Part shown: piece after piece, positions 1 to 64,000 of the stretch
How positions within the stretch are numbered: the stretch's first letter is position 1
Layout of the letters: every line of letters begins with the position of its first letter
Sequence record: NC_061440.1
Reading direction: 5' to 3' (one strand)
Length of the DNA stretch: 64,000 nucleotides
The notes under the pieces: generated by a model
What the model was told of the DNA's origin: nothing
What the model saw: the letters and a program-made list of their open reading frames with translations, nothing else
Database searches by the model: none
Program-made: the position numbers and the translations under genes

Positions 1-1506
1 ATGGAAATGTTTTCGCTTGGCCTGGAAGTTCGGGCCATTCGAACTGTCACGAACCCAAAGATTAAGGAAGGTTACCGGACGGCCATGATGGGTCGTCTGG
101 GGCCATCCCACTTTAGTTCGGAAGTAACTCGCAAAGCATTCCGCCGCGTTACAAAGCTGGTGGAAGTGAAAAGCGAAATAATTGATTGGGAAGACTTGCT
201 GGAAGATCCGAACCTGAGCGAGGAGTTCAGGGACAGTCTGCGTGAAGCGGATGAGAAGCCAGCAAAGACCATGAAAGGTTTTGACAAGATATTCGACAGT
301 CTGGAGAAGTATCGCCAGCGCCGTGATATCATGAACCTCGGTAAGCAGATTGCTAAAGACTTTAGCGATGCAGACCCAGAGGAGTTCGACGAACAAACGT
401 ACATGCAAGAGCTGGCTGATAAGCTGGGTCAAGCGCAGCGTGGCACCCGTAAGACCGAGAAGGTTTGGTCATTCGGTGGCAAGAAGTCGAACGCATTAAA
501 GTTGGCGAAACAGGTAATCACTAACCCGAAAGAGGTGATGTACAAAACTGGCTTTAAAACATACGACGACAAGAACGGCGGCTGGCCGACTACTGGCGTT
601 GTGTTGTTAGCTGGTTCAACGTCTGGTGGTAAGTCTGTTATCTCGATGAACGTTGCGGATGCAATGGCGAAAGTGAACGGCATTCACTGTCTCAAGGTCA
701 CACTCGAAATGACCGCCGAGCAGGAAATGAAGCGTATGCTTTCGATGATCAGCGGTATTGACTTCTGGAAGATCAAGCAAGGCAAGTTGACCAAGCGTGA
801 ACAAGCCAAGCTGATGGATGCAGCCAAGAAGTACGATAAGATGGTACGCAAAGCTAAGGGACGTAACTCGTTTACCTCACCTGAGCGTGGAATGTCGATT
901 GATGATGTTCTGTGTATGTCTATTCCGTATGGCGTTCACGTAACCTTCATCGACTACGTTGGTCTGTTAGAGGGTATCGACAACGATAACCAATGGCGCG
1001 AACTGTCTACGATTGTCCGTAAAGCGAAAGTACACGCGAACGCAACAGGCCAGCTTGTTGTTATCCTGTGTCAGCTTGATGACCAGACAGGTCGTATTCG
1101 TTACTCTGGTGGTATGCGTGAACACGCCGACGTGGTGTGGGCATGGAACTACTCTGACCCAGAGATTCGTGAAGGTAAGCGCATCCCTGTTCAGGTAATG
1201 AAAGCGCGTGATGGTGAGTTGTTCGAAATGGCGTTGGAAGACGCATTCGAAACGATGACTGTACGCGATGCTGGCTCTGACGTTCCTGCCACAAGATCGA
1301 ATGCTATTGCTGCGGACGATATGGAAGGTAAGGGAGATTCCAAGAAGAAATTCGGAAAAGGTAATTTCAAGAAGAAAGATAAAATTGAGATTAAGAAGTC
1401 TCGTCGTGGCGCTGCTGCATTCCTTAACTCGGGAGCTGATAGCGATGATGACGATGGCGACCTACCGAAGAAAAAGAAAAAGCGCAAGTCGTATGACGTA
1501 GCTTAG
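1..1506 (+). CDS. DnaB-like replicative helicase
   Basis: Walker A GSTSGGKS, TLEM motif, Walker B FIDY, LCQL and KARDG motifs of the DnaB/SF4 family; K/D-rich C-terminal tail. It starts at base 1, so the 5' end may be incomplete. Confidence 0.88.
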   Translation: MEMFSLGLEVRAIRTVTNPKIKEGYRTAMMGRLGPSHFSSEVTRKAFRRVTKLVEVKSEIIDWEDLLEDPNLSEEFRDSLREADEKPAKTMKGFDKIFDSLEKYRQRRDIMNLGKQIAKDFSDADPEEFDEQTYMQELADKLGQAQRGTRKTEKVWSFGGKKSNALKLAKQVITNPKEVMYKTGFKTYDDKNGGWPTTGVVLLAGSTSGGKSVISMNVADAMAKVNGIHCLKVTLEMTAEQEMKRMLSMISGIDFWKIKQGKLTKREQAKLMDAAKKYDKMVRKAKGRNSFTSPERGMSIDDVLCMSIPYGVHVTFIDYVGLLEGIDNDNQWRELSTIVRKAKVHANATGQLVVILCQLDDQTGRIRYSGGMREHADVVWAWNYSDPEIREGKRIPVQVMKARDGELFEMALEDAFETMTVRDAGSDVPATRSNAIAADDMEGKGDSKKKFGKGNFKKKDKIEIKKSRRGAAAFLNSGADSDDDDGDLPKKKKKRKSYDVA

Positions 1507-1514
1507 GAGTCTTC

Positions 1515-1757
1515 ATGGACAACATCGACTGGCTTGTGTTTGACGACGCAGCCAACCTAAACATAGACAAGGATTACGTCTATCATGTTCGCACCAAGGA
1601 GGGTGCAGAGTATTCTGGTATGTACCCTAACGGGGCAGGCTTTCATTGCCAGAATCCAGGCGAACCTCGCCGTGTATCAATGTCTGACGTAACGCACTAT
1701 GCAGTGCAGATGGCGTTTGATGATCACGCCGATAAATACGTGTTCAAACGTGAGTAA
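1515..1757 (+). CDS. hypothetical protein
   Basis: ORF with AGGAG RBS directly after the helicase. Confidence 0.7.
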   Translation: MDNIDWLVFDDAANLNIDKDYVYHVRTKEGAEYSGMYPNGAGFHCQNPGEPRRVSMSDVTHYAVQMAFDDHADKYVFKRE

Positions 1758-2553
1758 GTTCGAAGGTCCGTACGGACTCACTGAGACAGAGCACATGGTC
1801 CCACGCTGGACGTACCCTGTTAAGCATGGACAGGTTCGTCGTGTTGAAGCGTGGGAACTCGATACGATGCCGAATGCCACGCAGCAAGTGCGCATGGTAA
1901 ACGATATTCATGCAATCCACAGTACACCTGTAGAGGACTACGATGACGAACTCGACCTCGATGAAGAAGCCGCAACGATCTCAAAAACTGAGTCCAGACT
2001 TCTTATCAAGCCTCGACTCAATGAAATCCGCTCCCGTCACAACAAAGACCACATTAGTCCAGAGAACGTCTTCACCGTCAGCGACGAAGTAATTGATGGT
2101 GCGCTGGACAGCATTGACAGCTACTCGGAAACATTCCGCGAGTACCTGATGCACCATGTGTTCAGCCCGATACTTGGGTTTGACATTGCGGCAGGTGAAG
2201 TGGAAGCAATCGCCAAAGACTGTCTCAAAACAGATCTTGAGATAGACAGCGAGCTTGTGCCGTATATCGAGCGCGTAGGGCTTGCTAACGTTCTTGGCGC
2301 TATGCTTACGAAGTCCCAGTCAGTGCCCGAACAAGTACGCGCAGACGTTCTGAAAGACTGGTTAATTAAAGCGTTTGATGACGTTCGCGCAGAGCACAAA
2401 GCGAAGAACACCACCAATGGTCTTCGTGCGCAAATTCGTCGTCTAATGCACGGTAACACCGACCTTGTTGCTAAAGGCACTGGCACGGGTATCGGTACGA
2501 CAAGAGGATTTTCTGAGTACAGGAAACAGATGAACGAGAATGGCCAAGCCTAA
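1750..2553 (+). CDS. hypothetical protein (position suits a terminase small subunit)
   Basis: GTG start overlapping the upstream stop; overlaps the terL start; function inferred from position only. Confidence 0.55.
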   Translation: MSKFEGPYGLTETEHMVPRWTYPVKHGQVRRVEAWELDTMPNATQQVRMVNDIHAIHSTPVEDYDDELDLDEEAATISKTESRLLIKPRLNEIRSRHNKDHISPENVFTVSDEVIDGALDSIDSYSETFREYLMHHVFSPILGFDIAAGEVEAIAKDCLKTDLEIDSELVPYIERVGLANVLGAMLTKSQSVPEQVRADVLKDWLIKAFDDVRAEHKAKNTTNGLRAQIRRLMHGNTDLVAKGTGTGIGTTRGFSEYRKQMNENGQA

Positions 2554-5368
2554 GAAGGGTCCAGCTTTCTCCCTACGTCCAAAACGCATTGCGGCCTTTG
2601 ATGCGCTGCTTGGTGATGACGTACAGGTAGAGGCTTCCGCTGACATGGACTTCTTGTCAGATAATAGTTCAAGTGCGATTAACTTCTTGGAGAAGGGTGA
2701 GGTTAATATCGTTGACTTGGTTGAGGGCGCACTGGAACAACGCACCCTCGTACCACGCGATTTGAAGTTCGACGACAGTTCAATGCCTAAGGCGAAACAC
2801 TTCCTTGAGTGGTGCACTAGTCCCGACTTCCTTAAAGCCGAACCGTATCTTGAACAGGCCTTGATTGGTCTTCGCTTATTCGGAGAGATTTGCGTTCGCT
2901 GCTCTCCTAATCTGCAATGGATGTACACTGAAAACCACGAGCCACAAGAAACAACTGCCGCAATCGAGGAACACTTGCACCTGCTACATAATGGTGTGTG
3001 CCCTCATTGCGGCGCTCGTCGTTCTGAGATGATTCGCAAGAAAGAGATGAACTTCTACAACGAACTGGCTGTGAACGCCGGACAGCGTTGTGTGATTGCT
3101 TCAACTCCTGTTGTGACTTCTCGTGGTATCATGCCGATTGGTCATATGATGGTCGGCCACGACACTCCTGGTTTCCATAAGCCTCGTCGCAACTTCAATG
3201 CGCATAACGGGCGAGAGATCAAGAACGTCAGTCAGGTGTATGTCTCCGATGAAAGCCCAACGAAAGTCGTGACGCTTGCAAACGGCATGTGGATTGAAGC
3301 AACTCATGAGCACCCTGTGCGTACTGAGCAAGGCTTCAAGAAAGTGTCTAAGCTGAAAGTAGGCGACCGTATCGAGATCAAACTCGGTACGAACTCGTGG
3401 GGTAAGATTCAACGTCCTGTATCTATCTATGATGCTGGACTCTCCGTGCGCGAAGAAGCTCTGCGGTATATCGCTGATCGCTCGCTCGCAATCGGAGACA
3501 AGATGCAGTATGTGTCCGATGATGTTGACGCGCTACAGATGGTGTGGTCGATTCTTATCAATGCTGGCCATATGCCTCAAGTGTTACATGACACGCGAAG
3601 CTGGAGCATTGTTTATGATCTCAATGAGCCGCCTGAGTGCCGCTCTCTCCATGTCGAAGTGCAGTCAGTAGATGAAGGCACACCTCAGGTAACGTATGAC
3701 CTACAGATGGAGGGCTTGCCTCAATTCGTAGCGTCAGGCCTGCTGCATCACAATAGCGGTAAGTCGGTCGTGGTAGCGATGATCTCTACCTATCTGACAC
3801 ACAGACTGCTTATGTCGCAATCGCCTACTGGTATCTTGAGCATCGACAGCACAACCGTATTGCACGGAACGTTCGTCGCGCTGACCCAGAAGCAAGCGGC
3901 AGATACACTCTGGACACCGTACTTCAACTATATCATGGGTAGTCCTTGGTTCCAAGCCTATCACGATCTGATTCGCAAACACGAACGCCGTTACGGCATC
4001 GAGGTGATGAAGATTCGTGATACGTTCGTTCTGTACGGACACAGGAACTTCGTTATCTACCCAGCAGGTCCAGATGGTCGTATTCTTCGTGGTCGAACTC
4101 GTGTACTGGCGGTGATCGATGAGGTGGCGTATTTCGACAACGACGCCCAATCCAAAAAGATCAAAGTCAGTGCTGGTGCTGTATACGGAGCACTCGACCG
4201 TTCACTTGCAACCGTGCGAGCGAAAGAGAAACGACAAGTCGAGGCAGGCTACGACGAGGCATTCACGGGCTACTTCTGCAACATCAGTAGTCCGGTACAC
4301 GCTCGTGATAAAATCAATGAGCTGTTGCGTATGTCAGTAGGCTCGGAGAAGCTGTTAGGCATTCATGCTCCTACGTGGAAGATGAACCCTGACATGCCAC
4401 GTAACTCCGAGTTCCTTGTCGAGGCATTCCGTCGTGACCCTGTTGGTGCAGCGCGAGATTATGGCGCAGAAGCACCGTTGTCTGCTAACCCGTTCATCAC
4501 GCAGCCTACGTTTATCGCAGATGCTATCCGTGAGAAAGGTCGTTCGATGTGTACCTACACGCATCATATCATTCGACACAAAGACGGTGAACGCCAGCGC
4601 TACGGTAGTCTGGTAAAAGCGGCAACGACAACCAAAGCGTCCATCCTTGCGATAGATGCTGGCTTCTCGAATAACAGCTTCGCACTCGTAACAGGCTCGC
4701 GTGGTGATGATGGTATTATCAGTGTTGACTGTCTGGTGGAGATCGTTCCAAAGCCGGGCATACCTCTGAACTATACTCTCATCTTTGACGAACTGCTTAT
4801 ACCTCTGTGTAAAGCGCGTAACGTGCGCGTCATGCTTGCTGACCAGTGGCAGTCTCTCAAACTGCTGCAAGACGCCAAGCTGAAAGTTGATTCGATTGAG
4901 GAGTCCGATCAGTACAGCCTGAAATATCAGGACATGTGGACTGTGAAGACGATGTTTGAATCCACTCCATCGAAAATCAGCTTACCGCGCATGACTCACG
5001 CCAACACGATTATGGACACGCTGAAATACGATGGCGATGAATATCCTCAGTGCTTCGAGAACAAACCAACAGAGCACTTGATCATGCAGCTCCAGACAGT
5101 GCAGGACACTGGGCGTAGCGTAATCAAGAACACAGGTGCAACCGATGACTTGTGGCGAGCGATGGCACTCATGGTCTATGGCTTCGAGTGTGGTAACTAC
5201 GACGAGTATCTGACGAAAGCGCCAGAAGTAGCAATCAACCGTGACCCGAATCGCTTGGGTCGTGTGGCGCATAGGCTTAACTCTGGCTCTGCTTCTATTG
5301 GCCGTCCACAGCTTAGTGGTGGTCGTGTTCTTGGCTCTGCGCGTACTCGGATGATCGGCCGTAAGTAA
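2540..5368 (+). CDS. terminase large subunit, intein-interrupted
   Basis: Walker A GQR/SGKS split by the intein, Walker B VIDEVAYF, RuvC-like AIDAGFSNN nuclease motif, N-terminal CxxC...CxxC. Confidence 0.9.
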   Translation: MAKPKKGPAFSLRPKRIAAFDALLGDDVQVEASADMDFLSDNSSSAINFLEKGEVNIVDLVEGALEQRTLVPRDLKFDDSSMPKAKHFLEWCTSPDFLKAEPYLEQALIGLRLFGEICVRCSPNLQWMYTENHEPQETTAAIEEHLHLLHNGVCPHCGARRSEMIRKKEMNFYNELAVNAGQRCVIASTPVVTSRGIMPIGHMMVGHDTPGFHKPRRNFNAHNGREIKNVSQVYVSDESPTKVVTLANGMWIEATHEHPVRTEQGFKKVSKLKVGDRIEIKLGTNSWGKIQRPVSIYDAGLSVREEALRYIADRSLAIGDKMQYVSDDVDALQMVWSILINAGHMPQVLHDTRSWSIVYDLNEPPECRSLHVEVQSVDEGTPQVTYDLQMEGLPQFVASGLLHHNSGKSVVVAMISTYLTHRLLMSQSPTGILSIDSTTVLHGTFVALTQKQAADTLWTPYFNYIMGSPWFQAYHDLIRKHERRYGIEVMKIRDTFVLYGHRNFVIYPAGPDGRILRGRTRVLAVIDEVAYFDNDAQSKKIKVSAGAVYGALDRSLATVRAKEKRQVEAGYDEAFTGYFCNISSPVHARDKINELLRMSVGSEKLLGIHAPTWKMNPDMPRNSEFLVEAFRRDPVGAARDYGAEAPLSANPFITQPTFIADAIREKGRSMCTYTHHIIRHKDGERQRYGSLVKAATTTKASILAIDAGFSNNSFALVTGSRGDDGIISVDCLVEIVPKPGIPLNYTLIFDELLIPLCKARNVRVMLADQWQSLKLLQDAKLKVDSIEESDQYSLKYQDMWTVKTMFESTPSKISLPRMTHANTIMDTLKYDGDEYPQCFENKPTEHLIMQLQTVQDTGRSVIKNTGATDDLWRAMALMVYGFECGNYDEYLTKAPEVAINRDPNRLGRVAHRLNSGSASIGRPQLSGGRVLGSARTRMIGRK
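3089..3754 (+). mobile_element. intein (222 aa) with only a remnant homing endonuclease, in the terminase Walker A
   Basis: Starts CVIASTPV, block B ATHEHP, ends LLHHN followed by Ser(+1); removal restores GQRSGKS. Confidence 0.92.
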
Positions 5369-5400
5369 GCTAATTTAACCGAGTCAGCAACTAGAGGAAT

Positions 5401-5622
5401 ATGATCATGAGTAAGCACTATAACCCACTGCTCAACAATAACTCTGTAAAGTCAGAGTCAAGCGGCAAGCAGGTGGAAAGCACCAGCGCCGCTTTCGTTG
5501 TTGAGAGCGCTAACGTGTGTCCCAAATGCAGCTCTGCGACTGTGCCTACACAACTTCTCTCAGGAGAGGGTGTGATGTTCTGTACAGGCTGCCGCGTGAG
5601 CCTCGCAATCCCATTGAAGTGA
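5401..5622 (+). CDS. small zinc-ribbon protein
   Basis: CPKC...CTGC. Confidence 0.7.
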   Translation: MIMSKHYNPLLNNNSVKSESSGKQVESTSAAFVVESANVCPKCSSATVPTQLLSGEGVMFCTGCRVSLAIPLK

Positions 5623-5629
5623 GGTAATT

Positions 5630-7567
5630 ATGGGCGTCCAGGTTGGTCGTCGTCAATTAGGCGGCACACACCAAGAGCCTGCAAAGAAGAAAGAAAAATC
5701 TCTCGGCGCAGCCTCTTTACCGCGCGAGATAGGCAAAGCAATCCGCAGTGAGAGTTCACGTCGTCACTCCGACTTCGTATCTCAATCTGCGGGTGGCGCA
5801 GGAATGGCTGCCGGTAATATGCAGATTGGTACCGTGCCTCTTGATATCGACTTAGAGCCGATGATGGAAGGTATGGACTATGATGCTGATGACCGACAGC
5901 TATTCAATGTCTACCGCGATATGTACCACTTTGACCCAATCTGCGGCTCCTACGTGGACCTGTTCTCAACGCTACCATTCTCCGATGTGAGTTTTAGTGG
6001 CGCTAAGGACAGTGTCCTTGAGCCGTACTACGAAGTGAACGAACGTTTGTCACTGACAACCAGTATGCCGAACATCACAACCGATATTCAGGTTACTGGC
6101 GCGTTCTGTGGCTCGATGATCTACAACAAAGACCGTAAAAAGTTTATCGACCTGATGACGCACCGTTACGACAACATCGACGTAACGCCACTGCCGTTTA
6201 TCAGTCAGGACCCGATGTTCGAACTGCGCATTCCTCAATACGTGAAGTCTGCTTTCGCTAAAGAAGGCAAACGCATTGACGCGCTGAAAAAAGAACTGGG
6301 CCCTGCGTTCGTTGATAAGCTCATGAACGACGTGACGATGGAACTCGACCCTATCGGCACAATCTACATTCCACGTAAAACGTTCAGCTTTGGCGAAGGT
6401 ATCTCGGTGTTACGCCGTGTCCTGCCGATTTGGCTGATTGAGAAGAATCTCTATCGTGGTACGCTGATTGAGTCAGGCCGTCGTCAACGTGGTATCTTAC
6501 ATGCCCAGCTGGGTGATGGTGATCAGTGGGAACCGTCGCAAGAAGAAATGGACTTTATGACCGACCTTCTTCTGTCTGCGGATAGTGACCCGATTGGATC
6601 TATCATTACAACCCGACTCGGTGTGAACATCAGTGAGTTCCGTCAAGGCGGCGACTTCTGGAAGATTACGGATATCTGGGACCAGACTGCTCAATTCAAA
6701 ATGCGAGCTATGGGTATCAGTGAAGCGTTCCTGAGTGGTGAAGCAAACTACGACTCGGGTGCGGCTGGCTTGACGATCTTCGTTGAAGCGATGCGAGCGT
6801 TCCGTGATCATCTGACGCGTAAAGTCTACTACGAGAAAGTCTTCCCACTTATCAGTATGATGAACGGCTTGGCTGTTCAGCGTAACGGTAAGATTATCAA
6901 GAAGAACAATCTCATGGAAGGCGGCCTGACCGAAGTAATGTACAAGATGAATGACGGTTCTAAGCTGTTTATTCCTAACGTGCATTGGTCTAAGCAACTG
7001 CGTCCTGATGTTGACCAGGCGATGATGGAAAACTTACGTGCGATGACTGAACTGGGTGTTCCAGTTCCGTTACGTGCTATCGCTGCGGCTGGCGGGTACA
7101 ACTTCGACCAGATTCTTATGGATCAGGATGAAGACCTCGCAATGCGTCGTAAGCTGATGGCGTACCGCAAACGTCAGGCTGAAATCGATCAGGAGTTCGC
7201 TCCGCCTGAGCCTGGTGCTGGCGGTGGTGACGGTGATAGCTTTAGTTCTGTTAGCTCAATGTCTGCTGACTTGCAGCGCCGTCGTCGTCACGTAGCTGGT
7301 ATCGGTCTGTCTTCTGCTGTACTTGGTGGTGAGCAACGCAAGCTGCTTAACCGTGACTTCGGTGAACGTTCTGAAATCTTTGAACTGTCCAAGACAGGTA
7401 AGAAGAAGCACGTCTTCCGTCAGTCCGTTGCTAACAGCAAAGCGAATGACGCTATCTGGAAAGCGGCGAAGACGTATGAGGCAAACAAAACGATGCCACT
7501 GGATAACGGCAAGGTATCATTCCAGCCGACACCTGGTGAGCTTCGTGCAATGTCGAGACTCCGTTAA
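5630..7567 (+). CDS. probable portal protein
   Basis: 645 aa, follows terL, general resemblance to myovirus portal proteins (inference). Confidence 0.65.
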   Translation: MGVQVGRRQLGGTHQEPAKKKEKSLGAASLPREIGKAIRSESSRRHSDFVSQSAGGAGMAAGNMQIGTVPLDIDLEPMMEGMDYDADDRQLFNVYRDMYHFDPICGSYVDLFSTLPFSDVSFSGAKDSVLEPYYEVNERLSLTTSMPNITTDIQVTGAFCGSMIYNKDRKKFIDLMTHRYDNIDVTPLPFISQDPMFELRIPQYVKSAFAKEGKRIDALKKELGPAFVDKLMNDVTMELDPIGTIYIPRKTFSFGEGISVLRRVLPIWLIEKNLYRGTLIESGRRQRGILHAQLGDGDQWEPSQEEMDFMTDLLLSADSDPIGSIITTRLGVNISEFRQGGDFWKITDIWDQTAQFKMRAMGISEAFLSGEANYDSGAAGLTIFVEAMRAFRDHLTRKVYYEKVFPLISMMNGLAVQRNGKIIKKNNLMEGGLTEVMYKMNDGSKLFIPNVHWSKQLRPDVDQAMMENLRAMTELGVPVPLRAIAAAGGYNFDQILMDQDEDLAMRRKLMAYRKRQAEIDQEFAPPEPGAGGGDGDSFSSVSSMSADLQRRRRHVAGIGLSSAVLGGEQRKLLNRDFGERSEIFELSKTGKKKHVFRQSVANSKANDAIWKAAKTYEANKTMPLDNGKVSFQPTPGELRAMSRLR

Positions 7568-7902
7568 TGTACAACGTAGCAACGTGTCCAATTGACGGTA
7601 CTGAGAAGGTGGTTGTGTATCGCCACCCTATCTTTACTGACTACGGTTTGGGTTTGAAGATAGACCGCAATCCTGATATGCCTATTGTCGAATGCAATAT
7701 CGTGACAGGCACTATCGACGGCGAATCTAAACTCGAAACCATCAGCGACCATACGGCACCACTCGAAGTTCAGGTGTGGTGTTTTACTGGTATGCTGACT
7801 CTGCGCGAATCTGTAAATATGCAGAGCCTATCACTCGATGCTTTATTCCCGAATAACGGGGGCATCGTATACTACAGACAAAACCAGGAGAGTACATCGT
7901 GA
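7567..7902 (+). CDS. hypothetical protein
   Basis: TAATG stop-start coupling with the portal gene. Confidence 0.65.
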   Translation: MYNVATCPIDGTEKVVVYRHPIFTDYGLGLKIDRNPDMPIVECNIVTGTIDGESKLETISDHTAPLEVQVWCFTGMLTLRESVNMQSLSLDALFPNNGGIVYYRQNQESTS

Positions 7903-8282
7903 GTGGATTATTCCCGCATCGCGTTATCGATCAGAAAGCAGGTTTCGTATTCGTTGTGCAGCCCGCCGACGAAAACGATGAAGACGCGGTTGAAGCGGCT
8001 AAGGAAGTTGAAGCCGTTCTGATCGAAGCGTGGCCGACTGCGCCGTCTGAACTGTCTGTCGAAGACGTGCGTGACCCAGAAGAAGCCGAACTGGTGTTTG
8101 CTGATATCATGCAACTGCTGGAAGAAGCAGAGCGTGAAGAAGCAAATCAGATCGTGGTTAGTGGTATTCTGATTGTCGGCGATCTGGTCATCGTCAACTG
8201 TATGTTGACTGGTGAAGACCTGTCTGACGAAGAAGACGAAGACGATGATTCCGTTGAAGCCGACGAAGAAGACTTCGCTTAA
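7899..8282 (+). CDS. highly acidic hypothetical protein
   Basis: AGGAG RBS, GTG start, strongly D/E-rich. Confidence 0.7.
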   Translation: MSGLFPHRVIDQKAGFVFVVQPADENDEDAVEAAKEVEAVLIEAWPTAPSELSVEDVRDPEEAELVFADIMQLLEEAEREEANQIVVSGILIVGDLVIVNCMLTGEDLSDEEDEDDDSVEADEEDFA

Positions 8283-8290
8283 CGTCTGTC

Positions 8291-8312
8291 GTGAGGACCT
8301 TCGGGTCCTCAT
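8291..8312 (+). promoter_or_regulatory. stable hairpin with C(UUCG)G tetraloop
   Basis: gtgaggacc-ttcg-ggtcctcat; no U-tract; overlaps the ATG of the next small ORF. Confidence 0.55.
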
Positions 8313-8445
8313 GAATCTAACCGAGACTAATCCGGTATACGCAGCAAAGTTCCTCACGAACAAAACTGACGACGAAGCACGGTCGTTACTTGCTGCCCTT
8401 AAAAACGATGAGGTAACATCACTGTACGATCTAATGGTGACGTGA
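8311..8445 (+). CDS. small hypothetical protein (44 aa, not in ORF track)
   Basis: MNLTETNPVY...; fills the gap, with TGATG coupling to the next gene. Confidence 0.5.
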   Translation: MNLTETNPVYAAKFLTNKTDDEARSLLAALKNDEVTSLYDLMVT

Positions 8446-8942
8446 TGGAAAATAGTACCGCGGACGAAAGTCCTAATAGCGCAAGGCATCGCATATTCTT
8501 CAAGCAGCCGAAACGAGTACCTCCCTTCGATACAGCTTTCGTTCGTTCATCTAATCGTGAAGGTCTGAAAGTCCTCCTATCGGCTGCCCCTGAACATTGT
8601 CAGATCATTTTGTTTTCGGACGGCCTCGGCATCGCTTCTGCCATGAAACGCCTCTTTAAGCGCAACTTCAAACTCTGTTCGCAAGCTCTACAATTCGACC
8701 TTAGGACACTTACGTTCACAGGTCAAGTCGTCTATCAATTTACTCGCGGTGGCGGTGTGTATGACCCTCTGGCCAGATACTTCTGCGCTGGCGATAGTCA
8801 CCTGCATGAACTCGCACAGACGACGAAGATTGCCGAAACCGAAACGGACACCATTGATATGTTCTGTTGCGGCTTGGCGTTCCATCGCGTGTTGCTTGAG
8901 CGTGGTCGAGGGCGTTCTATCGTTTTCGCGGAGGAACAATGA
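8445..8942 (+). CDS. hypothetical protein
   Basis: ORF in tightly coupled operon. Confidence 0.65.
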   Translation: MENSTADESPNSARHRIFFKQPKRVPPFDTAFVRSSNREGLKVLLSAAPEHCQIILFSDGLGIASAMKRLFKRNFKLCSQALQFDLRTLTFTGQVVYQFTRGGGVYDPLARYFCAGDSHLHELAQTTKIAETETDTIDMFCCGLAFHRVLLERGRGRSIVFAEEQ

Positions 8943-9967
8943 GTAGATCGTTCGCCTCTATCGGGAAGACTCCCGTTGCAGGTGCTACCCAGAAGATGAA
9001 GATCAAGTACGGCAAACAGCCGATGCTTCACATTGTTGATGCGTCAAACTGGATGTGCCGTGCTTACTTCGCTACGAATAAGAACCCGACCTATGCCAAA
9101 GACGGTACGCCTACTTATGGCTTACGCCAGTTCATGAACATGGTCAAGGACCTGATTGATATTGCCGCGAAAGACCCTAACGGTGCATATCTCGCATTCT
9201 GCTTCGACCCAGGCTCTAACGAGACTTGGCGTTATCGCGCTATCCAGCAATGGACAGCCGAGAACAAGAAGAAGTTTGTGCGTCAGGTCTTCAAAAAGAG
9301 TAGCGATTACAAAGGCAATCGTGATCGCTCTCTGACAAAAGAGCTGGGCGTCCAGATGCAGTTGGCCCGCGACATTCTGGAAATGGCTGGCTACTATGTT
9401 GGCCTGAAACGTCCGTATGAGTGTGATGATTTGGTTGGCACGTTAAGCGACCGCTTCAAGCACAAGTACCTGATCAAGCTCTATTCGCGTGACAAAGACT
9501 ACGTGCAACTTGTTGACCACAAGAACGTGGAGCTTATCATGCAAGCGCAGTCGAATGCAGCCGAGCGTCGCTTCACGCTTAAAACCGCTCAAGGATTCTT
9601 CGGTGTACCTCCAGACCGTGTTATTGATATGCTTGCCCTCTCTGGCGATAGCGTCGATAACGTACCTGGGATTCCTGGCATTGGCGAAAAGACTGCTGCC
9701 GAGTTTATCAACCGCTTCGGTGGTGCTCTCGAACTTCGAGAAGCGTTACTCAGTGGTGAACTCAAATCGAAGGCCGGTTGGGCGAAAGCTCTTATCGGGG
9801 AAATTCCTTCAATGGATATTGAATTGCAAATGGAGCTTGTAACTATCGACCGTAACGTACCGACGCTTCCACGTAAGCTCGATGCGTTCGTGCCTGGCCG
9901 CCCAGACATAAAAGCGTTGAAAGCAACTATGAAACGCCTGGGTCTGCCTCACTTATTACACGTCTAG
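8939..9967 (+). CDS. 5'-3' exonuclease / flap endonuclease (PolA N-terminal, T5 FEN-like)
   Basis: IVDASN, YKGNR, ECDDLVGT, SRDKDYVQL, GDSVDNVPGIPGIGEKTA (H3TH) motifs. Confidence 0.93.
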   Translation: MSRSFASIGKTPVAGATQKMKIKYGKQPMLHIVDASNWMCRAYFATNKNPTYAKDGTPTYGLRQFMNMVKDLIDIAAKDPNGAYLAFCFDPGSNETWRYRAIQQWTAENKKKFVRQVFKKSSDYKGNRDRSLTKELGVQMQLARDILEMAGYYVGLKRPYECDDLVGTLSDRFKHKYLIKLYSRDKDYVQLVDHKNVELIMQAQSNAAERRFTLKTAQGFFGVPPDRVIDMLALSGDSVDNVPGIPGIGEKTAAEFINRFGGALELREALLSGELKSKAGWAKALIGEIPSMDIELQMELVTIDRNVPTLPRKLDAFVPGRPDIKALKATMKRLGLPHLLHV

Positions 9968-9978
9968 TAGAGGATAGC

Positions 9979-10509
9979 ATGACGGAAAAGATTGAACAGT
10001 TGGCGAAGTGGTATGACGCGGCTAAGACCGCGTTTAAGATGGGTACTCTCAATCCTAACGCCAACATGGCGTTGCTGCTGAGTATTCTGGCTCGTCTGAA
10101 TAAGTCAGTGGACGAAGCCGCTCCTGGTCCTGTGCGTGATCAGGCCGAAAAGGAACGTGCTGAGTTTCTTGACGAGCTGGCTGGTGAGGTCGATATGTAC
10201 GCTCTCATCCGCAAGCGCTTCAACAACGATCTGTACCCAGGCATTACTGTGAGTGAAGACGTGAAGGTGTATGTTGCCCTCATGTCTGATCGCCCAGGCA
10301 GTGCTGTAATGGCGATGACCTTCCTGCACCTTGCACGTTGCTATACGCTCAAGGACATGATCATTAACTTTCTCCCGAACGGCTTCCCAGCTGAGGACGC
10401 ACTTGGCCTCACTTGGAGCATACAGAAAACAGACGCCGGAAACCTGGTGGATGATATTGATTCTGTAAATAGCCTGTACAATAAGATGTATAACTCTGGA
10501 GATAAGTAA
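9979..10509 (+). CDS. hypothetical protein
   Basis: GAGGA RBS, 176 aa. Confidence 0.7.
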   Translation: MTEKIEQLAKWYDAAKTAFKMGTLNPNANMALLLSILARLNKSVDEAAPGPVRDQAEKERAEFLDELAGEVDMYALIRKRFNNDLYPGITVSEDVKVYVALMSDRPGSAVMAMTFLHLARCYTLKDMIINFLPNGFPAEDALGLTWSIQKTDAGNLVDDIDSVNSLYNKMYNSGDK

Positions 10510-11102
10510 TGGATTTATCTGCATTAGGTTACGCACCGAAGCAGTTCCGAGTAATCCCCGTTGAGAAGGGCAACCTCGTGACTGACTTCATTCAAGGTAA
10601 GTTCCGCGTTATCGGCGTTGAGTGCAACGCTCGTGGTGCTTACGGAAGCCCGATTCAAAAGAGTATTGCCCGTCGTTTCCCTGAAGTCGTGAACCGCGTC
10701 AACGCCGTTGATTACGAACACGAATTAACAATCGGTAAGACGCATTTGGTTCGCGTTCGCACTCAAGCCCGCCGTGATTTGTTTGTTGCTAACATGCACA
10801 TTGCGCGCGGCTTTGGTCTGGGTCTGAATGGTTCGTCTGAGGGGCATCATAAGCCCGTTAACCGTTTCAGTGAAAAGTTCCTGACGCGAGCGTTTGAACA
10901 TCTGCTGGAGCAGTGCGATAAAGAAAACATCGCACCAGACCGACAGATTGCTATTCAGCGTTTCTATGGCGGACTCGGCGGAGTTTCTTGGGAAGAGGTT
11001 TGTGTTGTGCTCGATGCTATCTGTGAGAAGCACCAGTTCAACATGTATGCCTACTTGCCAAAGAACTACAATACTAACTACGTGCGGGGTTCCGCGCAAT
11101 AA
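10509..11102 (+). CDS. macrodomain protein (Poa1p/DarG-like ADP-ribose processing fold)
   Basis: GNLV...ECNARGAYG...IARRFP, VANM, and GGLGGVSWEEV motifs. Confidence 0.7.
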   Translation: MDLSALGYAPKQFRVIPVEKGNLVTDFIQGKFRVIGVECNARGAYGSPIQKSIARRFPEVVNRVNAVDYEHELTIGKTHLVRVRTQARRDLFVANMHIARGFGLGLNGSSEGHHKPVNRFSEKFLTRAFEHLLEQCDKENIAPDRQIAIQRFYGGLGGVSWEEVCVVLDAICEKHQFNMYAYLPKNYNTNYVRGSAQ

Positions 11103-11117
11103 CTCTGGGGTGTATTG

Positions 11118-11450
11118 ATGAACACAATACGCGGATTTGATTGGCTCTTTTACGGAGATGGAACCGATAGTGGCCAACACTCAATTGTAAGTCTTGTTGT
11201 CGATCAGACAGCAAAATCAATACAGGTAGAAGTAGAGCCAGGATGCGCCGTACCTGTAATTCAAGCGATTCAGGAAAATGATGTCCTGTACGCTCAGGCC
11301 GAAGCTGGCCTCTATCGTATTCGTTACAGTTGCTCGTTCCGAACGTTGGATGCTAACGTCTTCCCGCCCACCAAGACTAACTTCCAGTTGAAGTTGATCG
11401 CGTGTGACTTCCTTGCGGGTGTTACTACTCACGATAAACTTCTGGACTAA
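11118..11450 (+). CDS. hypothetical protein
   Basis: ORF in operon. Confidence 0.65.
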   Translation: MNTIRGFDWLFYGDGTDSGQHSIVSLVVDQTAKSIQVEVEPGCAVPVIQAIQENDVLYAQAEAGLYRIRYSCSFRTLDANVFPPTKTNFQLKLIACDFLAGVTTHDKLLD

Positions 11451-11455
11451 GCACT

Positions 11456-12214
11456 ATGATTACAGTAAAGAATATTGAACTGCGTTTGAAAAGAATAGAC
11501 TATACTCGGCCTTCACCGACCCGTGAACGGCTTGAGGAACTTGTGGCTGATGGACGTTCACGTATCTTGAAGTCGGCGCAGATTGATGGACTGTGTCCTG
11601 AATCTGATCGTTACTTTGAGTTCTGCCTGTCGCAAGTTGGTTCATTCTGCACTGCATCATACAACGCTGTGGAGATCGCTCTCTGCATCGGCCTGCAACC
11701 TATCCACGTTGCTGCCGCTATCAGCGTTCACGGTTTCGAATGGTCGCATAGACTCTTGGGTCTCAAGCGTTTTGCCTCCCTCGATCGTGGTGGCTTTACC
11801 GTCTGGAAATCTGCTGACTCTTGGTTCTCGTTATGCGAAGCGCAACGTCGAGCTACTGCCGTACGTGGTGATCAGGTTATCTCTACTGGTCAGTCTAAGC
11901 TGCGTCAGGCTGTACGCAACGGCGACATGGCCAAGATACTTGAGATTGCTCAATCGCATCCCCACCGCATGATGAGCATTCTCGATGTACGCAAAGAGCT
12001 TTATAGTGACCCGCGTTTGGAGAAATCTAAGCGCGAACGCGAAGCCAAGAAAAAAGAACTGGCTGCCGAAGGTAAGAAGTTAGCTGAACGCGGTTCGTAC
12101 AACGATCTTGGTACTGTATTCAACGGGCCAATTACCAAACCAGATCGCACTCGTGGTATTGATGATTCTTCTCAAACACGAAGTACGGTTAGTGGTCGTC
12201 GTTTTCGTGTCTGA
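11456..12214 (+). CDS. hypothetical protein
   Basis: 252-aa ORF in operon. Confidence 0.65.
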   Translation: MITVKNIELRLKRIDYTRPSPTRERLEELVADGRSRILKSAQIDGLCPESDRYFEFCLSQVGSFCTASYNAVEIALCIGLQPIHVAAAISVHGFEWSHRLLGLKRFASLDRGGFTVWKSADSWFSLCEAQRRATAVRGDQVISTGQSKLRQAVRNGDMAKILEIAQSHPHRMMSILDVRKELYSDPRLEKSKREREAKKKELAAEGKKLAERGSYNDLGTVFNGPITKPDRTRGIDDSSQTRSTVSGRRFRV

Positions 12215-12266
12215 AAAACAGATAACGGTAATTTCGACAGGTCAAAACAAATAACGGAACACTATC

Positions 12267-13037
12267 ATGAGCAACGTTGATAAAACAATGCCACAAGGTC
12301 GCTGGGAATTTAATGAGCCAGTTGCTGCTGTCTTCGATAACATGTTGCAAAACTCCATTCCTTCGTATGACCGTATGCGCGACCTGACCTATCGTCTTGG
12401 TCGCCAGTTCGTAACTCCAGGTACGGCCATCGTTGATTTGGGCGCATCGCTCGGTCGCGCTATCGAACCATTCTGTGCTGAGTTCGGCGAGTACCATTAT
12501 ATTCATGCTGCTGACCGTCCCGAGCCAGATCGTGAAATCGGCAATCATTACTGCTGTTATGAAGTCGCACCGGCAATGCTTGAGCGTCTTCGTCAAAACG
12601 AAGTGCTGGTCAAGGCCAAAGCGAAAATCAGTAGTGAGTCGCTGGTTGAAGTCGATACTTTCCGCTTCGACGAGCAGGTTGAGTGCTCCCTGATTCTGAG
12701 TGTGCTGACTCTCCAGTTCACTCCTATCGAACATCGCCAACACATTCTGGAGAAAGTGTACGACTCTCTGGAGAAAGGCGGTGCTTTCATTCTGGTTGAG
12801 AAAGTGTTGGGTGACGACAACTTCCTTGACCGTTTGCTGGTAGACACCTACTACGGCATGAAGGGCGACAACGGTTATTCGCAAGAATCTATTGCGACTA
12901 AGCGCAAAGCTCTCGAAGGCGTACTGGTGCCTGTGAAAGCTGCATGGAACGAAGAACTGCTGCGTAAAGCAGGCTTCAACCGTGTGGAGTGTTTCTACCG
13001 CGACCTGAACTTTGCTGGATGGATCGCAGTCAAATAA
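12267..13037 (+). CDS. cmoA: CmoA-like carboxy-S-adenosylmethionine synthase
   Basis: Colinear with E. coli CmoA as recalled: W.F.E.VA.VF..M...S.P.Y, DLGASLG, TLQF, GG..IL.EK, NGYS, and KR..LE with the catalytic Arg equivalent retained. Confidence 0.88.
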   Translation: MSNVDKTMPQGRWEFNEPVAAVFDNMLQNSIPSYDRMRDLTYRLGRQFVTPGTAIVDLGASLGRAIEPFCAEFGEYHYIHAADRPEPDREIGNHYCCYEVAPAMLERLRQNEVLVKAKAKISSESLVEVDTFRFDEQVECSLILSVLTLQFTPIEHRQHILEKVYDSLEKGGAFILVEKVLGDDNFLDRLLVDTYYGMKGDNGYSQESIATKRKALEGVLVPVKAAWNEELLRKAGFNRVECFYRDLNFAGWIAVK

Positions 13038-13048
13038 GGTAAAACGAA

Positions 13049-14104
13049 ATGAGCGTAAGTGGTGATATTTATAACATCCCTCAACCGTTCGCCATGTATT
13101 GTGGCAACTGTGAAACTCGTGCTCAGGCAAAAGTTGCCTCAGGCACAATTGAATGGGCGTCAGAGAAAGTCTGCTGCGTTGTCGCCGACGATAACGGCCT
13201 GTTCCCTGATGTGCCTCACATCAACATTGCAAGCGTCCATGCTACAGATGCGCGTACTCTGGTAATCGGCTGTGCACCGTTCGGCGGTAAGATTGACGAG
13301 CACATGGACCGCACTATTCGCAGTGCTATCTATCGTGGTCTGAACGTTGCTGCTGCAATGCACAATCGTCTGGCAGACAATCCTGAATACGTTGCGCTGG
13401 CTGAACAGTACAATGTCAAGCTGTACGACTTCCGTCACCGTCCTGACGCGTACCCACTCGGTACTGGTGAGAAGCGCAAAGGCATTCGTCTGCTGACTGT
13501 CGGCACAGATAGTTCCTGCGGTAAAAAGTTCACGACGCTGACGCTACACCGTGTTCTGAAAAAGATTCACGACGACACGGTGTTCTGCTCAACTGGCCAG
13601 ACTGGTTTCCTGATCAGCAATTGCGGCATCAACAACGATACGCTGGTAGCTGACTTCCTTGCTGGTGCCGCTGAGTCCTTATCGCCTGACGGCCCTGCTG
13701 ATCGTATCTATCTGATCGAAGGCCAGGGCGCAATCACTCACCCAGCGTACACTGGCGGCAGCATGAGTCTGATTGCTGGCTCGCAGCCTGACTACTTCAT
13801 CATGTGTCATGCGTGGGGACGTAAGAATCAGCTCGGTGTTAAACGCGCACCTGACCTTGCTTTCGAACTGAAGGCTAATCTGGATGCAGCAGCCATTCAC
13901 GGTCTTACTCCTAAGTATCTGGGCATCAGTATCAACTTCTCCGAGAGCGGCCTGACCATCGAAGAACAAGACGCTGAGATGTGCGCTCTGGAAGACCTGT
14001 ACGACATTCCAGTGTTCGACCCGTCGCGTGATAGTATCGTCATCAAAGAGATGGCCCATCATCTCAAGACGACTGTAATATTCAGGAGCGAGTCGAATGG
14101 CTAA
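13049..14104 (+). CDS. DUF1611 family P-loop protein (DgcN-like)
   Basis: GLNVAAAMH, LLTVGTDSSCGKKFT, STGQTG, DFLAGAAE, IEGQGAITHPAY, GSQPD motifs typical of DUF1611. Confidence 0.85.
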   Translation: MSVSGDIYNIPQPFAMYCGNCETRAQAKVASGTIEWASEKVCCVVADDNGLFPDVPHINIASVHATDARTLVIGCAPFGGKIDEHMDRTIRSAIYRGLNVAAAMHNRLADNPEYVALAEQYNVKLYDFRHRPDAYPLGTGEKRKGIRLLTVGTDSSCGKKFTTLTLHRVLKKIHDDTVFCSTGQTGFLISNCGINNDTLVADFLAGAAESLSPDGPADRIYLIEGQGAITHPAYTGGSMSLIAGSQPDYFIMCHAWGRKNQLGVKRAPDLAFELKANLDAAAIHGLTPKYLGISINFSESGLTIEEQDAEMCALEDLYDIPVFDPSRDSIVIKEMAHHLKTTVIFRSESNG

Positions 14105-14966
14105 ACATCCTCTTCGCAAGCTGTTTGAACAGCACGTAAAGAAAGAGGTCAAAGCCAAAGAAGTGGCCGTTCTGCTTTCGAGTGGCCTCGACGGTTTGGT
14201 TAGCGCACTCGCGGCGCATGATCTCGGCATCAAAGTTCACGCGTTCACGTTCCAGATGGGTGATGAACAGAGCTTCGATAGCAAACACGCTCGCATCGTC
14301 GCAGAGAAGATGGGATGGGAGTTCACTCTGGTTAAAGTGCCGACGTCTGACACTGCAATCGCTAAAGGGTGGAAACAACTCCATGCAAACTTCCGCTGCA
14401 TCAAAAAGCGTGATTATGAGTGTGCGTACCCTATGGTGTACTGCTACAAAGCGATCAAAGATGCTGGCCTGAAATACGTGCTTAGTGGTCTGGTGGCTGA
14501 CGGTTACTTCCTGTATAACCGTAACACGCACATCCAGAAAGTAAGCGGCCCTCACTCTATCGCTGAAAAGTATCACGCGTACCGCACCGAATACTTCCGA
14601 CCGTGGATCAAAAGCGGTAAGAAGTCGCTCGGCGTTGACGGCTATAACCCGAGCGGTATGCTGCAACACGAATTGCTGTGTGACCACTTCGGCCTTGTTC
14701 ACGTTAACCCGTGGATGCAGCCGAAAGTATTTGATTACTTCATCAAGTACACATGGCAAGAGCTAAACATGCCCAAGCAGAAAATGCCAATAACAACGGC
14801 TTGGGCAGATCACATCGCAGTTGTTGGGCATCGTCCACATCGCGGCTATCAAACAGAAGCTGGAGTGCCTGCGCACTTCGAACGCTTACTGGATAATCCT
14901 GAGATCAACTTCAACGGCCGCAAGCGCATCATGGACGTGGCCCGCGATTGGTCAACGAGGACTTAA
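14097..14966 (+). CDS. asparagine-synthetase-like ATP-dependent amide ligase (no glutaminase domain)
   Basis: PP-loop VLLSSGLDG, SGLVADGYF (cf. SG.GADE.F), C-terminal VNPW...V and K.P motifs. Confidence 0.78.
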   Translation: MAKHPLRKLFEQHVKKEVKAKEVAVLLSSGLDGLVSALAAHDLGIKVHAFTFQMGDEQSFDSKHARIVAEKMGWEFTLVKVPTSDTAIAKGWKQLHANFRCIKKRDYECAYPMVYCYKAIKDAGLKYVLSGLVADGYFLYNRNTHIQKVSGPHSIAEKYHAYRTEYFRPWIKSGKKSLGVDGYNPSGMLQHELLCDHFGLVHVNPWMQPKVFDYFIKYTWQELNMPKQKMPITTAWADHIAVVGHRPHRGYQTEAGVPAHFERLLDNPEINFNGRKRIMDVARDWSTRT

Positions 14967-14967
14967 T

Positions 14968-15582
14968 ATGTTTGTACACATCATTGACGGTGGTATTGGT
15001 GGGTCTTATGTTGCTCACCAGTTAATGGAGGCTGGGTTTAAATGTCGCGTTCACTCTCCAAACAACAATCGTGTTCGGGCAGTACATGCGCCGTACCCTT
15101 CGCTTTCTATGGGTCACACTGAACAGGAAATTGAAAAGCATATCGGTAACGTGCTCGGTACGTTTCGCGGTATCTTCCTGATCAGTAGCTACGTGGGTTC
15201 GTTGATTGCAAATCAGATGATTGACCAGTGCGGCCAAAGCGGCAACATCATCACCTGTGACGATCTCAAATGTGGTTCAATACCTGTTGTTGCTTCATCC
15301 ATTTCTGTAAACGTCTATAAGAAGCAAAGACAACTGGCACGTATCTCGCATCGCCTGAAACACTTCGACATTGACCACGAGTTCATTGTCGCGGATAAGG
15401 CTGTGCGTTTTGCTGCTGGTTCGGAGTACGATGAGCACGATGCTCGAAAGGAGTTTAACAACAACGCCAAATTCCTTTCGAGTCCGTCAATGATTGTTGC
15501 TGCACACAAACTCGGTGTGAAGAACAGTATGTACCATAACTATGCGGGACTGGTGCGCGAGTTCCTTGAGAGGCGCCAGTAG
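14968..15582 (+). CDS. hypothetical protein, weak glutamate racemase (MurI)-like N-terminus
   Basis: IIDGGIGG..V (cf. FDSGVGG), APY..S..EQEI, LISSYVGS (cf. IACNTAS); catalytic Cys appears absent. Confidence 0.4.
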   Translation: MFVHIIDGGIGGSYVAHQLMEAGFKCRVHSPNNNRVRAVHAPYPSLSMGHTEQEIEKHIGNVLGTFRGIFLISSYVGSLIANQMIDQCGQSGNIITCDDLKCGSIPVVASSISVNVYKKQRQLARISHRLKHFDIDHEFIVADKAVRFAAGSEYDEHDARKEFNNNAKFLSSPSMIVAAHKLGVKNSMYHNYAGLVREFLERRQ

Positions 15583-15600
15583 CAGTAACGCGAGGGCACG

Positions 15601-15864
15601 ATGATTAATCGCTTTCAATTGAAGAAAGTTCCGACGCTCGAAGCGTGTCAATGGAACGGGGAGAACGTTGAGGAGATGGAGAAGTTCCTCAACGGTCATG
15701 GTCATGTTGTTGGGCGTTATGTCCAGATTGGTGTGCTCGATGAATATCGCAAGCCGTCTATTGCTAACGTGTCTGTAGGCAACTACGCAGTTAAGCATGA
15801 AGACGGTCGGTTCGATGCGATGACAGCAAGCGAACTGATGGACAAATACGTTCTGGCGGATTGA
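15601..15864 (+). CDS. hypothetical protein (conserved phage type, AxQW.GEN motif)
   Basis: GAGGG RBS; EACQWNGEN. Confidence 0.7.
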   Translation: MINRFQLKKVPTLEACQWNGENVEEMEKFLNGHGHVVGRYVQIGVLDEYRKPSIANVSVGNYAVKHEDGRFDAMTASELMDKYVLAD

Positions 15865-15871
15865 GGGCATA

Positions 15872-16327
15872 ATGAATCTGTTTTCTATTTTAAAGCAACA
15901 GGTAAAGAAAGCGCTGTCCACCGAAGCGAATCACGAACCAGAGATTCGTGCGTTGTTCGACTGGCGCTACTCTGTTGAGATCAAAGGCCAGATGTACATT
16001 GTTGGTAAGACTGGAGCAAACACTTGCTTCTATGTCGAGCCTGGTACTGACGAGCCGATTGCGTGTTACCCTGATGCGCTGCTGGAGAAGATTGATCAGT
16101 GGGGCGGAAGCAAGTACGTGACGTATGCCATTTACTTCAAGCGTTTCGAAAGCCCTGTCGCTGAGAATATCAAAGACCTGGAGAAAGCGCTGAAAGGCAA
16201 ACCGAAGTCGTACAAGAAAGGCTACTTCATCTGTGGCGTGACGCCGAAAGGTAAGCGTGTGAAACTCTATCGCTTGCAGCAAGGTCTGTCTGGTATGCAG
16301 TGGGTAGCTGTCGAACCTAAATCGTAA
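15872..16327 (+). CDS. hypothetical protein
   Basis: GAGGG RBS, ORF in operon. Confidence 0.7.
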   Translation: MNLFSILKQQVKKALSTEANHEPEIRALFDWRYSVEIKGQMYIVGKTGANTCFYVEPGTDEPIACYPDALLEKIDQWGGSKYVTYAIYFKRFESPVAENIKDLEKALKGKPKSYKKGYFICGVTPKGKRVKLYRLQQGLSGMQWVAVEPKS

Positions 16328-16357
16328 CAGCACGGCCTGTCCGTGTGAGGAGCAAAT

Positions 16358-16645
16358 ATGATTGACGACATTATTATTGGTCACATCTATCAGTCATCGA
16401 ATGGTCATCCATATAAAGTGGAAGGCCGCGCCGAACACGGGCAAAACCCAGAAGACAAGTGGGTACAACTCCATAACCTGACTCAAACTCCTTTGTATGC
16501 CAAAGGCCATAAGTTCAGTATGCGAGAGTCCGTGTTCAAGGAAGTTTTCTCTGTGTATACAGAAGGAGAGTACCATGAACACAACGTTAAGGCATCATCT
16601 GAAATGCCGCCACTTCGATCCTTCATTCTACCATTGTTGGCTTAG
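16358..16645 (+). CDS. DUF1653-like hypothetical protein
   Basis: GHIYQSSNGHPYKVEGRAEH motif; GAGGAG RBS. Confidence 0.55.
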   Translation: MIDDIIIGHIYQSSNGHPYKVEGRAEHGQNPEDKWVQLHNLTQTPLYAKGHKFSMRESVFKEVFSVYTEGEYHEHNVKASSEMPPLRSFILPLLA

Positions 16646-17088
16646 CGATACGCAAATGACCGTGCCGCTGTTTGGCTTTGATCGAGCAATGCGTGGTCTA
16701 CAGGTCTACACACCAGATGCACCAAAGCACGATAAGAATCCGAAAGCGTGTCGCTACTTCACGCGAGCGTTCGGTGGCAAGCAGTTGGTGTGGGGATCGG
16801 AAATTAAACCTGAACGGGTCGACCGTCTTCTTAACTGAGTCTGTCTTCAAGGCATGTGCGCTACATCGTCTTGGACTCAATGCTTGGTCCGTTCTCGGGT
16901 CTAATGTGAGTGAGCATCTGTATCACCAGCTTCGACTTCTTGGTCTACGTTTCGTCTGTCTTGGTGATAACGATAAAGCAGGACTGGAGTTTAGTCAGAC
17001 GTTCGGACTAGGCGCTGTCAGTGCGGACCTCGATGAGATGACCGATGAGCAGTTGCTTGATTTAACTTTACCCTTCGTAAGGAAATAG
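16575..17088 (+). pseudogene. small TOPRIM (primase-like) gene interrupted by a +1 frameshift near 16800-16804
   Basis: The frame from ATG 16575 reads ...RYFTR...VWGSE. The next frame continues LNLNGSTVFLTESVFKA...LGS...CLGDNDKAG (TOPRIM E and DxD). Removing one A fuses them. Confidence 0.72.
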
Positions 17089-17090
17089 AA

Positions 17091-17519
17091 ATGTCACGCG
17101 AAGTTATCGTCCGTATCTTAGGCCCTGTTGGTGTTGGCAAGTCTGCTGTGTACGCAACTCTGGTCAAAGCGCTGACTCAAATCGGTGTTGACGTCAAACA
17201 TGCCGATGAGAAAGCGTGGAAGTCTCTGGAGAACGCAGGCGAAGTTGAGCTGTCTACCGAAACGCTGAACGAACTCACACCTGTTGTGACGTTTGAAGAA
17301 GCTGGTATTCGCACTGATGCGTCCGCAAGCCAGAACTCTATCATACAGTTCTTTGCTTATGCGCATCTTCCGCCGCACCTGCAAGCTGTGAGCAAACCGT
17401 TCGCTCTGTTGGCCCAAGAGATGGACCAGAACCTTCCACAAGGTCCTGAGAAGTCTGCTGGTCTGCGCAAGCTGCTTGAAGCGAAAGACTGCATGGTTCG
17501 CCAGCTCGTTTCCAAATGA
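17091..17519 (+). CDS. P-loop domain fused to a conserved helical-hairpin domain (Acb2/Tad1-like)
   Basis: GPVGVGKS; C-terminal FFAYAHLP...LP.GPEKSAGLRKLLEAKD..VR. Confidence 0.55.
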   Translation: MSREVIVRILGPVGVGKSAVYATLVKALTQIGVDVKHADEKAWKSLENAGEVELSTETLNELTPVVTFEEAGIRTDASASQNSIIQFFAYAHLPPHLQAVSKPFALLAQEMDQNLPQGPEKSAGLRKLLEAKDCMVRQLVSK

Positions 17520-17839
17520 GTCTCGATCTCTTAGTGCCGCCTATCGGTCTGGAGCGCATTGAGTATCGTAACTACAACTACGACAATGTTAGCCTCAACA
17601 TTTTGAACATCATTAGCGTGGTGCCGAGCGCATTCAAGTCATATCCTGATAATGAAGGCACTCCGTCTATTGCATTCGAAATGCGCGGGCGAGAGAAGCC
17701 TGTCCACTGGATTATCCCTAAAGGGAAGTACGGTGCGAACGCTACGGCGTTGCGGGACAGACTGCTCCATCGTTTGCAGACAGGTGGCTATTCACATTTG
17801 GTGACTGCTGACGAACTGATCGCTGACTTACAGAAATAA
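17516..17839 (+). CDS. hypothetical protein
   Basis: ATGA coupling, followed by a terminator. Confidence 0.65.
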   Translation: MSLDLLVPPIGLERIEYRNYNYDNVSLNILNIISVVPSAFKSYPDNEGTPSIAFEMRGREKPVHWIIPKGKYGANATALRDRLLHRLQTGGYSHLVTADELIADLQK

Positions 17840-17842
17840 CCC

Positions 17843-17870
17843 AAGGGTGGCCATTAGGCTGCCCTTTTCT
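17843..17870 (+). terminator. rho-independent terminator
   Basis: aagggtggcc-atta-ggctgccctt followed by T-run. Confidence 0.8.
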
Positions 17871-17993
17871 GATCTTAGACAACTAAAACAAGCCCATAAG
17901 GACTGAATAGAACCGTGCGTAAAGCGTATAAAACCATGTGTAGGCAGCGTAGAAACACCACCTTTTTCTTGAGCAGTGGGAAGCGCTTAAAAA

Positions 17994-18002
17994 CTGTAAA
18001 TA
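17994..18002 (+). promoter_or_regulatory. phage promoter-like motif CTGTAAATA upstream of the adenine MTase
   Basis: The same 9-mer occurs at 7811, 10463, 25446, 33921, 37894 and 42866, each upstream of a + strand gene start. Confidence 0.65.
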
Positions 18003-18020
18003 CTGATAAAGGAGAGAAAA

Positions 18021-18863
18021 ATGACAGTAATCAGCCCAATCCGATATCAGGGCAATAAGCGAAGCCTTATCCCGATTATTCTTGAGCACACGCCTTCTGT
18101 GCAGGACTGCCCTCGCATGGTGGACGTGTTTGGTGGTAGCGCTACTGTTTGTGCGAACATGCCGCAGAAGTTTCGCGTTTATAACGAACTGAGTCCTCAG
18201 GTGTACGATATCGTTAAGATGTTAGTCGAACAGGACCCGAAGAAAACTCTTGGTCAGGTCAAGCGACTGGTCAAACATTGGTGCCTGACTAACAGCAACG
18301 AAGCGAACTACGATGCGTTTCGTACCGTCGTCCAGAAGAAGCGCACTGCTATCTTGCATTATGTTGCACATCGCCACGCTCATTCGAACATGCTGCGATT
18401 CAACCAGCAAGGTGTGTACAATGTAGGCTTTGGTGATCGTGGTCTGATTGGTAAGTTCGATGAACTGGAACACGAACTCACTACATTCCACAAACATATG
18501 CAGGGCGTTCACCTGACGAACATGAAGTACGGCAAGCTGCTTGGTCGCTTAGGCCACCAGCTAGACTGCAACACGTTCTGCTACTTCGACCCTCCGTACC
18601 TGGCGAGTGGTGCGATGCAGTACGGTAAGTGGACAGAGCAGAATGAACGCAACCTGCTTACGACTCTGGAGCAGTTGAATCGTCGCGGTGTTCCCTGGAT
18701 GTTGAGCAACGTTATCGAGCACAGAGAGTTCTCAAACGATCTGCTAAAGCGTTGGTTAAAGAAACATGCGACAACCGTGCTCTATCCAAACAAAAGCTAT
18801 GCGATGAACAATGGCCAGAGCGGCTCGCATAGCACGATTGAAATTCTGGCAATGAACTATTGA
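18021..18863 (+). CDS. Dam-like (D12 class) DNA adenine methyltransferase
   Basis: RYQGNK, DVFGGS (motif I), YFDPPY (motif IV), N-terminal layout of Dam/T4Dam. Confidence 0.9.
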   Translation: MTVISPIRYQGNKRSLIPIILEHTPSVQDCPRMVDVFGGSATVCANMPQKFRVYNELSPQVYDIVKMLVEQDPKKTLGQVKRLVKHWCLTNSNEANYDAFRTVVQKKRTAILHYVAHRHAHSNMLRFNQQGVYNVGFGDRGLIGKFDELEHELTTFHKHMQGVHLTNMKYGKLLGRLGHQLDCNTFCYFDPPYLASGAMQYGKWTEQNERNLLTTLEQLNRRGVPWMLSNVIEHREFSNDLLKRWLKKHATTVLYPNKSYAMNNGQSGSHSTIEILAMNY

Positions 18864-18870
18864 GGCTGCT

Positions 18871-19176
18871 ATGACTCTGCGTACAAACCAAAAACTTATC
18901 TTCATCTTAAAGGCTCTAACGCGCAAGTTAGAGGAGGTCAACGCTCTCGCCTGGTCAATATCGAAAGATCCCAAAGACACTTGCGGAGCTATTGATATGT
19001 CGGCTATATCTGACTACTCAGATGAAGGTCTGATCAAAGAAATTGAAATGCGCGCCAATCAAATCGAAGAACGTAAGCGATACATTGCGAGTCTTCATGG
19101 TGGCGCTGATGGCCACTGCCGTGCTGCGAATAATCAAGCCGATGCAATCTATCAACGTTATTGTGGGAAAAGATAA
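18871..19176 (+). CDS. hypothetical protein
   Basis: GAGG RBS, in operon. Confidence 0.6.
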   Translation: MTLRTNQKLIFILKALTRKLEEVNALAWSISKDPKDTCGAIDMSAISDYSDEGLIKEIEMRANQIEERKRYIASLHGGADGHCRAANNQADAIYQRYCGKR

Positions 19177-19880
19177 TGGAACAAGAAATGAAAGACATGC
19201 CGCTGCATATCATCAACGGCTTCCAGCTTAACGAGCACACGGCGAAACTGTTTGCTTATGCGCTTGACCTTGTTCGTCTTGGTGCCAACATTGACGAGTC
19301 GTTTTGGATCGACCGCATCGTGGCCGATGACTACAAAGCAGAAATAACCGATCTGCTGTCTATTACAGGTCCGCGCATTTCTCGTCGTCACTTTGACCTG
19401 TTCGAAACTCTGGAGACGTGTCGCCGTAACGCTCACATCATTCTTGAAGCACTGATTGACGGCATGAGCACCATCTGCACCGAACTGGAAGATGCGTTCA
19501 TGGCAGAAGATGGCGGTACGCCACTGATTCGTCGTGCCAAACAGAACATGTTCCGTAACGAAACGATTCAGTACCTGTTGCGTCCTGCCGAAGAAAAGGA
19601 CATTCATAACTGTCCTACGTACCGTAAGATTGCTGCTGGTCTGTATGATGCAGAACCTGTGCTGTTAGCGATTCGCGGCAATTCGTCAGAAACCAAATAC
19701 GTGTGGAACGGTGAATGGCGAGCGCTGCTTGCCGTGTCCGAAGCCGACCGTCAGGTACACTATCGTCGTTGGTATTACAATCACGCGCTCACTATTCATC
19801 GTCTGCGTGATATGATCACCTGCCACCTGTACACTGTGTACGCTGACCATTTCAGTCGAGGTAAAAATGCCGGGCATTAA
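19176..19880 (+). CDS. hypothetical protein
   Basis: TAATG coupling. Confidence 0.65.
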   Translation: MEQEMKDMPLHIINGFQLNEHTAKLFAYALDLVRLGANIDESFWIDRIVADDYKAEITDLLSITGPRISRRHFDLFETLETCRRNAHIILEALIDGMSTICTELEDAFMAEDGGTPLIRRAKQNMFRNETIQYLLRPAEEKDIHNCPTYRKIAAGLYDAEPVLLAIRGNSSETKYVWNGEWRALLAVSEADRQVHYRRWYYNHALTIHRLRDMITCHLYTVYADHFSRGKNAGH

Positions 19881-20343
19881 TGAACTGCGTAGTCGTCTTG
19901 CGGCTGCGCTCGATCTGGAAGTGAAGACCGCAGCAACGGCTGATATCGAATACTACGTTGACTCGGATGGTCTGCCTATGGGCTTGGTGCAGGAGTGGCG
20001 TCCTGATGCTCCTGAGAAAATCATCCAGGTCATCGAACAGTATGGTCTGCGCGTTGAGCGTGTTGTCAAGCCGGGTCTACCTAAGCCTGTCGATGCAGAT
20101 AATGTTCAGTGGGTGTTCAATGTCTGGTCGCGTCATCCTGTGTATCGTACTCTGTCCTCTGATGAATTTATACATCAGGGTGGTCCTCGCATTGAGGGTG
20201 AGACTTTGACAATGGCAGTATTGACATGGGCAGTTCTTCGAGCAGAGCGCATTAAACGGCTGAAAGCTGATCACACTATGTCTAAGGCATATAACTTCAA
20301 TGTATTGCGGGAGCGTGTGTATGTATCTGCCGTTGGGGGATAA
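19867..20343 (+). CDS. hypothetical protein (possible phage ABA-sandwich-like)
   Basis: GAGG RBS; weak W.PD....IIQVIE..GL pattern. Confidence 0.55.
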   Translation: MPGINELRSRLAAALDLEVKTAATADIEYYVDSDGLPMGLVQEWRPDAPEKIIQVIEQYGLRVERVVKPGLPKPVDADNVQWVFNVWSRHPVYRTLSSDEFIHQGGPRIEGETLTMAVLTWAVLRAERIKRLKADHTMSKAYNFNVLRERVYVSAVGG

Positions 20344-20731
20344 CGCCAGTGATGCAGAAGCGCGGGCGTACTATCAGAAACAACATGAACGCGCCGAAGC
20401 CACCATGCGAGAAATCTGGGCGTTACGTGGCTGGACGATTCGTTGGGAGTGGCACAACGGCATCTGCGATGATTGTGAGTTCCTGTTCGACGAAACAGGC
20501 AAGCAGTTGTGTCCGTACCACGATGCCATTCCGCAAGAAAGTCAGGTGGCGTACAATCTTGAGAAGCATCGCCTCAATGTGACGTACACCAAGAAATCTG
20601 TAAAATTGATTAACAAGCAAGACCCAAATCCAGTTGAAGGTAAAGCTGACACGTTACGCCAGGCTTATATCAATTGGCTGTTGGCCCTTGAGAAACAAAA
20701 AGCTGAGGAACAAAAGTGCGCCACGACTTAA
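20321..20731 (+). CDS. hypothetical protein with Cys cluster
   Basis: CDDC...CPYH. Confidence 0.6.
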   Translation: MYLPLGDNASDAEARAYYQKQHERAEATMREIWALRGWTIRWEWHNGICDDCEFLFDETGKQLCPYHDAIPQESQVAYNLEKHRLNVTYTKKSVKLINKQDPNPVEGKADTLRQAYINWLLALEKQKAEEQKCATT

Positions 20732-21237
20732 CCGAACTCCCTATTTCCGTAGAGCAAGCAGAGCACATCATGGCCAGTGTGTTTACTCTGGCTGGTGCTT
20801 CTAAATCGAAGCGTCGTGCGACTGCTGCAATGCTCATTCACTTCCACGACGGCTTCCCTACGATTATCAGTAGCGGTGTCAACGGTACTATGCCTGGCGA
20901 AAGCAACGTCATGGAAACTCCTGACTTGACGCTCTCACTTAACACTGTTATCCATGCAGAGGTGAACTGCCTCAATCGCATGGAAGAATACAGTCTGTGG
21001 GCAAACGAACAGGACATTCTGTTCTGTACCGATTCGCCGTGTCCGAACTGTCTGGCTGATCTCGAAGCCGAAGGCGTGAAGACCGTTGTGTATGCGCGTG
21101 AGTATCGACTAACTGATCATCTGGACGCATCTTCGATTAAGATGTTCTGTCTGGATATGAAGTCCGTTGAGCACCGTATGCTTCGCGGTATCGAGCGCAT
21201 GAACGAAGTTATCGCAACAACACCAGCGTCTGAATAA
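20716..21237 (+). CDS. dCMP deaminase family protein
   Basis: SGVNG, HAEVNCL and SPCPNC zinc motifs. Confidence 0.88.
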   Translation: MRHDLTELPISVEQAEHIMASVFTLAGASKSKRRATAAMLIHFHDGFPTIISSGVNGTMPGESNVMETPDLTLSLNTVIHAEVNCLNRMEEYSLWANEQDILFCTDSPCPNCLADLEAEGVKTVVYAREYRLTDHLDASSIKMFCLDMKSVEHRMLRGIERMNEVIATTPASE

Positions 21238-21258
21238 GACCAATAAGAGGTACTAACC

Positions 21259-21942
21259 GTGCAAGAGAAAATCTACCATCATGGCCTGAACAACAAAGTG
21301 TTGACCAGAGCCGAGCAGGATGAAATGTTTCGTGAACTAAATCGTATGCAGCAAGATCGTATGCGTCACTTCGCGGAATTGCTTGAAAGCGAACCACGGT
21401 TAGTGTCTCAATACTCGGGCCATAACATGTTTGACCTGTCTAAGCTGGAAGAACGTGTGCATCTACCGCTGCATACGCTGTTCACCGAAAGAGGCCGTGA
21501 CCCTATTGAGCAACTCTCGCCTACGTTCCGTCATGGTGGTACTGTTCGTGGTGTTGTGCATCGCTATCCGCGGGCGTCAGACAATCTGCCAAAAGGTGAT
21601 ATCCGCATTGACGCTTCGCAGATGAAACGTTGTAGCGATAACGTGCGCCTCGATCTCAATAGCGATGACTTGTATCGTGCAATGGTGATGGGTCTGACTG
21701 GCGATCCTGTCGGAGCTAACCTCGTTACGATTGACAGCGTGGTATCTGATGATATCATCGCTGAGTTCAAAACAACGGGTGACCCAAGAGGTCCACAGGC
21801 TACTGGTCGAGCGCTGCGTGTTAAGCGTGACTCTGATTGGTCTGCTGAACGCCGTGACCGTGCTGCGACTTCTGCGCCTGTTCGCAAGAAGCTCCGTTCT
21901 AAAACACGCGCACAAAAGAAAGCGCGCCGTAAACAACGTTAA
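21259..21942 (+). CDS. hypothetical protein with basic C-terminal tail
   Basis: GAGG RBS; ends KTRAQKKARRKQR. Confidence 0.65.
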   Translation: MQEKIYHHGLNNKVLTRAEQDEMFRELNRMQQDRMRHFAELLESEPRLVSQYSGHNMFDLSKLEERVHLPLHTLFTERGRDPIEQLSPTFRHGGTVRGVVHRYPRASDNLPKGDIRIDASQMKRCSDNVRLDLNSDDLYRAMVMGLTGDPVGANLVTIDSVVSDDIIAEFKTTGDPRGPQATGRALRVKRDSDWSAERRDRAATSAPVRKKLRSKTRAQKKARRKQR

Positions 21943-21951
21943 GGAACTACT

Positions 21952-22434
21952 GTGGAACCTTTCCTGAAAGATATCAAAGACCGTTTCGCTTCTGCATTGG
22001 GAATCGACCCTAAAGTTCTCGATGCTCCTGTGGACGAAGAATCCGCTGAACGTTTTGGTGCGTTCCTGCGTGAGGACCAGCGCAAAATCAAAGTAGGTCT
22101 TGCGCTCTGCCATCTTCAAATCCCAGATGATGTTCGCTATGATCTGCTGCATAATCATCTGGACACTACTGACCGCGTACTACGTGAAACGTTCGACGGT
22201 CTCGCTGCCCGACTCGTTGCTGTTAACAGCGCAGGTGGTGGCGATGAAAAACAAGCGGCGTCTGGTGCGTTTCGTCTAGCTATGCTGATGAACATTCTGG
22301 GCTTCGATGACCAAACACTGAAAGGTGTGTTAACCGACCCAAGCCTCTCTCGTCAGGCTGGTCTTATTGCAATGACTGGCCTGAACGATATGGGTCAGAA
22401 AATCCAATCGCTTTACGACGAGAAAACAAAATGA
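21952..22434 (+). CDS. hypothetical protein
   Basis: AAGGA RBS, GTG start. Confidence 0.65.
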   Translation: MEPFLKDIKDRFASALGIDPKVLDAPVDEESAERFGAFLREDQRKIKVGLALCHLQIPDDVRYDLLHNHLDTTDRVLRETFDGLAARLVAVNSAGGGDEKQAASGAFRLAMLMNILGFDDQTLKGVLTDPSLSRQAGLIAMTGLNDMGQKIQSLYDEKTK

Positions 22435-22595
22435 GCAACCCGACTAATCCATTGGCAGATTACTTCAACGCTGACGCAGTTATCCCAGGTGTAGACGACG
22501 CAGAAGATCGTGTCGAAGCTATGCGTGACGGTGGCGGCGAAGTTGTTGACGATAAAGATGCTGATGGCTGTGAAAGCGGCGCCTGCAAAATCTAA
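22431..22595 (+). CDS. 54-aa acidic peptide ending in an NrdA-like redox tail DGCESGACKI (not in ORF track)
   Basis: ATGA coupling to the upstream gene, terminator directly after; translation MSNPTNPLADYFNADAVIPGVDDAEDRVEAMRDGGGEVVDDKDADGCESGACKI. Confidence 0.8.
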   Translation: MSNPTNPLADYFNADAVIPGVDDAEDRVEAMRDGGGEVVDDKDADGCESGACKI

Positions 22596-22598
22596 CTC

Positions 22599-22626
22599 AT
22601 GGGGCCTAGTGCCCCATTTCTGTTTT
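22599..22626 (+). terminator. probable rho-independent terminator
   Basis: atggggc-ctagt-gccccat then tttctgtttt. Confidence 0.7.
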
Positions 22627-22636
22627 GGGGAATTTT

Positions 22637-23176
22637 ATGCAAACAGCATACCGTTGTAAGCATTGCAAGTATGTCCACAATGACAAGGTAAGTAGCTGCG
22701 ATTGTCAGGGCAGTAAAAAGTTTGAGTACACGTTGGTGCAAATCATCGACGTGCCTGAGAACGAAGACGGTGTACCTCCGTTCAAAGATCTCAAACACTC
22801 TCGCGCACCGCGTTACGTCAACGTAAAGAACGGTACGTATGGCAATGGCATCTATGAGTTGCGTGAGGTGCGGAGTAATGTTGATGGTGATGAGCGCTAT
22901 TGGTGGACTAACATCGGTAACATGCAGAGTGGTCTGGATCGCTCTGACCTGGGCATGAAGATAGTTGAGGCTAACATGCGAGCTAACTGTGTGCTGGCTG
23001 CTGCCGGTCCTGTCATGCTCGAAGCGCTCTACATGGCCTATCAGTATTTCCATCGTAAGCGTCTGGTACAAGGCGATACTCCACAGACTGCTATGCGCAT
23101 CTCAATAATCGCCGAAGCAATTCGTCAAGGTACTGACCTGTCTGTCTTCAAAGAACCGCAAATACCAAAGGAGTGA
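22637..23176 (+). CDS. hypothetical protein with N-terminal Zn-binding motif
   Basis: CKHC...CDC. Confidence 0.65.
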   Translation: MQTAYRCKHCKYVHNDKVSSCDCQGSKKFEYTLVQIIDVPENEDGVPPFKDLKHSRAPRYVNVKNGTYGNGIYELREVRSNVDGDERYWWTNIGNMQSGLDRSDLGMKIVEANMRANCVLAAAGPVMLEALYMAYQYFHRKRLVQGDTPQTAMRISIIAEAIRQGTDLSVFKEPQIPKE

Positions 23177-23179
23177 TTG

Positions 23180-23779
23180 ATGTACTATCAGCAACTGAAA
23201 AATAAACTGGCTGCATATGGTCTGGCTATTCACAACAAGCGCCAGGAAAATCGTAAGCGCCTAGCTGCCCTTCGTGTAATGCAGGACGATGTGATTCATG
23301 GCGGTCAGGTGTGGACGTCGAAAGAAAACGGCGTAAACTACCAGATACTGTTTCTGACCAACCTGTATTCTGACGGTTCGATTCAGGTTATTTTCTCCAA
23401 GCACTGGGCGTACATCTCCTCAATGCCTGTCGAAGACTTCCTCGAACAGTTCACGCATAACGGTGAGATTGATAACTCGCTACCGCCTGCGTCTGACGAC
23501 CTCATGGCTATGGCCACCAACATGTTTGGGCGCAGCACTATACGCAAGCCACAAGAGGGTGAGTATTGGTCGCGTGTTGATCGTATGCCTAGCGGTTTCG
23601 ATGACGACCGTAAGCCTGTGTTCCGTGATCATAAAGTCACTATTCAGGTTCGTGGTATCGTTCACCAATCTCCGTCTCAGCCGTTTGTGCTGTACAAAGA
23701 GAACGGCGAAGATCTTGTACTGAACATGCACCAATTCTTAAATCGCTACAGTCCGGAGCCCGAAGAAAATGTTGATTGA
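23180..23779 (+). CDS. hypothetical protein, two DUF1653/SH3-like repeats
   Basis: GGQVWTSKENGVNYQILFLTN and EGEYWSR...VLY...F..RY. Confidence 0.6.
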   Translation: MYYQQLKNKLAAYGLAIHNKRQENRKRLAALRVMQDDVIHGGQVWTSKENGVNYQILFLTNLYSDGSIQVIFSKHWAYISSMPVEDFLEQFTHNGEIDNSLPPASDDLMAMATNMFGRSTIRKPQEGEYWSRVDRMPSGFDDDRKPVFRDHKVTIQVRGIVHQSPSQPFVLYKENGEDLVLNMHQFLNRYSPEPEENVD

Positions 23780-24416
23780 CTTCCTGAAAGCAGTGCCTGC
23801 AATAATCCTCTGCTACATCATTTGGCGCTATGTCACGAACAAAGTCGAGCGCGACCGTCATCTGCGTAAAGCGCAAGAGCATTACAATCACGGGCGTCTT
23901 GATAGCGGTAACGTCTGGATTCATTTGAAGACGGGCCGTCCATATACGGTATTGTGTTTGACTAACACGGGCGTGAATAAATCTAACTGGCGGAATGCTT
24001 GGGAGATCAACGTCGTATATACCAACGACTTCGAACAAGTCTGGAACAGGCCTTTCAGTGAGTTCTGCCATAAGTTCACGCACGTCAGCCGTGGTCCGAA
24101 TGAGGAGCACTTCACAACTACTCTGATGGGTATGCAGATGGAAGCCAACACTCGCATTCTTATTCCGCATGAAGGCGAGATGTGGTTTGAAGGCACAGTC
24201 CATGCAACACCGCCGGAGTTGGTTGCTCAAGGCCATGCGCCTCAAGTTGTGTCCCAGCGCCGCGCTCATATAGACATGGTACTTGGTGTAGGACAAGCGC
24301 ATCCTGTCGTTGTGTATACTGTAAACGATAAGCAGACAGCAATGCTGCTTTCGCAGTTCATCTTCATCTACCGCAAAGAGGCTTCTTTCGATGGGACAGT
24401 CAGCTCTAGTGTTTAA
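23769..24416 (+). CDS. membrane-anchored protein, two DUF1653-like repeats
   Basis: N-terminal TM; GNVWIHLKTGRPYTVLCLTN...VVY...VWNRPFSEF..KF. Confidence 0.65.
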   Translation: MLIDFLKAVPAIILCYIIWRYVTNKVERDRHLRKAQEHYNHGRLDSGNVWIHLKTGRPYTVLCLTNTGVNKSNWRNAWEINVVYTNDFEQVWNRPFSEFCHKFTHVSRGPNEEHFTTTLMGMQMEANTRILIPHEGEMWFEGTVHATPPELVAQGHAPQVVSQRRAHIDMVLGVGQAHPVVVYTVNDKQTAMLLSQFIFIYRKEASFDGTVSSSV

Positions 24417-24735
24417 GTACGTTATGTTCGTTCGCACTCGCACCAAAGAGCGCGACGACGGTGTTCACATGCCAGTCATCTTTCCAACTCATATCATGCA
24501 CTCAGATATGGGCGAAGCTATGATTGGCTACGCGATTCAGAACGGCATGATCGAAAACAAATACTATCAGCGTATGACTGCGGTTAGTGCTGGCTTCATC
24601 GATCTGAATGACCTGCGTTGTTTCGGCGAGTCTGAATCTCTGGAACTCAAGTCCCGTGAGCAGGACAGCGAGATCATCCGTGAGTACATGAAGACTCAAG
24701 GCAAAGGCGCTCCTGTTCCTGAGGTGGAAGAATGA
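24391..24735 (+). CDS. hypothetical protein
   Basis: Conserved-looking KYVM...PVIFP...H...SAGF pattern. Confidence 0.6.
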   Translation: MGQSALVFKYVMFVRTRTKERDDGVHMPVIFPTHIMHSDMGEAMIGYAIQNGMIENKYYQRMTAVSAGFIDLNDLRCFGESESLELKSREQDSEIIREYMKTQGKGAPVPEVEE

Positions 24736-25220
24736 GCATAGCAGGAAAAGTCGATAGCGTTAAAAACCAACGCGAGTCTGAACGTAAGGCCAAAGAAGAA
24801 ACTTTCCGTGCGGCCTGTCAGGCGCTCATTCCCAAAATCGCATCTGATATGGACGGCTTGCTTCTGCATTTCGTTAGCGCGAACGTTAATAGTGATCGCA
24901 TTGTACTAGGGACTCCTAAGTACACTATCTGCGACTACAGGTTTAAGCTGACCATCACAGTTGACTTCCATGAAAACCGTGACACGCAGTTCACTGTCGA
25001 GCTGGCTCCTGATGGTCCGTTCACGCTGATCAAAGATCGTGTGCGCCAGCGTCCGTGGTTCCTGCGTGACATTACGTTCATGCCGTACGAAGATGCTCTC
25101 TCCGAAATGATGTATCACGCTGTGGAGAGATCATTTGCAGGCAATGAGTGGCGTGACCGTTACGGTCCTAATCTCGGCTCAAGCGATGTAATATTCTCGC
25201 ACCTGTATCTGAGGTCCTGA
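24732..25220 (+). CDS. hypothetical protein
   Basis: ATGA coupling. Confidence 0.65.
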   Translation: MSIAGKVDSVKNQRESERKAKEETFRAACQALIPKIASDMDGLLLHFVSANVNSDRIVLGTPKYTICDYRFKLTITVDFHENRDTQFTVELAPDGPFTLIKDRVRQRPWFLRDITFMPYEDALSEMMYHAVERSFAGNEWRDRYGPNLGSSDVIFSHLYLRS

Positions 25221-25600
25221 TGAAAGAAGTTCTGTTAGCGATCTGGAACAGCCCATTCTGGGATAAACCTGTTAGCGCATTCGTTGTGCCTGCGTTTGTC
25301 ATTACCTGGTTTATATGGACAGAGTATCGTGAGCGCCGTGAATTGCGTTTGTCTCGTGAGGTGTTTGCAACGGGCTGGGCACCTGTGAAAGGGACAATGT
25401 ACCGTCACCGCTATCTGCCTTGGCGCACCTGTCGTTTGTGCTATACTGTAAATAGTCCTAACGACAAGTTCATCCCTTCTGTCTTCATCGAAATCATAGG
25501 CGGCTCATACAAAGAATTGACCGCTCATAGTTTCTGTACATCTTACAAAGAGATTGAAAATGCCAACTCCAGTGATTCTTCTCAAGCAGCAAACTCGTGA
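25220..25600 (+). CDS. membrane-anchored hypothetical protein
   Basis: TGATG coupling; N-terminal TM. Confidence 0.6.
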   Translation: MKEVLLAIWNSPFWDKPVSAFVVPAFVITWFIWTEYRERRELRLSREVFATGWAPVKGTMYRHRYLPWRTCRLCYTVNSPNDKFIPSVFIEIIGGSYKELTAHSFCTSYKEIENANSSDSSQAANS

Positions 25601-25904
25601 CCTGCTGGTAAAGATGTTCGGCCAGAACAAGCCATTCATCGTCGTGCGCCGTGACGCTATCGTGGAGAACGAAAAGCGTTTCGGTGATCGCGTTTACTTC
25701 TCTAATGGCGTTAACACCGTCACTGTGCCAAACATTCAAGGGCTTGACCTGGGTGATAAGCTCTACATTGCAGAAGACGGCGATGTGTATGAGTGGCATC
25801 CTCACTTCGAGCGTCCTTACGAAGCAGTATCGAACAACCAGACAGAAGCTCTGGCGTTTGGTCTGCATCCCATTGTCTTCCACACCGACACACGGAACAG
25901 CTAA
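25560..25904 (+). CDS. hypothetical protein
   Basis: ORF coupled to thymidylate synthase by TAATG. Confidence 0.6.
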   Translation: MPTPVILLKQQTRDLLVKMFGQNKPFIVVRRDAIVENEKRFGDRVYFSNGVNTVTVPNIQGLDLGDKLYIAEDGDVYEWHPHFERPYEAVSNNQTEALAFGLHPIVFHTDTRNS

Positions 25905-27001
25905 TGTCACAACCACTTGATTTACGAAACCCGAACCACTACGAACTGTACTCTCTCCATAGCGTGGACGAGCAGTATATCAACCTGTGCGATGCAATCA
26001 TTGCTACTGGTACGCAAGAGTCCGATGCTGGTCGCACCGACGATACGTGGACGACTCTGATTGGCGTTGGTTTCCAGTTGCAGAACACGCACATTGCTTT
26101 CCCTGCACTGCTGTCCGCACGTAAGAACTGGAGCGCAGCCGTCGATGAGATGTGCTGGATGGCTCGCGGTGAAACGAACATCAACACTCTCGGCTCTAAG
26201 ATCTGGGACGAGTGGGCAGATGAAAGCGGTGAGTGCGGTCCAATCTACGGCGAGATGTGGCGTCGTTGGCCTGACATTAAAGCGTTCTTCGACTACACGC
26301 AGCCTATGGCGTCTTGCCCTACTGCCGATGTTATTCGTGTGCGTGACGAAATTCTGCGTATGCGTCAGGACGGCTACATCGAAACGCAACTGACTGACGG
26401 TCGCATCCTGTTTGAAGGTGAGATTGACCAGTTCGCTAACGCTCTGTATCACATCGAAAACCGTTCGCGTTCTCGCCGCATTCGTGTGCAGGGTTTCAAC
26501 CCAAGCTATGTGAACATGCAGGGTCTTCCTCCGTGTCACACTGAGTTTGAGTTCAACGTAACGAAGTCCACCAAGTACGAACAGGCGCAGGCCGATGCTC
26601 GCGGTCAGACGGTAGCGCAGGACAGTCTGCATATCACTGTCACCATGCGCAGCAACGACTGCCTGCTGGGGCGTCCTTTCAACATCATCGGCTACAGTGC
26701 AATGCACCAACTGATTGCGAAGTGGGCTGGCTTGAACGTTGGTGGCTTTACGCTGAATACGACGAACACCCACCTGTACGATCATCACCGTGAAGCATAC
26801 GCTAAACAGCGTGAGCAATGGATGACGTTGCGTGAACGTATGCAAACAACTGGCGAGCCTGTGAAATATCCTGTGCTCGAAATCTCCGATGATGTTATCG
26901 GTCTGACAGCTAAAGAACTGCTGGACAACGTTAACATCGACTGGTTCGAGCTGGTGGACTACAGCCCGATGCCAGCAGTAAAAGGACGTGTGACCAAATG
27001 A
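25904..27001 (+). CDS. thyA: thymidylate synthase
   Basis: GPIYGEMWR, RSRR, LPPCH, MRSND..LG.PFN (dUMP-specifying Asn), HLYDHH. Confidence 0.93.
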   Translation: MSQPLDLRNPNHYELYSLHSVDEQYINLCDAIIATGTQESDAGRTDDTWTTLIGVGFQLQNTHIAFPALLSARKNWSAAVDEMCWMARGETNINTLGSKIWDEWADESGECGPIYGEMWRRWPDIKAFFDYTQPMASCPTADVIRVRDEILRMRQDGYIETQLTDGRILFEGEIDQFANALYHIENRSRSRRIRVQGFNPSYVNMQGLPPCHTEFEFNVTKSTKYEQAQADARGQTVAQDSLHITVTMRSNDCLLGRPFNIIGYSAMHQLIAKWAGLNVGGFTLNTTNTHLYDHHREAYAKQREQWMTLRERMQTTGEPVKYPVLEISDDVIGLTAKELLDNVNIDWFELVDYSPMPAVKGRVTK

Positions 27002-27651
27002 ACGTGAATAACATTTTGCTGATCGAACGTGTCAGCTCCTATATGTACGTCGGCTTTGCAGAAAACATACCTGACATTCCTCGTCGTGGTGTTGAGAAGT
27101 TCGACGTTCTGATTCCTGACGGACGTGATGGAACCAATGAACCGATTCTTCAAATGACGGCGCGTTGTATCTACCATCTGCCGCACAACTGTTTCCTGAT
27201 CAGCATTGCAGAAGGCACTGAGGGGCACGAGTACCCAGCCCAGATGAAGTCTCACTGCAAGTACAACATGGAACTGTTCAAGCGTTCCTCTCATGGCCGC
27301 GAACAGATTGCACTCAAGCAAATTCTGAATGAACTGCATGACGCCGAAGTGCAGCACCCGGACTGGCCAGAAGAATGTATTCACGCTGCATCAATCGTTA
27401 CCGAAGAAGCTGGTGAGTTGCTGCGCGACTGTGCAACCTTCGAAGAAAACGGCGACGACCGCCTGATTCTTAACATGCTGGGTGAGGCCACTCAGGTCGG
27501 TGCAATGGCCGTTCGCTTCATGAAGAACCTGCCGTTCAGCCAAAAGCGTACTATCCCCAACAAAGCGCTGCGCTCAATCCTTGACTCTGACATGACACCA
27601 GAGCAACAACTGGTTGAAGTGCGCCGACTAATGAATGACGGAGTTCGTTAA
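26998..27651 (+). CDS. two-domain protein with MazG-like NTP pyrophosphohydrolase C-terminal domain
   Basis: IVTEEAGELL...EATQVGAMAVRF. Confidence 0.7.
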   Translation: MNVNNILLIERVSSYMYVGFAENIPDIPRRGVEKFDVLIPDGRDGTNEPILQMTARCIYHLPHNCFLISIAEGTEGHEYPAQMKSHCKYNMELFKRSSHGREQIALKQILNELHDAEVQHPDWPEECIHAASIVTEEAGELLRDCATFEENGDDRLILNMLGEATQVGAMAVRFMKNLPFSQKRTIPNKALRSILDSDMTPEQQLVEVRRLMNDGVR

Positions 27652-28541
27652 TGCGTTTACTTAGTTATGGTGCCTGTGGCGGTGAACCCTTTCGCCGTCT
27701 GATTGTAGAAGACAACGGCCTGCTTGAAATCGGTGTGCATCCAGAAATCAAAGCATTCGGTTGCGTCTTCACAAACGTTAACGTTGGTCGTCGCATTGAT
27801 GGCACTGCTGAACTCGATCTGCCTGATGCGAAAGACTGGTCTATCGAAATGGCGAACTACTTCCTGTCGCCTGAATACAAGCAGTGGGTAGGCGGTCATA
27901 CGCCACGTATCGAAACGATGCTGGATGCGCACGTCATCAAAGGCAAGCTGCCGACACTGGCTCAGGACTTCGATGCGTTCTATGCTGACCTGCAACAAAA
28001 GATCAACGCACTCAATCTGCCTGACATTGTGTTTGAACACAGCACGATTAAGCAGACGAACCTGAACCAACAGTTCGACGTGTGGATGCTGTACAAGTAC
28101 AACTTGATGCTTGACGGCAAGATCTCTGTGACGCGTTCGAATCTCGGTGAGCTGGTCTTTCAAGAAGACTTCATCTCCGCGAAAGGTACGATGTGGTGGC
28201 TGCGTGAGCACAACAAGCAACTAATGGAGCTGGCCGCGAAGCACGACATGTTGGCTGCATTCATTACGTTCGGTGAATCACATCGCAGAGAGCGTGAGTT
28301 CTTCTACTCGTTTATCACGCACGAAGGCGCCACGTCACATCGGCCTGTTGATCCAGCAGAGTTCATGCACCTGTCTGTTCATGGTCAGTTCCCAGAGCTG
28401 GTCATCATTGATGAAGGTGAAGGGTATCGTCTGACTGTTAACTATGGGCAATACTTCCCTAAAGCGTATCTCGATCTCCAGGCTGCGACCAACATCACTG
28501 TCGGCAGCAACTACGCGCTTAACCTCTTGCGCTTTATCTGA
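27651..28541 (+). CDS. hypothetical protein
   Basis: TAATG coupling, 296 aa. Confidence 0.7.
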   Translation: MRLLSYGACGGEPFRRLIVEDNGLLEIGVHPEIKAFGCVFTNVNVGRRIDGTAELDLPDAKDWSIEMANYFLSPEYKQWVGGHTPRIETMLDAHVIKGKLPTLAQDFDAFYADLQQKINALNLPDIVFEHSTIKQTNLNQQFDVWMLYKYNLMLDGKISVTRSNLGELVFQEDFISAKGTMWWLREHNKQLMELAAKHDMLAAFITFGESHRREREFFYSFITHEGATSHRPVDPAEFMHLSVHGQFPELVIIDEGEGYRLTVNYGQYFPKAYLDLQAATNITVGSNYALNLLRFI

Positions 28542-28547
28542 CGGTGC

Positions 28548-28590
28548 CGAGTCTCCCTCAGTAATTTAAGTTTCTACAAAGGGAGACTCG
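28548..28590 (+). promoter_or_regulatory. 11-bp inverted repeat sequestering the downstream RBS
   Basis: cgagtctccct (28548-28558) pairs with agggagactcg (28580-28590); the loop contains TAATTT. Confidence 0.6.
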
Positions 28591-28592
28591 CC

Positions 28593-28928
28593 ATGCAATA
28601 CGATAAGACGAAAGACTATCAGCCGTTCAAATACCTGGGTGCGCCTAAGCTGCCTAACGTGGGCTTCATCGCCAGCACTGTAACACTCGTCGAAAATGAC
28701 GTGAACATCGGTGAAGACGAATGCGAGTTTGTATTTACGGTAGAGCAGATGAACTCGCTAGACCGAGGAACGATGACCTTCCGCGCGAAAGATGCAGGTG
28801 GAGGCATCAGTATTAAGAAATGCTCCGTCTCTGGATTGAAAATGGTAATTAAGCTGGAACGACGCGTAGTGCAGTTCGGCAAAGTTCAAGTCGAGTGGGC
28901 TACGACCAGCCGTAAGTATCTTTATTAA
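28593..28928 (+). CDS. hypothetical protein
   Basis: GGGAG RBS, 111 aa. Confidence 0.65.
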   Translation: MQYDKTKDYQPFKYLGAPKLPNVGFIASTVTLVENDVNIGEDECEFVFTVEQMNSLDRGTMTFRAKDAGGGISIKKCSVSGLKMVIKLERRVVQFGKVQVEWATTSRKYLY

Positions 28929-28969
28929 TCTGTAAAGACAGAGAAAGAGCAACCACAAGAGAAACGATA

Positions 28970-29668
28970 ATGGCAAAAATTGCTAAAACAAAGGAAGGGA
29001 AAAAGAAAAGCGCGATGAAGTTTGACTTGAAAACGCTCAAGACTTCACAACTGAAAGGCGCTGATTACAACCCTCGTTTCATTACAGACAGCCGCCTGAA
29101 AGCACTCGAAAGTTCTTTGGGTAGCTTTGGCGATCTGTCTGGCATCGTCTTCAACAACAGTGTCAAAAGCGGCGTATTGATCTCTGGCCACCAGCGTCTG
29201 AAATCCATCGACGGCTGGAAGACTCGCATTGAGATTCAGAAAGCCTCCGACCAACACGGTACCGTAGCTCTGGGTTACATCCACGCTACGCACCCGAAGA
29301 AAGCCGAGAAGGTTATCAGTATCCCGTTGCGTATCGTTAACTGGACTGATAAGAAAGCCGAGTACGCTGCGAACATCGCGGCGAACGCGCACGGCGGTGA
29401 GTTCGATAACAAGAAACTCGCCAAGCTGGTGGAGAAGCTGGACTTGACCACCATCAAGCCTCAGTTGCTGGGTCTTGACCCACTTGAGATTCGCGGCCTT
29501 CAACAAAAGCTGAAAGGCCAGGCTGCGGTTGTAGCTCAAGAGCGTGTCGGTAAAACTACAGGCCAGATGAACGGCAGTAGCGGTGCGTTCAAAGAGTATG
29601 GTACGGACGAAGTAGGTGAGAGTCTGAACTGCACCTGCCCGCGCTGTGGATTTAAGTTCGAGGGATAA
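28970..29668 (+). CDS. ParB/Srx-like N-terminal domain protein with C-terminal Zn ribbon
   Basis: LKGADYNPR, SL..FG, ISGHQRL, AANIAAN..GGEFD, CPRCGF. Confidence 0.82.
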   Translation: MAKIAKTKEGKKKSAMKFDLKTLKTSQLKGADYNPRFITDSRLKALESSLGSFGDLSGIVFNNSVKSGVLISGHQRLKSIDGWKTRIEIQKASDQHGTVALGYIHATHPKKAEKVISIPLRIVNWTDKKAEYAANIAANAHGGEFDNKKLAKLVEKLDLTTIKPQLLGLDPLEIRGLQQKLKGQAAVVAQERVGKTTGQMNGSSGAFKEYGTDEVGESLNCTCPRCGFKFEG

Positions 29669-29669
29669 T

Positions 29670-31799
29670 ATGATCATCAAGCCGCCTACTATGAAGGAAA
29701 TCAACAAGCTGGATAAACCCTGGCGTGGTATGAGTTTCTTCGCAGGTTGCGGTGGATCTTCTACCGGTCACAAGATGGCCGGTATCAACATCCTGTTGAG
29801 TAACGAGTTCGTGGATAGTGCCCGCGAGTCTTACGAAGCAAACCATCCGACTACTAAAGTGCTGCCGCATGATATTCGTCGTCTGGACCCGAGCAAGCTC
29901 ATGCGTTATTGTGGCTTGGCGAAAGGCGAACTGGATTTACTTGACGGCAGTCCTCCGTGCTTTACCGAAGACACCATCATTCATACAGCAGACGGCATGA
30001 AGTTCATCTCGGACATGAATGTCGGCGATCAAGCAATGACCTCTGTTGGTCGTTACTTCCCTGTGTACGATACTATGGTTCGTCCGTATGTCGGCACGAT
30101 GCACAAAATCGAAACTCTGCTGGGCGCAAACAACGCTACACCAGAGCATCCGTTCTTTGTCAGACGCAGCATTCCTACTGGCGGCTACACTGACCCGTTC
30201 TGGTGTGATGCGAAAGACGTTCAGGAAGGTGACCTGTTAGGTAGCCCGCGCACTACGCCTGACATGGGACTCGACGTGTATCAGTCTCAACTCGATCAGC
30301 TGCCGAAGCAGATTGCAGAGTGGAGCACATTCCCTGAGTTCTGGTGGATGGTTGGACACTGGTGTGATCGCGGTTCGATTGAAACAGTGAGCGGTGTTGA
30401 AGTCGTTAGCTTTGAGTCGCACTCAAGCCTCGAAAACGCAATGATTGAGCAGGCGTTTGACGCGCTGAAAATCAGCAGCCTGAACCGTATCGACACGATG
30501 ACAGCACAACGCAAAACGTTCCGTATCGTTATGGACGCAGAGCTGGTGCAGTTCTTACGCCGATTCGTCAGTCAGGGCAACAACAAGTTCTCTCGTCGTC
30601 TGCCTGCGATTGTCTTCCACCTGACAGTCGAATTGAAGCAACAGTTCATTCTCGGTTGTGCCGGTCATGACTATGTGACTGGTATGGGAACAGGCTTGGC
30701 GATCACCTCAGATAGCCGTCGCTTCCTGATTGAGCTGAACTACCTGTGCTGTTCTGCATTCAACCGACCGCTGTTCGATGGTCTGACTTGGGGCGACGTT
30801 TACTTCGGCAGCCCGATGACTCCGCGTGATCGTAACAGTGTTAAGCCTCTCATTGGCTTCCTGTTCCTGCAGGACGAACACAACTTCTTCCACGAGTTCG
30901 ATGACGCTGACCCGCATTTGTGGGTAGAAGTGATTGAGAACCTCGCGTATCAGGCGACATGTGACGTGTACAACTTCTCCGTTGAGACGGATGAAACATA
31001 CGTTGCAAACAGCATGGTCGTTCACAACTGCAAGGGCTTCTCTACTGCAGGTGTGAAAGAAGAAGGCTGGGGCAAGGAAGTTAAATACAGCGATAACAAG
31101 TATCAGCAGGTTGATGACCTGTTCGATCAGTATTGTCGTATGCTGGAAGGCATGAAGCCGAAGGTGTTCACTGCGGAAAACGTGAGTGGCCTTGTGAAGG
31201 GCGCATCGAAAGGTTACTTCCTTGAAATCATGAAGGAGTTCGACCGAATAGGTTATTACGTTCGAGCACCTATGCTTAATGCTGCGTGGCTTGGTGTGCC
31301 TCAATCGCGTGAGCGTATCATCTTTATGGGTGTACGCAAAGACGTTGCACACGCACTGGGTCACAAGACGGCTGCGGCCGCTGTGCCGAATGTTGTTCCG
31401 TGTGACAGTATGGCATTCCTTGCCGATGCTCTGCCGCATATTCTGCGATACAAGTCCACGAAGAAAGATATCATCACCTATCTTCCTGCGATGAACGGAC
31501 CTATGCCAACGATCACTGCTGCCGACGCCATTGCGTATGAGACCGCGCGATTCTCATCGGCTGGCTTCGTCGAGGACAACAAAGGTCATCGCCGTAAACT
31601 GACCATTGACGAACTCAAAGTGATATCGGGTTTGCCCTCAGACTACAAACTGAAAGGCAAATTCGAAGAACAGTGGGAACGTCTTGGTCGTATCTGTGTG
31701 CCTGCAATGACACACGCAGCGGCTAAAGCGCTCATCGAACACGTCCTGATTCCTTACGCGAAGAAACGTAAGAAGAAGCCAGGCGATATCTTTAAGTAA
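29670..31799 (+). CDS. C5-cytosine DNA methyltransferase homolog, intein-interrupted; predicted carboxymethyltransferase (CmoX-like)
   Basis: Motifs I FAGCGG, IV GSPPC, VI ENV, VIII PQSRER, IX RKLTIDE; motif X reads QWERLGRICVP instead of Q.GN.V. Confidence 0.9.
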   Translation: MIIKPPTMKEINKLDKPWRGMSFFAGCGGSSTGHKMAGINILLSNEFVDSARESYEANHPTTKVLPHDIRRLDPSKLMRYCGLAKGELDLLDGSPPCFTEDTIIHTADGMKFISDMNVGDQAMTSVGRYFPVYDTMVRPYVGTMHKIETLLGANNATPEHPFFVRRSIPTGGYTDPFWCDAKDVQEGDLLGSPRTTPDMGLDVYQSQLDQLPKQIAEWSTFPEFWWMVGHWCDRGSIETVSGVEVVSFESHSSLENAMIEQAFDALKISSLNRIDTMTAQRKTFRIVMDAELVQFLRRFVSQGNNKFSRRLPAIVFHLTVELKQQFILGCAGHDYVTGMGTGLAITSDSRRFLIELNYLCCSAFNRPLFDGLTWGDVYFGSPMTPRDRNSVKPLIGFLFLQDEHNFFHEFDDADPHLWVEVIENLAYQATCDVYNFSVETDETYVANSMVVHNCKGFSTAGVKEEGWGKEVKYSDNKYQQVDDLFDQYCRMLEGMKPKVFTAENVSGLVKGASKGYFLEIMKEFDRIGYYVRAPMLNAAWLGVPQSRERIIFMGVRKDVAHALGHKTAAAAVPNVVPCDSMAFLADALPHILRYKSTKKDIITYLPAMNGPMPTITAADAIAYETARFSSAGFVEDNKGHRRKLTIDELKVISGLPSDYKLKGKFEEQWERLGRICVPAMTHAAAKALIEHVLIPYAKKRKKKPGDIFK
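29958..31028 (+). mobile_element. intein (357 aa) with degenerate LAGLIDADG endonuclease, in the catalytic PC motif
   Basis: SPP/CFTEDT start, block B NATPEHPF, ends VVHN followed by Cys(+1), the catalytic cysteine. Confidence 0.93.
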
Positions 31800-31807
31800 G
31801 GGCATAT

Positions 31808-31906
31808 ATGTTCTGGCTTGGACTTGGCATTGGTGTCGTATTGGGTCTGATTATCGCAGCCCTAATTCTGATCTACTACTTCAAAGACTTTGCGGTCTTT
31901 CGTTAA
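31808..31906 (+). CDS. 32-aa single-TM peptide (not in ORF track)
   Basis: MFWLGLGIGVVLGLIIAALILIYYFKDFAVFR, AAGGG RBS. Confidence 0.55.
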   Translation: MFWLGLGIGVVLGLIIAALILIYYFKDFAVFR

Positions 31907-31938
31907 TCAATAGGACAAGGAAGTCCAGGAGAATTGAA

Positions 31939-32505
31939 ATGTCATACACTATCAAGCGTGACCTGATGATCGCGTTCGTACAAAACGATCAACTGCAATG
32001 TGCTTCAATTAAAGTGAAAGCAAGCGGCAACGAAGACGTGTTTATCTATAACGCGTTGGGTGGATTGCAGGCGCTGCTCAACACGAAGATCTTCACGCAG
32101 AAGCCTACGGACGTTGACCTGCTTCCTACGCTGGAGTATCGTCAGGCTGCGCACTGTCTTTATTCGGACACAGGCATTCTGAAACGTCTGGAGAACATCT
32201 TCTCCAAAGACGGCGTGACAATCAAACTGGTCGATAAGCAGAAAGACAGTGTGCTGTCCGTTGCCTCCCTGTTCTGGATTGATCGCAAAGACATGGTGGC
32301 CTGTCAGGTGCTTGAGACAGACCTGGAGAAGCATGACAAGAAAACGTTAATCGTCACCGAAGACCTCGATGTTGATTACGTTAACTCCCCTGTTGTGATT
32401 CCGTACGATGCGGACGCCCAGTGCGTTCATGACACCTATCTGTGTGAGCGTGTGTATACGCTGCATGGCTGGAACGAAACCGTCACCTGCGCTGTAGGTA
32501 AATAA
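31939..32505 (+). CDS. hypothetical protein
   Basis: AGGAG RBS. Confidence 0.7.
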   Translation: MSYTIKRDLMIAFVQNDQLQCASIKVKASGNEDVFIYNALGGLQALLNTKIFTQKPTDVDLLPTLEYRQAAHCLYSDTGILKRLENIFSKDGVTIKLVDKQKDSVLSVASLFWIDRKDMVACQVLETDLEKHDKKTLIVTEDLDVDYVNSPVVIPYDADAQCVHDTYLCERVYTLHGWNETVTCAVGK

Positions 32506-32506
32506 C

Positions 32507-32674
32507 ATGGTACGCTACCCGATAATCTTCTTCGCTACATGGATTCTGGTAGCGTACTCGTTATCGACAGTGGACGTTTCTGTGGAGTGGTGTGAAAAGG
32601 TAGGCATGGTGTGCGCTGCGTTCTTCACCCACTTTGAAATGAAATGGCAGCGCTTTATCAAGGAGCAACAATGA
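32507..32674 (+). CDS. small membrane protein (55 aa, not in ORF track)
   Basis: MVRYPIIFFATWILVAYSL...; fills the gap, ATGA coupling. Confidence 0.5.
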   Translation: MVRYPIIFFATWILVAYSLSTVDVSVEWCEKVGMVCAAFFTHFEMKWQRFIKEQQ

Positions 32675-33081
32675 GTAAGCGCCAAGAAGCAATTGCTGTA
32701 CTGAAAGAGTTCTTCTTTGACTTCCAACGAGGTTTCGTTCGCTTCGACTACGAAGAAGGTTTGTCTTCGTTTCAATTTCACGTTGATGAAATCCGTGAAG
32801 TCCAGATTCACACAGGCGAAGGTATCAATAAAGCCAATGGCGATATCATCCTGGTGTCTCGCGTAAACATTGATCTCATTGGTGGCGGCTCTGCGCATTC
32901 GTGTTCATTGCACCCTGAGAAAGGTCTGGAAAATTTAAAGCGTCTTGCATCGGCCTTGCTTCTGCTGCGAGACTCTGCCTGCGGTCTCTCATACGCTAAC
33001 TATGCGGTGAAGGCTGTAGAGACAAAGTTCTATCTCAATCCGCCTACAGTAAACTGGCAGGTTGAATCTCCCGCCGAGTAA
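32671..33081 (+). CDS. hypothetical protein
   Basis: AAGGAG RBS. Confidence 0.65.
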   Translation: MSKRQEAIAVLKEFFFDFQRGFVRFDYEEGLSSFQFHVDEIREVQIHTGEGINKANGDIILVSRVNIDLIGGGSAHSCSLHPEKGLENLKRLASALLLLRDSACGLSYANYAVKAVETKFYLNPPTVNWQVESPAE

Positions 33082-33139
33082 TCGGCATTCGGTGTGCGAC
33101 ACAAAAGTGATTGCACCCTCTACCTAAAAGGTATGTACT

Positions 33140-33877
33140 ATGACTAAGCAACACACTTCCTACAGCTCTGCATTCGCTATCGGTGAAATGGCTCTGCTGT
33201 CTCTCGATAACTTTGGGCAAAACAAAGTACCTTACGGTGTAGTCGAAGGCTGCATGGCTTACGGTGAACAGCGTCTGTACCGCGTATCGTTGTTTGTGAA
33301 CGATGGTCCTGAATCGAATCCGTCTGCGTTCCTGCATCAAGGTCGTCCTGTCGATGGCTTCATTGCATCGGATCTGAAAGCGGTCAAAGAGCAGTACGTT
33401 GATCATATTGGTCACGTTGGTCGCTTCGAACAGCCTCACCACAAACTCGGTGATTCGCTGTTTATATCCGGCCAGCTGGTGGAAGTTGATATCGACCTTG
33501 AACTGCCTGGTGAGTACGACAAGTTCAACATTCCTGTGCAGATCACTGGCGTCACCTATGTTGAAGGTAAAGTGCTGTACGAAGTGAGCATCCAACGTGC
33601 ATACTATAATGACGGTCGTGTTAACGGTGGTCGTCTGGTGCGTGATACGTTGAGCAATATCGACAGCATCTACATCAAGCCTATTGCTGGTTGGCCTAAG
33701 ACCTGCCTCGAACAAGAAGGCGATGCAACGTTAATCATCAAAGGCGACGGCACGGTGACTATTGATGGCGCGGCCGATGTGGTAATCACTGCGAACAGCA
33801 TCTCACTCGAACCTGTAGTATCAGGCAGAACGTCTGGTCTTGTAGAGAACCAGAGCAACGTCCCGCGTTCTAAGTAA
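33140..33877 (+). CDS. hypothetical protein
   Basis: 245 aa, followed by a terminator. Confidence 0.7.
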   Translation: MTKQHTSYSSAFAIGEMALLSLDNFGQNKVPYGVVEGCMAYGEQRLYRVSLFVNDGPESNPSAFLHQGRPVDGFIASDLKAVKEQYVDHIGHVGRFEQPHHKLGDSLFISGQLVEVDIDLELPGEYDKFNIPVQITGVTYVEGKVLYEVSIQRAYYNDGRVNGGRLVRDTLSNIDSIYIKPIAGWPKTCLEQEGDATLIIKGDGTVTIDGAADVVITANSISLEPVVSGRTSGLVENQSNVPRSK

Positions 33878-33883
33878 GACCTT

Positions 33884-33909
33884 ATGGGTGGCTTCGGTCA
33901 CCCATTTTT
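33884..33909 (+). terminator. rho-independent terminator
   Basis: atgggtggc-ttcg-gtcacccat-tttt. Confidence 0.85.
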
Positions 33910-33946
33910 GTATCTGGAATCTGTAAATATATGTCAGGAGGATAGC

Positions 33947-34282
33947 ATGAAAGAGAAAGTAGAAGAATTGAGGCAGTATGTGCTCAAGCGTGTCAATGAG
34001 AACGCACAGCCTGAATTGGGTGTTGGTGAAGAGGCCATTCGTAGTCACGCCCGTGACGTGGTTGAAGGTATCATGAAGTCATTGAAGGAGACTTCTTCTG
34101 GCATTCGCGTTGTATGTGACGAATCAAACAATCCTAAGTACAACATCGACAACAATATCCTTACTCTGGACTTGTTGATCTCAGACCCACATGTAATCAA
34201 AATAATCTTTGAAGGAAACGACAATGCTAAAACGTCTGTTGGCTTTATTCAGCAAGAAGCAATCGTCCCAAAAGACGTTTGA
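33947..34282 (+). CDS. hypothetical protein
   Basis: AGGAGG RBS; CTGTAAATA at 33921. Confidence 0.7.
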   Translation: MKEKVEELRQYVLKRVNENAQPELGVGEEAIRSHARDVVEGIMKSLKETSSGIRVVCDESNNPKYNIDNNILTLDLLISDPHVIKIIFEGNDNAKTSVGFIQQEAIVPKDV

Positions 34283-34706
34283 AGAAAAGCTGGAACAACT
34301 GAGTGACTACGATCGGACAGCGCGTGTTGATCGTCAAGGCAATACCCACTTCGCTAAAGATGAACGTGCTGTGCGTATGCACCGAGCGCTGCATCCTGGT
34401 CATCAACCTCGTCCTGACCGTAGGCCACCTGTGACTCAAAGCCGCCACCAGTTTGAAGCGCCTGCCCGTCGCGGCATGACTATCAACCAAGCGTCAGAAC
34501 AGCGTATGCGCAACGATGATGCGTTTCTGCATGGTATGATGGCGCAGTCTATGATTAACAACTCAACGCCATCTCGTCTGCATGATGTTGATACGTGCCA
34601 CACTCCGCACCATACCCCATATCATACGCCGAGCGGTGGGTACGACACAACTCCGTCTGATGGTGGCGGCTCCTACGACGGCGGCGGCGGAGGTTCCTGT
34701 GATTAA
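34224..34706 (+). CDS. hypothetical protein with S/D/G-rich tail
   Basis: AAGGA RBS; ends DGGGSYDGGGGGSCD. Confidence 0.65.
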   Translation: MLKRLLALFSKKQSSQKTFEEKLEQLSDYDRTARVDRQGNTHFAKDERAVRMHRALHPGHQPRPDRRPPVTQSRHQFEAPARRGMTINQASEQRMRNDDAFLHGMMAQSMINNSTPSRLHDVDTCHTPHHTPYHTPSGGYDTTPSDGGGSYDGGGGGSCD

Positions 34707-34731
34707 ACGTTTAATGAACTGGATAGGCTTG

Positions 34732-35037
34732 ATGCTTATCTCGGACAAAAACAAGCGTAAGCTCCGTCAACACGAAGCGATGCTGCGCGCCTGTACCGAC
34801 GTGTATGATTGGTGTGGTGCTGACTTCCCTCAAGCCGCCGAAGCTGTCGAGTATGTGCGTACTCGCGCACTTGGCTATGAAGGCCGCTTGAACTACAACA
34901 ACAATATCATGAGTCCCTACGACTGCCATTCAGGGATTAGTGATTGGCGAGAAGCGATGCGCCGTAAGTACAAGAACCTGCCTGAGCTTGACTTCGACGG
35001 CAAGGACTTCAAAGTTAAGAGCGTCATTGTTGATTAA
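34732..35037 (+). CDS. hypothetical protein
   Basis: ORF in operon. Confidence 0.55.
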   Translation: MLISDKNKRKLRQHEAMLRACTDVYDWCGADFPQAAEAVEYVRTRALGYEGRLNYNNNIMSPYDCHSGISDWREAMRRKYKNLPELDFDGKDFKVKSVIVD

Positions 35038-35046
35038 GGAAACAGT

Positions 35047-35232
35047 ATGAGCAAAGAGGGTGATCGCGAGAAACTCCAGGAGTTCCGCGACGAGTTAGAA
35101 CAGGATTGCGATCAGCAAGAGGAAGAAGACTTCGACTTCTCTGATAACGATCCCCTGCTGGACGCTTGCTGCGCTGCACCGCATTGGGATGAAGACGGAG
35201 TGTGTACGCACTGCGGTTCCGACCCACGTTAA
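35047..35232 (+). CDS. small acidic Cys-motif protein
   Basis: AAGGA RBS; CC...CTHC. Confidence 0.6.
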   Translation: MSKEGDREKLQEFRDELEQDCDQQEEEDFDFSDNDPLLDACCAAPHWDEDGVCTHCGSDPR

Positions 35233-35259
35233 TCCACAAACCATATACCGAGAATAAGC

Positions 35260-35727
35260 ATGGAAAAGAATACCGACGAGAAGATTGTTGTGCTAGACAA
35301 GGATGTGTTTGGCCGTCTGTTGAGTTATGCAGAGGTTGGGGAACGTGATTGCGGTGAGAACTTCTTCGGCCAGTCTATCAAGGATATTAAAAAGCATGTA
35401 GCTCGCTTCAATATCCACCAGCGCACGGCTATGGCATCTGACCTGCGTGACGCGAAGCTCTACAAAGCAGCGCGTCGTCGATTCGTGAAGAAGGCCGCGC
35501 GTTTAAGTTCGCAGCGTGATACCGTACGCTACATGGTTGACCATCAGCACAGGGTCATCTACCCCGTGAAGATCATCGGCAAGTCGGCCATAGGACCACA
35601 TCGTTTGAAGTACGAAAGCCTGTGTGATGGTTGGACGAGTGATGCAGTGGTAGACTACATCTTCGAGACACGCGAAGAACTGCCTGCTGATTACCGTGTT
35701 GTTGAAGTAGGAGAACGCATTGAATGA
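35260..35727 (+). CDS. hypothetical protein
   Basis: ORF in operon. Confidence 0.65.
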   Translation: MEKNTDEKIVVLDKDVFGRLLSYAEVGERDCGENFFGQSIKDIKKHVARFNIHQRTAMASDLRDAKLYKAARRRFVKKAARLSSQRDTVRYMVDHQHRVIYPVKIIGKSAIGPHRLKYESLCDGWTSDAVVDYIFETREELPADYRVVEVGERIE

Positions 35728-35921
35728 AACCGCACGAGATTATATTCGTCACCAGCACATTCGCCTGCATTCTGACGTGGTGTTTATATCAGAACGATCT
35801 GTGGTGTGAGCGCAACATCATGTCCCACCAGCGTTCTAACAAAATACGTTGGTCATTCATTATCAGCGCCTCTGTCTTCTTTGTCAGTCTTTGCTATAAC
35901 GCCTATCTGGAGTGGTATTGA
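35724..35921 (+). CDS. small two-TM membrane protein
   Basis: Two hydrophobic segments, coupled starts and stops. Confidence 0.55.
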   Translation: MKPHEIIFVTSTFACILTWCLYQNDLWCERNIMSHQRSNKIRWSFIISASVFFVSLCYNAYLEWY

Positions 35922-36325
35922 TGAAAGCACTCTCTATCCGCCAACCGTGGGCGTGGCTGATCGTTCAAGGCCACAAGAAGATTGAGAACCGCACGTGGGA
36001 CACGAAGAAGCGCGGACGTTTTCTCGTTCACGCCTCATCTAAGCGTCCGTCTGATCACGACATGCAGGTAGCGAGAGAAATCTGCGACGGTCTGAATATC
36101 ACGCTGCCTGAAAAGCATGAGTTCGTGCTTGGCTCTATCGTAGGCTACGCTACTGTCTGCGGTACTGTCACGCAGTCCGATGATCCATTTTTCTTCGGGC
36201 CTGTAGGCATTCAGTTGAAAGATTGTCGTGCTGTCGAACCGATTCGCTTCAAAGGTGCTCTCAGTTTCTTCAACACACCGTACTGTGTCGTAGGCGGTAA
36301 GGTAGTTCAGTCACCACGATGCTAA
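35921..36325 (+). CDS. ASCH domain protein
   Basis: MKALSIRQPWAWLIVQGHKKIENRTW...RG...VHAS signature. Confidence 0.9.
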   Translation: MKALSIRQPWAWLIVQGHKKIENRTWDTKKRGRFLVHASSKRPSDHDMQVAREICDGLNITLPEKHEFVLGSIVGYATVCGTVTQSDDPFFFGPVGIQLKDCRAVEPIRFKGALSFFNTPYCVVGGKVVQSPRC

Positions 36326-36534
36326 GACCCATACTCGTACCTCAGCAAGGCAAGCTCGTTCTAGCGCATCTCATCAATGAAGATCGCAACGAAGTTTATT
36401 TCGTGCGTCACCTTAAGGTGAGAGGTGTGGTTGTGTGTCAAGTCGGGATCGTGCCTGTGACAGTCGTAACATTCCTATATGGCTTCTCGCCCACTACGGA
36501 TGATTACGATGTGGTTAGGCAGATGCGCAAATAA
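36319..36534 (+). CDS. hypothetical protein
   Basis: Short ORF before a terminator. Confidence 0.45.
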   Translation: MLRPILVPQQGKLVLAHLINEDRNEVYFVRHLKVRGVVVCQVGIVPVTVVTFLYGFSPTTDDYDVVRQMRK

Positions 36535-36538
36535 TATT

Positions 36539-36563
36539 AGGGTGGCCTCCGGCTGCCCTTTTT
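36539..36563 (+). terminator. rho-independent terminator
   Basis: agggtggcc-tcc-ggctgccct-tttt; stem identical to the 17843 terminator. Confidence 0.8.
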
Positions 36564-36599
36564 GCGTAATTTCTCCACATTAGCAAGAGGAGAAATACC

Positions 36600-37580
36600 A
36601 TGTTGTTTGCATTAGGTTCCTGCCAAAAACGATTTAACGATCACCAGAATAGCGCGATTAACTTCGGTGCTATCTTCGATGACAACGTAACGAAAGACCA
36701 AGCGCTCTCCGATTGGGCAGGTAACGTTGCTCGCGCTGTTGCCGTATGCAACACAAAATCAGGAAACAGTCTGACGACAGGTCAGGTGCAAGGTCTAAAG
36801 GGCAATCGCCTGTATGCAGCCACAATATTCAGTCCGTCTATCAAACGCAGCTACGGCGATGCCAACTCGGCAATGTCCTTATCTGATTTGCGTCTGATAC
36901 AGCCTGCACCTGTAGCGTTAAACAATGCCGCCCCAACAACAATGGGAGAGCTTGGTTTCATACTGGCCGAACGTAGTGTCATGTATATGTTCAGGTCAGG
37001 AGGAACACCTCAACTGTACAGCACATACAACACTGCGCAAAGCTATAGCGCTCGCGCAGGCAGCGATGTAATCTACACCGTCACTACGGTCAACTCCCTG
37101 CACTACACACGTACAGCACGTATGCCCACAACACCGACAGGTAGTGTGACAACATCTGGCTCCGACATAACAGTGACGTCAGCGATAGGCTACGCGAATG
37201 TTGGTACAGCACAGGCGTCTGGTCAGTTCTTCGGAACGATTGATGGTGGATATCGCTATCAAATAAGCGGGCGTAATGCGCAAGGTCAGTTCTACACCAA
37301 CGACCCTGTTTTCTATAACGGTAATGGGCTATACGGTAACGTTGTACAAAACACTGATCGTAACCTGCGTATATCCATGGCTGTCAGTGGAGCTAACGAA
37401 ACGCCTGTGCCTAAATGGATGGGTAACGTGATTCAGATTGGCCGAGACTACTTCATGATGCGGTATGATATCGGAAGTGGTCTTGATCTGGAGAGCACCG
37501 CAACTCTTGTGCCTGGTGATAATGCTACGTTTACGCTTAACGCAACCAACTTAACATATCCTGACAGAGTATTAATGTAA
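36600..37580 (+). CDS. putative virion appendage protein (orphan paralog of the 55-61 kb array)
   Basis: T/S/G/N/Y-rich; N- and C-terminal patterns resemble the - strand structural paralogs; TAATTT at 36567. Confidence 0.6.
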   Translation: MLFALGSCQKRFNDHQNSAINFGAIFDDNVTKDQALSDWAGNVARAVAVCNTKSGNSLTTGQVQGLKGNRLYAATIFSPSIKRSYGDANSAMSLSDLRLIQPAPVALNNAAPTTMGELGFILAERSVMYMFRSGGTPQLYSTYNTAQSYSARAGSDVIYTVTTVNSLHYTRTARMPTTPTGSVTTSGSDITVTSAIGYANVGTAQASGQFFGTIDGGYRYQISGRNAQGQFYTNDPVFYNGNGLYGNVVQNTDRNLRISMAVSGANETPVPKWMGNVIQIGRDYFMMRYDIGSGLDLESTATLVPGDNATFTLNATNLTYPDRVLM

Positions 37581-37588
37581 GGACGACT

Positions 37589-38011
37589 ATGCTTCCTCTA
37601 GCACCAGCAACCAGAGTAGTCAGTATGCGCAACGGCAATAAGGACTATGATGTTCGTATTGACCGTGAAACCAAATGGGGCAACAAGTTCTATATGACCC
37701 ACGAGACTGTCGCAGAACGTAATCGTGTATGCGATGAACATGAAACTGACTTGTGGGAGAAGATAGAGAACGGTGAGATATTGTTGCGCCACCTTCTCGA
37801 ACTCTACGGAAAGAAACTTGGTTGTTGGTGCAGTCCAAAGCGTTGTCACGGTGACGCGTTGGTCAGAGCCGCAGAATGGGCATATCAGCTAAACTGTAAA
37901 TACGAGCGTATAAAACGTACTTACAGGAAAAGGCGAAATGCGAAGCGTAAACAAGCAGCGCAAAGTAAAAGCGCAAACACTCGTAACAAGAAGAAAATTC
38001 CTCGGCAGTAG
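37589..38011 (+). CDS. DUF4326 domain protein
   Basis: DVRIDRETKWGNKF...L.GKKLGCWCSPKRCHGDAL. Confidence 0.85.
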   Translation: MLPLAPATRVVSMRNGNKDYDVRIDRETKWGNKFYMTHETVAERNRVCDEHETDLWEKIENGEILLRHLLELYGKKLGCWCSPKRCHGDALVRAAEWAYQLNCKYERIKRTYRKRRNAKRKQAAQSKSANTRNKKKIPRQ

Positions 38012-38018
38012 CCCTTCA

Positions 38019-38516
38019 ATGAAAGCCCTGAGCTGGGAAGTGTTCCAGAGCACATTCAAAGATGTTGCTTACGGACAGTTTCGCCTAGCTTGGGGCGCCT
38101 CTCTGGTAACAATCCATACGCTCGATCAGACACGCCCTAATTGTGATTACGAGTACCTTGAAAAACTCGATAAGCTGATTGACGCCCTCAAGACGTTTAC
38201 TCCAATCGTAGGCACGACCAACCAAGCAGCATTCCGTGAGTGGCTTAATCCTCTGGACACGTCTGCTACTGGAAGCGTTGCATACCACTACGATGTTGAG
38301 TCAACCGAATCCATCATCTACTTTGAACTGGCCAGTTGCGACGATAAGATTCGAATCTACCCTCATCACTTCCCTGCACCTCAGTTGAAAAACATGGTCC
38401 GTTGTTTGGATAACATCCGTGTGGAACTCGTCAACCATAGGGCGACTTACGTGCGTTTGATGAAGCAAATAGAATCTGTAAAGATCGGCTATACAGAACA
38501 AAAACAGGTGGCTTAA
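38019..38516 (+). CDS. hypothetical protein
   Basis: ORF in operon. Confidence 0.65.
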   Translation: MKALSWEVFQSTFKDVAYGQFRLAWGASLVTIHTLDQTRPNCDYEYLEKLDKLIDALKTFTPIVGTTNQAAFREWLNPLDTSATGSVAYHYDVESTESIIYFELASCDDKIRIYPHHFPAPQLKNMVRCLDNIRVELVNHRATYVRLMKQIESVKIGYTEQKQVA

Positions 38517-38519
38517 AAC

Positions 38520-38855
38520 ATGGCTCTAAATCATTTGCAGTATGCCCTTGGTCTGTTGGCCAAGGCAAGCGCACAGGTATCTCAGGCAGCACTTGACTGC
38601 CAGCAGCACGGCTTCGATCACGTAGACCCTAAGAGTCTCGTGGCACTGACAGCGCGTGAGCATTTGATCAGCGGTCTGGACGATGTTGCTGCGGCTGTGC
38701 TGTTCGTCGAGCGTGAAGCTGGACCACACTTCGAGTTCGTGCCTGATACTCGTCGTGCGCTTAACAAGATGGACCAGTTGCGTTCTCAGTTAGGCTTCGC
38801 TATTGAATCAGGTCATGCAGAGGGTTACGAGGACGAGGAGGACGAGGAAGAATGA
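38520..38855 (+). CDS. degenerate MazG-like protein
   Basis: LLAKASAQVSQAALDC..HG resembles LAEECAEV.QA..K..RFG with the acidic residues lost. Confidence 0.45.
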   Translation: MALNHLQYALGLLAKASAQVSQAALDCQQHGFDHVDPKSLVALTAREHLISGLDDVAAAVLFVEREAGPHFEFVPDTRRALNKMDQLRSQLGFAIESGHAEGYEDEEDEEE

Positions 38856-39361
38856 GCTACACGATGATCGTTCAGCACAACATCAAGCTGAAAACAAATA
38901 CGCCTAAGAAAGTGATCAATAAGATTCGTGCTTGGCATCGTGAACCGTGGGCGTTCGACTATCTTAATCGTCATTTCAAAATCGACGTGTATCGTGCTCT
39001 AGGCCCAGGTTGCGGCCGCTGCTTCAATCTTCGTGCGAAGCAGATCTTCAACGTCGGTAGCGGTGTTGTGCCGCATATCCGCACTACTGCGTTGTTCAGT
39101 CGCGGTAAAGATGGCGTTGAAGCGCTTCAACAATTCTTCGACTGTCTGGCCGAGTACATTGCTAACACCGACGAGGTGATTGCAGTCATTCGCGGTGAAG
39201 ACGGCCTGTTTGACCAAAACGAAGGCATGACCAATATGTTTGAGGACGTGCCTAAAGCCTATGGCTATTATGCAGTGCGCATCGTTAACGATCACGCCAA
39301 AATCGAATGGACGGTTGACGATATCTATGAACAATTACCTTGGGTAACCTATGCTTACTAA
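38852..39361 (+). CDS. hypothetical protein
   Basis: ATGA coupling. Confidence 0.65.
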   Translation: MSYTMIVQHNIKLKTNTPKKVINKIRAWHREPWAFDYLNRHFKIDVYRALGPGCGRCFNLRAKQIFNVGSGVVPHIRTTALFSRGKDGVEALQQFFDCLAEYIANTDEVIAVIRGEDGLFDQNEGMTNMFEDVPKAYGYYAVRIVNDHAKIEWTVDDIYEQLPWVTYAY

Positions 39362-40025
39362 CATTGCTCGACTTGTCGCTACACAAGCACACGCTGGTCA
39401 GGTACGCAAGTACACTAACGAGCCGTATGTCAATCACCCTGAACGTGTATCTGCCTGGCTTTCCCAGTTTCACGTAGGCGAAGTGATTGAGGCTGCTGCC
39501 CTCTGCCATGATGTGCTGGAAGACTGCGACGTTAGTTACTCTGCGCTCGAAATGACTGTCGGTACTCAGGTTGCAGATCTGGTGCAGGAAGTCACTAACG
39601 GCGTTTATCCTGAAGGTACGCCCCGCATCGAGAAGTATTGGGGAAACATCCTCAAGTTACTGCAAGCCAGTCATCAGGCGCAAACTCTCAAGTGCGGTGA
39701 TATCTACGACAACTGCAAAGACGTGTACGACCGTGACCCGTCTTATGCTGCGCGTTACATCGCAGAGAAGTTCTTCCTCGTGCGTTCGTTCACTCGCGCT
39801 CAGGGTGACGTGCGCGATGCAACGCTAAATCTGCTGTCTGAGATCTATAACGGCATGTCTGACGGCCATAAGATTTACTGTCTGGAGTACATTCAGCACA
39901 TTGGCCGCGAGTGTCCAGACGACATGGTTGTTCGTTTCCACAACATTATGGTTGAAGCCAACACCTACAATGGCTGCACCCTTCGTATCGGGGATAACTA
40001 TGGAACTGCGCCTGCCTCCGTTTAA
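39351..40025 (+). CDS. HD-domain hydrolase, RelA/SpoT (small alarmone hydrolase/Mesh1-like)
   Basis: AHAGQVRKYTNEPYVNHP..V, AALCHDVLED, VQEVT, K.GD..DN. Confidence 0.88.
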   Translation: MLTNIARLVATQAHAGQVRKYTNEPYVNHPERVSAWLSQFHVGEVIEAAALCHDVLEDCDVSYSALEMTVGTQVADLVQEVTNGVYPEGTPRIEKYWGNILKLLQASHQAQTLKCGDIYDNCKDVYDRDPSYAARYIAEKFFLVRSFTRAQGDVRDATLNLLSEIYNGMSDGHKIYCLEYIQHIGRECPDDMVVRFHNIMVEANTYNGCTLRIGDNYGTAPASV

Positions 40026-40374
40026 AACTCGGTCTGTGCTGGTTGAGCACATGGACGTTAAGCAAAAGCAAGCTGTAGCTATTCTGACAGTCAGTGAGAC
40101 TAGCTGGTGGGGATATAAGAAACGGCATTTGCGTATAGCTATGCAATGCCGTAAGACCACACGCAAAGAACCAGAGTGGTCTGCATTAGTTCGCTGGGAT
40201 GATGGCTACATGGTCACGCCAATCTGCAAGGACAGTGACGTCCTGACAGTAGCAACCAATACACTACGCGATATGCGCAACATGAACATGACACATTATG
40301 ATCAGTTGCTTGCGCACCGCCTATCCATTCATATGAGAAAGCATCATGGCAAAACTCTCGCTGCATCTGTTTGA
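40000..40374 (+). CDS. hypothetical protein
   Basis: GGGGA RBS. Confidence 0.6.
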   Translation: MELRLPPFKTRSVLVEHMDVKQKQAVAILTVSETSWWGYKKRHLRIAMQCRKTTRKEPEWSALVRWDDGYMVTPICKDSDVLTVATNTLRDMRNMNMTHYDQLLAHRLSIHMRKHHGKTLAASV

Positions 40375-40729
40375 AAACGTGGTGAACGAACAGGAGTTCG
40401 CTGAACGTCGCTTCCACAAAAGCATTATGTTCATGCACGGTGTATCGTCCAATAGTCCTTACGCCAAAGACAGTCTTCCTGTGACGTTCGCTGTGTACGA
40501 AGTCGGTGATACCCGCACGTATGCTGCAACTGTTGGACAGAAGCTGTCTGAACGGCTACAGGAAGCGATGAACCTTGAGCCTGTGCGTGTTTGGCAGTTG
40601 GTTCGTCGCGGTAATGATGTGTTCTTTGTTGGCGAAAGCTCCGAAGCAATCGTCGCAGACAACGTGGTACCGTTAGAGATTCGTGTGGAGGGAGGGCAAG
40701 ATGCTGAACGCTGCTGGTCCCGCGCTTGA
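40346..40729 (+). CDS. hypothetical protein
   Basis: ORF in operon. Confidence 0.6.
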   Translation: MAKLSLHLFENVVNEQEFAERRFHKSIMFMHGVSSNSPYAKDSLPVTFAVYEVGDTRTYAATVGQKLSERLQEAMNLEPVRVWQLVRRGNDVFFVGESSEAIVADNVVPLEIRVEGGQDAERCWSRA

Positions 40730-41351
40730 GTTAACAACGAAAGACGTTGAAGCGTACTGGCGTGGTCGTGCGTACATTGAAGCCGCTCGTTTGGCTCATG
40801 ATGCGCACGATGACAAGACAGCCAACACCATGACGTATCAGGCGATTGAGCCTTATCTCGAACAAGGCCGTGCTGCTATTGCTGATGAACGAGCGGCGCA
40901 TACAGGTGATGACTTACCTGACGCCGTGTTTGAAGAAGGGCAGACGCTCGAAGCGCGTTTCGTTGTGCTGCTGGCTTTGATGTTGGACAGTGATCGACAG
41001 GAAGTTGGCGGGAAGACGATTCTTTCCATGGCGCATCTGTCTGCGGCGGCGCGTGATAAGAAAATCGTGTTAGTGCTTAACGGCCACAACACCGATCTCG
41101 CTCGCTCTTTGGCCCTTGAGTCTGGTTATGAGGTACGTGACTCAGGCCTGATCGCGGCTATTAGCGAAAAGATGGCCAGATGTTCACAGAGCACAGGTTT
41201 CTTTGAACTTGATACGCCTCGTATCGCCAAAGAGCCTGATGTTAATCTCAAGGCCGTTAGGCAGAAGCATAATCGTGTTGGACGCCATGCAGGTAATCAG
41301 CGCTTCAACGCGAAGCCTCAGCGTCAGAACTTCAAAGGCCGTGGCCGATGA
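40701..41351 (+). CDS. hypothetical protein
   Basis: GGAGG RBS; basic tail. Confidence 0.65.
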   Translation: MLNAAGPALELTTKDVEAYWRGRAYIEAARLAHDAHDDKTANTMTYQAIEPYLEQGRAAIADERAAHTGDDLPDAVFEEGQTLEARFVVLLALMLDSDRQEVGGKTILSMAHLSAAARDKKIVLVLNGHNTDLARSLALESGYEVRDSGLIAAISEKMARCSQSTGFFELDTPRIAKEPDVNLKAVRQKHNRVGRHAGNQRFNAKPQRQNFKGRGR

Positions 41352-41716
41352 TTCACGAAATGTATGCGATTGAGTACGCGAATAATGTTCCCACGCGTAT
41401 TCACGTATTTCGTCCAGAGAAAGACACGCAGCAATCTGATTACCGTGCGCTCGTCAGCATGGGCGCTTTCGATAAGCATATGGGTTTGATATGTGCTCGT
41501 GATCTTGCAGCGAAACGCTTCTGGTTGAAACGCAAGTTCGAATGGGAACAACTGGTGGAGAGCGACAGGCGTATGATGCGCCTACGTCATTCTCCTATTT
41601 GGATTAATCTTCCAAAGCAGATACACGATGACCTGTGGTCGTTCTATCGTGCAGTCGGCTGGGACTACAAGAGCAAGCGATTCGTTGACCAAAAATCCAC
41701 TATCTCTGCCGTGTGA
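41348..41716 (+). CDS. hypothetical protein
   Basis: ATGA coupling. Confidence 0.6.
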   Translation: MIHEMYAIEYANNVPTRIHVFRPEKDTQQSDYRALVSMGAFDKHMGLICARDLAAKRFWLKRKFEWEQLVESDRRMMRLRHSPIWINLPKQIHDDLWSFYRAVGWDYKSKRFVDQKSTISAV

Positions 41717-41847
41717 AGTAACTAGCTTACTCGCGGTATCAACGCGCAGCGGGAAATTTCTCGAAGTGCTGAATAGCAACATCATTATACCAGCCGGGCA
41801 AAGTATCAGTCATGTTGTCGATGCCGCCCTTGTTGAGGGGAACATTC

Positions 41848-42195
41848 ATGAGCCTGAAAGACTGGTTGATAACGACGGAGACAGTCATCCATAAGATGGT
41901 TGTCGATCCAAAAGAAGGTACGGCAGCAGGTCTGGTCGAGACTGTCTACTACGGACCTAAACGCACTGGCGGGCAGCGTCTGCACAGCGCAACTCTGTCC
42001 TGCGTCTGCCATGATATCTATCGTCGCCATTTGACGTGGACTGATATTAATGGCATGGCAGACTTGCTGCCTAAGTATAACACCGCGAAGTCATTGAGCC
42101 GTAGACTGCGCACCGAAATAAACAAACTCGTAGCTGAGGGTAAAATCAATGGCGAGTCCATTATCAGAGATGCGTATCGGCAGCCCACTGCCTGA
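41848..42195 (+). CDS. hypothetical protein
   Basis: GAGGGG RBS. Confidence 0.6.
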   Translation: MSLKDWLITTETVIHKMVVDPKEGTAAGLVETVYYGPKRTGGQRLHSATLSCVCHDIYRRHLTWTDINGMADLLPKYNTAKSLSRRLRTEINKLVAEGKINGESIIRDAYRQPTA

Positions 42196-42871
42196 TTCAA
42201 AAGAACTTATCGCCAAGCAGTTGCGCGACGGTACGATTGAATTCCTGTCGGGCGTGGATGCTCTGGACGCATTAAGCACCGTGACGCTGCGCTCTGCTTC
42301 TGAAATCGGTCTGGATGTATTGAACGGTACTTGGTGCTTCTCGCCTAAGTATATGTACGAAACGCGTCATCCAGTTTCGTACACGTTCGGACACACGCAA
42401 GCGAAAGAGATCGGCGGGTACAGTGACCTGCTGCACACGATGGTGCAGAAAGCCGCGCAAGAGTTCTACTACGGACCTCTTGGTCTTATCCGCAAGTTCC
42501 TCATTCAGCATGAAGCACAGACAGGGAAGACTGACCTGTTGCTGCCTCAGGAGTGGTCTGTTGTTATCGACGACAACCTGAAAATGCAGGACTTCCTGGG
42601 CGTCATCGAAGGCTATGTCCGTGGTAACGCACGACAAGCTGTTGCTGCGGCCGTGTATGAACAGTTCTACTCTGACACGCAGAACCCAACTCGGCCTGTC
42701 CGTCTGGTGTACAAGCGTTCGGGTGTTTGGATTTACCCTGCCGATGATACCAAGATTCGTGGTCGTGGTCAGTTTGATATGACGCCTATTATCCGCTTCA
42801 TTTCGAACCCGAGAGGACACGGCCTCAATCAGGAGATTTTCAAAGCGTATCGTGCGCTCGTAAATCTGTAA
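42149..42871 (+). CDS. hypothetical protein
   Basis: 240-aa ORF. Confidence 0.65.
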   Translation: MASPLSEMRIGSPLPDSKELIAKQLRDGTIEFLSGVDALDALSTVTLRSASEIGLDVLNGTWCFSPKYMYETRHPVSYTFGHTQAKEIGGYSDLLHTMVQKAAQEFYYGPLGLIRKFLIQHEAQTGKTDLLLPQEWSVVIDDNLKMQDFLGVIEGYVRGNARQAVAAAVYEQFYSDTQNPTRPVRLVYKRSGVWIYPADDTKIRGRGQFDMTPIIRFISNPRGHGLNQEIFKAYRALVNL

Positions 42872-42931
42872 ATACTGATTGCTAAAGTTATCCGTTTAAT
42901 CTGACTATCAAATCTCTATAAGGAAAGAATC

Positions 42932-43633
42932 ATGCCTTCTGTTAATGAAGCTCGCTCTCGTTCTGGTGTAGTTGACAACAGCGCCAAGTCGGTCAAAGGT
43001 GCAAACAAAGCAGGTCCTATTAAAGGTGGCGAACGTCCTATGGCGGCCGCTGGTGCTGCTCCTGCGTACCATCAGGTTCAACCGAACGTTCAGCCGGGTA
43101 GTGTTGCCGCTTCTCTGTCAGGCCGCGCTTCAAATATCAGCGTTGCCACTGCTGATCTTGCGACTGTACTGGCCCGTCTGGGCATATATGATGCAGAGCC
43201 TCGTCTGGACCAAACCTCCTGCTCTACCGAAAACGTACTGGCCGTTCTGGACAATCACGTTAACCTCGAAGTGCGTTCTCTCGAAACCTTCCTGACTGCT
43301 GCTATCTACGGCGCCGAAGACAAAGAAGTGTGTGACGAGTGCGATCAGGAAGAAGTGAAGGGCGGCGTTGCTGAAACTAACTACGGCAGCAAGTTCTTCT
43401 ATCACGCCGATGTTATTCACAGCCGTCTGCGCGACATTGATCGCAAGCTGGAGCGTATTCGTGTTTCTCTGCTGGGCGAACGTCCTGCTGTGGCCGAAGC
43501 GAAAACTGCAAACAACGACAGCACCGCCAGCCTGCATCAGTGCGTGTCAGTTCTGATCTCCCGTATTGATACTACGGTTGAGCGTGTGACTGAGCTGACC
43601 TCCGATATCCGTAACGGCCTGCTGGGCGAGTAA
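42932..43633 (+). CDS. hypothetical helical protein
   Basis: AAGGA RBS; CTGTAAATA at 42866; strongly biased codon usage. Confidence 0.75.
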   Translation: MPSVNEARSRSGVVDNSAKSVKGANKAGPIKGGERPMAAAGAAPAYHQVQPNVQPGSVAASLSGRASNISVATADLATVLARLGIYDAEPRLDQTSCSTENVLAVLDNHVNLEVRSLETFLTAAIYGAEDKEVCDECDQEEVKGGVAETNYGSKFFYHADVIHSRLRDIDRKLERIRVSLLGERPAVAEAKTANNDSTASLHQCVSVLISRIDTTVERVTELTSDIRNGLLGE

Positions 43634-43638
43634 TCGTC

Positions 43639-44598
43639 GTGCCTCGTCTTACACCTTCTTTTGGAGAAATAATCGTGATCGATTTTGACAATACTGTTAT
43701 TCGTTTCGACGAAGAACGGCGCCCGTACTACACCGCTCGCGGCGCTAAAGGTAAGTTCGAACGTGTCTATCTGAGCGATGCAGAACAGCAGTCCTACAAA
43801 GAGCACGAAGTAGAAAAACGCGATCGTCTGAACAGCCAGGCTGTAGCGCCTGCGCGTAGTTTCCATGAAAGCGGTCCTACAGGTCCCGTTGGTCCAGGTC
43901 CATGCCCTGTAGGCGAAATCGCAGAACAAGAGCCAGATGAAGTTGATATGCCTATGCCGTTAGAGCTGACCGAAGTTCCTCAGTCTCCTGCTCGTACTCT
44001 GGCCTGTCGCTCCGTTACGCTGATCAACTCCATGGCTGACTTGTCTGGCGCACTGTACGCGTTCGGTGTTATCGACACCAATCACGTCGGTAATCTGACG
44101 CACTTCATCCACCAGCAGATGAACAACGAAGAATGCGGTGAAGACTCTGACGGCGGCCTGGTATCGGCGTATGCTTTCACCAATCGCATCGCTGCAAACC
44201 TGTACCACACGTATAACGACGAGCGCTCCTACAGTCCTATGTTCGTTGTAGCGGAGCACGTAACGCCTGTTGTTACGCTGCTGCAATATCTGATGGGTAT
44301 TGCATTCCCTAACGGTGACATGGCAGTTCGCGCACAGCAACAGGGTCTGATGTATCGTAAGAACGATGACCTGCGTAGCTTGATCGAAGATCTGCAAACC
44401 GTGTACAACAACATTCAGGCTGATCTCGGCTATGCTGGCGAAACGTTTGTTGGTGAAGTCCCTGCTGAAATCGGCGGTGACTTGGTTCTGACAGAAGGCT
44501 TGTCTAAAATCGGTCTGGTTCGTGCTGCCGACGAAATGGTGCAGTACCTGATCAACCGTGTAGACACTCTGGTAAGTATGCTGAACGCAGAAATGTAA
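43639..44598 (+). CDS. hypothetical protein, probable paralog of the upstream gene
   Basis: Shared ADL...L...G..D and LI.R.DT.V patterns. Confidence 0.7.
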   Translation: MPRLTPSFGEIIVIDFDNTVIRFDEERRPYYTARGAKGKFERVYLSDAEQQSYKEHEVEKRDRLNSQAVAPARSFHESGPTGPVGPGPCPVGEIAEQEPDEVDMPMPLELTEVPQSPARTLACRSVTLINSMADLSGALYAFGVIDTNHVGNLTHFIHQQMNNEECGEDSDGGLVSAYAFTNRIAANLYHTYNDERSYSPMFVVAEHVTPVVTLLQYLMGIAFPNGDMAVRAQQQGLMYRKNDDLRSLIEDLQTVYNNIQADLGYAGETFVGEVPAEIGGDLVLTEGLSKIGLVRAADEMVQYLINRVDTLVSMLNAEM

Positions 44599-44616
44599 TT
44601 AGGCGCTGTGGAAATA

Positions 44617-44654
44617 GAAAAGGGCGGCCCTCGTGATGAGAGTCGCCCTTTTTC
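44617..44654. terminator. bidirectional terminator between convergent blocks
   Basis: gaaaagggcggc...gtcgccctttttc. Confidence 0.85.
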
Positions 44655-44655
44655 G

Positions 44656-45120
44656 TTATAACGCCAAACCAATACCAATGGCTGCTGCGATACGTGTCAT
44701 CCACAGCTGGAAGTTCGCTGCCTTTTGGTCTTCAATGCGAGCCTTACGCTCCGCCACCAAATCCTCAGACAAACCGTTAGCCCTCACTTCTTCTGCTTGG
44801 GCTAAACGCAGTAACTTGTTGCGCTCATCAATCGTAAGGTTGAGAACGTCAATCAACTTGTTGCGCTCTTCGGTACGATCTTGTCCCGCCTTGTACAGGT
44901 TGATCAAATCAACCATGCCCTTATTGTCCAGAACTGCTACCTTCCGCTCATCAATCACTTTGATTTTGACGGCAGGCTTGGCAGGAACCTTCTCTGGCGT
45001 CCACTCAACACGATTAATCTGCTGAATGTCCTGCATGGTCGTTTTCTTCTGCTCGCTAATCCCAGACAGTGAACTGCATCCAGAAACGAGCAACAACAGG
45101 AGTAACGTGATTATTCTCAT
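44656..45120 (-). CDS. outer-membrane lipoprotein spanin candidate
   Basis: Lipobox LLVSGC, coiled-coil body, hydrophobic C-terminus. Confidence 0.7.
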   Translation of the reverse strand: MRIITLLLLLLVSGCSSLSGISEQKKTTMQDIQQINRVEWTPEKVPAKPAVKIKVIDERKVAVLDNKGMVDLINLYKAGQDRTEERNKLIDVLNLTIDERNKLLRLAQAEEVRANGLSEDLVAERKARIEDQKAANFQLWMTRIAAAIGIGLAL

Positions 45121-45413
45121 AGCTTATTGTACCTGTCTACCAGCTCATCCATGCTGTCATCTTCTGACGGAGGCTTAACATCAGTCTCAGGCTTCCGCTC
45201 GTTCAGGTCCTTCACCGCATCGTTGACAGTCTGGCTGTCTTGGACTTGGTTCTTGATTGCCTGTTCGCGCGTATTCTCATCGGCTTTCTGCTCACCTGTC
45301 GTAGTCGAAGCGCTTGTCGCAGGACGGCGAAGTAGCAACGCCGACACGATAAGCACCGCAACAGATGCGAAAACCTTCCAGTATTTTCTCAACAACTCAA
45401 TAGCCTTAGACAT
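45117..45413 (-). CDS. inner-membrane spanin (i-spanin) candidate
   Basis: N-terminal TM followed by a polar helical domain; overlaps the lipoprotein gene. Confidence 0.6.
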   Translation of the reverse strand: MSKAIELLRKYWKVFASVAVLIVSALLLRRPATSASTTTGEQKADENTREQAIKNQVQDSQTVNDAVKDLNERKPETDVKPPSEDDSMDELVDRYNKL

Positions 45414-45429
45414 AATCAGCACTCCTGCA

Positions 45430-45732
45430 TTATTCTGCGTCTTCTTTCTTTGCTGCCTTAGAAGTCTGCGTGTTAATCAGGTTCTCAACGGTGAATGCCA
45501 AGCTAAAGTAAGTCAGATGGTCAGTCTGTCCTGCTGTCAGCATACCGATGAACATGCCCGTAGACACAAACACTGCGGCGATAGACGAGATTGGATTTGA
45601 CGTCCAATACTCTTTCCAGTTGAGGCCTTCTCGCTTGGTCTTGACCACATAGTTCATCAAGACTCCGCCGACATATGAAAGCAAGAAGGCTACGATTTGA
45701 ATCGGCGCGAGATTCGTTACTACATCACCCAT
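45430..45732 (-). CDS. holin candidate
   Basis: 100 aa, 2-3 TM segments, charged C-terminus, upstream of the spanins. Confidence 0.6.
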   Translation of the reverse strand: MGDVVTNLAPIQIVAFLLSYVGGVLMNYVVKTKREGLNWKEYWTSNPISSIAAVFVSTGMFIGMLTAGQTDHLTYFSLAFTVENLINTQTSKAAKKEDAE

Positions 45733-45751
45733 TTTCAATACTCCGTATCGA

Positions 45752-45781
45752 CAAAAGAAAGGGAGAGCCGAAGCCCTCCCT
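45752..45781 (-). terminator. rho-independent terminator
   Basis: On the - strand: gggagggc-ttcg-gctctccc-tttctttt. Confidence 0.8.
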
Positions 45782-45785
45782 ATGG

Positions 45786-46025
45786 TTAAAGCTGATCAGA
45801 GGTAATCTGACCTGCCTTATACAGTTCGCGCTTACGCTCTTTCCATGTGGACGTAAGTTCGGAGAAGAACTCTTTCATGCTGTCATCATCCAGCTCGAAA
45901 GGTTGATTCACTTCGTACTTACTGCACAGGTCGTTGAACGTAGTCGCATATTCCTGCTGTAGGAATGATTTTTCCGCGCTAACACTTAGATACTGCTGCG
46001 CCGAGAGTGCTACAGATACTTGCAT
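45786..46025 (-). CDS. hypothetical protein
   Basis: GAGGA RBS; own TAATTT motif upstream. Confidence 0.7.
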   Translation of the reverse strand: MQVSVALSAQQYLSVSAEKSFLQQEYATTFNDLCSKYEVNQPFELDDDSMKEFFSELTSTWKERKRELYKAGQITSDQL

Positions 46026-46059
46026 GATACCATCCTCTTTGTTTGACTCGCTTAAATTA

Positions 46060-46659
46060 TCAAGCGAATTTCAAAACAAGGTCATTGACGATAACAGCTT
46101 TCGACTGGTCTGTAGGCGTTGTGTTGTTAGCGTACACTTTGCCTCCAACCAATCTCAAGTCTGCGTTGGAGTTTTCGTTACCCACAGAGCACACAGCAAC
46201 GAACGATGCAGGCACAACGGTAACACCAGTCTGAACGTTGATTGTGGCGCTTGCTCCACCAATGACGATGCACCAAGTAGGCGTAGCGTCTTTCGTGAAG
46301 TAAGATGCACGGTAGTCAGAGTAGCTGGCACTGATACGCATGTTAAACGCTGAGGCCAACAGCACTGGAACGTTGTTAGCGTTCGTGGTCATTGCTGCTT
46401 TATTGCCCACTACGCCGCCGACATAATCAGCAAGACGAGAAGCAGTTAACAGGCCTGGGTTTATGTACGCTGCGTTCGTGCCGGTGAGCTGAGTACCGTC
46501 ACCAATCAGACTGTTAAGTTCTGCTTTGGTTGGCATGGCCCCTGTATAAAACAGAATGGCGTTCGCAACGGCAGTGAAGTTCGAAGGCGCAGCAGAGTTC
46601 ACCAGAGAACTGTACGCGTTACGCTGCATTGCGTTTGCAGTTGCAGGAAGCATTTTCAT
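46060..46659 (-). CDS. virion structural protein, short paralog
   Basis: FYTGAMP...TPTW...VGNENSNADLRLVGG scaffold motif. Confidence 0.7.
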   Translation of the reverse strand: MKMLPATANAMQRNAYSSLVNSAAPSNFTAVANAILFYTGAMPTKAELNSLIGDGTQLTGTNAAYINPGLLTASRLADYVGGVVGNKAAMTTNANNVPVLLASAFNMRISASYSDYRASYFTKDATPTWCIVIGGASATINVQTGVTVVPASFVAVCSVGNENSNADLRLVGGKVYANNTTPTDQSKAVIVNDLVLKFA

Positions 46660-47570
46660 TACACGCCCTCCAGGAAGTTATCTGCAATACGAATCGTCAG
46701 ATCTGGGATAGCCATCTGACCGTACTGACCGATCGAAGGTGTGCCTACAGTAACGTCAGTGCCAATATCCAGTACAAGACCGTAATAGTCGTCTTGTACC
46801 TGAGCGAGATATGCTTGAGTGGTTGATGGGTTTGGTAGAGTCAGCGGCACCAGTACAACATGCGTCAAGGCAGCAACAACGAAGTCACTGCCTTTCTCTG
46901 CATACGGAGTGAAGTACATATCGTTGGTGGTTGCTGTTCCATTCAGGGTGATACGCAGCTTACGCGCAACAATGTCCAGACCATCATTGATGCCAGCAAC
47001 AACGTTGATGCGAGTCCACACAAGCGTCGTAGGATCTTGATACTCCAGACGAACGTTGCCTGCGTTAATGCCAGATACAGACGGCACGAAGAACGAACGG
47101 AAACGGAGAGTACGCCCGTAGTCATACTCAACAGCATCGTTCGCACTCCAGCCGCTGCCAATATCGCTTGTGATATCAAAAGCCGCACCCACCATAGACA
47201 TAATCTGCTGTGGTGTTTTGTTTATGCCAGGAGTAAGCGTGAAGCGACTGTACTCTGGATAAACTGCGTAGGTCTGAATGCTCTGGCCGGATGCAGGGTC
47301 GAAGACCTTACGACCTTGACCATAACCGCCGATTGGTTGCAGACTACGGCCGCGAGAGTACACACGACATAAAGTGTTGTTTGCATCAGTGGTTTGTTGC
47401 TGATAGCGATACTCTACGGCACAACGACTCGTAGCTACGAGATCGAGAAATGCTTTAGGCACGCTATTGCTGTTACCGTTGCGAAAGAAGGCCATGAAGC
47501 CGTTCGTGTTCACACCAGTGCCTGCGGTTTGAGTGAGCTGATATAGCGCCACTTTTTCAGAGACTAACAT
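46659..47570 (-). CDS. virion structural protein, long paralog with discoidin-like insert
   Basis: VEYDYG...RLEY...W...RKLRI. Confidence 0.65.
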   Translation of the reverse strand: MLVSEKVALYQLTQTAGTGVNTNGFMAFFRNGNSNSVPKAFLDLVATSRCAVEYRYQQQTTDANNTLCRVYSRGRSLQPIGGYGQGRKVFDPASGQSIQTYAVYPEYSRFTLTPGINKTPQQIMSMVGAAFDITSDIGSGWSANDAVEYDYGRTLRFRSFFVPSVSGINAGNVRLEYQDPTTLVWTRINVVAGINDGLDIVARKLRITLNGTATTNDMYFTPYAEKGSDFVVAALTHVVLVPLTLPNPSTTQAYLAQVQDDYYGLVLDIGTDVTVGTPSIGQYGQMAIPDLTIRIADNFLEGV

Positions 47571-47579
47571 AATGCCTCC

Positions 47580-48113
47580 TTAGTATTTGATACGCAAGTC
47601 AGCGATGCGCAGAGGCTGGTTCAGAGCAACAGTACCACCAACAATTTTCAGGTCAGCGTTAGAGTTTTCATCGCCCACAGTACCAGTGATGATGACGTAG
47701 GCATTCGAACCAGTAGTGAAGCCTGCAAACGTATCAGCCGCAGAGGCAGTCTGAGCAAGACGCATCATGAACCACGTAGGAGTACCGGCCGCCGCAATAG
47801 TCGCTAAGTTAGCCTGAGCGCTAAGTGGAATCTGAATGAGGTTGTTGTCCATGTCCATAGCGATAGGCACCACGCCACACATTACATCGCCAAGGAAATT
47901 CGCAGCTGTGGCAAACGCACTGATAGCTGCGGCAGACCATGGCACAGTCGTAGAAGCAGCGGTGATCATCGCACTCAACTGAGCGTCTGTCGGAGGTGTG
48001 CCTGAGAACAAACCGACGTGAATCGTGTTGACCGCAGTGTTGCTGTTTGGAGGCATACGTTGGTTTAATGCAGCCATAGCCATGAATGAGTTGTATGCTT
48101 TAGATACGCGCAT
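47580..48113 (-). CDS. virion structural protein, short paralog
   Basis: GLFSGTPP...GTPTWF...TVGDENSNADLKIVGG. Confidence 0.7.
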   Translation of the reverse strand: MRVSKAYNSFMAMAALNQRMPPNSNTAVNTIHVGLFSGTPPTDAQLSAMITAASTTVPWSAAAISAFATAANFLGDVMCGVVPIAMDMDNNLIQIPLSAQANLATIAAAGTPTWFMMRLAQTASAADTFAGFTTGSNAYVIITGTVGDENSNADLKIVGGTVALNQPLRIADLRIKY

Positions 48114-48114
48114 A

Positions 48115-49179
48115 TTAGTATGTCTCCAGTGAAATAGGCGTATAGGACACGGTGAACGAACCGACAGCTTGTTCCTGCCCTGGGTACGCTGTAGCATCCG
48201 CGATCAGCAGGTCATAGCTTGAAGCCTGTTTCACATCGTCCGTAACGGTCAGACCGTAGTGAGGGAACCAACGACCATAGCTGTTCACGTTCATCGCTTG
48301 CGACATGGCGGGCACACCATAGGCAGTACCGAAACCATGTGGGAACATGACAACGTGCTGCACTTTGCCTAAGGTGCGAGGAGCCGAGCCTGCCGCATAG
48401 TCACCATAGAAGTGCAGAGCAAACGTGCCAACACCGATGAAGAACGGGTTGGTTGCTGCCGCAGACTTAGACACAATGCGGAAGCGACGACCTTGAACAG
48501 TGGCTGGGAGCTGGTAATACTTCTCAACGTTACCCGCTGTCTGGGACAGGTTAGTTACTAGGTTAGTCACATCAACCCATGAACTACCTTGCTGTACCTG
48601 CAAGAATACCATGTTAGCAGGTACGTTAGCGAACAGGTTGTTGTTCGCTGTAGTCTGTGTGATACTGGTCAGAGCGTTAATGACCACATCGGCGCCGAAG
48701 TCATACTCAGCCAAAGTCCACGAACCATCAGCGTTCTTGTTCTTAACGGTAGGAACGGAGGCACCTGACGTTGGTGCAGTACATGGCATCTGAATTGCGG
48801 AGGTTGTTGATGCACAACGATGCCACAAAATAGTAGCGAACAGCATGTCCAGTTGATACTGCGCACTTGCGATCCCGGTATCAACAAGATCTTGATACAC
48901 GGTGCTATACGAGGCGAACGTTACTTTCGGCAGAACACGTTTCCCGCGATAGCCCTGAACAGTTGTCCAAGCAGGAGCAGGAGAAGATTGCAGGCTAGTG
49001 GTGTTAGGAACCAGAGAGTGCTGCCCACCACCAATCTGAGTTTGAATAAACGCACGACCACTGAGCATGTTGTTCAGAACGGTCTGCATGTCGTAGTTCA
49101 AAGGGTTAGGAAGATTCCCTTCCATGAAAGCACCGTACATTACGGTAGGTGTATTTTGATAAATCGGTAGAATTTTCAT
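48115..49179 (-). CDS. virion structural protein, long paralog with discoidin-like insert
   Basis: AEYDFG...LQVQ.GSSWVDV...RRFRI. Confidence 0.68.
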   Translation of the reverse strand: MKILPIYQNTPTVMYGAFMEGNLPNPLNYDMQTVLNNMLSGRAFIQTQIGGGQHSLVPNTTSLQSSPAPAWTTVQGYRGKRVLPKVTFASYSTVYQDLVDTGIASAQYQLDMLFATILWHRCASTTSAIQMPCTAPTSGASVPTVKNKNADGSWTLAEYDFGADVVINALTSITQTTANNNLFANVPANMVFLQVQQGSSWVDVTNLVTNLSQTAGNVEKYYQLPATVQGRRFRIVSKSAAATNPFFIGVGTFALHFYGDYAAGSAPRTLGKVQHVVMFPHGFGTAYGVPAMSQAMNVNSYGRWFPHYGLTVTDDVKQASSYDLLIADATAYPGQEQAVGSFTVSYTPISLETY

Positions 49180-49216
49180 ATCATGCCCTTGGTTTAAAGA
49201 CAGTTCAAATTAATGA

Positions 49217-49242
49217 AGTGACGCCCACGCTAGGACGTCACT
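49217..49242 (-). terminator. possible terminator hairpin
   Basis: agtgacg...cgtcact stem followed on the - strand by an AT-rich run. Confidence 0.45.
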
Positions 49243-49248
49243 CAAGAA

Positions 49249-49776
49249 CTACAGTTGTAGCGTCAGGTCGAGGAAGCGGTATGCTTGCCCGCTCTTAATC
49301 TGTCCACCAATGAACTGGAGTTCTGCATCAGAGCCTTGATCGCCTACAGTACCCATCCACGCAGGACCTGCAAGCAACGTACCTGTAGAGGATGACAGTA
49401 CGAAGTTAGCCCACGACGCAGCAGCCGCTCCAGCAGTAGCTACGATACGCGCCACATAGTAAGTAGGCGTACCGTCAGCAACACCGGTCAGCGTAGCAGC
49501 ATTTCCGGCAAATGGCAGAGTTACTGTGCGTGGTCCAACGTTAACAACAGGAGTCATTGCAGCGAATGCAATTGAACCTAAGAAGTTAGCTTGTGTCAGA
49601 CCTAATGCAGTCACTGCCTTGAGGTTCCAGCCTGAACCGGGTACTTGCGAGAAGATCTGATTGAAATCAGGCTTGGGTCCTTTGAACAACGCGATGTGAA
49701 GCGTGTTCGCCGCAATCGCTGTAGCAGGGAACCCACCATTGATAGCGGCGAGTGATGCACCTTTGTTGCTAATCAT
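49249..49776 (-). CDS. virion structural protein, short paralog
   Basis: ALFKGPKP...GTPTYY...TVGDQGSDAELQFIGG. Confidence 0.7.
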   Translation of the reverse strand: MISNKGASLAAINGGFPATAIAANTLHIALFKGPKPDFNQIFSQVPGSGWNLKAVTALGLTQANFLGSIAFAAMTPVVNVGPRTVTLPFAGNAATLTGVADGTPTYYVARIVATAGAAAASWANFVLSSSTGTLLAGPAWMGTVGDQGSDAELQFIGGQIKSGQAYRFLDLTLQL

Positions 49777-50852
49777 ACGCCCCTCCCAATAATAGACGCG
49801 AGTTGCACACGGAACGAAGGTACAGGCACTGCACCGAATGACGTATTGTACGTCGTGTCCAGCATGTTGATATCGAAGTTCGCCGCCTGTTTGATATCGT
49901 CAGTGATAGTCAAGTGCATCATCGCACAGTAACGACTCTGTACGGTAGTGACTGCCGCCGGCCAGTTGAAATACCAAGTCGCTGTTGGAGAGTAAGCAGC
50001 AGCGGCCTGCAGGTGCAACACTGTCATGTGCTTGTACTTGCCTAACGTGCGGGGCTTCTGATCTGTGTACGTTGCATAGAACTGCAAGCCGAACGGATAG
50101 TGCCCTGTAGTCGACCAAGGCCACGCAACAGCTTTGTTCACCAGTCTAAACTTCTGCGCTTTGACTTTCGTCGGCAGTTCGTAAGTAACAGCCGTGTTGT
50201 TGGTGGTGGTACGCAGGTTGTCATAGGTGTGTATAACATCAGTCCACGCACCGTTAACGAACGCTTGCACATAGGTCTGTTGAGTACCCATAACCATCTG
50301 ACCCGCAACGGCCGCACCCATCGAGTAGCCAACCAGAGCACCCAGCTCAATCTCCGCGCCGAAGTCATACTCCGCACACAGATACCAGCCTTCATCAGTC
50401 AAGTTATACTGAGGACTCAGGTTGTTCGCTACGTTCGACAGGAAGAAGTCTGTAGATGTAGTCATGCGATGCGCAAGCAGACACGCAGCAACCGCTTCCA
50501 GATACTGGTTAAGCGTAGCGACGAATCGAGGTTCGACGGCAGGCAGCTTAATCTTAGGAATAATGCGACGCTTAATAGTGAACGCACCGCCATATCCATT
50601 CGCAACACCATCCATTTCAATCCACGCAGGAAGAAAACGGCTCGTGTTGAACGAACTGATATCATAAGGCTGATACGACCAACGTGCCGGGTTAGTGCTC
50701 ATAGTAGTTCTTGCGAACAGGCGCATTGCGATAGCGTCATTGATTGCGCTATGCAGAGACTTCTCACCATTCGCTGGAGCGTCTGTATCGTACAGAAGGC
50801 CCAGACAGATGTTTGCAGAAGCACTCAGGGACTGCGTAGGATAGAGTTCCAT
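49773..50852 (-). CDS. virion structural protein, long paralog with discoidin-like insert
   Basis: AEYDFG...VQAF.NGAWTDV...QKFRL; C-terminus similar to 48115-49179. Confidence 0.68.
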   Translation of the reverse strand: MELYPTQSLSASANICLGLLYDTDAPANGEKSLHSAINDAIAMRLFARTTMSTNPARWSYQPYDISSFNTSRFLPAWIEMDGVANGYGGAFTIKRRIIPKIKLPAVEPRFVATLNQYLEAVAACLLAHRMTTSTDFFLSNVANNLSPQYNLTDEGWYLCAEYDFGAEIELGALVGYSMGAAVAGQMVMGTQQTYVQAFVNGAWTDVIHTYDNLRTTTNNTAVTYELPTKVKAQKFRLVNKAVAWPWSTTGHYPFGLQFYATYTDQKPRTLGKYKHMTVLHLQAAAAYSPTATWYFNWPAAVTTVQSRYCAMMHLTITDDIKQAANFDINMLDTTYNTSFGAVPVPSFRVQLASIIGRGV

Positions 50853-50853
50853 A

Positions 50854-51432
50854 TTAGCTCCATGCAATGTTGTTGAGGCTGATGGTTCCGTTGAGAGTAA
50901 ACGTACCATCACCATTGTCCGTCAGCGGAGCGCCCATAGCAATCAGGTCCTGAGGCGTTAGCTCAATCACCGACGCAATAGTGACAGTAGCCGCAGCAAT
51001 GGCCGTCGCTGTAGTGCCAAGCAGAATATACATGCGGTTGAATGCTTTTGCATAGCTGAAACGACCGAGCAGATTCAGCGTATCAAACATACGCTTGCCA
51101 TTACCCAGATTGACGATACGAATATTACCTGTAGAGATTGGAGCAGCGTCCATCACACAACCAGGCAGGTTCGCAGTCAAATATGTGCGTAGCGTGTTCA
51201 GACTGAAAACAGCCAGTAGCTGGTTGTTCCAGATCGTGTCCGTGATGATATCGCCAGTGGAGAATACAACAGCAGCGGGGCGTTCGGTACTGATAGTTGT
51301 GCCCGCACCTTGAAGATTGCCAGCAGTAGCGGAAGCCATTGTGCTGGCCATCCACGGAAGCTCAACGCCCGGGTTAGTCGTAGAGCCAAGCGATTCACCA
51401 CGCATGTTGAGCATAGCTTTTGAGATATACAT
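50854..51432 (-). CDS. virion structural protein, short paralog (divergent)
   Basis: Position in the alternating array, T/A/N-rich. Confidence 0.6.
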   Translation of the reverse strand: MYISKAMLNMRGESLGSTTNPGVELPWMASTMASATAGNLQGAGTTISTERPAAVVFSTGDIITDTIWNNQLLAVFSLNTLRTYLTANLPGCVMDAAPISTGNIRIVNLGNGKRMFDTLNLLGRFSYAKAFNRMYILLGTTATAIAAATVTIASVIELTPQDLIAMGAPLTDNGDGTFTLNGTISLNNIAWS

Positions 51433-52337
51433 CAGTTGCTCCTCTGAGTGAAACGCAACTTAGGACAGTACATGATCGTCTTCTGTAGCGGGATGATATC
51501 GCCTACGATCTTGAATGGTCCCTGAGAACCCACAGCGTCCGCACAGTACATGATCTCATCAGAGTAATCAGTATCACCGTGAGTCAGCGTGTTGCAGTGA
51601 GCAAGTGCCGCCCATGTAGGAACAGTTGCCGGGCTGGACGAGGGCACATCGACAGAGGACAGCAAGATACGCATCATACTACCAACAGTAGTGCTGGTGG
51701 ACTTGAAACGATACTTCTTGGACGCTCTCGGCGAAGACAGAGCCAACACAGTTGCATCACCAGTAATAGCGGTTGCAGTGCCTAACGTAGTTTCAGTCAG
51801 GCCGTCATCAGACAACGCGACTAACTGGAATCCATCAGACACGGTGCCATTGAACTTCAAGTGTGTTACTGTCACTGGGTTGTCGAACTCAACGTCAATG
51901 CTCTGGCCGCCAAATCGTGCGGCAGGAACCAGCATACTACCAGAGCCTACAACTAACCCGATGCTACGATCAGTGAAGCCTGAACGAGTAATACGATGAG
52001 GCAGAAGCTGATAAACCACAGTATTAGCGCTGCCAACGGTCCCATAGTATGATGCCCCTTTAGGAATATACTGAGACTGTAGGGCAAGAGTGAGGACGTT
52101 CCCTGATTCAACTCCAGTGACTGGGTTGCGGATCATACCAATAGAGGTATTATACATGTCCGCGAGTGACTTGTTATTGAAGGCGGCATCAAAGCCTTCT
52201 TTCGACGTAGGCAGTTTGCCACTGAATGCGAAGATGTTCCAGCCGGCACCGACATTCGGGTCGTTTACCAGTGCTGCGGTATTCGCGTTAGTGCCCATCA
52301 TTGCCTGCGCCATGATGCGGTTATTAATAATCTTCAT
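51432..52337 (-). CDS. virion structural protein, long paralog
   Basis: AFSGKLP...VEFDNPVTV...KYRF...PTWA. Confidence 0.65.
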   Translation of the reverse strand: MKIINNRIMAQAMMGTNANTAALVNDPNVGAGWNIFAFSGKLPTSKEGFDAAFNNKSLADMYNTSIGMIRNPVTGVESGNVLTLALQSQYIPKGASYYGTVGSANTVVYQLLPHRITRSGFTDRSIGLVVGSGSMLVPAARFGGQSIDVEFDNPVTVTHLKFNGTVSDGFQLVALSDDGLTETTLGTATAITGDATVLALSSPRASKKYRFKSTSTTVGSMMRILLSSVDVPSSSPATVPTWAALAHCNTLTHGDTDYSDEIMYCADAVGSQGPFKIVGDIIPLQKTIMYCPKLRFTQRSN

Positions 52338-52792
52338 TAGCTCACCACCGGCACAGCAGATTTGTTGTTCGCTTTAGTGTCAGACAGGTCAAGCGCTCCA
52401 ACAGTTACACGGAAGACGATGTTATCAAACAGCGGGTCAATCGACTGCGTTGTAGTGAACTGACCGCTAACGAGAGGCACGTCGGTACGAGGTGCAGCCA
52501 GGCTAGACGTGAAGCTACGCGCCATAAACTTACTGACTACCTGACCAACAACGAGGCCCACCAGCGCGATTTGATCGATGCTTGAAATTTGAGTGCGTTG
52601 AATCCAGGACAAGCGGCCTTGCGAGTATGCGACTTGCGCAACGTCTGCAATCTGCTTGGCATTGATAGCCGAGACAGATTCGTTTGTCACACGCTTCTGG
52701 GGCTGCGAGTCAGAACTAACTTCAATCTGAGACATAACGAACACGAAGTCCGCAAACATGTCCGGGTCATACGTTACGACTGGTACGAACAT
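52337..52792 (-). CDS. virion structural protein, short paralog (divergent)
   Basis: Array position; C-terminal TVGALD motif. Confidence 0.55.
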   Translation of the reverse strand: MFVPVVTYDPDMFADFVFVMSQIEVSSDSQPQKRVTNESVSAINAKQIADVAQVAYSQGRLSWIQRTQISSIDQIALVGLVVGQVVSKFMARSFTSSLAAPRTDVPLVSGQFTTTQSIDPLFDNIVFRVTVGALDLSDTKANNKSAVPVVS

Positions 52793-52794
52793 GG

Positions 52795-53886
52795 TTAGGC
52801 TCCTTGGCGGATCGCGTAGTTGTTGATGATAGGAGTGTAAGCAGCATTCGCACCAGCACCGTAACCACCAGCTACCTGAGCAGATACAGCAACAGGTTTG
52901 AGAACAGCATACGTGAATGTATCTACAACGGTACCGTCAATAGACACCTTGTGCGTAGACGTCGAGGCATCGTACTCATATTTAATGTGTACGGTATTGC
53001 CTGACCACAGTGCTGCGTAAGGCGAGATAGGTCGCGTTATTTTTGCTGCGGCAGTACCGCCACCAACGTTGTTCCAGATGAGTAGACCTTTCTCGTTAGA
53101 ACGGTCAAACGCTATGGTGAAACGGTCAGTCAGAGATGCGCCAGTACGGAACAAACACCATTCCGCATAGTCCGCATTACCTGACTGGTGATAGTCACAC
53201 TCAATAGTGAATGACTTGCTAGGGTCAAACGTAGGTACAGACGCCATACTGATTAAGCCAGTAGTGCCTAAGTCAACTCCAGAACCATCCGCAGCAAACT
53301 TCAAGTTACCGCTGGTGGTAGCCGCATTTCCTACGAGGTCTGTGAATGCGCCGGTATTGAAAACACCGATACCGTATGCGATCTTCTCATTGCCTGTAAG
53401 CCACGTAGCAACTGAGTTCTCTGTCCACATTTGAGTCAGGCCGATAGTGAATGCGTTGATCGTTACCTGAGTCTTATATCCATTCGGATCATAGCGGACA
53501 ACAAGGTCAGGGTAGAGCAGCGTAACGTCTGGCCCAACTTGTAAGCACACAGGCAAGATGCCGCCGAGAATAAGGTGAGTAGGAACACCTTCGGCAGTAG
53601 CAGTCAACTGGCAATCAGAGATAGACAGCTTGGTACGATCAATAGTACGGACGCAGTTAGTGCCTTTCGCCAGCACGGTGCAGATACCGCTAGACGCAGC
53701 AAGAGCGGCATCGAACATGTAACCCGCACCAGTCTGAGGCTGATAATTAAGGCACTTGTTCAGATCAGCCTCAACGAATCCGCTATTCAGTTTCACCAGA
53801 TAGCAGGACTTATCGTCTGCCGTTGCCTGAGCGAATAGACGCGTCAACTGAGGCACGACAGAGTTTGCAAATAACTTGTAGTTCAT
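52795..53886 (-). CDS. virion structural protein with C-terminal LamG/ConA-like domain
   Basis: Scaffold N-half (GVPTHL..VGPDVTL) then FTIECDY...HIKYEY...KVSIDG. Confidence 0.6.
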   Translation of the reverse strand: MNYKLFANSVVPQLTRLFAQATADDKSCYLVKLNSGFVEADLNKCLNYQPQTGAGYMFDAALAASSGICTVLAKGTNCVRTIDRTKLSISDCQLTATAEGVPTHLILGGILPVCLQVGPDVTLLYPDLVVRYDPNGYKTQVTINAFTIGLTQMWTENSVATWLTGNEKIAYGIGVFNTGAFTDLVGNAATTSGNLKFAADGSGVDLGTTGLISMASVPTFDPSKSFTIECDYHQSGNADYAEWCLFRTGASLTDRFTIAFDRSNEKGLLIWNNVGGGTAAAKITRPISPYAALWSGNTVHIKYEYDASTSTHKVSIDGTVVDTFTYAVLKPVAVSAQVAGGYGAGANAAYTPIINNYAIRQGA

Positions 53887-53887
53887 G

Positions 53888-54844
53888 TTATACCTCGGTG
53901 GACAGACGAAGCTGGGCGACAGAAGCGAACTCACCAGGACCGAGAGCCGTAGCTAACAGTTCGATTGGCTTGCCGCTACCGATAGCCCCTACTTCACAGG
54001 CGAAGTAAGTTGGCACATAGTTGCCGTTTGCCAGAGCACCGTAGTTGGTGTCCTGAATGACAACGATTGCACTGCGCATTGTTTTGTATGCTGCGTTTCT
54101 GCCTACGTCGGATGCAGTTACAGGAAGCACTCGGCGCGTACCAGAAGTTTGAATGAAACGGAAGCGCTTAGACGACTCGGTAGGAGTGGCCAGCACGTTA
54201 CCTTCTTGGTTAGCAGCAAGAGTCCATGCGCGAGCAGTACCCACGACACCAGCACCGTCAATAGGAGCAACAGTACCTGCCGCAGCAGAAGTCATATCAC
54301 CAACGTCAGACAGCACAGCGTCGATGGTGACTTCGTAGTCAAATGTCAGGTCAGTAGTTGACAGATGAATACCCGGCATGAGCGCATCGTGAGGAATGCC
54401 TGCATAGTCCCACGGTCTGTAACCAGCAGCACCGATACCCCACAGCGCTTTGTTGCCTGCGTCATTACTGGTGTTATACGCTGTCTGAATCTGAACCGAA
54501 GCAGCACCGTTATAACCAACAGGAGTTGCCTTAGACGGATAGTGAACAGTCGCGCCGTTCTTAATCTCATACACATGACCAGAACGTGCTTTCCACCCTT
54601 CTTGACGATCCATAAGAGGCAGCAGACCTTCGGTGGTTGGCCACAAAGTCAAACGAGTAACCGCAACAGCATTGTCGAACAGTTTTCTCATGTCCAGCAG
54701 ATGCTGGGAGAAGTCGCCTTGATCAGCAATCGCTGTGTCAAAGAAGAACACGTTAACAGTCTGACCGTTTGCTACGTTCGATGCCCAACCAGAGCCTTGG
54801 CTGAGTACACTGAACGGCAGTAAGTTGTGTCCTAAGATACGCAT
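53888..54844 (-). CDS. virion structural protein, long paralog
   Basis: TFDYEVTIDAV...KRFRF; C-terminal EVGAIGSGKPIEL. Confidence 0.62.
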   Translation of the reverse strand: MRILGHNLLPFSVLSQGSGWASNVANGQTVNVFFFDTAIADQGDFSQHLLDMRKLFDNAVAVTRLTLWPTTEGLLPLMDRQEGWKARSGHVYEIKNGATVHYPSKATPVGYNGAASVQIQTAYNTSNDAGNKALWGIGAAGYRPWDYAGIPHDALMPGIHLSTTDLTFDYEVTIDAVLSDVGDMTSAAAGTVAPIDGAGVVGTARAWTLAANQEGNVLATPTESSKRFRFIQTSGTRRVLPVTASDVGRNAAYKTMRSAIVVIQDTNYGALANGNYVPTYFACEVGAIGSGKPIELLATALGPGEFASVAQLRLSTEV

Positions 54845-55341
54845 TAGAACTCCTTAGAATCTTTGACAACGGTAGCGAGGAACTTACCGTTACGCAGGTT
54901 AGCTGAGGTCAGAATCAAATCTGCACCAGAGCCAGCAGCGCCGATAGTTAGAATCAGGAAGCCGCCGTACGGAGTGCTTGCGATATCTTTGTTGAAGACA
55001 ATCACGTTGTACGTGCTCAACAGAGTTGTTATATCACCTGCAAAAGTACCCTGCAGCGTAGCAGACAGACGGAACTTGTACTTGTTATCTTGACCATGAA
55101 TCCAACGCACAGGGTTTGTGCTAACTGAGGTCAAGTCGAGGACAGCAGTTGCACCAATAGCAGTCTGAACTGTAGTACCGTCAGCAACGACGATGTTTGC
55201 AGGGTCAGGTACTTTGGCCAAACAGATTGTCTTCTGCATGTTAGACAGGCCGTACTTCAATGGCGGATCAGAAGCAGGACGTTTTCCCGCATCTGGAATC
55301 GTAATGCCATTGGCAACCAACGGGAAAGAAACTATTTCCAT
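54844..55341 (-). CDS. virion structural protein, short paralog
   Basis: C-terminal TIGAAGSGADLIL; GGAG RBS and TAATTT upstream. Confidence 0.68.
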   Translation of the reverse strand: MEIVSFPLVANGITIPDAGKRPASDPPLKYGLSNMQKTICLAKVPDPANIVVADGTTVQTAIGATAVLDLTSVSTNPVRWIHGQDNKYKFRLSATLQGTFAGDITTLLSTYNVIVFNKDIASTPYGGFLILTIGAAGSGADLILTSANLRNGKFLATVVKDSKEF

Positions 55342-55400
55342 TATGATATCTCCAGGTTGTTTCGAGAATAAATTACTGACAACAAAGGTTCACGTAGGAC

Positions 55401-56450
55401 TCAACAGCGAACGGTGCGACCTATTGTCAGAGGTGTGTAGTCTCGCAGCGTAGCGACAGGCTTCTCGTTTGGCAGGATGGCTGATGCTACATCGAAGTCA
55501 ATACCAGCTCGCGCAGTCAACACATAGACAGGTGCACCGTAAGCAAACGCTATTGGCATTGCACCCCACGTGATTGAATACGCAGGCGTATCGGCATGAG
55601 TGCCTTGACCATAATAGAAAAGACTTGAAGCAGCAACACTGGCCTGAGCACCGGCATAATACGAAGTGCTATAAGTCCATCCGCCACCAGAGAAATAGTT
55701 CGTGCCATTGACGACAGACCTATATGGCTGGAACAATCGCGGACCACGAGCGAAGTTATACGCAGTGTGATCGTACGGTTGATTGGCTGTTATGTACGGC
55801 ATACTCTGCGAAGACGAAACTAAAAGAGCAGTGTCCGCTTCTCTGTTCACGCCATTGAAACCGATGTGCTGCAAATACGAAGTGGTATTACGCGACCAGT
55901 AGCCTATGCCACTACCGCCTCCTCCGTATATGGTACCAGACTCGGATAGCGCTGGGTTTGCGCTAGATGCAGGCGTTGAGTAGAGTGAGACACTGTATGA
56001 GGTGTTGTCGAAAGAAGGCAACACCATGTCGGAGTATGCAGGGACAGTTGGCGTGCCATTACCGTAAGTGTCAAGCAAACTACCAGAACCATTAAGTGCA
56101 CCGCCACCCGTGTCATCTTTGCCTATAGCGTAGTATCGACAAAAGGCATTGAATGCAGTCAGGTTGCGCTGCTGGTTGGTGTAGTTGAAATCAGATTCCT
56201 TACGAACACCAGGCACATAGTTATAGAACAACTTGTTTCCTGACCAACCGGCGCCACGTACACACTGCATGTTGTTGTCTACATCGACGGCAGCACAAAA
56301 AGAAAGTGACGTGTTTATCTTATCCCACATATCAATGAAGGATGATTTGTCAGTGGGCCGAGAAGTATCGTCCGAAAATAAAAACATACGCTTACGTGCA
56401 AATTCTATCTTCTTCTCCAGCAGTTGTGCTCCGTTCGAAACGAATAGCAT
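55401..56450 (-). CDS. putative virion appendage/receptor-binding protein (second paralog family)
   Basis: MLF...FLFSD N-terminus; Y/G/S/T-rich core. Confidence 0.6.
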   Translation of the reverse strand: MLFVSNGAQLLEKKIEFARKRMFLFSDDTSRPTDKSSFIDMWDKINTSLSFCAAVDVDNNMQCVRGAGWSGNKLFYNYVPGVRKESDFNYTNQQRNLTAFNAFCRYYAIGKDDTGGGALNGSGSLLDTYGNGTPTVPAYSDMVLPSFDNTSYSVSLYSTPASSANPALSESGTIYGGGGSGIGYWSRNTTSYLQHIGFNGVNREADTALLVSSSQSMPYITANQPYDHTAYNFARGPRLFQPYRSVVNGTNYFSGGGWTYSTSYYAGAQASVAASSLFYYGQGTHADTPAYSITWGAMPIAFAYGAPVYVLTARAGIDFDVASAILPNEKPVATLRDYTPLTIGRTVRC

Positions 56451-56458
56451 AATCGCCT

Positions 56459-57409
56459 CTATAGCTTGATACTGTCTGTCTTATACAGAACGGGTAATTC
56501 AGGTAACGTAACAGAGAACGTATTCCCTACGTTTGTGTTACGCGAGGTGAAGTCTTCTGGGCCATACTTAACAACACGGACGCGAGTTCCTTCGTTGATG
56601 AATACGGCGAATTTGTCTAACGTGATTGTACCTTCTGCAAGCGCACTCGAACCATATGCCTGGGAACAAGGGGTATACCGTCCGCTATCATAGGCATTAC
56701 GACGAGCAGGAACCGTAGCGCGCCAGTAACCACCATCAGACACTTGAGCAGTGTACGCTCCCATAGAGAAAGCCATAGCGCCAGTCACGCTGGAATTCCA
56801 GTTGGAGTAGTTAGTGCCCGTGAATGTATACGACCAACTATGCGGATATATGCGAATCTCTTGCATACCAGAGGCAGTATATACTCGACGACGATGACTG
56901 TATGAGTCACCTGTCTGCCTAGCTGCTGTCGATACAGTTACTTGCGTGTCAGGGAACGATACCTGATTGGCGGTTGGACCTGCCTGCTGTCCTATCTTAG
57001 TAGGAATCAAACAGAAAGGCGTAGCCCACCACGTATCAGTATTTCCCGGAAAAGGCGTACTGCCCGAGAAGTTATCGTTCATTGTCATTTGACTGCTCTT
57101 GCGGCCAGACCCATCTTTCAGTCCGGTCACAAGTAACGTTCGGAAGATGCCGTCATCGGATGTAAAGTCCGGCGCCTCCGATATCATGGTCAATTTGGAG
57201 TAATAGACTCTTGCCTGAGTGCCATAAGCAGCGATGCCCATAACAGGATGGGCACCAAAGCTGTTACCGCTCTGAGAGGCAATTGAGCATCGACTATTTC
57301 GTATCAGATCTCGTAGCTCACTCACTGAACTGAAATCTATAGTCTGACCTGAGTCGAAAAAGAATCCGTACTTGCGCACATCATCCTGTTTAGGAAGTAC
57401 GAGTTGCAT
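56459..57409 (-). CDS. putative virion appendage protein (second paralog family)
   Basis: MQL...FFFDS; S/T/G-rich core. Confidence 0.6.
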   Translation of the reverse strand: MQLVLPKQDDVRKYGFFFDSGQTIDFSSVSELRDLIRNSRCSIASQSGNSFGAHPVMGIAAYGTQARVYYSKLTMISEAPDFTSDDGIFRTLLVTGLKDGSGRKSSQMTMNDNFSGSTPFPGNTDTWWATPFCLIPTKIGQQAGPTANQVSFPDTQVTVSTAARQTGDSYSHRRRVYTASGMQEIRIYPHSWSYTFTGTNYSNWNSSVTGAMAFSMGAYTAQVSDGGYWRATVPARRNAYDSGRYTPCSQAYGSSALAEGTITLDKFAVFINEGTRVRVVKYGPEDFTSRNTNVGNTFSVTLPELPVLYKTDSIKL

Positions 57410-57418
57410 AGCCTTTCC

Positions 57419-58471
57419 TTACATCTGGGTGAGAGATTTGTCGGGGAAGAATTGCGTGTTAACCAAAGACAAAGTGGCTGTTGCAGCTACAGGTATTGCA
57501 GCACTTTGCGACATATCTTTGTCTTGGCCGATAGCACAACGCATTAGGTATTTCAGGCCGTTGACTTGAAACGCCATCATACAGGCAGTCAGAACCGCAT
57601 CTGCTGTGTTCGCTTTGCCTGAGATAGGAACTCTCGGCGGGAACGCGTCAGGACTTGTGCGATCATATCCTGATACACCATTGCCGTTTTGCGGGGTACT
57701 GGTGCTACTAAACTGATTTAATCCGTTGGCCGAATATGTCATGCCCACTGTACGCACAAATGCAATGTGGTCTATTGCTGCATACGAGTTATGTAGCGGC
57801 GCAGTCTGCATAGGCGTGGTCGTCTGGCTTATGTATGAATATCCGTAAGGACCTGATTCATTCCACGAGACAAGACTTAGCGTGGCGGTGTTGAAGCCTG
57901 CATCGTACCCGCTATACGTTCCCCAGAAAGGGTCAGTGTTACGCGCATACTGGTTACCTACTTTAGAGCTATAAGTTTGCAGATGCGTATTAACGTTACG
58001 CATACCCTCAGGGAAGATGAGCATACAGTTAGACGGCCAGTAATACGATTCAGAACTATCAGCAGACCTACCAAAACGCCCATCGAACACAGGCATGCCC
58101 GCAGACCATTGATATCCAGGAGTGTCTGCATCGTACACAGTAAAGTAACGAGCAAGAATAGCATCGGGAGTTTGTGCGGCACTGTAGGCAGCATACCCTC
58201 CAGACACAGCACTATTGTTTACGAGGCGAGCACTTCGCGCAGGATAGAAGAAGTTGTCTTTGATGCCACTCATAGGGCTTAACGTGACTTCGCTTCCTAC
58301 ACCAGACGCCGAGTTGCCCCAAGCGCGAGCACCTTTAATCTTCGACAGATAACTGGACACGCTGACATGGGCATCAGAGATATCTGTCTGACTATCGAAA
58401 TAGAGCGCTCGGTGTGCAGCCAACAGCGCAACCTTGTTGGCCTTTATTGGATGAGATGTTGCAAATAACAT
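57419..58471 (-). CDS. putative virion appendage protein (second paralog family)
   Basis: MLF...LYFDS; S/T/Y/G-rich core. Confidence 0.6.
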   Translation of the reverse strand: MLFATSHPIKANKVALLAAHRALYFDSQTDISDAHVSVSSYLSKIKGARAWGNSASGVGSEVTLSPMSGIKDNFFYPARSARLVNNSAVSGGYAAYSAAQTPDAILARYFTVYDADTPGYQWSAGMPVFDGRFGRSADSSESYYWPSNCMLIFPEGMRNVNTHLQTYSSKVGNQYARNTDPFWGTYSGYDAGFNTATLSLVSWNESGPYGYSYISQTTTPMQTAPLHNSYAAIDHIAFVRTVGMTYSANGLNQFSSTSTPQNGNGVSGYDRTSPDAFPPRVPISGKANTADAVLTACMMAFQVNGLKYLMRCAIGQDKDMSQSAAIPVAATATLSLVNTQFFPDKSLTQM

Positions 58472-58482
58472 AGGGCCTCTCC

Positions 58483-59577
58483 CTATAATAAATATGTGGC
58501 CGCAGCATTTGCGTAGGCAACAACGTCAACAGAGAAATTCAAAGAGGCCATCTCTGCTATGTTGGTTCCTGTCTGTCTTGCATCGTCCGCTTCACCATCC
58601 CCAATAGAAAGAACAATCAGTCCTTTGTCTAACGGGTATTCATACGCAATCGCACCAAACGACAATACACAAGGAGGGCTATCGTTTGCTGCAACGTTTA
58701 ACGGTACATACAAGGGTTCAGCCAGACCGCAGTTTGGGAAGTCTGTCAGTGTAGGCGAGTAAGAGAAGCGGGTGTAGCCTCCACCTATAGGCCAGCTTTG
58801 CGTTTCTTCCTCAATCGCAATGAACATGATGCAAGGGGCATTCGCCGCATACATAGATGGACTCACTACAGGCAGTGTGTTGCCTTGACCGTATTGCTTC
58901 GACGTATCGGTAGTGGTCAGGTTTGTTTGCGTCTGCAACGTGTTAGTCTGCGTAAGATATGCAGCACTTGACCAATACAATGTATACTGATAGTTCCATC
59001 CTAGCCACGAGTTTGACTCGGACTTGGTGATGCTTATCGTCTGGCCTTTGAATGTCAAGTTGGCTCGAATGCCGCCGGTGGCTGCCACGCGCATCGAAGC
59101 AACTATAGTCTCAGGAACAAAGTACATTCGGTTGCTGATCAGACCTGACGCAGGATCATACGTTTTGCCTGCACCAGCACCCAAGAAGTTAGTCTTCAAG
59201 TCACTCATGCTTCCTTTGGCTGTAACGGGAGTCACAGTCACATAGCGATAGGCCTGTGTATCAACTGTCTGACCGTCAGACGTAGCTCCATAGTAGTACC
59301 AGTCCTTGTTGCCTCCATTCGAATTGAATCCCAACATGTCCGCCGTGTGTGCGACATAGTGCTTGTTGTTCTTAACGCCAGACAGTGCGGTTGTCTTTCC
59401 ATTAGAGCCTGAGATCCCCCATGAAGCACCACGGCAGTATGGAATACTCTTTAGCAGGTTAGCACGAGATTGCTTTACGGTTGCTTTGTCTACTGACGAA
59501 TCAAAGAGAAACAGTGCAGACAACGCGTCCTTGCGTATCTTATTAACCTTAACAGCTCCGACAGAATGAAACTGCAT
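58483..59577 (-). CDS. putative virion appendage protein (second paralog family)
   Basis: MQF...FLFDS; T/S/Y-rich core. Confidence 0.6.
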   Translation of the reverse strand: MQFHSVGAVKVNKIRKDALSALFLFDSSVDKATVKQSRANLLKSIPYCRGASWGISGSNGKTTALSGVKNNKHYVAHTADMLGFNSNGGNKDWYYYGATSDGQTVDTQAYRYVTVTPVTAKGSMSDLKTNFLGAGAGKTYDPASGLISNRMYFVPETIVASMRVAATGGIRANLTFKGQTISITKSESNSWLGWNYQYTLYWSSAAYLTQTNTLQTQTNLTTTDTSKQYGQGNTLPVVSPSMYAANAPCIMFIAIEEETQSWPIGGGYTRFSYSPTLTDFPNCGLAEPLYVPLNVAANDSPPCVLSFGAIAYEYPLDKGLIVLSIGDGEADDARQTGTNIAEMASLNFSVDVVAYANAAATYLL

Positions 59578-59612
59578 ACACGTACCTTTATGTCAAAATT
59601 TTCGATATAAGG

Positions 59613-59646
59613 TAAAAAGGGCCCGTACCATTACGATACAGGCCAT
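59613..59646 (-). terminator. rho-independent terminator
   Basis: On the - strand: ggcctgtatc-gtaat-ggtacgggcc-cttttt. Confidence 0.75.
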
Positions 59647-59651
59647 TTCTG

Positions 59652-60233
59652 TTACACCAGCAGACGACCTGCGATGGTAATAGCAACGCCGTTGAGCGTA
59701 GTGTCGGCAGTGTCTGGTGCAATGACACGCAACTGGTCACCAGATACAAGAATGATCTCTTGATCTTGATACGCAACCAGAGGAGCAAACACGCCTGTCT
59801 TCGACCCAGCAGCGAACGACACTGTACCAAGCTGAATAACAGTCTGGGTAGCAGAATCATACGCACTGATTTTGAAAACAGATGCAGCAGTGGCCGCAAT
59901 GTCCGCAGCAGCCATAGAGCCAGCAAAGTTTTTAACGATTGCAGTTGTGCGAACAGACAGGTAACGTGCAATCTCCTGACCACCAGCATAACGCTTGAGG
60001 ACAGACAGACCTACGTCATATGGATTTACAGACTGTAACTGATTAACCCACTTGTTACGTACCTGACTGAACACGTACAGGCCAGGCTGGTTCTGACCCG
60101 ATACAGCAGTCAGGTTCCACACACGCCCGTTAGTAGGAGATGAGGGGAAGGTAGGTCCGGAGGAATTTGGATCGCCTGGTGCACGAACGATTTGAGCCTG
60201 CTCACCTGCGAGCTGTAGACCATAAGTTAACAT
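59652..60233 (-). CDS. virion structural protein
   Basis: TFPSSP..GRVW fibre-type N-terminal module; GGAG RBS. Confidence 0.65.
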   Translation of the reverse strand: MLTYGLQLAGEQAQIVRAPGDPNSSGPTFPSSPTNGRVWNLTAVSGQNQPGLYVFSQVRNKWVNQLQSVNPYDVGLSVLKRYAGGQEIARYLSVRTTAIVKNFAGSMAAADIAATAASVFKISAYDSATQTVIQLGTVSFAAGSKTGVFAPLVAYQDQEIILVSGDQLRVIAPDTADTTLNGVAITIAGRLLV

Positions 60234-60244
60234 TGTTTCTCTCC

Positions 60245-60463
60245 TTAGGCGATTCGCACTTCACCCGTAACTGGGTACGGGAAAGTCACTTTGACTGTAT
60301 TGTTATCCACAATGATAACGTCGAGCGGCAGTACCTGATGGAGTTTACCATCGGGCTGCATCGTACACGTAGTCACTGCGACCATACGACCGAAGTTGTG
60401 CGTAATCGTCCATTCAGCAGCAGGCGTTTCTTGTTTGAAAGAGCGCCCCATCGAATAGTTCAT
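60245..60463 (-). CDS. small structural protein, single 'W.I.HN.G' beta module
   Basis: WTITHNFGR...VLP...DNNTVKVTF.YP..G; GAGGA RBS. Confidence 0.65.
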   Translation of the reverse strand: MNYSMGRSFKQETPAAEWTITHNFGRMVAVTTCTMQPDGKLHQVLPLDVIIVDNNTVKVTFPYPVTGEVRIA

Positions 60464-60470
60464 AAGTTCC

Positions 60471-61373
60471 TCACAATTCATATGTGTATTGTGGTGTAGG
60501 CAAGTTGATTTGTACCGTACCGTTTCCATTCATCACAGGAACAGCTTGCACAATTTCTGACTCGGCAAGCAGGGCAATATGCAGCGTCTTCTTCTCGTCA
60601 ACGATTGCAGCCATTCCCCATGTAGGAACAGAGACACCCGGTGTTCCACCTGTTATAGCGTGATAAAGATTTGGCACACCCCAGTACAAGGAAAAGTAGT
60701 TCCCTCCAGAGTTGTTGTAATTCACAACCCTTGCGACCGCAGAATAAGACATTGCAGCAGCAGAGATCGCGTTACCGACAACAACTTGATATCCGTTACT
60801 GTTCCATGAAAAGCCATTACCGGCAATCGTAGGAACTGCATCCAGAGTAGGAGGGTACGTGTACAGCATCATACTTGTGCCGTACATCGTATTACCCTGT
60901 TGTGCGTTCAGCAGATCCGTTGACATGATAGGCAAGGTCTTATTTATACCATGCGCGGCCAAAGCCATAGGCCCGGACGACGGACTACCACTCAACATCA
61001 TACCCAAATCATCAATCAGATTGAGAGCGAACTGACGCTCCATATATCGGTAGCTTGGGGTGGTGGGTGCATTCACAGGTGCAAGTGATCCTGTGACAAC
61101 ACCTCGGTTACTCATCCATGTATGATAGATATACCGCGTATGCAGCCACTGTTTCGTACCATCAGCGCTAATACCAGCCGCAGGGTTTAGAGATATCGTA
61201 CCGTTAACGGCGAAATCCTTTGCGCTCGTAACGGACTTCTCGGCACACAATTTTACGAAGTCTGTCCAAGTAAGAATGCTCAGGTCCGGTTTTGGCGTAG
61301 ACGCACCAAACAGGAACAGACCTCGCTCTATCATATGCTTTTTAACACTACGGTAGTTTTGTGCGAAAAGCAT
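60471..61373 (-). CDS. putative virion appendage protein (second paralog family)
   Basis: MLF...LFLFG N-terminus; PTWG C-terminal motif. Confidence 0.6.
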   Translation of the reverse strand: MLFAQNYRSVKKHMIERGLFLFGASTPKPDLSILTWTDFVKLCAEKSVTSAKDFAVNGTISLNPAAGISADGTKQWLHTRYIYHTWMSNRGVVTGSLAPVNAPTTPSYRYMERQFALNLIDDLGMMLSGSPSSGPMALAAHGINKTLPIMSTDLLNAQQGNTMYGTSMMLYTYPPTLDAVPTIAGNGFSWNSNGYQVVVGNAISAAAMSYSAVARVVNYNNSGGNYFSLYWGVPNLYHAITGGTPGVSVPTWGMAAIVDEKKTLHIALLAESEIVQAVPVMNGNGTVQINLPTPQYTYEL

Positions 61374-61384
61374 ATGATTACCCC

Positions 61385-61981
61385 TTAGTACAGAACGACT
61401 GTACCAGTTTCAGGGTTTTCGAAGGTAATCGTAAGCTGACTGGTGCTGTCATGAACGATAGACTTCGGTTGGACTTCTTTAGCGCCCTGATAGATACGCA
61501 CTGCTGGGTTATACCCCAGGTTATGAGTAACTACCCACACAGTTTCGTCAGTGAATGAGGCAGTGAACGCTACGGTAGGAGCAGGCAGACCGCTCTCAAT
61601 ACCAGACAGCAGCACAGCCGTACCAGCGACAGGCTCAGGGAACATAACGATAGTCGTGTTTGCATCCTGAGTGTGGATTGAGGAAGGCATAACAACGTCA
61701 CCGTTTGAATCGTAGCACTGAACGATAGGCGTACCCGTGTTCATGTTGTGCGCGATCTCCCAGCGGCTTGAAGCAGACGCCTGAGAATAACGGTACATCG
61801 TCATCTGTTGAGTTAACGGTACCCAGATAGGCAGGTCAGCGATCTCAACACAGAACATCAGTCGCTTATCCATGAAAATTGCCATGCCCGGCTGAGGGTT
61901 GTCTGGCCAGTCTTGCACTTCTTCGAATTTGAAGTTCTTGATCGAGCCAAACTCTAAGTCTAAAGTCCCAACGACTTTCAT
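61385..61981 (-). CDS. structural protein with two 'W.I.HN.G' modules
   Basis: WEIAHNMN... and WVVTHNLGYNP...; N-terminus shared with the 541-aa fibre. Confidence 0.68.
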   Translation of the reverse strand: MKVVGTLDLEFGSIKNFKFEEVQDWPDNPQPGMAIFMDKRLMFCVEIADLPIWVPLTQQMTMYRYSQASASSRWEIAHNMNTGTPIVQCYDSNGDVVMPSSIHTQDANTTIVMFPEPVAGTAVLLSGIESGLPAPTVAFTASFTDETVWVVTHNLGYNPAVRIYQGAKEVQPKSIVHDSTSQLTITFENPETGTVVLY

Positions 61982-62000
61982 AAATCATCTCCTGAAAGGT

Positions 62001-62030
62001 AAAAAGGGTAGGCAGATGCCCACCCCTTTA
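62001..62030 (-). terminator. rho-independent terminator
   Basis: On the - strand: aaggggtgggca-tc-tgcctaccc-ttttt. Confidence 0.75.
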
Positions 62031-62054
62031 TTATGTTACGGCTGTCGTTGTCGC

Positions 62055-63680
62055 TTAGGCTTCTGGTTCAACGTAGGTGTTGGTACCAGTTACGAATGCG
62101 ATTGCAACTTTCTTCGCGGTGGTCAGCTCTACACGCAGGCTGTTCGCGTCGATGAACACAACTTCGTCAGGGATGATCTGGTAGCCAGTATCATCAACAA
62201 CGGTGACGGTACCGAACTTGTGGCCAGCGTTGTGGGTGAAGGTGTGTGCAGTAGCTGCAACGTCACCGCTCGCAGTTTTGTCGTACTGATAAACTTTAGC
62301 AGCAGAACCGCTAGAGCCAGCAGCGATTGCATCAGTAACGAACTTCTTGCTCACCGCAGAGTTGTCGGTGTAGTCAGCGCTGTCACCAGACAGGGTGATC
62401 TGAGTAACTTCACCACCAGCAGCGTCGATGAAACCACCAGCAGTTTTAACAGCAGCAACATCGACAATGATTTTGCTGTTATCAACGTCCTGTTTCAGGC
62501 CGGTACCCAGTGCAGCAGCAGCGATCTGGCCGTAGCCAACACCGCCGTCAGCGATTGCGATACCGTCAACAGAGCGAGACAGAGTAGCGCCGTCCAGTTT
62601 AACGCGAGTGCTGCCTGCGTTATCTTCCAGACCGCCGTTGGCGTCCAGTTTAGCAGTCACGGCATTGCTGGTGATCTGAATACCAGCGCCGACTTTAACG
62701 TTGACAACGTTACCAGCTTTTTCCAGACCGTCACCAGCGTTGAACTCGGAAGCGCCGCCGAATGTAGTCCACTCAGTACCATCGAAACGACGATACTCTT
62801 TGATATCTTTAACCCAGGTAACCGCACCACCAGCTTCGCTGTCAGTTGGGTCGAACACGATAACGAACGCAGTGCCGTTATAGCGAACGATCATGTTGTC
62901 AGCCAGACCAGTGATAGAACCGAAGTTCGGGTTGATGGTGTCAGCAGACAGGATGATGTACTGCTTACCGTTCTCCAGAACAGGGTCCAGAGTGCCGTCA
63001 GCCTGAATACCGTCAGAGTCTTTCAGCCAGTCGATGCCAGCGATAGCGTTGTCGATATCGATCTTACGAGCAGCGTCGTTCGGGTTAGCAGGAGCGGCCA
63101 GGTTAGCAACGGTATTACCGTTAGCATCCAGGTCGCCAGTCAGTTGGCCGTTAGCCGCATCAACTTTACCCGCCAGCGCAGTTTCGTTCGCGTTAGCTTT
63201 GTTGCTAACAGCAGTGATCTGAGACTGGATGTTAGAGCTTGCGCCAGACAGATAGCCCAGCTCGGCAGCAGTGATGGAGGAGCTTTGCAGTTCAGAGTCG
63301 GCGCCAGCGATAACAACCGCGTTCTCGGTCAGGCCGCTGATTTTGTCTTGCTTGGTAGCAACAACGGTTTCAACGTGTTTCTTAGAAACAGCCGCGTTGT
63401 CAGCAGAAGCAGACTGGTCAGGACCAGACAGTTCGAGGTCAGCAGTCATTGCCACAGAACCGTCAGCCAGGATAGCGCCTTCTACAGAACCACCACCAGT
63501 GCCCAGCTCTTTGATTGCAGTACCGTCGAAGTATTTGTACTTCTTATCGGTGCTGTTGTACCACATGCGGGCTTCTTGTGCCGCGACCAGATCACCAACT
63601 ACAGGGTCGGCTGCAAGAACTTCTGGGCGGAAGTTCTTAATAGAAGCGCCGAGCATTAAATCAAGATTACCAGTACGCAT
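62055..63680 (-). CDS. fibre/whisker-like virion protein
   Basis: WYN..DKK.KYFDG, 'DAA.K..VD'-type fibre motifs, AGDGL...GN repeats, C-terminal HN module; highly expressed codon bias. Confidence 0.75.
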   Translation of the reverse strand: MRTGNLDLMLGASIKNFRPEVLAADPVVGDLVAAQEARMWYNSTDKKYKYFDGTAIKELGTGGGSVEGAILADGSVAMTADLELSGPDQSASADNAAVSKKHVETVVATKQDKISGLTENAVVIAGADSELQSSSITAAELGYLSGASSNIQSQITAVSNKANANETALAGKVDAANGQLTGDLDANGNTVANLAAPANPNDAARKIDIDNAIAGIDWLKDSDGIQADGTLDPVLENGKQYIILSADTINPNFGSITGLADNMIVRYNGTAFVIVFDPTDSEAGGAVTWVKDIKEYRRFDGTEWTTFGGASEFNAGDGLEKAGNVVNVKVGAGIQITSNAVTAKLDANGGLEDNAGSTRVKLDGATLSRSVDGIAIADGGVGYGQIAAAALGTGLKQDVDNSKIIVDVAAVKTAGGFIDAAGGEVTQITLSGDSADYTDNSAVSKKFVTDAIAAGSSGSAAKVYQYDKTASGDVAATAHTFTHNAGHKFGTVTVVDDTGYQIIPDEVVFIDANSLRVELTTAKKVAIAFVTGTNTYVEPEA

Positions 63681-63703
63681 TGTAAATCTCCTGTTGCGTG
63701 GGA

Positions 63704-63997
63704 TTAGAAGAACTGACTGTCACAACCATCAAGGCTACAGCGTAACGCTTGATATGCAGTGGCACGTTCTTCCGTTAGATTGATATACTTATCGTCAATA
63801 TTGTACTTCACTCTAACAGGCACGTCGTACCCATCGAGCAGGCCGTGTCGCTTATAAGCATTCAGGCGTAGCACAGGTGAACTGACCTTAGCATGTTCCA
63901 TGATGTTCAGGTCAATCTTGTCGGCGTAAATGAATGGACGCTCTCGCTTACACATGATGTAATCAATCTCATGCAAATTAAAGAGTGTGAAATTCAT
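63704..63997 (-). CDS. hypothetical protein (start near window edge)
   Basis: ORF upstream of the fibre gene; may extend or be regulated beyond the window. Confidence 0.5.
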   Translation of the reverse strand: MNFTLFNLHEIDYIMCKRERPFIYADKIDLNIMEHAKVSSPVLRLNAYKRHGLLDGYDVPVRVKYNIDDKYINLTEERATAYQALRCSLDGCDSQFF

Positions 63998-64000
63998 ATA

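Follow-up and report, generated by a model that had tools for sequence, protein, structure and literature searches.

The sequence analysed, a window of 64,000 nt, corresponds to the first 64 kb of the genome of Erwinia phage pEa_SNUABM_22 (Accession No. MZ443785.1, Alexandravirus, 265,146 bp). On the plus strand at 22431..22595 it carries a small gene of 54 codons plus stop, with an ATG start and an open reading frame whose translation is the one given in the original prediction for this DNA. The gene had been described there as unannotated, but it is present in GenBank MZ443785.1 under the name pEaSNUABM22_00034, as a hypothetical protein. Its start codon overlaps the stop codon of the preceding ORF in an ATGA motif (22431..22434, plus strand), indicating that the two ORFs are translationally coupled, as had been proposed. 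The only Shine-Dalgarno-like signal upstream is a weak GAG, and an overlap of 1, 4 or 14 nt was retained at this junction in all ten relatives compared. On the 3′ side, a terminator-like hairpin (22599..22617; seven pairs, five of them G-C) and a run of thymidines close the transcription unit (22599..22627, plus strand). This terminator, likewise foreseen, is conserved in the relatives and is annotated 3′ of the homolog in Klebsiella phage Miami. The dN/dS ratio of the small gene was 0.04-0.19 among close relatives and 0.24-0.33 in comparisons with SNUABM_3 and Y3, and the codons of the tail varied synonymously among relatives while the encoded residues were fixed. The small gene is a genuine gene under purifying selection (overall dN/dS 0.04-0.33).

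The encoded protein is acidic, with 14 D/E against 4 K/R residues by direct count. All of its segments lie on the plus strand. Residues 1-20 (22431..22490) form an acidic N-terminal segment with a nearly invariant Phe12 and a short helical turn at residues 9-12. They are followed by a predicted amphipathic helix (residues 21-34, 22491..22532), a possible docking element, and by a GGGE hinge (residues 34-37, 22530..22541) that was invariant in an alignment of 13 family members. Residues 38-46 (22542..22568) constitute an acidic flexible arm with no predicted secondary structure, and residues 47-54 (22569..22592) the cysteine tail, consisting of C-x4-C plus two residues, as at the C-terminus of NrdA. 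AlphaFold2 modelling on the family alignment (mean pLDDT 65) gave the helix at 21-34 and the turn at 9-12 and left the chain unstructured from residue 35 on, in keeping with the acidic, flexible peptide originally described. The 54-aa protein had no match in Pfam, neither to the catalytic ten-stranded barrel (Ribonuc_red_lgC) nor to the N-terminal ATP-cone of NrdA. Searches with the anti-phage defence and counter-defence profiles of PADLOC gave no match for the small protein, the upstream ORF or the fused relatives described below.

The upstream coupled ORF (21952..22434, plus strand) encodes 160 aa, is predicted to be all-helical and is confined to this phage group. It matched nothing in Pfam, PHROG or PADLOC, and its all-helical AlphaFold2 model (pLDDT 66) yielded no fold match (best E = 1.6). 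Genes of nucleotide metabolism lie on both sides of the pair: a dCMP deaminase gene at 20716..21237 (plus strand; Pfam PF00383, E = 2.9e-10), so annotated in Y3, Yoloswag and SNUABM_5, and a thymidylate synthase gene at 25904..27001 (plus strand; Pfam PF00303, E = 1.1e-56). Synteny with nucleotide-metabolism genes was also observed in Y3, Yoloswag and SNUABM_5, and in phage RAY the neighbours of the small gene encode thymidylate synthase, NrdB, NTP pyrophosphohydrolase, thymidine kinase and DHFR.

A family of small phage proteins

When the 54-aa peptide was used as a tblastn query, matches were obtained in 83 phage records; the conservation in related phages that the original prediction had proposed to look for was thus found. 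A protein search with the single sequence returned just two matches, and the 13-member family alignment was used instead. This search yielded 76 clusters of proteins of 38-94 aa, most of them from contigs of 200-300 kb. Without exception, these 76 small relatives end in C-x(2-4)-C followed by exactly two residues, the last being I in 75 of them and L in one; among background ORFs the frequency of the end-pattern C-x(2-4)-C-x-I/L is about 0.15%. Of the 76 relatives, 71 contain GGGE. The spacing between the two cysteines is four residues in 54 relatives, two in 17 and three in five, so that the CX4C tail expected of the homologs was found in the majority and replaced by CX2C or CX3C in 22. When 1.84 billion representative proteins were searched with a profile, 48 clusters were detected, and the module was C-terminal in every one. 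In 17 of these clusters the proteins are larger (115-462 aa), and their N-terminal domains, of at least three unrelated kinds, had no match in Pfam. The protein of the window shows every family feature, i.e. GGGE, the cysteine pair, the two-residue end, the final I/L and the C-terminal position. The original prediction had foreseen neither a family with an N-terminal part of its own and a GGGE hinge, nor the CX2C and CX3C tails, nor the fusions to larger proteins.

By sequence comparison, the module is that of phrog_10239 (PHROGs v4, 47 positions, function unknown), a family which covers the same module as the window gene and carries no annotation. Its profile was matched by Yoloswag gp34, SNUABM_5 gp34 and Miami gp244 (1e-10 to 2e-4). 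The window protein itself gave no phrog_10239 match at E <= 0.01, and its BLASTP values to the matching relatives were 2e-10 to 5e-12. Hosts of the named carriers are Erwinia, Dickeya, Serratia, Klebsiella, Raoultella, Salmonella and Yersinia. The carriers include nucleus-forming phages, namely PCH45, RAY and the whole genus of RAY; RAY gp108 was absent from the chimallivirus core tables. Full-text searching of the literature found no paper on the phrog_10239 family. The protein clusters P0004 and P0114 contain jumbo-phage proteins from contigs of about 266 kb that public records label as a Raoultibacter sp. MAG and as Salmonella enterica Infantis; these contigs probably belong to phages and were placed in the same bins as bacterial assemblies.

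The gene directly upstream of the module differs between lineages. In PCH45 and SPLA10 this position is occupied by unrelated proteins of about 300 aa, and on a 325-kb metagenomic contig the module gene (L037:6001-6144) lies 1 nt after a 300-aa gene of the MYG1/UPF0160 family (L037:5097-5999). We also considered the small ORF and the upstream ORF of pEa_SNUABM_22 as a split form of the proteins that are fused in Yoloswag and SNUABM_5. Their positions are equivalent, but homology was undetectable (z 0.3-2.2; hhalign probability 1.2%), and such a relationship was not established.

Similarity to the C-terminus of NrdA

The peptide had been reported to end like E. coli NrdA, and this was fully upheld: its last 10 residues are identical, end to end, to E. 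coli NrdA residues 752-761 (10/10), and the likeness reached z = 8.5 in a permutation test. In a phmmer search of all PDB sequences E. coli R1 ranked first, with the end of the query on the end of the chain. The best PDB matches of the family profile were likewise NrdA C-termini, aligned end to end over the last 12 positions only. The last 10 residues of the phage protein are also contained in the last 12 of NrdA from three Erwinia species. These came from a scan of bacterial genomes with a degenerate DNA pattern, which gave at least 120 stretches, 79 of which were analysed; Erwinia was represented by the three species and not by Erwinia amylovora. In the 79 analysed matches the pattern ends a full-length nrdA (median 774 aa), and no functional free-standing small version of the tail was seen among them. 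One Enterobacterales MAG (L103) contained a 139-aa open frame with the NrdA tail at its end, which probably reflects a frame break or an assembly error in nrdA and not a separate gene for the tail. With recent DNA capture in mind, the tail codons were compared with E. coli nrdA; 28 of 33 nt matched, and the differences were synonymous.

In the annotated E. coli genome, NrdA ends in C-x4-C plus two residues and the class Ib NrdE in C-x2-C plus two. Members of the family with CX4C tails other than the window protein gave z values of 3.5-6.1 for NrdA-tail likeness, while most CX2C and CX3C members were not significant (z mostly below 2.5). The CX2C tails were considered as mimics of NrdE and rejected as such: only the spacing pattern is held in common, no PDB matches were obtained and z values were mostly below 2.5. 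Some CX2C and CX3C carriers share a host with CX4C carriers. Tails of these two kinds, without significant likeness to NrdA, occur in 22 of the 76 relatives (~29%), and exact mimicry of NrdA is therefore not required. The N-terminal part and the GGGE hinge are conserved and have no NrdA counterpart. As judged from these comparisons, the likeness to NrdA is real, limited to the tail and strict only in part of the family. A resemblance of the N-terminal part to the tail of NrdB, suggested by eye in some relatives, was not significant and was also rejected; the family profile matched no R2 chain of the PDB at E <= 10, and permutation against the NrdB C-terminus gave z <= 2.3 in the family and -0.7 for the window protein.

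Ribonucleotide reductase genes of the carrier phages

Three complete genomes (pEa_SNUABM_22, PCH45 and RAY) were searched with E. coli NrdA, B, E, F and H and a phage NrdA/B pair as queries; the search of RAY covered the genome except for 36 nt inside gp56. In the 265-kb genome of pEa_SNUABM_22 neither NrdA nor NrdB was found, the tail being the sole NrdA-like sequence, and Pfam analysis of its 30 longest ORFs revealed no ribonucleotide reductase (RNR) of any class. The statement that no other RNR sequence flanks the gene thus held for the window as well as for the whole genome. A boost of phage RNR, one of the roles originally envisaged, is inapplicable to pEa_SNUABM_22, which has no such enzyme. 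PCH45 encodes no NrdA (alpha) and an NrdB (beta) 81% identical to E. coli NrdB (L165:26783-27889); RAY likewise encodes no NrdA and an NrdB (gp88, L168:20001-21134) 76% identical to that of E. coli. Both NrdB proteins have kept the C-terminal alpha-docking segment. The presence of NrdB without alpha in these nucleus-forming jumbo phages implies a hybrid holoenzyme with host NrdA. A tail-less catalytic RNR partner is not encoded in pEa_SNUABM_22, PCH45 or RAY, and the E. coli NrdH query found no match in any of the three. According to a review (PMC13282480), more than half of the jumbo phages have a conserved beta-subunit cluster.

A similar NrdB adjoins the endolysin in phiEcoM-GJ1-like phages of about 52 kb. 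RAY also contains, just after the homing endonuclease gp89 (L168:22019-22090), a duplicate of the NrdB C-terminus (24 residues, 71% identity to E. coli), which was probably left behind when the endonuclease inserted.

Proposed function of the small gene

In class I RNR, the active-site disulfide of one alpha chain is reduced after each turnover by two cysteines in the flexible tail of its partner chain, and thioredoxin or glutaredoxin reduce the tail and cannot reach the active site (PMC4078304, PMC5704485). Recycling of the tail is rate-limiting, and a second reductant route led to about 3-fold more activity (PMC4078304). Transfer between subunits, and also a split class II RNR, are reported or cited in PMC5704485. 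The family is conserved among jumbo phages and the three fully checked carriers lack an RNR large subunit, and the small gene therefore probably feeds or taps the DNA-precursor supply of the host. We tentatively prefer the reading, quite possible on the sequence evidence, that the 54-aa gene encodes a detached NrdA redox tail which is reduced by redoxins and re-reduces host NrdA in trans, raising dNTP output. This retains the core of the original prediction, a free-standing NrdA tail acting on RNR or its reductants, for which conservation, the matching tail of the host genus, the carriers without alpha and the gene context all speak.

In the preferred reading, the tail of the host class Ia RNR large subunit would be mounted on a short acidic carrier made up of a helix and a glycine hinge, in a phage that has no RNR of its own and would depend on host NrdA. 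Host thioredoxin or glutaredoxin would reduce the two cysteines of the free peptide as they do those of the native tail. The reduced peptide would then enter the active-site channel of NrdA while the enzyme's own tail is away for recycling, and would re-reduce the active-site disulfide there. A free tail present in high copy and reduced in solution could fill the channel in the absence of the native one, and the helix and the conserved Phe may dock the peptide. Such a second route of electron delivery might let each host enzyme yield more dNDP while phage DNA is being made. Relatives such as PCH45 and RAY would use the peptide on host alpha as well, there beside the phage beta subunit. A broader form of the proposal, about which we are slightly less confident, is that enterobacterial jumbo phages without alpha run a hybrid reductase in which NrdA of the host is joined by a free tail made by the phage, and often by a phage beta subunit as well, the tail multiplying the rate-limiting electron delivery.

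The preferred reading is supported by the 10-residue identity of the tail to E. coli and Erwinia NrdA, by the end-pattern found in 76 of 76 relatives and common to E. coli NrdA and NrdE, and by purifying selection on the small gene. The predicted disorder of the acidic arm, resembling the native tail, the lack of alpha in three carriers with a host-like beta in two of them, and the location among nucleotide-metabolism genes also support it. As a counterpoint, the likeness to NrdA spans only about 12 residues, and the CX2C and CX3C tails and the conserved N-terminal part and hinge, which lack an NrdA counterpart, also speak against it. The fusions to larger proteins add that the tail could serve those domains rather than RNR.

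The latter thought leads to a different reading, in which the module is a portable C-terminal dithiol arm, or one that recruits redoxins, for other phage proteins such as the upstream ORF or the fused N-terminal domains, and resembles NrdA through convergence on features that thioredoxin or glutaredoxin recognise. It would account for the attachment of the module to at least three unrelated N-terminal domains, for its constant coupling to or abutment on an upstream gene in the pEa_SNUABM_22 lineage, for its position next to a MYG1-type protein in another lineage and for the CX2C and CX3C variants that are not NrdA-like. However, the upstream partners differ between lineages, with no detectable homology among them, and a redox enzyme domain could be recognised in none. 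A match to the host tail in 10 of 10 residues is hard to obtain by convergence alone, and the pattern of carriers with beta and without alpha points to RNR; we therefore regard a portable arm as unlikely. Equally doubtful is the suggestion, made in the original prediction beside that of a booster, that the free tail acts as a decoy or inhibitor which soaks up reduced thioredoxin or glutaredoxin or blocks the NrdA channel, thereby damping or redirecting host redox and dNTP metabolism. The identical tail and the flexible acidic arm would suit this reading too. Substrate mimics can act as competitors no less than as helpers, and in yeast the small protein Sml1 interferes with the R1 tail. Yet the three checked carriers, lacking alpha, rely on host NrdA to make dNTPs de novo, a host-compatible beta is encoded by two of them, and the neighbouring genes consume RNR products. 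A lowered RNR output would oppose all of this, and the evidence thus appears to favour a booster over a decoy.

Two further explanations were weighed. Two invariant near-terminal cysteines, an acidic helical N-terminal part and a glycine-rich junction might belong to a metal-binding protein, two copies of which share Zn or Fe through four cysteines, or to a RiPP-like peptide with leader and core. pEa_SNUABM_22 does encode a 498-aa radical SAM protein (Radical_SAM plus Fer4_12; L005:8698-10191, at about 219.7-221.2 kb of the record), but this gene is about 197 kb away from the small gene, and no adjacent maturase, protease or exporter gene was found in the neighbourhoods of seven lineages. As the variable cysteine spacing (2-4) with a fixed two-residue end suits a redox tail better than a metal site, and a structured cysteine knuckle is not predicted by the model, we consider this explanation very improbable. 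That the gene is a decayed, functionless 3′ fragment of a captured nrdA, an outcome allowed for in the original prediction, would agree with the identical tail and the similar tail codons, but hardly deserves consideration in view of the conservation data. There is no further nrdA-like sequence upstream of the tail, dN/dS is low throughout, the family occurs in many phage genera with a conserved non-NrdA part of its own, and both coupling and terminator are conserved.

Comparison with known systems

The closest counterpart is the tail of the class Ia RNR alpha subunit itself (NrdA; C754/C759 in E. coli), with the same 10-residue end, C-x4-C and a disordered acidic arm; in the phage protein, by contrast, the tail sits on a 35-residue carrier (helix plus GGGE hinge) to which no RNR catalytic domain is attached. 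In the split class II RNR NrdJa/NrdJb of Pseudomonas aeruginosa, the C-terminal part of the large subunit is a separate polypeptide (PMC4520616, as cited in PMC5704485). Its two halves are encoded by adjacent genes of one organism and jointly form the enzyme, whereas the partner of the phage peptide would be the intact, tail-bearing NrdA of the host, the phage encoding no alpha. The phage NrdB genes of jumbo phages with NrdB only, which are auxiliary metabolic genes, likewise represent a host-reliant investment in ribonucleotide reduction (PMC13282480). NrdB is a complete subunit, however, and the window gene would contribute a tail segment only, to our knowledge the first such case in a phage. 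NrdJb reportedly carries redox cysteines. GrcA/YfiD is a 'spare part' for pyruvate formate-lyase which replaces the damaged glycyl-radical domain; it is folded and of cellular origin. By analogy, a small free-standing protein would in both cases copy a functional part from the C-terminus of a large enzyme and act on that enzyme in trans, the phage peptide differing in being a disordered dithiol tail encoded by a virus.

If the preferred reading is correct, a virus would tune a central host enzyme with extra copies of its mobile electron-carrying tail, and not with a replacement or an added subunit. This would constitute a new class of auxiliary metabolic gene, in which a detached disordered piece of a host enzyme is supplied in trans for speed. 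It would also provide a natural test of the long-discussed idea that recycling of the tail limits class I RNR turnover, and would explain the dNTP supply of jumbo phages without alpha, with genomes of 210-275 kb. A function would be assigned to the conserved 'hypothetical' family phrog_10239, and very short disordered phage ORFs might become readable functionally via their mimicry of host enzyme termini. Should the peptide be a decoy, the family would offer a small, naturally occurring probe for the interface between thioredoxin or glutaredoxin and RNR.

Other genes of the window

A DnaB-like replicative helicase is encoded at the very start of the record (1..1503, plus strand). Intein sequences were observed in two further plus-strand genes. 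In the 942-aa product of the gene at 2540..5365, an intein splicing domain is the sole Pfam match, and the gene at 29670..31799 encodes a C-5 cytosine DNA methyltransferase that is split by an intein (Pfam DNA_methylase, Intein_splicing and Hint_2).

Follow-up and report, generated by a model that had tools for sequence, protein, structure and literature searches.

A probable cmoX locus in Erwinia phage pEa_SNUABM_22

The window analysed here, a 64,000-nucleotide stretch of record NC_061440.1, belongs to the jumbo phage pEa_SNUABM_22 and carries on its plus strand a gene for a 709-residue protein (gp047; 29670–31799) that the record annotates as "hypothetical protein" and nothing more. The frame is open from the ATG at 29670 to 31799, GAGGGA precedes the start codon, and the ATG lies 1 nt past the stop codon of a ParB-like gene directly upstream (28970–29668, +; phrog_620, E = 1e-32). 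The product is an intein-interrupted protein with a C5-cytosine DNA methyltransferase fold. It matches PF00145 (C-5 cytosine DNA methylase) with an E value of 1.7e-38 and exceeds the TIGR00675 cutoff (118.5 bits against 100.65), and it also matches Intein_splicing and intein_Cterm. An AF2 model of the product has a mean pLDDT of 82, and its best Foldseek match is 8YF3.

The methyltransferase is encoded in two exteins on the plus strand. The N-extein (29670–29957; 96 residues) holds motif I (FFAGCGGSSTG), motif II (NEF) and the Asp of PHDI, and ends at motif IV with GSPP. The C-extein (31029–31796; 256 residues) supplies the +1 Cys, motif VI (ENV), motif VIII (QSRER) and motifs IX and X. The "spliced protein" mentioned in the first-pass annotation is thus real, since an intein of 357 residues (29958–31028, +) separates GSPP from CKGFS. 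This intein lies precisely at the catalytic Cys, and related jumbo phages conserve it; once the intein is removed, the +1 Cys (TGC, 31029–31031) would become the catalytic Cys of PPCKGFS. The exact boundaries are defined by an intein-free allele on a syntenic contig (P0004), which is 72% identical and reads GSPPCKGYS.

An intein at the catalytic cysteine

The inserted element has the features of a class-1 intein, with Cys1 (CFTEDTIIH), TPEH in block B, blocks F and G (VYNFSVETDETYVAN...VVHN), a +1 Cys and a Hint fold. It matches TIGR01443 above the cutoff of that model, and its Intein_splicing score lies under the Pfam gathering threshold. A sequence search of the PDB gave no significant match to solved inteins and one marginal bacterial intein-like match. 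Foldseek matched it to the HEN-associated inteins TliVMA, PhoVMA, PI-SceI and PI-PfuI (E = 2e-12 to 2e-8). Like PI-SceI, TliVMA and PI-PfuI, it combines a Hint splicing domain having class-1 splicing residues with an inserted domain of endonuclease fold; unlike them, it sits in motif IV of a C5 methyltransferase, and its endonuclease acidic residues are not conserved. A literature search for inteins in C5-cytosine methyltransferases found none, only those in N6/N4 methylases of actinophages.

The central domain is a degenerate LAGLIDADG-type endonuclease domain that was recognised by fold search only, as Pfam, NCBIfam and PHROGs returned no endonuclease family for it even at E <= 1. The positions at which an active LAGLIDADG endonuclease would carry its motifs (GHWCDRGS and LGCAGHDY) vary among orthologues, the acidic positions reading CDRGS, CAHGT, VSNGT or VANGS, and relatives such as P0005 retain GDG and ADG. 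The domain keeps its fold only, and because these acidic residues are not conserved, the intein is probably no longer mobile.

This decay, together with the sub-threshold Intein_splicing score and the absence of a Pfam endonuclease match, would fit a disabled relic in which an intein on the catalytic Cys no longer splices and no active transferase is made. The conservation pattern makes such a relic very improbable. The reading frame is intact in all relatives checked (692–709 residues), and Cys1, TPEH, HN and the +1 Cys are invariant in six phages. The exteins are 75–100% identical and the intein 37–88%, a sign that the spliced product is under selection. An intein occupies this insertion site in 27 Arg-type and seven Asn-type clusters (50% identity), a frequency taken from a representative search and not from the IMG/VR locus set described below. 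A splicing intein within a functional methyltransferase gene is therefore the reading that we carry forward.

Correspondence with the carboxymethyltransferase CmoX

The phage gene is an orthologue of cmoX, which encodes a DNA cytosine-C5 carboxymethyltransferase, with a probability that we put at roughly 85%; the chemistry is proposed by analogy with SpCmoX, the enzyme of Synechococcus phage S-B43 (8YF3; Yang et al., Nat Commun 2025, PMC12783734). The spliced protein aligns with SpCmoX by BLASTP over the full length, splice junction included (36% identity, E = 1e-69), and CmoX bound to carboxy-SAM (Cx-SAM) in 8YF3 is the best fold match (Foldseek TM 0.73, target-normalised). The C-extein alone retrieves 8YF3 first from the PDB (phmmer, E = 1e-31), followed by HaeIII and HhaI. 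The SPPC catalytic motif, used as a filter for CmoX candidates (PMC12783734), is present as GSPPC in the precursor and as GSPP-CKGFS after in-silico splicing. The active-site Glu (AENV) and Arg (QSRER) align with SpCmoX, as do FFAG, NEF and HDI, and alignment A2 is invariant at C97, E146, N147, V148, R190 and R192. In the N-extein, F24, E45-F46 and the Asp align by BLASTP with F25, E47-F48 and D69 of SpCmoX, which contact the adenine and ribose of Cx-SAM (PMC12783734).

The two enzymes thus have in common the C5-methyltransferase fold, SPPC, the motif X Arg and the Cx-SAM contacts, and differ in the 357-residue intein that splits the pEa_SNUABM_22 gene at the catalytic Cys. M.HhaI and M.HaeIII share with the phage enzyme the ten-motif architecture and the mechanism of Cys attack at C6, but they have Asn in motif X (N304 in HhaI), use SAM and are only 18–22% identical in fold alignments. 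A closer relative is PaBG_00177 of the Pseudomonas jumbo phage PaBG ("DNA cytosine methylase"), which is 48% identical and keeps the Arg (ERLGRSVPP); unlike the pEa_SNUABM_22 gene, it has no intein. The phage enzyme is therefore a new intein-interrupted member of the known CmoX family and no new kind of enzyme.

Between motifs VIII and IX, in the region that holds the target-recognition domain, the alignment with SpCmoX is poor, and the GC specificity of SpCmoX can therefore not be transferred to the phage enzyme. The same divergence would suit an enzyme that uses Cx-SAM on a physiological substrate other than phage genomic DNA, such as host DNA, RNA or a nucleotide. We consider this the least probable of the alternatives, as PF00145 enzymes with their motifs in this order have duplex DNA as substrate, and DNA is also indicated by the close pairing with a ParB-like DNA-binding protein and with a homologue of CmoY, which in S-B43 works on 5cxmC in DNA. 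Phage DNA is accordingly retained as the expected substrate of this CmoX orthologue.

The motif X arginine

The residue that sets CmoX apart lies in motif X. Across 31590–31720 the product reads HRRKLTIDELKVISGLPSDYKLKGKFEEQWERLGRICVPAMTH, and the immediate context of the Arg is EQWERLGRICVP. Reading codon by codon, in frame, 31680 CGT (R), 31683 CTT (L), 31686 GGT (G), 31689 CGT (R), 31692 ATC (I), 31695 TGT (C) and 31698 GTG (V) confirm an Arg codon at 31689–31691 (+), where the first-pass annotation had located it; the residue is R674 of the precursor and R317 of the spliced protein. That annotation had also placed the Arg at the cofactor-binding Asn position, and the alignments agree. HMMER and BLASTP set it opposite Arg-350 of SpCmoX (ERLGRICVP / ERVGRMVPP), and weaker C-terminal HMMER alignments pair it with the Asn in motif X of M.HhaI (FGNSVV, N304) and M.HaeIII (IGNA). 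In the AF2 model, pLDDT exceeds 90 around this residue. HhaI N304 corresponds to SpCmoX R350 by overlay, and Arg-350 contacts the carboxyl group of Cx-SAM (PMC12783734). R317 is likewise predicted to form a salt bridge with that carboxyl group.

For the proposed check against M.HhaI, M.MpeI and CmoX, the correspondence thus held for SpCmoX and M.HhaI, and M.MpeI N374 could not be aligned residue by residue. M.MpeI (4DKJ, 8C56) gave only a fold match and a weaker sequence match over the N-terminal part of the C-extein, so the equivalence is taken from the HhaI N304–SpCmoX R350 overlay (PMC12783734) and from the papers of the Kohli laboratory. The M.MpeI N374K precedent had been cited correctly (PMC13288465). 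The engineered M.MpeI N374K and M.CviPI Y205K/R can use carboxy-SAM thanks to a cationic side chain in the cofactor pocket, at the position equivalent to the phage Arg; those are mutants of SAM enzymes, whereas the phage protein belongs to a natural lineage with a fixed Arg. Lys or Arg at this position gives the engineered enzymes Cx-SAM use while SAM activity is kept (PMC13288465), so a mixed 5mC/5cxmC output is possible and the Arg alone is no proof of exclusive carboxymethyl transfer.

The Arg is kept in all six orthologues examined from Erwinia, Dickeya and Yersinia jumbo phages and also in PaBG, SpCmoX, Mcat8 and TurkishDelight; its invariance in alignment A1 is that of members picked as Arg-type. 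As a "carboxymethyltransferase signature", the term used in the first-pass annotation, it agrees with all the computational tests run, but it is not new: the paper that described CmoX, an enzyme which the annotation mentions solely for alignment, already used it to define the family (Nat Commun, Dec 2025).

The cmoA/cmoY cassette and neighbouring genes

The window also encodes by homology a Cx-SAM synthase and a CmoY-type ligase, the partner genes of the SpCmoX system. The predicted carboxy-SAM synthase gene, a cmoA homologue (12267–13037, +) annotated as "tRNA methyltransferase", matches E. coli CmoA (4GEK, E = 5.5e-31) and SpCmoA (30% identity, E = 7e-29), and its TIGR00740 score of 146.6 bits lies under the NCBIfam equivalog cutoff of 193.3. 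The cmoY-like gene (14097–14966, +) encodes a PP-loop amide ligase of the asparagine-synthase C-domain type without a glutaminase domain (PF00733, E = 5.5e-14). Its product is 33% identical to SpCmoY (E = 3e-49), and its PP-loop SSGLDG deviates from the consensus SGGxDS, which SpCmoY follows as SGGVDS.

Between them, in contrast to S-B43, the cassette contains a DgcN/DUF1611-like gene (13049–14104, +; PF07755 E = 4e-45, 7XRJ E = 5e-51), whose product does not reach the NF041892 DgcN cutoff (279.9 bits against 480). Among 50,697 phage records this gene turned up in just 34, every one an Erwinia or Dickeya jumbo phage, and it is absent from all 80 IMG/VR CmoX loci; its product is a candidate accessory step. 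The cassette ends with a gene for a 204-residue protein (14968–15582, +) that has an N-terminal IIDGGIGGSY, a possible dinucleotide-binding motif, and is 62% identical to Y3_021; it has no match in Pfam, NCBIfam or PHROG. We considered it as a conserved fourth component and rejected this, as no similarity links it to the protein encoded at the equivalent position in PaBG, and its place in the carboxymethylation system is uncertain. A thymidylate-synthase homologue elsewhere in the window (25904–27001) was considered as a potential dCMP/dUMP hydroxymethylase that would compete for C5; it passes the TIGR03284 thymidylate synthase cutoff.

Gene order differs among these phages. In S-B43, cmoX adjoins cmoA and cmoY, whereas 17 kb separate cmoX from cmoA in pEa_SNUABM_22; most loci have the start of cmoA roughly 200 nt downstream of motif X. 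The hosts differ as well, being cyanobacterial for S-B43 and an enterobacterial plant pathogen for pEa_SNUABM_22. The ParB-like neighbour is shared with many CmoX contigs (1,660 published contigs have ParBc neighbours), and the pairing with cmoX recurs in PaBG and TurkishDelight. PaBG holds ParB, the intein-free cmoX, cmoA, one further gene and an asparagine-synthase-like cmoY in one contiguous cluster. In phage Y3 the CmoY shares just 23% identity with the alexandravirus type, and an annotated "oxygenase" is also present.

Association of the arginine with cmoA

The first-pass annotation had held that the Arg links this distant methyltransferase to cmoA, and viral contigs bear this out, with Arg or Asn at the position predicting whether cmoA is present. 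Across 80 related IMG/VR loci, Arg occurred with cmoA in 67 and without it in four, and Asn occurred with cmoA in none and without it in six (Fisher p = 8.9e-7); because the spliced motif GSPPCxxFS was among the search patterns, this set under-represents loci with an intein. Methyltransferase and cmoA searches of phage records returned equal counts (48 Erwinia, 2 Dickeya, 6 Synechococcus and 2 Streptomyces). A further 32 Flavobacterium phage records matched the methyltransferase and none appeared in the cmoA search; Fpv5, the one examined, has Met at the motif X position. In one context of an Asp-type methyltransferase (P0099), no cofactor gene lies nearby. Since the Arg is kept across orthologues and tracks with a neighbouring cmoA, it is not a chance substitution.

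These data bear on whether the protein could be a conventional SAM-dependent C5-cytosine methyltransferase, producing 5mC and tolerating the Arg, with the phage cmoA serving tRNA modification, SAM depletion or another use. The fold and all catalytic motifs are canonical for C5 methyltransferases, GenBank labels orthologues "DNA-cytosine methyltransferase", the engineered K/R variants stay SAM-active, and cmoX and cmoA lie 17 kb apart in pEa_SNUABM_22. However, wild-type SpCmoX, with the same Arg, accepted only Cx-SAM, and its R350N variant was dead with both cofactors (PMC12783734). The association of Arg with cmoA is near-absolute in independent contigs, and PaBG has the same genes contiguous. 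No cmoB-type tRNA partner is found among the annotated genes of the window, which does include a gene for a CmoY-type ligase, an enzyme that requires a carboxyl handle. We therefore regard a plain 5mC enzyme as improbable and favour a CmoX orthologue supplied with Cx-SAM by the phage CmoA homologue.

Proposed pathway and implications

The conserved splicing residues lead us to infer that the 709-residue precursor sheds its 357-residue class-1 intein by protein splicing through Cys1, Thr-x-x-His, His-Asn and the +1 Cys. This would join GSPP to CKGFS, restoring motif IV with the +1 Cys as the catalytic nucleophile. The CmoA homologue would convert SAM and prephenate to carboxy-SAM, as its homology suggests, adding to the output of host CmoA. 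The mature 352-residue enzyme would then flip cytosines out of phage DNA, its Cys would attack C6, and the carboxymethyl group of Cx-SAM would pass to C5 while Arg-317, in place of the motif X Asn, pairs with the cofactor carboxylate. Sequence and fold correspond to SpCmoX at this step, and the chemistry is proposed by analogy with that enzyme. The CmoY-like ATP-dependent ligase may turn 5cxmC into an amide, the amine being glycine in S-B43, and the clade-specific DgcN-like protein may act at an additional step. Such DNA modification most likely shields the phage from host restriction, by analogy with SpCmoX, whose carboxymethylation blocked HhaI cleavage in vitro (PMC12783734).

The variable cassette, with the DgcN/DUF1611-like gene and one CmoY type in alexandraviruses and another CmoY with the "oxygenase" in Y3, may point to lineage-specific amide or acyl decorations. 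We speculate, while considering it rather unlikely as a whole, that the Erwinia, Dickeya and Yersinia jumbo phages make a cytosine hypermodification other than the 5-glycylcarboxymethylcytosine of S-B43, with 5cxmC as the handle, and that the intein acts as a post-translational (e.g., redox-sensitive) gate on the start of carboxymethylation. The intein on the catalytic Cys has Cys at positions 1 and +1.

The only natural CmoA/CmoX/CmoY system characterised so far is that of a marine cyanophage. The accessible parts of the CmoX paper and its supplements contain no mention of Erwinia, Dickeya, Yoloswag, an intein or DUF1611, and the proteins described here could be among its 5,615 unnamed candidates (PMC12783734). 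The features not mentioned there are the intein at the catalytic Cys, the 17-kb gap between cmoX and cmoA, and the DgcN/DUF1611-like gene. The Erwinia and Dickeya phage papers searched make no statement about DNA modification, and most of the enterobacterial phage records list the gene as "hypothetical protein" or as a plain cytosine methylase. The CmoX assignment in pEa_SNUABM_22 does not overturn current understanding; it extends the predicted system in its complete form to more than 40 cultured phages whose hosts are enterobacterial (Erwinia amylovora, Dickeya and Yersinia). These phages are easily grown and are in development for fire-blight biocontrol, so a DNA hypermodification that has gone unnoticed would matter for their evasion of restriction, their behaviour in sequencing and their host range. 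How the pathway is regulated and diversified could be studied through the intein at the catalytic Cys and the variable accessory genes.

Arginine at the cofactor position of a predicted phage C5-methyltransferase

By megablast, the window corresponds to bases 1-64000 of pEa_SNUABM_22 (NC_061440.1; 265 kb), an Alexandravirus jumbo phage of Erwinia amylovora. It carries gp047 (cmoX; 29670-31799, plus strand), which is annotated as 'hypothetical protein'. Its reading frame starts from an ATG at 29670, which is preceded by GAGGGA and lies 1 base 3' of the stop of a ParB-like gene, and includes HRRKLTIDELKVISGLPSDYKLKGKFEEQWERLGRICVPAMTH. The protein matches PF00145 (C-5 cytosine DNA methylase; E = 1.7e-38), exceeds the curated cutoff of TIGR00675, and contains motifs I (FFAGCGGSSTG), II (NEF), IV (GSPP...C), VI (ENV), VIII (QSRER), IX (RKLTIDELKVISGLPSDY) and X (GRICVP). 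In-frame translation confirmed that CGT at 31689-31691 encodes the Arg of LGRICVP, where the first-pass annotation had placed it.

That annotation also held that this Arg replaces the conserved motif X Asn as a carboxymethyltransferase signature. The residue does occupy the Asn position, because the alignments to SpCmoX, HhaI and HaeIII agree and the closest fold is that of SpCmoX. The C-extein alone has as its closest solved relative 8YF3 (HMMER against PDB, E = 1e-31), which is SpCmoX, the DNA cytosine C5-carboxymethyltransferase of Synechococcus phage S-B43, crystallized with carboxy-SAM (Cx-SAM) bound (PMC12783734); ERLGRICVP of gp047 pairs with ERVGRMVPP. The protein spliced in silico (352 aa) aligns with SpCmoX over its full length, splice junction included (36% identity, E = 1e-69), with R317 opposite R350, and weaker C-terminal HMMER alignments set the motif X Asn of HhaI and HaeIII opposite the same Arg. 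Alignment with SpCmoX is poor from motif VIII to motif IX, a stretch that includes the target-recognition domain. The precursor was modelled with AlphaFold2 from an alignment of 36 sequences, giving a mean pLDDT of 82 and values >90 around motif X. The model's top Foldseek match is 8YF3 (TM 0.73 relative to the target, with the alignment bridging the intein), followed by the endonuclease-associated inteins TliVMA, PhoVMA, PI-SceI and PI-PfuI and then by HhaI, HaeIII and M.MpeI.

In the crystal, SpCmoX R350 stands in for HhaI N304 and touches the carboxymethyl group of Cx-SAM; the wild-type enzyme accepts only Cx-SAM, and R350N is dead with both Cx-SAM and SAM (PMC12783734). The M.MpeI N374K precedent cited for gp047 is genuine, as a cationic residue at that site best supports Cx-SAM use via a salt bridge, and engineered cationic variants there are still active with SAM (PMC13288465). 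When 1.84 billion cluster representatives were searched exhaustively with HMMER, 650 matched at E <= 1e-30. The top 23 have Arg throughout, and the best 150 of the 650 include 89 Arg, 42 Asn, 8 Asp and 1 Lys at motif X. The Asp-type motif (QWERLGDAVPP) occurs in eight clusters at 50% identity of close C5-MTase relatives (P0042, P0068, P0078, P0089, P0095, P0099, P0118 and P0134); the one genomic context inspected, a phage contig (L094), has no obvious cofactor gene nearby.

Association of the arginine with cmoA

The proposed link between this residue and cmoA held in two independent tests, on cultured phage records and on viral metagenomic contigs. Searches of 50,697 phage records for the MTase and for cmoA gave equal counts for Erwinia (48), Dickeya (2), Synechococcus (6) and Streptomyces (2), and none of the 32 Flavobacterium phage records with an MTase match appeared in the cmoA search; Fpv5, the one Flavobacterium phage examined, has Met at the motif X position. 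For the 80 best IMG/VR loci, the motif X residue was read in each and cmoA was sought within the locus (10-kb flank). It was present in 67 Arg-type loci and absent from 4, and the corresponding numbers for Asn-type loci were 0 and 6 (Fisher's exact test, p = 8.9e-7). One of the four, L014, is a 268-kb relative of pEa_SNUABM_22 in which cmoA would fall outside the flank. In most IMG/VR loci, cmoA starts ~200 nt downstream of motif X. The temperate-type Moraxella phage Mcat8 (40 kb) has an Arg-type MTase (L008:3698-4768, MGRMVAP; 37.5% identical C-extein match), did not come up in the cmoA search of the phage records, and may depend on host Cx-SAM.

A divided gene arrangement

The gene at 12267-13037, annotated in RefSeq as 'tRNA methyltransferase', encodes a homologue of the carboxy-SAM synthase CmoA (E. 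coli CmoA 4GEK, E = 5.5e-31; SpCmoA, E = 7e-29). It scores 146.6 bits against TIGR00740, under the 193.3 equivalog cutoff, and the original GenBank record of phage Y3 names its orthologue 'carboxy-S-adenosyl-L-methionine synthase'. No tRNA cmoB-type partner was seen among the annotated genes of the window. An asparagine-synthase-type PP-loop protein with an atypical loop (SSGLDG) is encoded at 14097-14966 and is about 33-35% identical to SpCmoY (E = 3e-49), the ligase that turns 5-carboxymethylcytosine into its glycine amide (PMC12783734). The ParB-like gene (28970-29668) abuts cmoX, and ParBc-domain neighbours were found on 1,660 contigs in the CmoX paper (PMC12783734). PaBG, a related jumbo phage, has a contiguous locus (ParB, cmoX, cmoA, one small gene and an asparagine-synthase-like gene), in which cmoX lacks the intein, is 48% identical to gp047 and keeps the Arg. 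These homologues and the PaBG cluster indicate that the Erwinia phage encodes the same predicted system, divided between two loci 17 kb apart. In the metagenomic protein P0014 (678 aa), an Arg-type CmoX domain is joined to a CmoY-like (asparagine-synthase-type) domain at the C-terminus, a fusion that gives independent support for a putative functional link between the two. The same region also encodes a Dam-like N6-adenine MTase (PF02086, 18021-18863), a dCMP deaminase (20716-21237), a long thymidylate synthase homologue (25904-27001, 365 aa, passing TIGR03284) and a MazG-like NTP pyrophosphohydrolase (38520-38855).

Between cmoA and cmoY lies a DgcN/DUF1611-like gene (13049-14104; 7XRJ, E = 5e-51). 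It occurs in 34 of the 50,697 phage records, all Erwinia or Dickeya jumbo phages and always near cmoA, and was not found in the 80 IMG/VR CmoX loci. This gene is absent from phage Y3, which instead encodes an annotated 'oxygenase'. Between pEa_SNUABM_22 and Y3, identity reaches 82-87% for CmoX and CmoA but only 23% for CmoY (14097-14966; Y3, L011:4797-5666). The module downstream of cmoA seems to be swapped between relatives, and these differences hint that the final decoration may differ even between close ones.

An intein at the catalytic cysteine

The cmoX gene is interrupted by an intein of 357 residues (29958-31028, plus strand) between GSPP and CKGFS. It has a first Cys (CFTEDTIIH), block B TPEH and a terminal VVHN, and the precursor exceeds the cutoff of TIGR01443 (intein C-terminal splicing region). 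The Cys that follows it would be the catalytic nucleophile once spliced. The boundaries are precisely set because an intein-free allele exists: P0004, 72% identical, reads GSPPCKGYSTAG and lies on a metagenomic contig that is syntenic, with genes for Dam, dCMP deaminase and thymidylate synthase upstream of it. Every orthologue examined (pEa_SNUABM_2, Dickeya AD1, Y3, Yoloswag and Yersinia fHe-Yen9-02; 692-709 aa each) contains the intein, with Cys1, TPEH, HN and the +1 Cys invariant; identity to pEa_SNUABM_22 is 75-100% in the exteins and 37-88% in the intein. The GC content of the intein matches that of the surrounding gene. The motifs LGDGW and SADGS of relatives such as P0005 are replaced in the clade of pEa_SNUABM_22 by CDRGS/CAHGT/VSNGT and GHDYV/SRCAS. 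The LAGLIDADG endonuclease of the clade is therefore probably dead, and the intein has probably long been inherited vertically and would still have to splice.

Insertions of >100 residues between SPP and C occur in 27 Arg-type and 7 Asn-type representatives, which argues for motif IV as a recurrent intein site in this C5-MTase clade, not tied to the cofactor. In the literature searched, the methylase inteins described are all from N6/N4 enzymes, and none from a C5-MTase came up. The terminase large subunit (2540-5368, 942 aa) also has an intein of ~222 residues (about 3089-3754; CVIASTP...LLHHN before S), which sits in the Walker A loop and parts NAGQR from SGKS. Pfam Intein_splicing matches it weakly (aa 226-405), and terminase inteins have been noted in related jumbo phages (PMC7412058).

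Relation to the known CmoX family

A paper of December 2025 (PMC12783734) already describes CmoX with its Arg signature, the supply of cofactor by CmoA and the CmoY ligase, and gives 5,615 bioinformatic candidates; the core of our finding is therefore a further member of a known family. Neither that paper nor the supplements searched mention Erwinia phages, inteins or DUF1611. Three features of the Erwinia phage system go beyond it: an intein sits on the catalytic Cys, cmoX is unlinked from the cmoA locus, and a DgcN/DUF1611-like gene lies between cmoA and cmoY.
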